Source: Haloferax volcanii DS2
GTDB lineage: Archaea; Halobacteriota; Halobacteria; Halobacteriales; Haloferacaceae
DNA: 32,000 nucleotides
Assembly (NCBI RefSeq): GCF_000025685.1
Contig: NC_013967.1
Location: 270,001-302,000, forward strand
Reading direction: 5' to 3'
Below the pieces are notes generated by a model. It was not told where the DNA came from and made no database searches. It was given only the letters and a program-made list of their open reading frames with translations. Numbering within the stretch: the stretch's first letter is position 1; each line of letters begins with the position of its first letter. The translations under genes and the position numbers were made by a program. Positions 1 through 32,000 of this stretch are shown here, piece by piece.

Positions 1-1
1 G

Positions 2-109
2 CAGATTGCCGACTCCCACGGCTGGGCGGTTCGGGTTGTCGACGGCGCGGCCGGCGCGCGCTTCGAGGTGCTTTTCGACCCCGTCGGCGAGGCCGGCGCG
101 GCGGAGTGA
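2..109 (+). CDS. 3' fragment of a sensor histidine kinase (end of the HATPase_c domain), truncated by the window edge
   Basis: Frame 2 reads QIADSHGWAVRVVDGAAGARFEVLFDPVGEAGAAE, then TGA at 107-109. The pattern HGW.V.V..G..GARFE is typical of haloarchaeal HATPase_c C-termini. Codons are GC3-rich. Confidence 0.5.
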   Translation, partial: QIADSHGWAVRVVDGAAGARFEVLFDPVGEAGAAE

Positions 110-210
110 GCGCCGCGGCTCACGGGCGGGTCGCGACCGCGCGCCCGAGGCCGACCGCTCGCTCGGTGAGACCGACGGACCGCGCCACCGCGACCGCTCC
201 CCCGAAAGCA

Positions 211-218
211 GATATATC
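211..218 (+). promoter_or_regulatory. TATA-like box (GATATATC) for the 240..1373 gene
   Basis: AT-rich octamer in a GC-rich context, centred about 26 nt upstream of ATG 240. This fits a leaderless haloarchaeal transcript. Confidence 0.45.
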
Positions 219-239
219 CCCGTGGCATAGGAGTCAACG

Positions 240-1373
240 ATGCTCTTGGTCCTCTGTGTCGACCTCGACGACGACCTCGGCCGCAAGACGGGTCTGTCGA
301 CGCCCGTCGTCGGCCGACAGCGCGTCGAGGACGCCGCGGTGGCGCTGGCCACCGCGGACCCGGAGGACTCCGACGTGAACGTCCTCTTTCAGGGCATTCA
401 GGTCCACGACGAACTCCTCGAATCGGAGGACGAGGAGGTCGAAGTCGCGGCGGTCACCGGGTTGGAAGGCAGCGACGTGAAGGCGAACCGCGCCATCGGC
501 GACGAGATAGACACCGTCCTCGCGAGCCTCTCGACCGGCGAGCCCGTCCACGCCATCGTCATCACCGACGGCGCACAGGACGAGTCGGTCCTGCCGGTCA
601 TCCGCTCGCGCGTCCCCATCGACGGGGTTCGCCGGGTCGTCGTCAGGCAGGCCCAGAACCTCGAATCGATGTACTACACGATGAAGCAGGTGCTCGCCGA
701 CCCCGAGACCCGCGGGACCATCCTCGTCCCGCTCGGCATCCTGCTTCTCATCTACCCCTTCGTCACCATCGCCAGCTTCTTCGACGTGCCTGGCGCGGTC
801 GTTCTCGGCCTCATCTCGGCGCTGCTCGGCCTGTACACGCTGTTCCGGGGCCTCGGCCTCGAATCAGCGGTCGACGAGGCGGCCGACCGCGCCCGGAACG
901 TCCTCTACGCCGGCCGCGTCACCATCATCACCTACGTCGCCGCCGCGGCGCTCCTCGTCGTCGGCGGCGTCCGCGGGGTCGAACTCCTCGAAACCGTCTC
1001 GGAGAGCGTCGCGGGCGACCCCCCGGCGGGGCTCGTCCTCGCCACGCTCGTCCACGGCGCGGTCGAGTGGTTCGCCGCCGCCGGCATCACCAGCAGCCTC
1101 GGGCAGGTGACGGACGAGTACCTCCACGACCGCTTCAAGTGGCGCTATCTCAACGCGCCGTTCTACGTGCTCGCCATCGCCATCGTACTGTACGCGCTCT
1201 CGGGGTTTTTCCTCCCCGAGGGCGTCGTCGGCGTCCAGACGTTCTACCTCCCCGGGCTCGCCGTCGCGCTCACGGTCGGCACGCTCCTCGGCGTGCTGAG
1301 CACGCTCACGTTCGCGGTGGCGGAGTCGCGCTACCCGACCGGCTCCGACGGCGAAAACGAGCAACCGGCGTAA
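240..1373 (+). CDS. Integral membrane protein, DUF373-like (soluble acidic N-domain plus a multi-TM C-domain)
   Basis: ATG verified at 240. The N-terminus LVLCVDLDDDLGRK matches my memory of the archaeal DUF373 family. Several hydrophobic helices follow after aa ~150. GC3-rich codons. Confidence 0.7.
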   Translation: MLLVLCVDLDDDLGRKTGLSTPVVGRQRVEDAAVALATADPEDSDVNVLFQGIQVHDELLESEDEEVEVAAVTGLEGSDVKANRAIGDEIDTVLASLSTGEPVHAIVITDGAQDESVLPVIRSRVPIDGVRRVVVRQAQNLESMYYTMKQVLADPETRGTILVPLGILLLIYPFVTIASFFDVPGAVVLGLISALLGLYTLFRGLGLESAVDEAADRARNVLYAGRVTIITYVAAAALLVVGGVRGVELLETVSESVAGDPPAGLVLATLVHGAVEWFAAAGITSSLGQVTDEYLHDRFKWRYLNAPFYVLAIAIVLYALSGFFLPEGVVGVQTFYLPGLAVALTVGTLLGVLSTLTFAVAESRYPTGSDGENEQPA

Positions 1374-1391
1374 TCGGCGTTCCCCCGCCGA
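1374..1391. terminator. Hairpin between convergent genes (TCGGCG-ttcccc-CGCCGA)
   Basis: 6-bp perfect stem directly after the TAA at 1371-1373, followed by gtgTTTcc. It lies between the convergent 240..1373 and idsA genes. Confidence 0.25.
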
Positions 1392-1411
1392 CTGTGTTTC
1401 CTCTCGACTCC

Positions 1412-2254
1412 TCAGCTCTCGCGGACGATGACGAACTCCGCGAGGTCGCGGAGATACTCCAGCGGCTCCGAGTCGTCGACGCCCGAGTCGTCCAGCGCCG
1501 ACAGCGCCTCGTCGGCCTGCTTGCGGGCCCGGCGGTTCGCTTCCTCGGGGGTCAGGTCAGTCACCTGCACGAGCGACGGCCGGCCCATCTCGGCGTCCTG
1601 TCCCGTGGGTTTCCCGAGTTCCTCGGCGTCCGCGGTGGCGTCGAGCACGTCGTCGCGGATTTGGAAGGCGACGCCGACGCGGGCCGCGTAGTCACCGAAC
1701 GCCTCGACGACGTGGGCGTCGCCGCTCGCGGCGACTGCACCGAGTTCGGCCGCAGCGCGGAACAGCGCGCCCGTCTTGCGATGGGCGAGCTGCATGTACT
1801 CGGCTTCGTTCGAGGGGACCGCGACCAGTTCGGTCGCCTCGCCCTCACCGAGTTCGACCATCGATTCGGCGACGATGCGGGTGGCGCGGTCGGACGACGA
1901 CAGGAGGGCGAACGCCTCGCCGAGCAGGCCGTCGGAGGCGATGATGGCCGGGCCGTAGCCGTACTCGGCCCACGCGCTCGGCGTGCCGCGGCGGATGTCG
2001 GACCGGTCGATGATGTCGTCGACGACGAGCGAGGCGTTGTGGACGAGTTCGACGCCGACCGCGAAGTCGACGGCGTCTTCGGGGGTGCCACCGACGGCCT
2101 CGCAGGCGAGGATGGTCACGGCGGGGCGGACGCGCTTGCCCCCCGCGAGAGCGACGTGGTCGAGTTGGTCGGCGAGCTCCGACGGCTCGACCGCCGAGAC
2201 GACCTCCTCGAGGCGGTCGTTTACCATCGTGACCCGGCGCTCCAGGTATTCCAT
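1412..2254 (-). CDS. idsA: Polyprenyl (geranylgeranyl) diphosphate synthase
   Basis: First Asp-rich motif is DDIIDRSDIRRG and the second is FQIRDDVLD. Start moved to ATG 2254 (MEYLERR). The ORF-track N-extension to 2374 is non-acidic and overlaps a repeat array. Confidence 0.85.
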   Translation of the reverse strand: MEYLERRVTMVNDRLEEVVSAVEPSELADQLDHVALAGGKRVRPAVTILACEAVGGTPEDAVDFAVGVELVHNASLVVDDIIDRSDIRRGTPSAWAEYGYGPAIIASDGLLGEAFALLSSSDRATRIVAESMVELGEGEATELVAVPSNEAEYMQLAHRKTGALFRAAAELGAVAASGDAHVVEAFGDYAARVGVAFQIRDDVLDATADAEELGKPTGQDAEMGRPSLVQVTDLTPEEANRRARKQADEALSALDDSGVDDSEPLEYLRDLAEFVIVRES

Positions 2255-2368
2255 TGTCGGTTCGTAGGGTCGGGTAGGGAAGTACGTACCGGATTTCCGA
2301 AAACCGAGCGCGGAGGCGGTCGCCGTCGGCGGTTCCTGACCCGTCAGCGAGGTCGAGATTGTGTGCCC

Positions 2369-2412
2369 TTTCACGTTCTCTCACGCTGGGCGTTTCACGT
2401 TCGTCCACGCTG
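2369..2412. repeat. Tandem direct repeat TTTCACGTTC-N3-CACGCTG x2, equivalent to four (T/C)CACG(T/C)T units
   Basis: Copies at 2369-2388 and 2393-2412, 17/20 identical. CACG cores start near 2372, 2382, 2396 and 2406, spaced 10/14/10 nt. Confidence 0.6.
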
Positions 2413-2438
2413 CCCTGTGCCGTGAGCGAGGGGGCACC

Positions 2439-2466
2439 CGAGCGAACGGACCGACGAGCGAACGGA
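2439..2466. repeat. Perfect 12-nt direct repeat CGAGCGAACGGA x2 (period 16)
   Basis: Copies at 2439-2450 and 2455-2466, in the etfA-idsA spacer. Confidence 0.6.
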
Positions 2467-2513
2467 AGCGCGACCTGCCGCGCTGGAGTGAGTGAGGAGC
2501 GTTTTTGGTGAAG

Positions 2514-2554
2514 CTTTTGCCGAGGGCGGCCTCAGGCCGCCCGCAGCGCAAAAG
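2514..2554 (-). terminator. Long hairpin just downstream of the etfA stop
   Basis: Perfect 8-bp GC stem GGGCGGCC-tca-GGCCGCCC (2524-2542), extended by CTTTTGC/GCAAAAG arms (2514-2520 and 2548-2554). On the minus strand a CCTTTTG run follows the TAG at 2558-2560. Confidence 0.4.
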
Positions 2555-2557
2555 GTT

Positions 2558-3511
2558 CTATTCGAACTGCTCGATGAGCTCCGGCACCACGTCGAAGAGG
2601 TCGCCGACGATACCGTAGTCAGCGATATCGAAGATGGGCGCGTCGGGGTCGGTGTTGATGGCGACGATGTTCTCGGCGCCCTTCATCCCGGCGACGTGCT
2701 GGACCGCGCCGGAGATGCCGACTGCGATGTAGAACTTCGGCGTGACGACCTTCCCGGACTGGCCGACCTGCCGGTCCTTCGGGAGCCAGCCGTTGTCGAC
2801 GATGGGCCGCGACGACGACAGCGTCGCGCCGAGCGCGTCGGCGAGCTCCTGCACGAGTTCGATGTTCTCTTCCTCTTCGATGCCGCGGCCGACGGAGACG
2901 AGTACGTCGGCGTCGGCGATGTCCACGTCGCCGCTGCCGACTTCCTCGAACCCGGTCACGCGCGAGCGCACGCGAGACTCATCGAGGTCAAACGAGAACG
3001 CCTCGATGGCGGGCTCGCCCGGCTCCTCGGTGGCGTCCCACTCGCCCGGGCGGACCGTGACCGCGGCGCGGTCGGCGTCGACTTCCACGGTCGATTCGAC
3101 CTTCGAGGCGTACATCTCGCGGGTGACGACGAGACCGCCGTCGTTCTCCAGGCCGATGGCGTCGGTCACGAGCGGGCGGTCGAGGCGCTCTGCGACCGCG
3201 GGAGCGTAGTCCAGGCCGTTGACCGTGTTGCCCATGAGGACGTACGTGGGGTCGAGTTCCTCGGCGAGCGCTTCGACGGCCTGCACGGTCACGTCGTGGT
3301 TGAACTCGTCGCCCTCGGCGACGGTGTGAATCGCGTCCACGCCGGCGAGCGAGAGCTCCCCGGCGAAGGCGTCCACGTCGCCGCCGATGATCGCGAGGTG
3401 GAGGTCGCCGCCAGTGTCGCCGACGAGGTCGCTCCCGGCCGTCACGAGTTCGAACGACACGTCGCGGAGGCTTCCGCGGCGGTGCTCGACGACGGCGAGC
3501 ACGTCGCTCAT
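2558..3511 (-). CDS. etfA: Electron transfer flavoprotein, alpha subunit
   Basis: C-terminal FAD-binding signature [32 protein letters not shown] at 3511 overlaps the etfB stop (ATGA). Confidence 0.9.
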
Positions 3512-4305
3512 TGCGCGCCCACCCCCTTTTCCCGGAGGACGGTCGCAAGGTCGGCGGCCTGCTCCCCGGCGTCACCCTCGAAGTAGGTCGCGTCGGACTC
3601 TGTCTCCGGCTCGTACACGTCGGTCAGGACGAGGTCGGATTCGACCGCCGCGGCGTCGAGGCCGAGGTCGGAGAGCGCGAGCGGCTTGATCTCCTTCGAC
3701 TGGGCCTGTCGAATCCCGCGCAGGCTGGCGTAGCGCGGCTCGTTGATGCCGGTCTGGATGGTGAGGACCGCGGGGAGGTCGACCTCGGTGAGTTCCTCCA
3801 CGCCGCCTTCGAGTTCGCGACGGACGTTCGCCACGCCGCCGTCGGCGTCGAGGTCGAGGGCGTTCACGACCGCGGCCCACTCGAAGCCGATTGCCGAGGC
3901 GAGCGAGACGCCGGTCGCGCCGAAGCTGTCGTCGTTGGCCTGCACGCCCGTCAGGACGAGGTCGGGGTCCTCGTCTTCGACGACCGCCGAGAGGAGGCGC
4001 GTCTTCGCGGCCACGTCGAGCAGGTCCACGCCGTCGAGCGCGTCGTCCCACACGCGGACCGCGCGGTCGACGCCCTTGGCGAGCGCCATGCGGATGGTCT
4101 CTTCCGACCGCTCGGGGCCGATGGTGACGGCGACGACCTCCACGTCGTCGTCGCTCTCCTCGGCGATTTGGACGGCTTCCTCGACCGCGTACTCGTCCCA
4201 CTCGTTGAGGTCGTAGTCGAGGTACTGGTCCGCCACGCGGAGCCCGTCGAGCTCGAAGTCCTCTTCGACCTCGGCTACCTCCTTGACGGTTACGAGAATT
4301 TTCAT
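3508..4305 (-). CDS. etfB: Electron transfer flavoprotein, beta subunit
   Basis: MKILVTVKEVAEVEEDFEL is an ETF-beta-like N-terminus. The ORF-track start at 4308 is TTG; the adjacent ATG at 4305 is preferred. Confidence 0.88.
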   Translation of the reverse strand: MKILVTVKEVAEVEEDFELDGLRVADQYLDYDLNEWDEYAVEEAVQIAEESDDDVEVVAVTIGPERSEETIRMALAKGVDRAVRVWDDALDGVDLLDVAAKTRLLSAVVEDEDPDLVLTGVQANDDSFGATGVSLASAIGFEWAAVVNALDLDADGGVANVRRELEGGVEELTEVDLPAVLTIQTGINEPRYASLRGIRQAQSKEIKPLALSDLGLDAAAVESDLVLTDVYEPETESDATYFEGDAGEQAADLATVLREKGVGAQ

Positions 4306-4329
4306 CAACGTTCACTACCGACCGGGGCG

Positions 4330-4337
4330 AATAAACG
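4330..4337 (-). promoter_or_regulatory. TATA-like box (minus strand CGTTTATT) for etfBA
   Basis: AT-rich element centred about 28 nt upstream of the etfB ATG at 4305. Confidence 0.45.
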
Positions 4338-4374
4338 TTTTCGCACCGCGGCCGTCCGCGACGCCGTCGCCCGA

Positions 4375-5553
4375 TTACTCCTCGTCTTCGTCCTCGTCGG
4401 GCAGCGAGATGAGGTTCTCGCGGCCGAGACGCAGCTTCTCGACGCGCTCCTCGTCGGCCATTGCCGACAGGAGCTGTGAGACCTTGGCGTCGGACCAGCC
4501 GGTCTCCTTGACGATGTTCGCCTGCTTCATCCGCCCGCCGTTCCGTTCCAAGAGGAGTTCGACCCGCTCTTCGTCCGAAAGCAGGTCGAGGTCGACGTCA
4601 ACCTCGTCGTGCTCCTCACCGTCGTCCGGTGCGGACTCGTCGGTCGGCTCCGGCGTTGGCTCCTGTCGCGGTTCGGAGCTCACCGACGCCCCGGCCGGCT
4701 CCGCCCCGCTCGGCCGCCGCCGCGTGAACAGGACGACGCCGGCCACGAGCACCGCGAGGACGACCGCGCCGCCGCCGACGAGCGTCCACGGGATGGCTCG
4801 TTCCGGGCCCGTCGAGACGTACGTCACGGTCAACTGGTCAATCGATTCGAAAGTCCGTGGTCCCTCGACGACGAGGGCGTTGTTTTCGAGCGGCAGGTTC
4901 GTGTCGCTGACGGCGTAGCCCGGCGGCGTCTGAATCGTGAGGTTCTGATTCGACCGAAGCGACGTGAGCCACGTCCCGTCGTCATCGGCCGACAAGGCGT
5001 CACCGAGACGCAGTCCCTCGTCGGTCTGTTCGAGGAAGTTGGTCCAAGTGAACGTCAACACGAGGACGCCGGTCTCGTTTTCGACGTAGCCCCTCCTCGT
5101 CGCGTTCTGAACCGCCATCGACCGGCCGGTCTGCTCGGCGGCCGTCTGACTGACGCGTTCGAAGAACGCCGCGTCGGGACCGGCGTCGACGGTTCCCTGC
5201 TCGTACTCCCGTGCGAACTCCTCGAACGCCGCGGTCTCGTTTTGCGTCTCGAGCTCGTAGCGCGTCTCGACCCGCCAGTTCGCGGAGCGATCAGCGCGTA
5301 GTTGAATCGAGACTTCCGTCTCCGGTGACCGTTCGAGCGTCGTCTGTTGGGCGGCGCGCGGTCCGCCACCGAGCTTCGCGAGCGTCGCTGTCTCGTCCGC
5401 GTCCGCGCTCGAATCGGTGACATCGGTGTCGGGAACGCCGGCGACCGCGTCCGCGCTCTGCGTGCCGGCCGCGGCCACGTCCGTGGCCGTCACTGGGACT
5501 GCGACGCCGGCGACGATGGTGAGGAGGGCAACGATGAGGACGGCGCTCCGCAT
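4375..5553 (-). CDS. Membrane-tethered winged-helix protein: signal peptide or anchor, ~250-aa ectodomain, one TM, acidic linker, C-terminal wHTH
   Basis: Start moved to ATG 5553 (MRSAVLIVALLTIVAGVAVPVTA). TM helix IPWTLVGGGAVVLAVLVAGVVLFT followed by RRR (nt 4723-4794). The C-terminal segment RMKQANIVKETGWSDAKVSQLLSAMADEERVEKLRLGRENLISL (nt 4402-4584) looks like a wHTH. Four N-x-S/T sequons in the ectodomain. Confidence 0.75.
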   Translation of the reverse strand: MRSAVLIVALLTIVAGVAVPVTATDVAAAGTQSADAVAGVPDTDVTDSSADADETATLAKLGGGPRAAQQTTLERSPETEVSIQLRADRSANWRVETRYELETQNETAAFEEFAREYEQGTVDAGPDAAFFERVSQTAAEQTGRSMAVQNATRRGYVENETGVLVLTFTWTNFLEQTDEGLRLGDALSADDDGTWLTSLRSNQNLTIQTPPGYAVSDTNLPLENNALVVEGPRTFESIDQLTVTYVSTGPERAIPWTLVGGGAVVLAVLVAGVVLFTRRRPSGAEPAGASVSSEPRQEPTPEPTDESAPDDGEEHDEVDVDLDLLSDEERVELLLERNGGRMKQANIVKETGWSDAKVSQLLSAMADEERVEKLRLGRENLISLPDEDEDEE

Positions 5554-5578
5554 ATACGTAAATCCGTTTCGTCCGGCG

Positions 5579-5586
5579 ATGAAAAC
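5579..5586 (-). promoter_or_regulatory. Possible TATA-like element (minus strand GTTTTCAT) for the 4375..5553 gene
   Basis: Centred about 29 nt upstream of ATG 5553. There is no AT-rich element upstream of the alternative ATG at 5595. Confidence 0.3.
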
Positions 5587-5666
5587 GCTTTCCATCGATT
5601 CAACAGCGTCAGACGCCGTCGACAGACGCCCCCGTCGTCGCCGTCGTCGACAGCAGCAAGAGGGTC

Positions 5667-5676
5667 ATTTTAGTAC
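5667..5676 (+). promoter_or_regulatory. TATA-like box (CATTTTAGTA) for the 5700..7091 gene
   Basis: Centred about 29 nt upstream of ATG 5700, in the 146-nt divergent spacer. Confidence 0.45.
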
Positions 5677-5699
5677 TGCCCCCGTGTACCCTCACGGCG

Positions 5700-7091
5700 A
5701 TGAAGGCCCTCCCACTCGTCGTCGTCATGCTCCTCGTGGCGTCGCCGGTGCTCGGCGCGGTCGGTCCGACCGACGGCTCGTCCCGCTCGCCGGCGCTCGA
5801 TGGGGCGACCCACGCACAGGTCGAGTCGCCGTCCAACGAGACGATTCACGTCCTCGATATCCCGTCGTCGGAGCTGGTTCGGTCGACGGTCGAAGCCCAC
5901 CACGTCGACCTCGGTCCCTCTCTCGACTTCTCCGCGCTCAGGGCCGGCGGGCGGATTCAGACGGGGGCGTCTCTCGAGCGCATCGAGTCCGCGAGCGACG
6001 ACAGCACCCGACAACAACTCATCCTCGACGAGCTAAACGGCATCGAGCAGCGCGCAATCGCGCTCCAGAGCGCACAGCGCTCCGTCATCGAACGGTTCAA
6101 CGACGACAACCTCACCGCGCGAGAGCTCCTCATCGAACTCGCGCGAATCGACGCCGAGGCGCGGGCGCTCAACGAGCGGCGCGTCGCCCTCCGTGACGTC
6201 ACGAGTCGAACGTCGGACTTCTCGATTAGCTCCGGGCGGCTCGCGGCGCTCGAACGCGAACTCGACACGTTCACCGGCCCCGTTCGGACGCACGCGGTCG
6301 CGGTCATGACCGGCGAGGCCGACGCCGCGCGGTTCTCCGTGCGGACGAGCGAGACCGGGGTCGTCCTCAGCGTCGTCGCCGACGGCGAGTACGTCCGCGA
6401 GGCCTACCGCGCGGACCTCCGCGACCGCGACCAGCGCACGGTCACCTACGAGGAGGCGCTCGACATCGTCGCGGAGAACTACCCGACCATCTACTCCAGC
6501 CGCACCGCACAGAACGGGACCAACGTCATCAGTGCCGGCGACAGCCACCGCGTGCGAATCAACTACAACTACGGGCAGTTGACGGCGTACGTTGACACCG
6601 GAAGCGGACGCGTGTTCAAGGAGTCCCAGACGCGTCCCCTCAGGTCGATTTCGACCACCGCCACCGCCACCGGGGTCAGAGACGGGCTGGCGCTCACCGT
6701 CGACCGGACCTACCCCGGCGGACCGCTCCGCATCCAGTTGAACGAAAGCGAGACGGGCGACCCGGTCGACGCGAACGTCACGATTGGACTCGAAGCCAGC
6801 CAGGAGAGCACGCTGTTGGGTCACACCGGTTCCGACGGGACGCTCTGGACCGTCTCGCCGTCAGCGCCCTACACCGTCACGGTCATCAAGGGCAACTCGG
6901 CGGTCGTGCTCACGGCCGATCCGACGCCCACGCCCACCCTCGCCGCGAACCCAACCGACACGGAAAACGACACGTCCCCGACGGTCACGTCGACGCCGAC
7001 CGAATCGATCGAGTCGCCCGGCCCCTCCCGGACGGTCCCGCAGGGCGCACCCGGCGACTCGCCAACGGTCGGTTCTCCGACGGTCGGCTGA
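5700..7091 (+). CDS. Secreted or surface protein of unknown function: Sec-type signal peptide, coiled-coil-like segment, Thr/Pro-rich C-terminal tail
   Basis: MKALPLVVVMLLVASPVLGAVG signal peptide. Helical heptad-like stretch QQLILDELNGIEQRAIALQSAQRSVIERF...LIELARIDAEARALNERRVALRD. At least six N-x-S/T sequons. Tail is DPTPTPTLAANPTDTENDTSPTVTSTPTES, with no terminal TM or PGF-CTERM-like anchor. Confidence 0.75.
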   Translation: MKALPLVVVMLLVASPVLGAVGPTDGSSRSPALDGATHAQVESPSNETIHVLDIPSSELVRSTVEAHHVDLGPSLDFSALRAGGRIQTGASLERIESASDDSTRQQLILDELNGIEQRAIALQSAQRSVIERFNDDNLTARELLIELARIDAEARALNERRVALRDVTSRTSDFSISSGRLAALERELDTFTGPVRTHAVAVMTGEADAARFSVRTSETGVVLSVVADGEYVREAYRADLRDRDQRTVTYEEALDIVAENYPTIYSSRTAQNGTNVISAGDSHRVRINYNYGQLTAYVDTGSGRVFKESQTRPLRSISTTATATGVRDGLALTVDRTYPGGPLRIQLNESETGDPVDANVTIGLEASQESTLLGHTGSDGTLWTVSPSAPYTVTVIKGNSAVVLTADPTPTPTLAANPTDTENDTSPTVTSTPTESIESPGPSRTVPQGAPGDSPTVGSPTVG

Positions 7092-7130
7092 CCGGAGCTT
7101 CTTATCCCATGACGGGACCACCCCGTCTCG

Positions 7131-7613
7131 ATGCCTTGTCAGTTCCGCCGCTCGACCCGCGGCTCGTCAGTACTCATCGGGAGCGTGCTCCTCATCGGTC
7201 TCGTGGTCGTCGTCGCGGCCGCTGTCGGCGCGGCGGCGTTCGACGCGGCCGACGCCTCGCCGACGCCGACTCGACCCACGGCGCTGTCGCTCGGGGTCTC
7301 GGGTGACACGCTGTCGCTGACTCACGAGGGCGGCGCGCCGCTCGACGTGGACTCGCTCGCGGTTCGTATCTCGGTGGACGGTGAGTCGCTCGCGCACCAA
7401 CCGCCCGTGCCGTTCTTCTCGGCCAGCGGGTTCCGGCCCGGCCCGACCGGCCCGTTCAACGCCGCGGCCGACCCCCGGTGGACCGTCGGTGAGACGGCGA
7501 CCCTCAAACTCGCGGGGACGAACGACCCGACTATCGAGCCGGGTGCGACGGTGACCGTCCGCGTCTTCGACGGCGACACGCCGGTCGCGGCGCTCGAAGC
7601 GACAGCGTCGTGA
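7131..7613 (+). CDS. Archaeal type IV pilin-like protein (class III signal peptide, DUF1628-type N-terminus) with a beta-rich C-domain
   Basis: N-terminus is MPCQFRRSTRG followed by SSVLIGSVLLIGLVVVVAAAVGAAAF. A charged segment ends in G and is followed by a hydrophobic helix, as in prepilin-peptidase (PibD) substrates. The gene lies 39 nt after the 5700..7091 gene. Confidence 0.7.
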   Translation: MPCQFRRSTRGSSVLIGSVLLIGLVVVVAAAVGAAAFDAADASPTPTRPTALSLGVSGDTLSLTHEGGAPLDVDSLAVRISVDGESLAHQPPVPFFSASGFRPGPTGPFNAAADPRWTVGETATLKLAGTNDPTIEPGATVTVRVFDGDTPVAALEATAS

Positions 7614-7679
7614 GTCGGTCGCGACGATGCGCTGACAGCGACGAACACGAGCGGCCGCGTCGACCGCGGCGGTCAGCGA

Positions 7680-8303
7680 TTATTCCTCGGGTGCGCGCGC
7701 GATAGTGACAATAGCCCGCGGGCTCCCCGGCTGGCGTTGGAGGATGTGGTGTTCGATGTCGACGAAGCCGGCGGCCTCGAACATCCGGTCGGCCTCCTCC
7801 TCGTCGTAAAACAGCATGATGGCGTCCGCAAGCTTCTGGAAGACGCCGGATTTCGGGTCGTCGGGGCCGACGACGAGCACCTTGCTCCCCGGTTTCACCA
7901 CCCGGCGGAACTCTTCGAGCGCGGTGACCGGGTTCGGCCAGTACTCGATGGAGCCGGACGACCAGATAACGTCGAACGAGTCCTCAGCGAAGGGGAGCCG
8001 CTCGGCGTCCCCGCGGTAGAACCGGACCTCGTCGTGCTTGCCGAACTTCTCCCACGCCTTCTGCATCTGGTGGATGCTCTGGTCGAGGCCGTGGACGTCG
8101 TCGGTGTAGCGGAGCAGTCCCTCGGTTCCGAAGCCGGTGCCACAGCCCACGTCGAGGACGCGGTCGCCCTGCTGGATGTCGAGCATCTCCAGCGCCTCGT
8201 CGCGCATCTCCTCGTTCCAGATGAACGGGTTCACCCGGTCGTACACCTTCGAGAGGTACTTGTAGAACAGGCGGGCCCGCGCTTTGTTTTCGAGGACTCC
8301 CAT
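7680..8303 (-). CDS. Class I SAM-dependent methyltransferase, UbiE/MenG/VTE3-like (probable quinone C-methyltransferase)
   Basis: SAM motif I is VLDVGCGTGFGTEGL. The N-terminal LFYKYLSKVYDRVNPFIWNEEMRDEALE resembles the MPBQ/VTE3-type signature as I recall it. Start moved to ATG 8303, with TTATCA about 30 nt upstream. Confidence 0.75.
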   Translation of the reverse strand: MGVLENKARARLFYKYLSKVYDRVNPFIWNEEMRDEALEMLDIQQGDRVLDVGCGTGFGTEGLLRYTDDVHGLDQSIHQMQKAWEKFGKHDEVRFYRGDAERLPFAEDSFDVIWSSGSIEYWPNPVTALEEFRRVVKPGSKVLVVGPDDPKSGVFQKLADAIMLFYDEEEADRMFEAAGFVDIEHHILQRQPGSPRAIVTIARAPEE

Positions 8304-8420
8304 CGCGCCGGGATTAGAACTCGCCGATGATAACGGTGCGGATTCGCCGCGCCGGTCGGCGTTCGAGGGGGTAAATCGCCGCGTTTTCCGAGCGTCTGTC
8401 ACAGACTTTCCGCAAACACC

Positions 8421-8427
8421 TTATACA
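8421..8427 (+). promoter_or_regulatory. TATA-like box (TTATACA) for atpHI
   Basis: Centred about 34 nt upstream of the atpH ATG at 8458. Confidence 0.45.
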
Positions 8428-8457
8428 GCGCTTGTGCAACGTTCCTGTGATACGAGT

Positions 8458-8790
8458 ATGCCGAGACAAGAGGTTCTCGAACGAATCAAAACGGCCGAGC
8501 AGGAGGCCGACGACATCGTTGAAGAGGCCGAGGCCGAACGTGAGGAGCTCGTCGCGGAGGCGCGTGAGGAAGCCGATGAGATTCGCTCCGAGGCCGAAGA
8601 AGAGGCCGCAGAGCTCGAATCCGAGCGTCTTCAGGAGGGACGCGCGGACATAGAGACGGAGCGGGAACGCATCCTCGAAGAAGGCGAGGACGCCCGCGAC
8701 GAACTGGTTGCCGAGGCGGAAGACCACATCGACGACGCGGTCGAGTTCGCCATCGGCAAATTCGAGGAGGCGGTGGATGCTCAGACCTGA
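8458..8790 (+). CDS. atpH: A-type ATP synthase subunit H
   Basis: 110-aa Glu/Ala-rich coiled-coil (MPRQEVLERIKTAEQEADDIVEEAEAEREELV...), first gene of the atp cluster. ATG verified at 8458. The ORF-track extension from 8284 was rejected. Confidence 0.8.
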   Translation: MPRQEVLERIKTAEQEADDIVEEAEAEREELVAEAREEADEIRSEAEEEAAELESERLQEGRADIETERERILEEGEDARDELVAEAEDHIDDAVEFAIGKFEEAVDAQT

Positions 8791-10978
8791 GCAGATGAGC
8801 AAGGTCTCGGTGACCGGTTCCAAGGGCGTCATGCCCGAGGTCATCGAGACCGTCCACGACCTCCGACTGCTGCACGTCACCGAATACGACGGCTCGTGGC
8901 AGGAGGAGTTCGGATTCGAGACGGGGTCGCCCATCGAGGGCGCCGAGAGCGCGTCCGACAAGCTCGTCACCGTCCGCTCGCTCAAGAGCATCCTCGGGGT
9001 CGAAGACACCGACTCCGGCCGGCAGCGCATCGTCCCCGACGACGCGCTCGGCGAGCCCCTCGAAGAGATTCGAGCCGAAGTCAATGAACTGGACGACCGC
9101 CGCTCCGAGCTCGAAAACGAGCTCCGCGCGGTGGACGAAGAAATCGACGCGATGGAGCCGTTCGTCGACCTCGGACTCGACCTCGACCTGCTTTCGGGGT
9201 ACGAGACGCTGCAGGTCGTCGTCGGACAGGGGAAGGTCGAGCCCGTCGAGCGCGCCGTCGTCGACGCCGACGACATCAGCGCCTACGAGATTTTCTCGGG
9301 CGAGCGTACGCACGCCGTCTTCGGTCGGCCGGTCGACGGTGCCGACGAGATGGCGCTCGCCGACGCGCTGGTCGGCGTCGAGTTCGCCACGCTCGAAGTC
9401 CCGGACGCCTCGGGAAGCCCCGAAGAGCACATCCGCGACCTCGAACAGCAGAAGCGCGAAACCGAGTCGAAGCTCGAAACCGTCGAATCCGAGCTCCACG
9501 ACACCGCCGTCGAGGAGGGCGAGTTCCTCCTCGCCGCCGAAGAGCGACTCGCTATCGACGTCCAGAAGACGGAAGCGCCGCTTTCGTTCGCGACGACGGA
9601 GAACGCCTTCGTCGCCGAGGGCTGGATTCCGACGGAGCGCTACAACACGTTCGCGGGCACGCTCAAAGACGAGGTCGGCGAGCACGTCGCCGTCGAGGAG
9701 CTCGAACGCGCCGAGTTCTCGCGTGACGGACACGACCACGCGCGAGAGGACGTCACCGAGACCGGCGGCACGGCCGCCGTTACCGACGGCGGAACGGTCT
9801 CGATGTCCAACGACGACCCGCCGGTCGTCCAGAAGAACAGCGGCGCTGTCAAGCCGTTCGAAATCCTCGTGCAGGCGGTCAACCGCCCGAACTACCACGA
9901 GCTCGACCCGACCATCATCCTGTTCCTGACGTTCCCGACGTTCTTCGGGTTCATGATCGGTGACTTCGGGTACGGTGTCATCTACACCGCCATCGGCTTT
10001 TTCCTCTACTCGAAGTTCGAGGACGGTGCGCTCAAGAGCATGGGTGGCGTCACCCTCGCCGCGGGGCTGTTTACGACGTTGTTCGGCATCCTCTACGGCG
10101 AGATATTCGGCTTCCACCTCATCACCCAGTACTTCTGGGAAGGAATGCTCGGGCTGTCGCACCCGCCCATCGAGAAGGGGCTGTCGCCGGCCACCTCTGA
10201 GTGGGCCCTCGGTTGGCTCACCGTGAGCGTCGCCGTCGGTATCTTCCACATCAACGTGGGGTACATTCTCGACTTCTTCGAGAACTACGAACTCCACGGC
10301 GCGAAGGAGGCGGTCCTCGAAAGCGGTTCGTGGATCCTCATGTTGAACGGCCTGTGGATCTGGATCTTCAGCGACGCGCTCGGTGGCGTCCCGCCGGAGT
10401 TCCTGTTCACCACGTTCGCGGCCGACGGGCTCATCCCGCTCGGCTTCTCCGGCTTCTCGTTCACCGTCGGCTGGATCGGCCTCGGGCTGTACTTCCTCGG
10501 CGCGGGGCTGCTCGGGACGGCCGAACTGGCCGAACTCGTCGAGTTCGCCGCCCCGCTTTCGAACGTCCTGTCGTACACGCGTCTCGGCGCGGTCCTCATC
10601 GCGAAGGCGTCGATGGCGTTCGCCGTCAACCTGCTCGTCTTCGGCGTGTACGTCGACGACCACGGCGGCTGGCACTTCGGGCTCGGCGGAATGCCCGACG
10701 CTGCTGCACTCGAAGCGGCAGGAACGGTGAGCTATCACGGCCACGAAGTGACCGAGATTCTGTTCGGTGGCATCTTCCACACGGGTGCCGCGGGCGTCGT
10801 GGGCGGACTGCTCGTCCTCGTCGTCGGTCACCTGGTCGTCCTCGCGCTCGGCGTCACGAGCGCCGGCTTGCAGGCCGTGCGTCTCGAGTACGTCGAGTTC
10901 TTCAACAAGTTCTTCGAGGGCGGCGGCCGCGCGTACAACCCGTTCGGCTACGACCGCGAGTTCACGACCGAAGACTAA
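8777..10978 (+). CDS. atpI: A-type ATP synthase subunit I (membrane stator, a-subunit homologue)
   Basis: MLRPEQMSKVSVTG N-terminus, a long soluble coiled-coil half, then multiple TM helices including the conserved LSYTRLGAVLIAK arginine region. ATG 8777 overlaps the atpH end by 14 nt. Confidence 0.88.
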   Translation: MLRPEQMSKVSVTGSKGVMPEVIETVHDLRLLHVTEYDGSWQEEFGFETGSPIEGAESASDKLVTVRSLKSILGVEDTDSGRQRIVPDDALGEPLEEIRAEVNELDDRRSELENELRAVDEEIDAMEPFVDLGLDLDLLSGYETLQVVVGQGKVEPVERAVVDADDISAYEIFSGERTHAVFGRPVDGADEMALADALVGVEFATLEVPDASGSPEEHIRDLEQQKRETESKLETVESELHDTAVEEGEFLLAAEERLAIDVQKTEAPLSFATTENAFVAEGWIPTERYNTFAGTLKDEVGEHVAVEELERAEFSRDGHDHAREDVTETGGTAAVTDGGTVSMSNDDPPVVQKNSGAVKPFEILVQAVNRPNYHELDPTIILFLTFPTFFGFMIGDFGYGVIYTAIGFFLYSKFEDGALKSMGGVTLAAGLFTTLFGILYGEIFGFHLITQYFWEGMLGLSHPPIEKGLSPATSEWALGWLTVSVAVGIFHINVGYILDFFENYELHGAKEAVLESGSWILMLNGLWIWIFSDALGGVPPEFLFTTFAADGLIPLGFSGFSFTVGWIGLGLYFLGAGLLGTAELAELVEFAAPLSNVLSYTRLGAVLIAKASMAFAVNLLVFGVYVDDHGGWHFGLGGMPDAAALEAAGTVSYHGHEVTEILFGGIFHTGAAGVVGGLLVLVVGHLVVLALGVTSAGLQAVRLEYVEFFNKFFEGGGRAYNPFGYDREFTTED

Positions 10979-10994
10979 CCCTCATCGTCGATTC

Positions 10995-11040
10995 TTTTTT
11001 GACTTTTGTCCGCTCGGAGCGACTGCTTTTTGCAATGACG
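10995..11040 (+). terminator. Cluster of T-runs (T6, T4, T5) downstream of atpI
   Basis: attcTTTTTTgacTTTTgtccgctcggagcgactgcTTTTTgc. Oligo-T tracts are archaeal termination signals. A small CGCTC/GAGCG inverted repeat lies between them. Confidence 0.4.
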
Positions 11041-11086
11041 ACGATTCCGCCGCCGTAGGCAGACCGCTCCAGACGTTTTGGGAACC

Positions 11087-11095
11087 TTTATGATA
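11087..11095 (+). promoter_or_regulatory. TATA-like box (TTTATGATA) for atpKECFAB
   Basis: AT-rich element about 62 nt upstream of the atpK ATG at 11153, implying a 5' UTR of about 35 nt. Confidence 0.35.
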
Positions 11096-11152
11096 CGGCT
11101 AACAGCACATACGGACGTTCGGAGACGACAATCCGGTACTCAGGAACACACA

Positions 11153-11410
11153 ATGATTGAAGCAATCGAACCCCTCATGACTGCACTGCAGAGTGAAGCC
11201 GCTTCCTCGCCCGCTATCACCGCCGACGCCGCGGCGGCCCTCTCCGTCGGTATCGCCGCCTTCGCCGCAGGCTATGCGGAGCGTGGCATCGGCTCCGCCG
11301 CGATGGGTGCCATCGCGGAAGACGACGACCTCTTCGTCAACGGGCTGGTCCTTACGGTTCTCCCCGAGACCCTCGTCATCCTCGCACTGGTCGTTGTCTT
11401 CGCGGCCTAA
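11153..11410 (+). CDS. atpK: A-type ATP synthase subunit K (proteolipid c-ring subunit)
   Basis: 85-aa two-helix hydrophobic protein with a GYAERGIGSAAMGAI loop region and the ion-binding Glu in VLPETLVILALVVVF. ATG verified at 11153. Confidence 0.88.
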   Translation: MIEAIEPLMTALQSEAASSPAITADAAAALSVGIAAFAAGYAERGIGSAAMGAIAEDDDLFVNGLVLTVLPETLVILALVVVFAA

Positions 11411-11431
11411 GCACCCTCTCTCTTTCCCATT

Positions 11432-12016
11432 ATGAGTTTGGACAACGTCGTTGAGGACATCCGAGACGAAGCCCGCGCACGCGCAGAGGACATCAGGCAG
11501 GACGGCCAGGAACAGGCAGACGAGATCGTCGCCGAGGCCGAGGCCGACGCCGAAGAGCTCCTCGAATCGCGGAAGGCGGACGTCGAGCAACAACTCGAAC
11601 GGGAGCGCGAACAGGCGCTCTCCAGCGCGAAGCTCGAAGCCAAGCAGGCCCGACTCAGCGCCCGTCGAGACGTGCTCCAGCGCGTCCGCGAGCAGGTCGA
11701 ACGCGAGCTCGCCGAGCTGGAAGGCGACCGTCGCGAAGAGCTCACCCGCTCGCTGCTCGACGCGGCGGCGGTCGAGTTCGAAGACGCAGACGAAGTCTCC
11801 GTCTACGGCCGCGCCGATGACGAGGAGTTGCTTTCGAGCATCCTCGAAGACTACGACGGCTACGAGTTCGCCGGCGAGCGCGACTGCCTCGGTGGCGTCG
11901 TGGTCGAGGGGTCGAACTCGCGCGTCCGGGTGAACAACACCTTCGACTCGGTCCTCGACACAGTCTGGGAGGACAACCTGAAGGAAGTGAGCGCGCGACT
12001 GTTCGACGACCAATGA
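11432..12016 (+). CDS. atpE: A-type ATP synthase subunit E
   Basis: MSLDNVVEDIRDEARARAEDI followed by a long charged helix and a C-terminal globular part. Position in the cluster fits. ATGA overlap with atpC. Confidence 0.88.
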   Translation: MSLDNVVEDIRDEARARAEDIRQDGQEQADEIVAEAEADAEELLESRKADVEQQLEREREQALSSAKLEAKQARLSARRDVLQRVREQVERELAELEGDRREELTRSLLDAAAVEFEDADEVSVYGRADDEELLSSILEDYDGYEFAGERDCLGGVVVEGSNSRVRVNNTFDSVLDTVWEDNLKEVSARLFDDQ

Positions 12017-13059
12017 GCACTACCGGCGGCTCGAATCCCGAATACGTCATCGCTCGCGTTCGAGCGCGACGTAGTGCCCTGTTCGGCGACGAGGAGTACC
12101 GCAAACTGGTCCGCATGGGACCGGCCGAAATCGCCCGGTTCATGGAGGAATCGGAGTACGAGGCCGAGGTCAACGCGCTGGGCAGCCGTTTTTCCGGCGT
12201 CGACCTCATCGAGTACGCGCTGAACCAGAATCTGGCGAAGCAGTTCAACGATATCCTCGACTGGGCAGACGGCCGCCTCTACGACCTCATCGCGCGGTAT
12301 CTCCGCAAGTTCGACGCGTGGAACGTGAAGACGGTTATCCGCGGTCTCTACTCCGGTGCGTCCCGCGAGGAGGTCGAATCCGACCTCATCCGCGCCGGCG
12401 AGTTCGACGACCGCCTCATCTCGCGACTGCTCGACGCGGGCGAGATAGAAGAGGTCGTCAGCGTCCTCTCCGGCACCATCTTCGGTGACGGCCTCGCGGC
12501 CGCCTACGAGGAGTACGAGGAAGTCGGCGTCCTCGTCCCGCTGGAGAACGCGGTTGACCGCGCCTTCTACGAGCAGTTGCTCGACGACCTGGTCGTCGGC
12601 GAAGAGGCAAAGCAGTACCGCGAGTTCCTCGAAGCCGAAATCGACTTCCGAAACGCCCGCAACGCGCTCCGCATCGCTCGCAGCGGTGCCGACCTCGACC
12701 CCGTCGACTACTTCATCGAGGGCGGCACGCTGTTCCGCGCGACGGAGCTCGCGTCGCTGGCGACCAGCCCGGACGAGCTGGTGTCGAAAATTCGTGACAG
12801 CCGATACGGCGACCGCCTCTCGGCGGCCCTTTCGGACCTCGAAGCGGCAGACAGCCTCATCGGCTTCGAGCGCGCCCTCGACGCGGCGCTCTTGGAGTAC
12901 GCGGACACGCTCGGTTACGTGTTCCCGCTTTCTGTCACGCCAATCGTCTCGTACATCCTCGCCAAGGAGCGCGAGGTCGACAACATCCGGGCCATCGCCC
13001 GCGGCCGCGAAGCCGGGCTGGACCCCGATGCAATAGAAGCGGAGCTGGTCATCCTATGA
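12013..13059 (+). CDS. atpC: A-type ATP synthase subunit C
   Basis: 348 aa, begins NPEYVIARVRARRSALF, cluster position after atpE. ATGA overlaps at both ends. Confidence 0.88.
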   Translation: MSTTGGSNPEYVIARVRARRSALFGDEEYRKLVRMGPAEIARFMEESEYEAEVNALGSRFSGVDLIEYALNQNLAKQFNDILDWADGRLYDLIARYLRKFDAWNVKTVIRGLYSGASREEVESDLIRAGEFDDRLISRLLDAGEIEEVVSVLSGTIFGDGLAAAYEEYEEVGVLVPLENAVDRAFYEQLLDDLVVGEEAKQYREFLEAEIDFRNARNALRIARSGADLDPVDYFIEGGTLFRATELASLATSPDELVSKIRDSRYGDRLSAALSDLEAADSLIGFERALDAALLEYADTLGYVFPLSVTPIVSYILAKEREVDNIRAIARGREAGLDPDAIEAELVIL

Positions 13060-13376
13060 GCCAGGAAATCGCAGTTATCGGCAGTCCGGACTTCACCACG
13101 GGCTTTCGGCTTGCGGGCGTCCGCAAGTTCGAGAACGTCCCGGACGAAGCGAAGGACGACGAACTCGACGAGGCCGTGACGCGGACGCTGGAGGACGAGG
13201 ATGTCGGCATCATCGTGATGCACGAAGACGACCTCGACCACCTCTCGCGTAACGCCCGGCAGTCGGTCGAGCGCAGCATCGAGCCGACGCTCGTGACGCT
13301 CGGCGGCTCCGGCGGCGCGAGTGGCCTCCGTGACCAGATCAAGAGAGCAATCGGTATCGATCTGATGGACGAATAA
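13056..13376 (+). CDS. atpF: A-type ATP synthase subunit F
   Basis: 106 aa, begins IAVIGSPDFTTGFRLAGV, cluster position before atpA. Confidence 0.88.
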   Translation: MSQEIAVIGSPDFTTGFRLAGVRKFENVPDEAKDDELDEAVTRTLEDEDVGIIVMHEDDLDHLSRNARQSVERSIEPTLVTLGGSGGASGLRDQIKRAIGIDLMDE

Positions 13377-13382
13377 CCAAAC

Positions 13383-15143
13383 ATGAGTCAGGCAACACAA
13401 GATTCCGTTCGCGAGGACGGTGTCATCGCAAGCGTGAGTGGTCCGGTCGTGACCGCCCGTGGCCTCGACGCCCGCATGAACGACGTCGTCTACGTCGGCG
13501 ACGAAGGGCTGATGGGCGAGGTCATCGAAATCGAGGGCGACCTCACGACTATTCAGGTGTACGAAGAGACCTCCGGCGTCGGTCCCGGCGAACCCGTCGA
13601 GAGTACGGGCGAACCGCTGACCGTCGACCTCGGTCCGGGGATGATGGACGCCATCTACGACGGCGTCCAGCGTCCGCTGGACGTGCTGGAGTCGAAGATG
13701 GACTCGGCGTTCCTCGACCGCGGTGTCGACGCGCCGGGCATCGACCTCGACGAGAAGTGGGAGTTCGAACCCACCGTCTCCGAGGGCGACGAGGTCGCCC
13801 CCGGCGACGTCGTCGGGACGGTCCCCGAGACCGTGACCATCGAGCACAAGGTCATGGTCCCGCCGGACTTCGGGGGCGGCGAGGTCGTCGCCGTCGAGGA
13901 AGGCGAGTTCTCCGTCACCGAGGCGGTCGTCGAACTCGACAGCGGCGAGGAGATTACGATGCACCAGGAGTGGCCGGTGCGTCAGGCTCGCCCCGCCGCG
14001 GAGAAGAAGACTCCGCGCGAACCGCTCGTCTCGGGGCAGCGCATCCTCGACGGCCTGTTCCCCATCGCGAAGGGTGGAACGGCAGCGATTCCGGGGCCGT
14101 TCGGCTCCGGGAAGACGGTCACGCAGCACCAGCTCGCCAAGTGGGCCGACGCGGACATCGTCGTCTACGTCGGCTGCGGCGAGCGCGGTAACGAAATGAC
14201 CGAGGTTATCGAGGACTTCCCGGAACTCGACGACCCGAAGACGGGTAACCCGCTCATGGCTCGGACGTGCCTCATCGCGAACACGTCCAACATGCCCGTG
14301 GCGGCCCGCGAGTCCTGTATCTACACCGGCATCACCATCGCGGAGTACTACCGCGACATGGGATACGACGTTGCGCTCATGGCCGACTCCACCTCTCGGT
14401 GGGCAGAGGCCATGCGCGAGATTTCGTCGCGCCTCGAAGAGATGCCCGGCGAAGAGGGGTACCCCGCGTACCTCGCCGCGCGTCTCTCCGAGTTCTACGA
14501 GCGCGCCGGCTACTTCACGACCGTCAACGGCGAGGAAGGCTCCGTCTCCGTCATCGGCGCGGTTTCGCCGCCGGGCGGCGACTTCTCCGAGCCGGTCACG
14601 CAGAACACTCTGCGTATCGTCAAGACGTTCTGGGCGCTCGACGCGGACCTCGCAGAGCGTCGTCACTTCCCGGCCATCAACTGGAACGAGTCGTACTCGC
14701 TCTACCAAGAGCAGCTCGACCCGTGGTTCGTCGAGAACGTCGAGGACGACTGGGCCGAAGAGCGCCAGTGGGCCGTCGACGTGCTCGACGAGGAGAACGA
14801 ACTGCAGGAAATCGTTCAGCTCGTCGGTAAGGACGCCCTCCCGGAGGACCAGCAGCTGACCCTCGAAATCGCTCGCTACCTCCGCGAGGCGTACCTCCAG
14901 CAGAACGCGTTCCACCCGACGGACACGTACTGCTCCCCCGAGAAGACGTACGGAATCCTCACCGCCATCCACGCGTTCAACGACGAGGCGTTCAAGGCGC
15001 TCGAAGCCGGCGTCCCCGTCGAAGAGATTCAGGCCATCGAGGCGGCTCCCCGGCTGAACCGCATCGGTGTGCAGGAAGACTGGGAGGCGTACATCGAGGA
15101 CCTCAAAGCAGAAATCACCGAGCAGCTCCGCGAGCTGTACTGA
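13383..15143 (+). CDS. atpA: A-type ATP synthase catalytic subunit A
   Basis: Walker A is GPFGSGKTV. Also [17 protein letters not shown] and [11 protein letters not shown]. 586 aa, so no intein insertion. Confidence 0.97.
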
Positions 15144-15147
15144 GACC

Positions 15148-16554
<1,407 letters not shown>

Positions 16555-16683
16555 ACCGCGGCGAACGCCCCGTTCGTCCCTCGGTTCGATTCTCCTCTTC
16601 TATTCGCGCCACTCGCCTCCCGAGCCGCGCGGCCGCGCGTCGCCCGCGAGAACTTCCTTACGTCTCGGCCACGACGACTCCGC

Positions 16684-18660
16684 ATGGACGCCACCTCGTC
16701 TCCCACCCGCGTCCTCGCGGTCGTCGGTCCCGCCGTCGACCGGGAGCGACTCGTGGACGTGCTCTCGCCGCTTTCGGTGTCGGTCGCCCCCTCGGTCGAC
16801 GCGGCCGGCCGGCGCGCCGAGGCCGAATCGGTCGACTGCGTCGTGCTCGGAACCGACCGCCTCGCCCACGTGAACGCGGTCCACGGTGCGCTCGCGGTCC
16901 CGCTGGTCGTCGTCGTCCCGCCCGACGGCGACCTCTCGGCGGCGACCGCCCGCGACGCGGGCGCGGCCGACGTGGTCCCGGTCGTCGACTCGAACCTCTT
17001 CGAACGGCTTCCAGAACGGGTCGAAAGCGCCGTCGCGTGGCGTCGCCGCGGCGCGGCGGCCGCGAGCAAGATTACGGAGGACCTGAAAGAACAGGCGATA
17101 GACGAGGCTCCGGTCGGTATCACCGTCGCGGACTGCTCGCTGCCCGACCGACCGCTCGTCTACGTCAACGAGGCGTTCGAGACGATGACCGGCTACTCGG
17201 CCGACGCGGCGCTGGGGCGAAACTGCCGATACCTTCAGGGACCGAACACCGACCCCGAGCGGGTCGCCGAACTCCGCCGCGCCATCGAGGCCGAAGAGTC
17301 GGCGTCGGTCGAACTGCTGAACTACCGCGCGAACGGCGAGACGTTCTGGAATCGGGTCGACGTCGCGCCGCTGAGCGGGTCGGACGGTGAGGTGACGCAC
17401 TACGTCGGCTTCCAGACGGACATCACCGAGCGCGTGCGCGCAGAGGCGGCCGCCGAGCGGTACGCCGCTCGAGTCGACGAGGAGCGCGCGCGCCTCCAGA
17501 CGCTCGTCGAGCACATCGAGGGGTTGTTGGCGGACGTGACGAGCGCGCTCGTCCGCGCCGAGAGCAGACAGGAACTCGAAGCGGCCGTCTGCGACCGCGT
17601 CACCGCCGCGGGGTCGTTCGACTGCGCGTGGGTCGGCCACTGCGACCTCTCGCCGGCGGTCATCGTTCCAAACGAGCGGGCCGGAACGGACACGGAGTTC
17701 CTCGACGGCCTCGAAATCAGTCGGTCGAATCCCGACGACCCCACGGCTCGCGCCGCGGAGACGCGGACCGTCCAGTCGGCGGACGTCGGCGACGGGAGCG
17801 TCTCCGCCGAGACGCTCGTCCCGTTCGGCTCCGTCATCGCGGTCCCGCTGGTCCACAGCGGGACGCTGTACGGCGTCCTGACGGTCTACACCGACGTCGC
17901 GGAACTCGACGACCAAGTCCGGGTGGTGTTCGGGACGCTCGGCAGGGCGGTCGGCGCGGCCATCGACGCCTTCGAGAGCCGGCGGTCCCTGCTGTCCGAC
18001 GAGCGGCTCGAACTCGAACTCGAGGTGCGCGACGAGACCCAGCCGTTGGTCCGACTCGCCGTCGCGGGCGACTGCGAACTCTCGTATCGCGGTTCGGCCC
18101 AACACGACGACGGGACCGTGAGTCTGTTCGTCTCGACGCACCCCGCGACCGAGTTCGGGGAAGCCGACACCGACCTCGACGGCCTTCGAAGCGTCGACGT
18201 TCTCCCCCGCGGCGACGACGCGGAACTCTACGAGCTCACCTTCGACGACGGGTCGCTCCTTCACCTCGTCGCCGACGCGGGTGGGCGGCTCGTCGACCTC
18301 GAAGTAGACCGCCTCGGCTGTCGGCTCACGGTCATCATTTCCGACCGCGTGGCGGGCCGGGCGCTCCTCGACGACTTGCAGACGGTCGCGGCGAACGCCG
18401 AACTCCGCTCCGTCACGAATCGGTCGGAACCGCCGGAGGCGCGCCGCGAGTTCGTCGCGAGCGTCACCGACGACTTCACCGACCGACAGCAGTCGGCCCT
18501 CCAACTCGCCTACCTCGGCGGCTACTTCGAGTGGCCCCACGCCGTCACCGGCGAGGAACTCGCGGAGACGACGGGCGTCTCGCGGGCGACGTTCCACCAG
18601 CACCTGCACGCCGCGGAGCGCAAACTCATCTCCCGATTTTTCGACAGCAACCCATACTAG
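16684..18660 (+). CDS. Bat-type one-component regulator: degenerate receiver-like domain, LOV (PAS) domain, GAF domain, BAT-like region, C-terminal HTH_10
   Basis: LOV core is ITVADCSLPDRPLVYVNEAFETMTGYSADAALGRNCRYLQGPNTD...LLNYRANGETFWN...HYVGFQTDIT (about nt 17086-17433), with the adduct Cys codon TGC at 17224-17226. GAF-like segment about nt 17521-17973. HTH_10 is LTDRQQSALQLAYLGGYFEWPHAVTGEELAETTGVSRATFHQHLHAAERKL (about nt 18475-18639). Confidence 0.85.
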   Translation: MDATSSPTRVLAVVGPAVDRERLVDVLSPLSVSVAPSVDAAGRRAEAESVDCVVLGTDRLAHVNAVHGALAVPLVVVVPPDGDLSAATARDAGAADVVPVVDSNLFERLPERVESAVAWRRRGAAAASKITEDLKEQAIDEAPVGITVADCSLPDRPLVYVNEAFETMTGYSADAALGRNCRYLQGPNTDPERVAELRRAIEAEESASVELLNYRANGETFWNRVDVAPLSGSDGEVTHYVGFQTDITERVRAEAAAERYAARVDEERARLQTLVEHIEGLLADVTSALVRAESRQELEAAVCDRVTAAGSFDCAWVGHCDLSPAVIVPNERAGTDTEFLDGLEISRSNPDDPTARAAETRTVQSADVGDGSVSAETLVPFGSVIAVPLVHSGTLYGVLTVYTDVAELDDQVRVVFGTLGRAVGAAIDAFESRRSLLSDERLELELEVRDETQPLVRLAVAGDCELSYRGSAQHDDGTVSLFVSTHPATEFGEADTDLDGLRSVDVLPRGDDAELYELTFDDGSLLHLVADAGGRLVDLEVDRLGCRLTVIISDRVAGRALLDDLQTVAANAELRSVTNRSEPPEARREFVASVTDDFTDRQQSALQLAYLGGYFEWPHAVTGEELAETTGVSRATFHQHLHAAERKLISRFFDSNPY

Positions 18661-18674
18661 TCGGGCGGCTCCGG

Positions 18675-18680
18675 TTTTTT
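18675..18680 (+). terminator. T6 run 15 nt after the stop of the LOV regulator
   Basis: The sequence is ggctccggTTTTTTgacgg. An oligo-T tract acts as an archaeal terminator. Confidence 0.4.
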
Positions 18681-18732
18681 GACGGTCGCTCAACGGCTAC
18701 CGCCTCCGGTGCGCCGACTTCAGCACCCGTGG

Positions 18733-18769
18733 CGACCTGCGGACTGAATCGCGGTCTCGACCTGCGGAC
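18733..18769. repeat. Perfect 12-nt direct repeat CGACCTGCGGAC x2 (period 25) upstream of atpD
   Basis: Copies at 18733-18744 and 18758-18769, 90-126 nt upstream of the atpD ATG. Confidence 0.6.
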
Positions 18770-18818
18770 GTGACACTTCCAAGCACGCCCGATTTCGCCC
18801 GGTCCGGCCGGCCAGACA

Positions 18819-18830
18819 GTAAAAGATTAA
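18819..18830 (+). promoter_or_regulatory. TATA-like box (GTAAAAGATTAA) for atpD
   Basis: The only AT-rich element in the spacer, centred about 34 nt upstream of ATG 18859. Confidence 0.45.
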
Positions 18831-18858
18831 CACCCCAGGCGAACAACCCCCGGCAACG

Positions 18859-19566
18859 ATGGCCGAAGACGTCAAGCCGACCCGCAAGAACTTGATGGCG
18901 ATCGAAGATCGCATCGAACTCTCCGAGCGGGGCCACGACACGCTCGAACAGAAGCGTGACGGGCTCATCATGGAGTTCATGGACATCCTCGACCAGGCCC
19001 AAGACGTGCGGGCCAACCTCAATCAGGACTACGAGCGCGCGCAGAACAAAATCAACATGGCCCGCGCCATGGAGGGCGACGTGGCGGTCCGCGGCGCGGC
19101 CTCCGCGCTGAAGGAGTACCCCGAAATCACGACGCAGTCGAAGAACATCATGGGCGTCGTCGTCCCGCAGATCGAGTCCTCGCGCGTCAAAAAGAGCCTC
19201 GACCAGCGCGGCTACGGACTCCTCGGCTCCTCGGCCCGCATCGACGAGGCCGCGGACGCCTACGAGGAACTCCTCGAATCCATCATCCTCGCGGCGGAAG
19301 TCGAAACGGCCATGAAGAAGATGCTCGAGGAAATCGAGACGACGAAGCGCCGCGTCAACGCGCTCGAATTCAAACTGCTCCCGGAGCTGTACGAGAACCA
19401 GGAGTACATCGAGCAGAAGCTCGAAGAACAGGAGCGCGAGGAGATTTTCCGCCTGAAGAAAATCAAGGCGAAGAAGGAAGAAGAAGAAAAAGAAGAACGC
19501 GCCGCGGAGAAGGCGGCGGCCGAAGCCGACGCGGACGCAGACGCGGAAGCGGCGACCGCAGACTGA
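18859..19566 (+). CDS. atpD: A-type ATP synthase subunit D (central stalk)
   Basis: [40 protein letters not shown] is the typical V/A-ATPase D N-terminus. The C-terminal tail is Lys/Glu-rich. Confidence 0.93.
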
Positions 19567-19598
19567 CGGGGCCGCCTGTCTTCTCTCGACTCCTCTCT

Positions 19599-19621
19599 CG
19601 GTCGGGTCTCCGACCGTTTTT
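19599..19621 (+). terminator. Intrinsic-terminator-like hairpin plus T5 after atpD
   Basis: CGGTCGG-gtct-CCGACCG, a perfect 7-bp stem, immediately followed by TTTTT (19617-19621). Confidence 0.55.
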
Positions 19622-19647
19622 CATCCTATCGGCGCGTAGAGCGTCTC

Positions 19648-20031
19648 ATGTCTTGTCCCGACTGCGACGGCGACCTCGCCGTCTTCGCGGTGCCGGAACC
19701 GCTCGAATCCCACGCGCCCGAGGCGGCGCTGACCGTCGGGTTGTGCGCCGACTGTCTCCGACTGCACTCGACCGAGGCACCGCCGAGCGACGGTGCGTCG
19801 CGGCCGCTCGCGGGCGCGCTTCCCGACGGCGACGCGGGCGCGGCGGTCGCGCTCCTCGTCGGTATGCTCGACTCGCTCGCGCTCAACCGCGCCGGTATCG
19901 TCGACTGCGTCGAGTTCGCCGAGCGGTCCGGGACCGACGTGCACCTCACGCTCGACCGGCTCCAGCAGACGGCGACGGCCCCCCACTTCGACGTCGCTCG
20001 CCGGCAGCGCCAGTTGGACGCGTTTCTCTGA
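19648..20031 (+). CDS. Conserved-looking acidic protein with an N-terminal CxxC...CxxC zinc-ribbon-like motif, function unknown
   Basis: MSCPDCDGDL...GLCADCLRLH. GC3-rich codons and acidic composition. ATG verified at 19648, with a T-rich element about 26 nt upstream. Confidence 0.6.
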   Translation: MSCPDCDGDLAVFAVPEPLESHAPEAALTVGLCADCLRLHSTEAPPSDGASRPLAGALPDGDAGAAVALLVGMLDSLALNRAGIVDCVEFAERSGTDVHLTLDRLQQTATAPHFDVARRQRQLDAFL

Positions 20032-20088
20032 GTGCCGTCGCTCCGTGCCGTCGAACGCGTGGCGTGAAGACGCCGAGGAGGAGGTCGC

Positions 20089-21333
20089 TTAGACGCCGGT
20101 GGAGTACCGGAGGATGCCGGCGATGCCACCGAACGCGTCGTAGAGCTGTTCGCCTTTCTCGAAGTCGGTGCTGATAAACTTCGTCTCGGTGCCGCGCTGG
20201 TCTGCGAGGTCCATGAGCCACTCGATGACGTCCTCGCGGTCTTTCAGTTCGGCCTCCGAGCCGTCGTCGCACTCGTGGGTGGGCGTGTCGTGACGGTGGT
20301 CGACGAGCTCGTACTCCTCTTGGCCGCCACAGTCGTAGACGGCGATGTCCTTTCGGAGGTCCTCGGAGATGAGGAGGCGGTCGACTGACCCCATCACGAG
20401 GTTCTTGCGGGTCGCCTCGAACCCGTAGGTGGACTCGTTGCCGCGGTGGAGCTTCTCGAAGAACTCCTCCATCTGCTTTTTGTCCTTGATGACCTCTTGG
20501 TCGGCCAGCGCGTCCTGCCCGGCGTCGACGAGGTCGTAGAGGCCGGACTCGTCGGTGTAGGCCACGTCGAACTTCCCGACGACGAGGTCTTGCAGTTCGT
20601 GGTGGAGGTAGTCGCCGTCGAGGAACTCGTCTTTCGTCGGCGAAGGGCCGCCCACGAGGATGCCGTCCATGTCGTGGCGCTTGGGGACGAACAGGTCGTT
20701 GGCCATGCCGGCGACCTCCTGGTAGAAGTTGTCGATGGCTTCGAGGCGGAGGCGGGCGAAACGCTGGGCGGACTGACCTCCCTTTCGCTGCTTGCCGGGG
20801 ACGAGCGACGAGGCGCTCTTGACCGGCTCGACGCGCTTGCCCTTGAGCCAGCCGACGTTGGCCTCGCGGCGGTCGAGGACGATGAGGCCGAACAGGCCCT
20901 TGTCCATGAGCATGTCTTCGAGCGGCCCGGTGAGGAAGTTCGAGTCGCAGTGGTACCGGAACGACTGAATCGGCTCCGGCGGGCTTTCGAGTACCTTGGT
21001 GACCATCGTCGTCTGGCCGCCGCCGGCGTCGACCGCGCCGGAGAACATCACGATGCCGTTGTCCGGCGGGAAGTTCCCGTAGTACCGGAGTCGGTCCTTG
21101 ATGCTCGTCAGGGCGTCTTGGACGTTCGTTCGCGTCTGCTTCGATTTGATGTTAGACGCTTCGCTGTGCTCCGTGATGACGTGTTCGACCACGTCGGAAA
21201 TCTGCTTGTCTTCGGGGATGTAGATGGTGACGAGCTGCGTTCCCGACCCTTCGTACTCTCGTAGGTCCTCGATGACCTTCTTGAATTCGTACTTTCGGCG
21301 GTCCTCGCTCGCCTCCTCGGCGTCGCTACTCAT
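20089..21333 (-). CDS. prf1: Peptide chain release factor aRF1
   Basis: NIKS motif (EASNIKSKQTR) and GGQ motif (RKGGQSAQRFARLR). The ORF-track start at 21336 is GTG; the adjacent ATG at 21333 is preferred. Confidence 0.95.
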   Translation of the reverse strand: MSSDAEEASEDRRKYEFKKVIEDLREYEGSGTQLVTIYIPEDKQISDVVEHVITEHSEASNIKSKQTRTNVQDALTSIKDRLRYYGNFPPDNGIVMFSGAVDAGGGQTTMVTKVLESPPEPIQSFRYHCDSNFLTGPLEDMLMDKGLFGLIVLDRREANVGWLKGKRVEPVKSASSLVPGKQRKGGQSAQRFARLRLEAIDNFYQEVAGMANDLFVPKRHDMDGILVGGPSPTKDEFLDGDYLHHELQDLVVGKFDVAYTDESGLYDLVDAGQDALADQEVIKDKKQMEEFFEKLHRGNESTYGFEATRKNLVMGSVDRLLISEDLRKDIAVYDCGGQEEYELVDHRHDTPTHECDDGSEAELKDREDVIEWLMDLADQRGTETKFISTDFEKGEQLYDAFGGIAGILRYSTGV

Positions 21334-21448
21334 CACTCCACCTAGTCCCTCCAGCGGCTAAGTAACCTTTGACTGGGCACGTGCCGCGGTATCTCGACGC
21401 ACGAGCGGCCGTCCGAACCGACGTGCGGAGACGAGCGCGGTCGGAGAA

Positions 21449-21456
21449 CATTTATG
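21449..21456 (+). promoter_or_regulatory. TATA-like box (CATTTATG) for the MinD-like gene
   Basis: Centred about 37 nt upstream of ATG 21490. The ORF-track ATG at 21454 lies inside this element. Confidence 0.4.
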
Positions 21457-21489
21457 TTGCTGTCACGGGTGGACTTCGACGTTGGAATT

Positions 21490-23214
21490 ATGGCCCGGGT
21501 GTACGCAGTTGCCAGCGCGAAAGGCGGGGTTGGAAAGACGACGAGCACGGCCAACCTCGGGACGACGCTCGCGATGGCCGGTCACGACGTCGTCGTCGTC
21601 GACGGTGACCTCGGGATGCCGAACCTCGCCGGCGCGCTCGGCGTCGACCCCGACGGGGCGACGCTCCACGACGTGTTGACGGGCGAGGCGGCGGTCGAGA
21701 CCGCCGTCTACGACGGACCGGCGGGACTCTCGGTGCTCCCCGGCTCGAACGCGCTCGAAGCGTTCGCGACGGCGAACGCCAAGGAGCTCGAACCGGTCAT
21801 CTCGACGCTCGAAGCGAGCTACGACATCGTCATCATCGACACCGGTGCGGGGCTGAGCGACGACACGTTCGTCCCGCTGAAGCTCGCCGACGAGGTCATC
21901 CTGGTCTCCACGACGGAGCGCGAGGCGCTCGGTGACACGGAAAAGACCCGACAGCTCGCAGACCGCATCGGTGCCGACGTGGTCGGCGTCGTCCTCACGC
22001 GCGTCGACCAGTCGAAGCCGAACGCCGACGTGGTCGCTTCGCTCCTCGATACCGGCGTCATCGCCGTCGTCCCCGAGTCCCCGGCCATCCGCGAAGCGCT
22101 CAGCACGCGGGACCCGGTCGTCGTCCACTCGCCCGACAGCATCGCGACCGCGGGGTATCGCGCGCTCGCCGAGGCGCTCACCGGAACGCCGGTCCCGGTT
22201 CCGGGTCTGGACGACGAGACGGACGAAGCGGACGCGACTCCCGAACCGGCGGACGCCGCCGACCCGGAGCCCAACCCCGAACCTGCCCCCGACTCGGACT
22301 TCGTCGAGGACAGCGGTGACGGGGTCGACGACGGAGCCGGTCCGGCGGCGACCCCGGACCTCGATTCGGGTTCGGACTCCGTGGCCGACCCCGACGCCGC
22401 CGCAGTCGCGGACGAAGACCGGGCCACGGCGGACCCCGAACTCGAATCGGAGGCCGAACCGAACGTCGAAGCCGAACCCGAGGGAGAATCGACTGTCGAG
22501 ACCGAACCGGAGGCGGAACCGAACGCCGAGACCGAACCGGAGCCAGCAGTCGATTCGGACACCGACGACGACCTCGCGGCGTTGATTCCGTTTTCCGCCA
22601 GCACCGCCGAGGAGCCGGACGACCCCGCGGAACCCGACCCTACCGATGGCGCGGACGCGTCCGAGTCCGCCGCAGACCCCGCCGTGGACTCCGCGGTCGA
22701 CCCCGGCGACGACGCGCCGGCCGACCCGTTGGCCGCCGACGCGTCCGACGACCCGGTACTCGCGGACTCCGACCCGGTCGGCGACGAGGAGACCGACACC
22801 GACCCGCTGGCGGCTGACCTCGACGCGGTCACCCGCGGGACGCCGGCTGCTGACGAGGAGACGGTCGCCGTGGCCGACGACGAAGTCGTGTCGGACGTCG
22901 ACGCCGACACCGACTCGGCGGACGCGGACCCGCTCGCGGAAGACACGGCCGCAGACGAGTCGCGCTCGGCGTCCTCGGCGTCGGTCGAGGGGGCGGACGC
23001 GCCCGGCGCGGACGAACCACTCGTCGCGGAGGCCGAACCGGATGCGGCCGAGGCCGAATCGGACGCCACTGAGGCCGACCCGGACGCCGACGACTCACCC
23101 GAAGACGACGAGGAGGGCGTCTACACCACCTCGCTCGTCGAGGAGGTCGAGTCGTTCGACGACGACGAGCGCGATGAGAAGAAAAAGGGGTTCCTCAGTC
23201 GCTTCCTCGGCTAA
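21490..23214 (+). CDS. minD4: MinD/ParA-family ATPase with a long polyacidic C-terminal extension and a terminal amphipathic helix (MinD4-like)
   Basis: Deviant Walker A is ASAKGGVGKTTS and Walker B is DIVIIDTGAG. The ATPase core ends near nt 22185, followed by about 340 aa of D/E/P/A-rich low complexity. The protein ends with KKKGFLSRFLG (23179-23211). Confidence 0.85.
   Translation: MARVYAVASAKGGVGKTTSTANLGTTLAMAGHDVVVVDGDLGMPNLAGALGVDPDGATLHDVLTGEAAVETAVYDGPAGLSVLPGSNALEAFATANAKELEPVISTLEASYDIVIIDTGAGLSDDTFVPLKLADEVILVSTTEREALGDTEKTRQLADRIGADVVGVVLTRVDQSKPNADVVASLLDTGVIAVVPESPAIREALSTRDPVVVHSPDSIATAGYRALAEALTGTPVPVPGLDDETDEADATPEPADAADPEPNPEPAPDSDFVEDSGDGVDDGAGPAATPDLDSGSDSVADPDAAAVADEDRATADPELESEAEPNVEAEPEGESTVETEPEAEPNAETEPEPAVDSDTDDDLAALIPFSASTAEEPDDPAEPDPTDGADASESAADPAVDSAVDPGDDAPADPLAADASDDPVLADSDPVGDEETDTDPLAADLDAVTRGTPAADEETVAVADDEVVSDVDADTDSADADPLAEDTAADESRSASSASVEGADAPGADEPLVAEAEPDAAEAESDATEADPDADDSPEDDEEGVYTTSLVEEVESFDDDERDEKKKGFLSRFLG
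22450..22542 (+). repeat. Imperfect 60-nt-period repeat inside the MinD tail (EAEPNVEAEPE / EAEPNAETEPE)
   Basis: The 33-nt cores at 22450-22482 and 22510-22542 are 28/33 identical. Confidence 0.55.
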
Positions 23215-23253
23215 ACGGGAAGGTCTTTTACTCGCGTCTGCGGAATGCCCTCT

Positions 23254-23391
23254 ATGGCAGAATCCGAGTCCGTTCCCTTCTGGTGGATAGTCCTGTTTCT
23301 CGTTCTCGCGCTCGGCAGCGGAGCCGCCGTCGTCTTCTCGGTCGGCGGGTCGCTCATCTCCGGGGCCGTCGCGCTCCCGCTTTTCTTCTGA
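23254..23391 (+). CDS. Candidate 45-aa hydrophobic micro-protein, below the ORF-track size cutoff
   Basis: Manual translation: MAESESVPFWWIVLFLVLALGSGAAVVFSVGGSLISGAVALPLFF, then TGA at 23389-23391. Third codon positions are almost all G/C. CTTTTACT lies about 26 nt upstream. An in-frame alternative ATG is at 23245. Confidence 0.45.
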   Translation: MAESESVPFWWIVLFLVLALGSGAAVVFSVGGSLISGAVALPLFF

Positions 23392-23399
23392 ACCGCTCG

Positions 23400-23404
23400 A
23401 AAAA
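23400..23404 (-). terminator. T5 run (minus strand) 33 nt downstream of the argS stop
   Basis: Plus-strand cgAAAAAcg reads cgTTTTTcg on the argS strand. Confidence 0.3.
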
Positions 23405-23436
23405 CGCCGTCACCGAGACACCCGATTCGCCCGCGG

Positions 23437-25200
23437 TCACATCGACTCGGGCGCTTCCACGCCCACGATAGCGAGCGCGTTCGCCACCGCGTTCCGCGAG
23501 GCCTCCACGAGCGCGAGTCGGGCCGCGCCGACCTCCTCGTCGGCGTCGAGCACGGGACACTCGCGGTAGAAGGTGTTGAACACCTCTGCGAGTTCGCGGG
23601 CGAACGTCGCCACGGTGTGGGGTTCGAGGTCGTCGGCCGCGGTTTCGACGACCGCGGGGAACCGCGCGATGGTCGCCAGCAGGTCGCGCTCGGCGTCGGT
23701 CGTCAGCACGGCGGGGTCGGCCTCGCTCGCGTCGAGACCGGCGGTGGCCGCCTCGTCTGCGATGCCGCAACAGCGCGCGTGGACGTACTGGATGTACGGC
23801 GCGGACTGGGCCTCGAAGTTGAGCGCCTGGTCCCACTCGAAGGTGATGGTCTTCGTGGGCTGTTTGGAGACGATGTCGTAGCGGACCGCGCCGATGCCGA
23901 CCTGCCGGGCGATGCGGTCGATGTCGGCCTCGTCGAGGTCGTCGTCGCGGGTGCGGCCTTCGAGGCGGGTCTCGACCTCGTCGCGGGCGCGGTCGATAGC
24001 CTCGTCGAGGAGGTCGTCGAGCATGACGCCCGTCCCCTTGCGGGTGGACATCGTCTCGCCGCCGGGGAGGTTGACCCACGAGTAGATGACGTTCTCCAGT
24101 TTGTCCACGTCGTTGCCGAGGATGTCGAGCGCGGCGCGGAGCTGGCCGGACTGGAGCTTGTGGTCCTCGCCGAGGACGGTCACGGCGCGGTCGTAGTTGT
24201 CGAACTTCCACTCGTGGTGGGCGAGGTCGCGCGTCGTGTACAGCGAGGTGTCGTCCGACCGGAGGAACACGAGGTTCTTCTCGAAGCCGTAGTCGTCGAG
24301 TTCGAGCTGCCACGCGTCCTCCTCGTAGACGGCGTGGTCGGTCTCCTTGAGGCGCTCCGCGAGGTCGCGGGTGCTCCCGTCGAACATGAACCGCGTCTCC
24401 TTGACGAACTCGTCGAACTCCGCGGGGAGGCGTTCGAGGCACTCGCGCATGCCGCCGAGCACCTGGTCGACCACGGTCTCGACGCGGGCGTACGTCTCCT
24501 CGTCGCCCTCCTCGATGCCCTGGAGGATTTCGGTGATTTCGGCTTCGGCCCGTTCGACCTCCTCGGGGTCGGCCTCTTCGAGGAAGGCGTTGCCCTTGCG
24601 GTAGTAGCGGACGAGGTCGTACTCGACGCGCTCGCGGGCGGGTTCGCTTTCGAGGTCGTCCTCGTCGAACGTCTCGTAGGCCCACGTGAAGACGGCCATC
24701 TGGCGGCCGGCGTCGTTCACGTAGTAGTGGCGGTCGACGTCGTTGCCGGCGAAGTCGAGCAGGTTGGCGACGGCGTCGCCGATGACCGGGTTGCGGGTGC
24801 GGCCGACGTGGACCGGTCCGGTCGGGTTCGCGCTCGTGTGCTCGACGACGACGCTGTCGCCGGTCGCGGGCAGGCGACCGTACGCCTCGTCGCTCGCGGC
24901 GGCGTCGAGAGTGTCGTCGTAGTAGGCGTCGGAGACGTGGAAGTTGACGTACGGCCCCTGCGTGTCGACCGCGGCGAGGTAGTCGTAGCCCTCGACGGAG
25001 AGTTCCTCGGCGATGTCGGCGGCGATTTTCGGCGGCGGCGCGCCGACGACCCCGGCGAGTCGGAAGGCGACGCTGGAGGCGAGCGTCGCGGGTACGTCCT
25101 CCGGCGGCTCCTCGACCCCGAGGTCGTCGGTGGGCAGGTCGAGCGACGAAAGCGCCGCAGAGAGCGCCGTCTCGACCTCCTCACGGAACTGTCTGAACAT
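23437..25200 (-). CDS. argS: Arginine--tRNA ligase
   Basis: Class I HIGH-equivalent [15 protein letters not shown], plus a C-terminal anticodon-binding (DALR-type) region. ATG verified at 25200, with CTTTAG about 26 nt upstream. Confidence 0.93.
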
Positions 25201-25324
25201 GTACGCGGATTCTCGATAGGCGGCTAAAGGCCTTTCCGAACCGTCCGGGCGACCGCGCCCCGCGCCGACCGGGGACGTTCGTTCCCCTCGGTTTTCGGGG
25301 TGGTCTTAGCGCCACCCGCGTGGA

Positions 25325-25342
25325 TACCTTACTAGTAAGGTA
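25325..25342. promoter_or_regulatory. 18-bp perfect palindrome TACCTTACTAGTAAGGTA, a candidate operator
   Basis: Checked base by base as self-complementary. It sits in the most AT-rich island of the argS/zinc-finger spacer, 5 nt upstream of a TATA-like box. Confidence 0.5.
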
Positions 25343-25347
25343 GTAGT

Positions 25348-25355
25348 GGTATATC
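25348..25355 (+). promoter_or_regulatory. TATA-like box (GGTATATC)
   Basis: About 60 nt upstream of the ATG at 25413. The quasi-symmetric sequence could also fire on the minus strand. Confidence 0.35.
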
Positions 25356-25412
25356 GCCCGGGGACGACGTTCAAACCACGGGGCGGCGACCCGCCGCTCT
25401 CACCACCCACCC

Positions 25413-25565
25413 ATGAGTCAATGCAACCACTGCGATGCGTTCGTGTCGAACAACTTCGTCCGCGTCTTCGGTGACGAGGACGGCAACGTCTACGCGTGTC
25501 CCAGTTGCTCGGCGAACGCGGGTATCTCACAGGTCAGCTCCGAGCGGCGGGCGTCGTCGCTCTGA
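25413..25565 (+). CDS. Small zinc-finger protein (50 aa, CxxC-N21-CxxC), below the ORF-track size cutoff
   Basis: Manual translation: MSQCNHCDAFVSNNFVRVFGDEDGNVYACPSCSANAGISQVSSERRASSL, then TGA at 25563-25565. It resembles the small CPxCG-type zinc-finger proteins common in haloarchaea. GC3-rich. Confidence 0.55.
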   Translation: MSQCNHCDAFVSNNFVRVFGDEDGNVYACPSCSANAGISQVSSERRASSL

Positions 25566-25589
25566 GGACGCCGTTCGGTCGTCGACCCG

Positions 25590-25620
25590 ACGGATTCGGA
25601 CGAATTCACGGATTCGGACG
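25590..25620. repeat. Perfect 13-nt direct repeat ACGGATTCGGACG x2 (period 18)
   Basis: Copies at 25590-25602 and 25608-25620. Related GATTCGG / GATTCC / GATTGG variants occur near 25740, 25805 and 25912. Confidence 0.6.
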
Positions 25621-25905
25621 CGCGGAACCGCACCCGCGGTATCACTCCCTCGCTTCCCCACAGCGCCCCGTGTCGTACCCCACCGTTCCACGCGCCCCGG
25701 ACCCGTTCGACGTCGCCCCAACTCGGCCCGACGTGCCCCGATTCGGTCCCGGTCCATCGCCCCCGGCCGCGGACCGCTACCCCGGCCGTGAGCCGCGCTC
25801 CACCGATTCCAACGGCTGACGCCCACTCGTCGAATCACGCGGTGCGGCCGCGCTTCCCCGGACCCATTCCTTCTCACCGCGGTAGACTGACCGACGGACT
25901 TACCC

Positions 25906-25920
25906 GTTCCCGATTGGAAC
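25906..25920. promoter_or_regulatory. Perfect inverted repeat GTTCC-CGATT-GGAAC upstream of ribK
   Basis: 5-5-5 inverted repeat about 80 nt upstream of the ribK ATG. Further GTTCC/GGAAC pentamers at 25624, 25685, 25939 and 25971, the last lying between the TATA box and the start codon. Confidence 0.45.
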
Positions 25921-25963
25921 TGTCGCGTATCTACGGCGGTTCCACCCCGCCCGCCAACTTTCT

Positions 25964-25970
25964 CATTTTT
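25964..25970 (+). promoter_or_regulatory. TATA-like box (CATTTTT) for ribK-ribB
   Basis: Centred about 31 nt upstream of ATG 25998. Confidence 0.4.
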
Positions 25971-25997
25971 GGAACGCATTCCACTTACGATACGCTT

Positions 25998-26738
25998 ATG
26001 GGGCGCGCGTTCGAAGCCGGGAGTATGTCAGAATCGGCAGTCGCCGCGGCGGTCGGGTACGACGAGTTGGCCACGCTCAAGCTCGTCGCGCTCGACGGCG
26101 GGCGCTCCGGCCCGGTCAAGCTCTCCTGTTCCGGCGTCGCGAATCGACTCGACGTGTCGAACCAGACGGCCTCTCGCCGGCTTCAACGCCTCGAAGAGGC
26201 CGACTTCATCGACCGCGAGGTCGTCTCCGACGGCCAGTGGATAACCATCACCGACGCGGGCGAGTCCGCGCTCAGACAGGAGTACGCCGACTACCGACGC
26301 ATCTTCGAGACGCCCTCCGTGGTCGTCCTCGAGGGCCAAGTCACCGGCGGAATGGGCGAGGGTCGCCACTACATCTCGCTTTCGGGCTACATGAAGCAGT
26401 TCAAAGACCGACTCGGCTACGAGCCGTTCCCCGGCACGCTGAACGTCCGCCTCGACGACGACGCGGTCCGCGCCCGCGCCGGGATGACCGCCCTCGACGC
26501 GGTTCCCATCGACGGCTGGGAGGACGACGAGCGCACCTTCGGCCCGGCGACGTGCTACGCCGCCTCCGTCACGGTCGGCGGCGACTCCTACGAGCCGGTC
26601 CACATCATCGTCCCCGAGCGGACCCACCACGACGAGTCGCAACTGGAGATAATCGCGCCCGACAAGCTCCGCGACGAACTCGACCTCGACGACGGCGACG
26701 CGGTCACGGTCCGCGTCGAGGAGGCGGAGTACGAATGA
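25998..26738 (+). CDS. ribK: CTP-dependent riboflavin kinase fused to an N-terminal wHTH (RbkR-like bifunctional regulator/kinase)
   Basis: The kinase half has [34 protein letters not shown] (archaeal RibK PGTLN signature). The N-terminal half has [33 protein letters not shown] (wHTH). Start at ATG 25998 or 26025. The ORF-track start at 25788 was rejected. Confidence 0.85.
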
Positions 26739-27424
26739 GCCGAACCGCCGAGTCGACCGGCGACTTCGACGCCGTCTCGCGCGTCCTCGACGCCTTCCGC
26801 GCCGGCGAGCCGGTGCTCGTCCACGACTTCGACGACCGCGAGGGCGAGACCGACCTCGTCTACCCCGCGGGCGCGGTCGGTTCCGCCGACGTGGCCCGGA
26901 TGCGCAACGACGCCGGCGGTCTCGTCTGCGTCGCCCTTCCGAACGACGTGTCGGAGTCCCTCGGTCTCCCGTTCATGGACGACGTGCTCGACCATCCGGC
27001 CGCGTCGTCTCACGACCTCGCGTACGACTCGCGGTCGTCGTTTTCCTTCACGGTGAACCACCGCGACTCGTTTACAGGCATCACCGACCGCGACCGCGCG
27101 ATGACCATCTCTCGGCTCGCGCCCGTCGCCGAGGCCGCCCGCGCCGGCGAGTACGACGCCGACGACTTCGGCGGCGAGTTCCGCGCGCCCGGCCACGTCC
27201 ACCTGCTCCGCGGCGCGCCGAACCTGCTTTCGGACCGCCAGGGCCACACCGAACTCGGCCTCGCCTTGGCCGACGAGGCGGGTATCTCGCCCGCGGTCGT
27301 CGTCTGCGAGATGCTCGACGACGAGACCGGCGCGGCGCTCCCGAAAGACGCCGCCCGCGACTACGCCGACCGACACGGCTTCGCCTTCGTCGACGGCGAC
27401 GGCCTCATCGACGAACTCGTCTGA
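26735..27424 (+). CDS. ribB: 3,4-dihydroxy-2-butanone 4-phosphate synthase
   Basis: [16 protein letters not shown] and RQGHTELGL motifs. ATG 26735 overlaps the ribK stop (ATGA). Confidence 0.9.
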
Positions 27425-27440
27425 GCGACCGAGGGGTCGC
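27425..27440. terminator. Hairpin GCGACC-gagg-GGTCGC between convergent ribB and the SDR gene
   Basis: 6-bp perfect stem directly after the ribB TGA, within a 30-nt convergent spacer. No T-run. Confidence 0.25.
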
Positions 27441-27454
27441 CCGGATTCACCTTC

Positions 27455-28345
27455 TCACGCGCGCCCGTCGCGCCACGACCACGTCGGCTCCCACCCGAGC
27501 AGTCGCTTCGCCTTCTCGGTCGAGACGAGCGCTTCGTGGCCCGAAAGCGACTCTCGGGTCTCCGCGTCGGGGTAGACCTCGCTGGCGAGCGTCGCAGATT
27601 CGACGGTCGTCGAGGTGTCGGCGGCCGCGGCCCAGAACACCTCGTGGCCCGCGAAGTCTGCTTCGAGCGCCCGGCGGACGAGTCGCGCGGCGTCCTCTCT
27701 GCCGAGGTACGAAAACAGCGTGTTGCGCGCGGTGTGGAAGTGCCCGGCGTCCCGAAGTCCCGACAGCGAGCGGTCGGCCTCGGCGAACGTTTGTCTCCCC
27801 TCCTCCTCGCTCGGCATCCACGGAAATCGGAGGCTGGCGACCGTCTCGGGTGCGTCGGCGCGGCGGACGAACCCCGCGGCGGTCTGTTCTGCGACGTACT
27901 TCCCGAGGCCGTAGGGGTTCGAGGGCGTCGCGCGGTGGCTCTCGTCCACCGGGAGGAAGTCGATTCGAGCGGGGTCGGGTTCGAAGCTTCCGCCGATGGC
28001 GCTCATGCTGGAGGCGACGACCACGCGGTCGATGCCGAGCGCGGCGGCGACTTCGAGGACGACGTAGGTCGACTGGACGTTGCTCTCGAAGACGCGGTGG
28101 CCGGGGTCGTTCGTCGGCGTCGAGATGGTTCCGAGATGGACGACTGCGTCGGCGTCGACGTCGCTGAGCGCCGCGGTGAGGTCGCCCGGGTCGAGCGCGC
28201 TCACCCGGTAGTCGTGGTCCGCGAGCGACGACTCGCTGTGTCGCGAGAGGTTCGTGACGGTGTAGCCGCTCGCGCGGAGGTGGGCGACGACGGTCGGCCC
28301 GAGGTTCCCGGTCCCGCCCGTGACGGCGACGGATTCGAGGCTCAT
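27455..28345 (-). CDS. NAD-dependent epimerase/dehydratase family protein (extended SDR)
   Basis: N-terminal Rossmann motif VAVTGGTGNLGPTVVAHL. 296 aa. ATG and TGA verified. Confidence 0.8.
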   Translation of the reverse strand: MSLESVAVTGGTGNLGPTVVAHLRASGYTVTNLSRHSESSLADHDYRVSALDPGDLTAALSDVDADAVVHLGTISTPTNDPGHRVFESNVQSTYVVLEVAAALGIDRVVVASSMSAIGGSFEPDPARIDFLPVDESHRATPSNPYGLGKYVAEQTAAGFVRRADAPETVASLRFPWMPSEEEGRQTFAEADRSLSGLRDAGHFHTARNTLFSYLGREDAARLVRRALEADFAGHEVFWAAAADTSTTVESATLASEVYPDAETRESLSGHEALVSTEKAKRLLGWEPTWSWRDGRA

Positions 28346-28403
28346 ACCCCGTCATGGCGGCCCGCGGACAAAACCGCCGGGGGCGTGGTAGTCGGGTCGT
28401 CAT

Positions 28404-28410
28404 GATTTTA
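28404..28410 (+). promoter_or_regulatory. TATA-like box (GATTTTA) for ilvE
   Basis: Centred about 28 nt upstream of ATG 28435, supporting the shortened start. Confidence 0.45.
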
Positions 28411-28434
28411 GAGGGGGCCGCCGAAGGCCACTAC

Positions 28435-29373
28435 ATGGGATTTGACGAGATGGATGTCTCGACGATCTGGCAGAGTGGAGAGTACAAGGACTGGGAGGAC
28501 GCGACGGTGCACGTCCTCACCCACGGTCTCCACTACGGGACGGGCGTCTTCGAGGGCGTTCGCGCCTACGACACCGACCGCGGCCCGGCCATCTTCCGCT
28601 GGGAGGAACACCTCGAACGGCTCTATCAGTCCGCGAAGCCCTACGACATGGAGATTCCGTACACGCGCGAGGAACTCACCGAGGCGACGCTGGAGGTCAT
28701 CCGCCGCAACGACCTCGACGGCGGATACATCCGCCCCATCGCCTTCTACGGCTACGACTCGCTCGGCGTCAGCCCCAAGGACAACCCGACTGAGGTCGCC
28801 ATCGCGGCGTGGCCGTGGGGGACCTACCTCGGCGAGGACGCGCTCGAAAACGGCGTCGACGTGATGGTCTCGTCGTGGCGCAAGCACGCCTCCAGCCAGA
28901 TTCCGACGAACGCGAAGACGACCGGGCTCTACGTGAACTCCATGCTCGCGGGCGAGGAAGCCCGCCGCAACGGCTACGTCGAAGCCATCGTCCTGAACAA
29001 GGAGGGCAACGTCGCAGAGGGTCCCGGCGAGAACATCTTCATGGTCCGCGACGGGAAAATCTACACGCCCGGCCTCTCCCAGAGCATCCTCGACGGCATC
29101 ACCCGCGACACCGTCATCACGCTCGCCCGCGAGCGCGGCTACGAGGTCGACGACAGCGCGACCATCAGCCGCGGCGAACTCAACACGGCCGACGAGCTGT
29201 TCTTCACCGGCAGCGCCGCCGAAGTGACTCCCATCCGCAAGGTCGACAACGTCGTCATCGGCGAGGGCACTCGCGGCCCGGTCACGGAGGAGCTGCAGTC
29301 CGCCTTCTTCGACCTCGTGGAGCGCCGCACCGACGACCACGAAGAGTGGTTCACCTACGTCGACGAGCAGTAG
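28435..29373 (+). CDS. ilvE: Branched-chain amino acid aminotransferase (class IV)
   Basis: IWQSGEYKDWEDATVHVLTHGLHYGTGVFEGVRAY aligns with the IlvE N-terminus as I recall it. Also EGPGENIF. The ORF-track extension from 28354 was rejected. Confidence 0.9.
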   Translation: MGFDEMDVSTIWQSGEYKDWEDATVHVLTHGLHYGTGVFEGVRAYDTDRGPAIFRWEEHLERLYQSAKPYDMEIPYTREELTEATLEVIRRNDLDGGYIRPIAFYGYDSLGVSPKDNPTEVAIAAWPWGTYLGEDALENGVDVMVSSWRKHASSQIPTNAKTTGLYVNSMLAGEEARRNGYVEAIVLNKEGNVAEGPGENIFMVRDGKIYTPGLSQSILDGITRDTVITLARERGYEVDDSATISRGELNTADELFFTGSAAEVTPIRKVDNVVIGEGTRGPVTEELQSAFFDLVERRTDDHEEWFTYVDEQ

Positions 29374-29451
29374 ACGCCCGCGAAAACGAGCTCCCTTTTC
29401 ACGTCACTGTACCGCCACGGCCCGATAGCGACGACCGCCGCCGCCGAATCC

Positions 29452-30096
29452 TTACTCGTTGCTGGGGACTCGCCCGTCGCCGGACTCTTCGGTCACTTCG
29501 ATGTTGAACTCGTCCACGTGGTCCTGTTCTGCGAACCCGGCCGAGAGGACGCGCGTGAGGGCCTCTTCGACCTTCTCGCCGGTCTCTTCGATGTCTTCGG
29601 GGTCGACTTCCATCACGAACCCGGTGGTGATGTTCGGCGCGGTCGGCATGAAGACGATCACCTTGCCGTCTTTGGTCGTCTTCCCGGTCTTGAACGCGGT
29701 CATGCGGATGCCCGGCCACGTTTCGAGACGGACCGGCTTCTGGAGGTCTTCGGTACCAGTGAGCGCGGTTTCGACCGCGAGCTTAGAAGCGTTGTAGACG
29801 ATTCGGACGAGCGGGACCTTGTTCATGGCGGCGTCGAGGCCGGATTCGAGCAGGCGGCCGGCCGTCGTCCGCATCAGGTAGCCGACCGAGAGGACTAACA
29901 GCAGGAAGATGATGATGGAGATGATAAATCCGAGCGCCTCCGAAAGCGGCGTCACCGTCCCGTCGGTGGAAAGAACTGTCGCAACGTACGGAATCGACGT
30001 GATTCCGTTATAAAAGAAGGCGAGGATGTACAGGATGACGATGAGCGGAACGAGGACCACGAGGCCGCTGGCGAAGTCGCGTCTCCACGAGGACAT
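29452..30096 (-). CDS. DUF502-like membrane protein
   Basis: MSSWRRDFASGLVVLVPLIVILYILAFFY plus a second TM helix, then a soluble C-domain. CTTATG lies about 30 nt upstream of ATG 30096. Confidence 0.7.
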   Translation of the reverse strand: MSSWRRDFASGLVVLVPLIVILYILAFFYNGITSIPYVATVLSTDGTVTPLSEALGFIISIIIFLLLVLSVGYLMRTTAGRLLESGLDAAMNKVPLVRIVYNASKLAVETALTGTEDLQKPVRLETWPGIRMTAFKTGKTTKDGKVIVFMPTAPNITTGFVMEVDPEDIEETGEKVEEALTRVLSAGFAEQDHVDEFNIEVTEESGDGRVPSNE

Positions 30097-30175
30097 TGAT
30101 ATCGGGTACGTGAACCCGCGGGCATAAGGGGATTTCTAGTGCGGGACGGGGGCGTACCCGCACCCCATCGCTCTC

Positions 30176-31015
30176 TCAGACGCCGACGACCGCCCGGAGT
30201 GCGAACAGGGCGTTTTCCTTGCGCTCGCGGACCCGGCGGTAGAAGTACGAGACCCACTTGTCGCCGTAGGGCGCGTACTGCCACACCTCGACGCCGTCGG
30301 CGGCGAGGTCGCGCTGGGCGTCCTCGCGCACGCCCATGAGCATCTGTACCTCGTAGTCGCGGTCGTACTCCGCGCCGAGGTCGTGCGCGTAGGCTATCAT
30401 CTCGGGGTCGTGGCTCCCGACGGCGATACCGCCGTCGTACTCCCGAAACAGGTACGCGAGGAGTTCCTTGTACGCCTCGTTCACCGCCGATTTCTGCTTG
30501 TGGGCGACCGCGGCCGGTTCGTCGTACGCGCCCTTGACGAGGCGGATCTTCCCCGGCACGTCGGCGAGGCGTTCGAGGTCGTCGGGCGTGCGCTTGAGGT
30601 TCGCCTGCACGCACAGTCCCATCCCGCCGTCGAACTCGCGGGCGAGCTCCTCGAAGGCGTCGAGGGTCACGTCGGTCGTCTCGTGGTCCTCCATGTCGCA
30701 CCACAGGAAGACGCCGTGTTCGTCGGCCGCCTCGGCGATGCGCCGGTAGTTCTCCTCGAACACGTGGTCGCCCGCGTCGAGGCCGATTTGCGAGGGCTTG
30801 ACCGACACGCAGGCGTCGATGCCGGTCGAGGCGATGTCCTCGACGAGGTCGACGTAGGCCGCCGCGTCCTCGTCCGCGGGGGCGCGCTCGGCGTAGTGCT
30901 CCCCGAGGAGGTTGAGGATGACCGCCACGCCGTCGTCGTTCATCCGTCGGGCGTGGTCGAGCGCTCCCGCCGCGGACTCTCCCGCGACGAACCTGCTCGC
31001 GATGGGCGGAATCAT
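30176..31015 (-). CDS. Proline dehydrogenase family protein
   Basis: [45 protein letters not shown] and [14 protein letters not shown] match the PRODH barrel motifs. Confidence 0.85.
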
Positions 31016-31141
31016 AATAAACGATTGCGACCGTCAGCTATTGAGGGTTATCATCGATTCGGACGCGAAATCGAACGACACCGTCGCCTCCCCCGGCGAC
31101 GAACCGTCGGAACTTACAGTCCTCGCCGCCGACGGGTCGGT

Positions 31142-31684
31142 ATGGTCGTCTCTCTCGTCGCCACCGCCTTCTGGGCGATGCTGCCCGCGTACGTGCCGAA
31201 CAACGCCGCCGTCCTCGCGGGCGGCGGCCGCCCCATCGACGGCGGCCGAACGTGGGGCGGTCGGCGCGTCCTCGGGGACGGCAAGACGTGGCGCGGCACC
31301 GCCGCCGGGACGCTGGCCGGGACGCTCCTCGCCGTCGTCCTCAACGCCGCCGCGCCCGCGGCCTCGGGCGCGCTCGGCGTCTCGCTCCCGACGTTCCCGC
31401 TCGCCGCCGGGTTCGGACTCGCGCTCGGCGCGATGCTCGGTGACATCGGCGCGTCGTTCATCAAGCGTCGCTCGGGTCGCGAGCGCGGGGCCGCCTTCCC
31501 CGGCCTCGACCAACTCGACTTCGTCGTCGGCGCGCTCGCCCTCGCGTTCGTCGCCGCGCCCGGCTGGTTCGCGGCGACGTTCTCCCTGCCCGTGCTCGCG
31601 GTCGTGCTCGTGATGACGCCCGTGCTCCACGTCGTCACCAACGTCGGCGCGTACTTGCTGGGACTAAAAAACGAGCCGTGGTAA
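31142..31684 (+). CDS. carS: CDP-archaeol synthase (CDP-2,3-bis-O-geranylgeranyl-sn-glycerol synthase)
   Basis: [36 protein letters not shown] and PGLDQLDF motifs of the DUF46/CarS family. ATG verified at 31142. Confidence 0.88.
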
Positions 31685-31750
31685 TCCACGCGGTTACCGC
31701 TCACCCGAACCGTCCCGCTTAAGCGCCTCCCTGAACCCTCTCGAAACAAG

Positions 31751-32000
31751 ATGGCGAACGCAGCACTCATCGAGGCGCTCCGAGCCGCCGACGCGGTCCA
31801 GTTCGGCGAGTTCGAGCTCTCCCACGGCGGCACGTCGAGCTACTACGTGGACAAGTACCTCTTCGAGACCGACCCCCGGTGTCTGAAGCTCATCGCCGAA
31901 GCGTTCGCAGAGCGCGTCGCGGACGACGACAAACTGGCCGGCGTCGCGCTCGGCGCGGTCCCGCTCGTGGCCGCCACCGCGGTCGAGACGAACAAGCCGT
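31751..32000 (+). CDS. pyrE: Orotate phosphoribosyltransferase, 5' part (runs off the window)
   Basis: [36 protein letters not shown] is a typical PyrE N-terminus. Confidence 0.85.

Follow-up and report, generated by a model that had tools for sequence, protein, structure and literature searches.

Bat-type regulators and archaeal LOV proteins

Bat of Halobacterium salinarum responds to low oxygen as well as to light, and to our knowledge the question of how light reaches its regulon dates back to the 1990s. The regulon comprises bop, brp, crtB1 and blp, with an upstream site described on bop, brp and crtB1 (PMC1447603, PMC1502140), and Bat homologues are accompanied by small zinc-finger genes (PMC2253796). 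The PAS-GAF-BAT-HTH_10 core of Bat is common to the Haloferax protein described here. Orthologues of the latter are, like Halobacterium Bat, coupled to bop, retinal-synthesis genes and crtB, with a putative activator site directly ahead of the TATA box and with small zinc-finger genes associated. In Halobacterium Bat the adduct-forming Cys is missing from the PAS domain (Losi 2014, PMC4844311), whereas the LOV domain of the Haloferax protein is complete and canonical. The Haloferax protein also carries an additional N-terminal pseudo-receiver and has no opsin left to act on.

The same receiver-LOV-GAF-HTH architecture is found in BAT-LOV* of Halorubrum hochstenium, a haloarchaeal 'bacterio-opsin activator' (Yee et al. 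2015, PMC4682037). The isolated BAT-LOV* domain, the only one studied among such proteins, binds flavin; it has Pro at the Cys position and signals by flavin photoreduction, whereas the protein reported here has the Cys. The latter also fits the archaeal LOV-HTH scheme, (RR/GAF/PAS)+LOV+nPAS+kGAF+HTH, of Losi, Mandalari and Gaertner (2014, PMC4844311), who noted the resemblance of LOV-HTH proteins to Bat; that survey did not extend to genomic context, operators or targets, and the proteins in it went unstudied. LOV photochemistry is coupled to an output domain in EL222, a bacterial one-component, two-domain LOV-LuxR protein, and in ALovD-1, a Halonotius LOV histidine-kinase domain that carries the same GXNCRYLQ variant and works at 3 M salt (PMC12202551), but neither has a GAF-BAT-HTH_10 output.

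Verma et al. (2020, PMC7755889) described bop, crtY, bat and blh between the ATPase B and D genes, and reported 'only bat' at this place, the same arrangement as in our locus, in Haloferax isolate pws11, which is without bop. In that study the LOV domain went unrecognised, the insertions were seen as possibly random, and neither the loss of an ancestral module nor an operator was proposed. Both the protein class and the gene arrangement are already in the literature (Losi 2014, Verma 2020, Yee 2015). An earlier interpretation of the locus, made from the DNA letters and referred to below as the sequence-only reading, knew of no functional characterisation of such a protein, which holds for the exact type (Losi 2014, PMC4844311; Valle 2025, PMC12202551). 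Our literature searches found nothing on HVO_0318 and no report of blue-light responses in Haloferax.

A canonical LOV domain in a Bat-type regulator

The window is the whole 32-kb stretch of Haloferax DNA that was analysed. ORF calls, together with Pfam matches to both flanking ORFs, place a 658-aa ORF between atpB and atpD (Table 1), with atpI, E, C, F and A further upstream of atpB by Pfam. This gene, which we call LOV-Bat, is probably the orthologue of HVO_0318, as judged by gene order only. The neighbouring atpB probably starts near 15148 and not at 15067, because the calls in its relatives are 468-475 aa long. The TTCCTTA element upstream of LOV-Bat is likely its own promoter element, giving a leaderless mRNA.

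Table 1. Features of the LOV-Bat locus and of its candidate target, in window positions
Feature	Positions	Strand	Remarks
atpB, A-type ATPase subunit B	15067-16554	+	upstream neighbour of LOV-Bat
TTCCTTA	16654-16660	+	centre 27 nt before ATG; conserved in five Haloferax
LOV-Bat gene	16684-18660	+	658 aa, ATG start; pseudo-receiver, LOV, GAF, BAT, HTH_10
Pseudo-receiver domain	16684-17067	+	residues 1-128; CheY-like fold, catalytic set missing
LOV domain, motif GRNCRYLQ	17086-17433	+	residues 135-250; Pfam, PDB matches, AF2/Foldseek
TGC codon of Cys181	17224-17226	+	predicted flavin C4a adduct-forming cysteine
LOV-GAF linker, long helix	17426-17556	+	residues 248-291; J-alpha-like signalling helix in AF2 model
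GAF domain	17560-17967	+	residues 293-428; Pfam GAF_2 9.7e-10
BAT domain	17998-18456	+	residues 439-591; Pfam BAT 4.5e-32
HTH_10 DNA-binding domain	18475-18630	+	residues 598-649; Pfam HTH_10 2.7e-19
Decayed palindrome CCCATACTAGTCGGGC, probable former activator site	18651-18666	+	2 mismatches; overlaps LOV-Bat stop codon
T6 run	18675-18680	+	14 nt after ACTAGT core of decayed site
Perfect 12-nt direct repeat CGACCTGCGGAC	18733-18769	+	copies at 18733-18744 and 18758-18769
atpD promoter block	18806-18858	+	includes TAAAAGATTAA (18819-18830); almost unchanged across five Haloferax species
atpD, A-type ATPase subunit D	18859-19566	+	ATP-synt_D 6.9e-59; downstream neighbour of LOV-Bat
Perfect palindrome ACCTTACTAGTAAGGT, predicted LOV-Bat operator (UAS)	25326-25341	.	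sole perfect copy in 32-kb window
50-aa CPxCG-type zinc-finger micro-protein (DUF7563)	25413-25565	+	downstream of perfect palindrome

Pfam assigns PAS_9 to residues 145-249 (E 5.8e-23), and the GAF_2, BAT and HTH_10 matches each exceed the Pfam gathering score. The sequence-only reading had placed a GAF-like domain and HTH_10 downstream of the LOV domain; both are found there, and a BAT domain is present as well. These profile matches and the comparisons that follow confirm the predicted assignment of the protein as a Bat-type GAF-BAT-HTH_10 regulator with a canonical-Cys LOV domain and a pseudo-receiver.

The claim of a canonical flavin-binding LOV signature had been built on the peptides GRNCRYLQGPNTD, LLNYRANGETFWN and YVGFQTD, all of which are found in the translation, and it stands on Pfam, alignment with solved domains and model superposition alike. 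The PAS domain aligns ungapped through the flavin-contact residues with solved LOV domains of phototropin, aureochrome, YtvA and LOV histidine kinases (E 3e-35 to 1e-26). GRNCRYLQ, with Cys181 encoded by the very TGC codon that had been named for the photoadduct, aligns ungapped to the phototropin and LOV-HK motif (GXNCRFLQ), and the F-to-Y variant also occurs in photoactive ALovD-1 (PMC12202551). R182, Q185, R198, N213, N223 and Q244 are in register with PDB LOV domains, among them those of phototropin and YtvA, and show little or no variation among 27 family members. The AF2 model, with pLDDT of about 90-95 across residues 140-250, superposes on Phot-LOV1 and Brucella LOV; Foldseek matches to 1n9l, 3t50 and 6ph2 have rmsd 0.7-1.2 A and TM 0.92-0.96.

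A general lack of the Cys among orthologues would have counted against this reading, but an unbiased HMM search recovers it in 52 of 62 family representatives (84%), with P, H, A, I or Y at this position in the other ~16%; a C-terminal-only query was also used against Cys bias. Within LOV-Bat's own clade and in all close relatives the Cys is strictly kept; a count of 121/121 was biased by a word-indexed search and by genome-scan patterns that required Cys.

The N-terminal segment had been described as receiver-like but without the DD pair, the T/S and the Lys, and fold model, profile and residues all agree with this. It adopts a (beta-alpha)5 fold in the AF2 model, its family profile matches the PDB receivers KdpE, PleD and PhoP at ~6e-16, and relatives score PF00072. 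V14/G15, G56, V78 and V100 stand at the positions of the acidic pair, the phospho-acceptor Asp, the T/S and the Lys, respectively. As different family members have G, V, D, A, S, R or E at the acceptor position, we regard the domain as a pseudo-receiver; on these residues it is degenerate and predicted to be incapable of phosphorylation.

Codon comparisons indicate that LOV-Bat is maintained by purifying selection. All the Haloferax species sampled have an intact ORF, at identities down to 57%, and dN/dS is 0.18 overall, falling to 0.036 in LOV and 0.12 in HTH and rising to 0.44 in the receiver-like domain.

Gene order and the bat-atpD spacer

The genome scan yielded, among the matches listed, about 20 loci with full-length LOV-Bat relatives, the rest being mostly unrelated LOV proteins. 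At least 17 orthologue loci have bop, crtY, blh or crtB adjacent to LOV-Bat, and in at least 10 related loci bop and/or crtY/blh stand between LOV-Bat and atpD. The order atpB, LOV-Bat, bop and/or crtY/blh, atpD is seen in Salinigranum, Halopelagius, Halostella, Halobellus, Haloplanus, Halorubrum, Halosimplex and one MAG. Two loci (L082 and L084) have LOV-Bat adjoining bop/crtY away from the atp genes. The fixed place next to atpD that the sequence-only reading supposed is seen in all Haloferax examined.

Haloferax LOV-Bat nests inside the bop-linked clade in an NJ tree, which implies that a former opsin/retinal module, since lost, accounts for its position; with the regulator kept and those genes lost, LOV-Bat alone appears to split the ATP synthase cluster. 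The position is probably historical and does not support control of atpD. Opsin, retinal and carotenoid genes are absent from the window, where the only predicted target is a zinc-finger gene, and tblastn with Bop, CrtY and Blh found no opsin or retinal gene remnants in the 32 kb. We infer, at a probability of roughly 0.6, that the gene is an orthologue of the Bat-type activators that directly precede a module of bacterio-opsin, lycopene cyclase and beta-carotene dioxygenase genes (bop-crtY-blh) in related haloarchaea, that it was orphaned by the loss of the opsin and retinal genes in Haloferax, and that the regulator has been kept under selection.

The spacer between LOV-Bat and atpD may preserve a trace of this history. 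The decayed palindrome occupies the place of the bop upstream site in orthologues that still have bop, and is probably a fossil of that site; the offset of the T6 run from its ACTAGT core is that at which TATA-like boxes begin in the bop promoters of relatives. The T6 run, the 12-nt repeat and the TATA-like box before atpD all lie where the sequence-only reading had put them, but the first two are not conserved beyond the closest relatives. The T6 run is present only in the window and is degraded in H. prahovense, the repeat is lineage-specific and has diverged in H. prahovense, and neither occurs in H. denitrificans, Haloferax sp. MBLA0077 or H. larsenii. The decayed palindrome, too, is missing from three of the five Haloferax species. 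Folding of the repeat region (18700-18800) gave no significant RNA structure (z = -0.72), Rfam had no match anywhere in the window, and a sigma-70 promoter and intrinsic-terminator scan, ill-suited to archaea, found nothing.

A predicted operator and its candidate target

We derived a palindrome, ACCnnACTAGTnnGGT, that is located 5-9 nt upstream of the TATA-like boxes of bop, hop-like genes and crtB next to LOV-Bat genes. In 8 loci about 46-50 nt separate its centre from the bop ATG downstream, and it often overlaps the stop codons of LOV-Bat genes. The 339 kb of LOV-Bat loci contain 4 exact copies and 11 with one mismatch, where 0.00 and 0.30 are expected, the motif having been derived in part from the loci in which it was counted; 624 kb of other LOV loci hold 0 exact copies and 1 with one mismatch (0.35 expected). 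Loci outside the motif derivation carry the palindrome upstream of crtB (L006, L007, L009, L156 and L177), of hop-like genes (L010, L011 and L179) and of bop (L131 and L151). The palindrome resembles what we take to be the upstream site of the Halobacterium bop promoter, a resemblance that serves as a lead. From its adjacency to LOV-Bat genes and by analogy with the Halobacterium Bat site, the palindrome is predicted to be the LOV-Bat upstream activator site.

The perfect copy in the window is followed 8 nt downstream by a TATATC box (25350-25355). Diverged Haloferax also have it ahead of the zinc-finger gene, conserved amid diverging flanks. The zinc-finger gene is the best candidate target of LOV-Bat on this evidence, and by gene order only it is probably the orthologue of HVO_0325, deletion of which gave no phenotype in the conditions used, all of them without a light test (PMC6562870). 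Its 50-aa product is reminiscent of Brz, a small zinc-finger protein that co-regulates bop in Halobacterium. The rbkR-ribB riboflavin/FMN operon directly follows the gene. Autoregulation of bat and control of atpD through the palindrome were also considered and rejected, as neither the region ahead of bat nor the atpD promoter block holds a match at 3 or fewer mismatches.

Proposed mechanism and alternatives

In the mechanism we propose, the LOV domain would bind FMN, blue light would drive formation of the Cys181-flavin adduct, and the change would be transmitted through the long helix to the GAF-BAT module, altering the binding of an HTH_10 dimer at the palindrome and so activating transcription. 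Its targets would be bop, a hop-like rhodopsin gene and crtB in relatives, and the zinc-finger gene in the window. That the orphaned LOV-Bat is kept specifically as a working blue-light switch, with ACCTTACTAGTAAGGT driving a Brz-like micro-protein and perhaps carotenoid or flavin genes elsewhere, is a tentative proposal that we would put at somewhat below even odds.

The main role of the LOV domain could instead be to sense flavin redox state or oxygen, in the manner of NifL or Aer. The low-oxygen response of Halobacterium Bat, which such a role would match for its regulon, and the Cys-less relatives keep flavin redox sensing a candidate role; NifL and oxygen-sensor PAS models also score, weakly, and Cys-less BAT-LOV* links flavin reduction to conformational change (PMC4682037). 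We nevertheless consider it unlikely, given that the clade strictly keeps the full LOV signature with its Cys, at a dN/dS of 0.036, that photoactive LOV domains match far better than anything else, and that a photocycle in 3 M salt is described for an archaeal LOV domain of the GXNCRYLQ type (PMC12202551). It is slightly less probable that the palindrome is bound by another factor, such as a Brz-like zinc-finger protein or an HTH_10 paralogue, with LOV-Bat acting elsewhere or as a partner. Brz is needed for bop and crtB1 transcription in Halobacterium independently of bat mRNA levels (PMC2253796), and haloarchaea have many BAT-type paralogues (PMC13464002), but the palindrome is enriched specifically beside LOV-Bat genes, often over their stop codons, and the Halobacterium Bat upstream site has been defined genetically (PMC1502140).

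The sequence-only reading had seen in the place beside atpD a hint of light control over energy genes, which the 12-nt repeat might then mediate. Every Haloferax examined shows this adjacency, atpD carries a promoter of its own, and a 2-mismatch palindrome and a T-run lie just upstream. This idea is not supported and is now very improbable: loss of bop-crtY-blh accounts for the adjacency, the repeat, T-run and decayed site are missing in three of five Haloferax, the atpD block is invariant and without the palindrome, and the repeat region shows no significant RNA fold. We give marginally less credence again to LOV-Bat being a functionless relic on its way to a pseudogene after loss of the opsin cluster. 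Its cognate neighbours are gone, its receiver-like domain evolves fast, and one Haloferax isolate is reported to be without bop altogether (PMC7755889), but the intact ORFs, the low dN/dS of the whole gene and of its LOV and HTH domains, and the conserved candidate operator elsewhere in the genome all argue against decay.

Implications

The orphaned-regulator reading joins three strands of literature: LOV surveys, bat/bop insertions in ATPase operons, and the Bat upstream site. On this reading the split in the ATP synthase operon would mark the place from which a proton-pump module was lost, a light-driven pump and its light sensor having once been embedded within the genes of the enzyme that uses the gradient. 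We know of no canonical-Cys LOV transcription factor from Archaea tested so far. The locus offers a concrete test set in a genetically tractable model, namely the probable HVO_0318, C181, a 16-bp operator and a small adjacent reporter gene. If LOV-Bat is indeed an orphan blue-light switch, it would represent the first LOV-controlled archaeal transcription circuit amenable to genetics, and would provide a ready promoter/regulator pair for haloarchaeal optogenetics.

Domain architecture of the LOV-Bat protein

The 658-residue ORF lies between atpB and atpD in a haloarchaeal chromosome segment of ~67% GC, with atpI, E, C, F and A further upstream, as the sequence-only reading had placed it; all of that reading's coordinates were verified in the sequence. 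The four Pfam domains listed below score over their gathering thresholds, and the gene's own conserved TTCCTTA element lies 27 nt before its ATG. The nearest proteins are from Haloferax, namely a metagenome-derived protein (98% identity) and those of H. prahovense, H. chudinovii and Atlit strains (92%).

Features of the window and of homologous loci (L-numbers are handles for loci of relatives)
Feature	Sequence	Position	Strand	Remarks
Polyprenyl synthetase gene	window	1412-2374	-	isoprenoid/carotenoid precursor supply
DUF/pilin-like cluster	window	4375-7613
atpB	window	ends 16554		A-type ATPase subunit B, 5' neighbour
LOV-Bat ORF	window	16684-18660	+	658 aa
PAS_9	LOV-Bat	residues 145-249		Pfam, 5.8e-23
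GAF_2	LOV-Bat	residues 293-428		Pfam, 9.7e-10
BAT	LOV-Bat	residues 439-591		Pfam, 4.5e-32
HTH_10	LOV-Bat	residues 598-649		Pfam, 2.7e-19
Decayed palindrome copy	window	18651-18666		CCCATACTAGTCGGGC; overlaps LOV-Bat stop codon
12-nt repeat copies	window	18733-18769		two identical copies
atpD	window	18859-19566		A-type ATPase subunit D, 3' neighbour
Candidate operator	window	25326-25341		ACCTTACTAGTAAGGT; sole perfect match in 32 kb
Zinc-finger ORF	window	25413-25565		50 aa; DUF7563 CPxCG, 68.8 bits (cut-off 27)
rbkR	window	25998-26738		ORF listed from 25788
hop-like gene	L010	3661-4527		Natronomonas-like
hop-like gene	L011	8401-9273		Natronomonas-like
DUF7576 gene	L082	12840-13031
DUF7576 gene	L084	11580-11747
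Fasciclin-like gene site	L123	2147-2164		brine metagenome
Fasciclin-like gene site	L143	3066-3083		brine metagenome

The LOV, Bat and pseudo-receiver assignments are well supported. When residues 125-268 were searched against PDB with phmmer, the top matches were LOV domains only (E 3e-35 to 1e-26), including phototropin LOV1, aureochrome, YtvA, the Brucella and Erythrobacter LOV kinases and the RNA-binding LOV receptor PAL (6hmj), with no gaps across GRNCR(F/Y)LQ, LLNYR, FWN and GFQTD. The same stretch is matched by NCBIfam models for the YtvA family and for blue-light histidine kinases. In an AlphaFold model built from 27 homologues (mean pLDDT 82, LOV domain 90-95), this domain overlays Phot-LOV1 and Brucella LOV with deviations of 0.7-1.2 A, so the earlier LOV call is sound. 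The F-to-Y motif variant, common within the LOV-Bat clade, is shared by ALovD-1, the only canonical LOV domain from an archaeon with a demonstrated photocycle, seen at salt concentrations up to 3 M (PMC12202551).

The predicted adduct Cys, whose conservation the sequence-only reading had left to be checked, is present in all 120 word-indexed matches, though that search favours the motif. An HMM search free of this bias, run over 1.8 billion cluster representatives, returned 62 proteins combining the LOV-Bat architecture with a LOV-like domain; 52 keep the Cys, and the minority with P, H, I, Y or A (10/62) includes none close to the Haloferax clade.

The N-terminus was rightly described as a pseudo-receiver. 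It adopts a (beta-alpha)5 fold in the model, and a profile of 16 family N-termini matches PDB receiver domains (~6e-16), among them the second, non-phosphorylatable domain of PleD. In profile register, V14/G15, G56, V78 and V100 occupy the positions of the acidic pair, phospho-acceptor, Thr/Ser and Lys. The acceptor position shows no constraint in the family, where it can be G, V, D, A, S, R or E, so receiver degeneration is family-wide and not peculiar to Haloferax.

Probable loss of an opsin module

The proposed link to atpD and energy metabolism is not supported, as homologue contexts and the tree point instead to a lost bop-crtY-blh module. The full series atpB, LOV-Bat, bop (243 aa), crtY, blh, atpD occurs in five contexts compared (a Halopelagius inordinatus-type contig, Halostella salina, Halobellus, Haloplanus litoreus and a Halobacteriales MAG), and partial series in Salinigranum (bop and crtY), Halorubrum (bop only) and Halosimplex (crtY and blh). 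In other loci, LOV-Bat adjoins bop/crtY though distant from the atp genes. DUF6276 and aRF1 beyond atpD are common to the window and its relatives, and a neighbour-joining tree built from the LOV-to-HTH region places the three Haloferax proteins within the clade that is linked to bop and to the atp genes. Read most simply, Haloferax has shed bop-crtY-blh and retained the activator, which would account for its place between atpB and atpD.

Halosimplex aquaticum (L018) carries crtY and blh without an opsin between the B and D genes, as was reported for Halobacterium (PMC7755889); such loci show the module partly decayed in a second way.

Across five aligned Haloferax species, the block GGCCAGACAGTAAAAGATTAACACCCC...ATG before atpD is essentially invariant, which indicates that atpD has its own conserved promoter, in agreement with the monocistronic atpD reported in Haloquadratum (PMC5496347). 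The T6 run and 12-nt repeat of the sequence-only reading are present, but their conservation ends with H. prahovense: the run is intact in the window only and degraded in H. prahovense, where the repeat copies read CGACCCACGAAC and CGACCCACAGAC, and neither feature occurs in H. denitrificans, Haloferax sp. MBLA0077 or H. larsenii. Folding of the repeat region is no better than that of shuffled sequence. Run and repeat are real but lineage-specific, and of low priority as targets. In H. prahovense (L001) the inner positions that differ from the window (CTGCGG to CCACGA / CCACAG) are the same in both copies, which looks like concerted change.

The orphan is not decaying. The ORF is unbroken in every Haloferax species returned, at identities down to 57%, and Nei-Gojobori dN/dS against H. 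prahovense is 0.18 for the whole gene (LOV, 0.036; HTH, 0.12; GAF, 0.14; BAT, 0.20; receiver-like, 0.44). It is best described as an orphaned yet selectively maintained LOV-type Bat.

A candidate operator and its copies in the window

In eight loci, a motif CC(n)AAC(C/T)AGT(T/G) starts 50-53 nt before the bop ATG, often overlapping the LOV-Bat stop codon; in Halohasta it forms the perfect palindrome ACCATACTAGTATGGT. The pattern ACCnnACTAGTnnGGT, derived in part from some of the LOV-Bat loci counted, occurs in 25 full-length LOV-Bat loci (339 kb) four times exactly and 11 times with at most one mismatch (expected from shuffles, 0.00 and 0.30), and in 60 unrelated LOV loci (624 kb) zero times and once (expected 0.00 and 0.35). 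Outside the derivation set, it lies 5-9 nt upstream of TATA-like boxes at crtB (phytoene synthase; L006, L007 and L009) and hop-like rhodopsin genes (L010 and L011). A metagenome scan with the extended palindrome gave more haloarchaeal cases, located before bop, crtB, a hop-like gene and two genes for secreted fasciclin-like proteins. Taken together, the genes that follow these sites parallel the Halobacterium Bat regulon, in which bop, brp and crtB1 have upstream sites (PMC1447603, PMC1502140). By adjacency and analogy, LOV-Bat would bind the palindrome.

In the Natronomonas-like loci L010, L011 and L179, the palindrome-bearing neighbour is not bop but a hop-like rhodopsin (288-293 aa, 27-30% identical to Bop); therefore, LOV-Bat may control different pump types by lineage. 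On hypersaline brine contigs, the extended form TACCnnACTAGTnnGGTA precedes, by 42-47 nt, the genes of two related fasciclin-like proteins with Tat signals (173 and 200 aa), which may be unrecognised Bat regulon members.

Behind the decayed copy in the window, a T-run sits at the offset where relatives' bop promoters have a TATA-like box. The copy is more degraded in H. prahovense and gone in the remaining Haloferax species aligned, and we take it for a relic of the lost bop promoter. The perfect palindrome (chance expectation estimated at roughly 0.002-0.004) is followed by TATATC 8 nt downstream and by the zinc-finger ORF start 71 nt downstream. Site and TATA box are kept before this gene in H. 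mucosum, Haloferax sp. MBLA0077 and the KTX1 group, while flanks diverge, and a 69%-identical homologue has an ACCAGT variant. By gene order (argS, zinc finger, rbkR = HVO_0326, ribB), the gene is probably HVO_0325, whose deletion gave no phenotype in tests without light (PMC6562870, PMC8305020). Brz, a small zinc-finger protein of Halobacterium, is required there for expression of bop and crtB1, and small zinc-finger genes accompany Bat paralogues (PMC2253796). L082 and L084 echo this recurring pairing, with genes of another small zinc-finger family (DUF7576, 55-63 aa) lying a few kb away from LOV-Bat/bop.

Directly after the zinc-finger gene comes rbkR (HTH plus CTP-dependent riboflavin kinase), followed in relatives (L085-L097) by ribB. 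Both genes serve riboflavin and FMN synthesis, FMN being the LOV chromophore; their proximity to the LOV gene (~7 kb) may be coincidence. The only palindrome-like match at the polyprenyl synthetase gene has three mismatches, lies inside coding sequence and was taken as chance. The cluster of haloarchaeal DUF genes (DUF7345/7343, and DUF7096/7094 with an archaeal Fn3 domain) and a type IV pilin-like gene is apparently unrelated to LOV-Bat.

Relation to described proteins

Neither the protein class nor the gene arrangement is new to the literature. Archaeal LOV-HTH proteins of the form (RR/GAF/PAS)+LOV+nPAS+kGAF+HTH were surveyed by Losi et al. (2014), who remarked on their resemblance to Bat, a protein whose PAS domain is without the Cys (PMC4844311); a Halorubrum BAT-LOV* that likewise has no Cys was characterised by Yee et al. 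(2015; PMC4682037). According to Verma et al. (2020), bop, crtY, bat and blh stand between the genes for subunits B and D in many haloarchaea, and the bop-less Haloferax isolate pws11 has 'only bat' there, whose role they posed as a question (PMC7755889); theirs is the arrangement of the window, although the LOV domain was not noticed. The new, testable details are the predicted operator and the predicted zinc-finger target.
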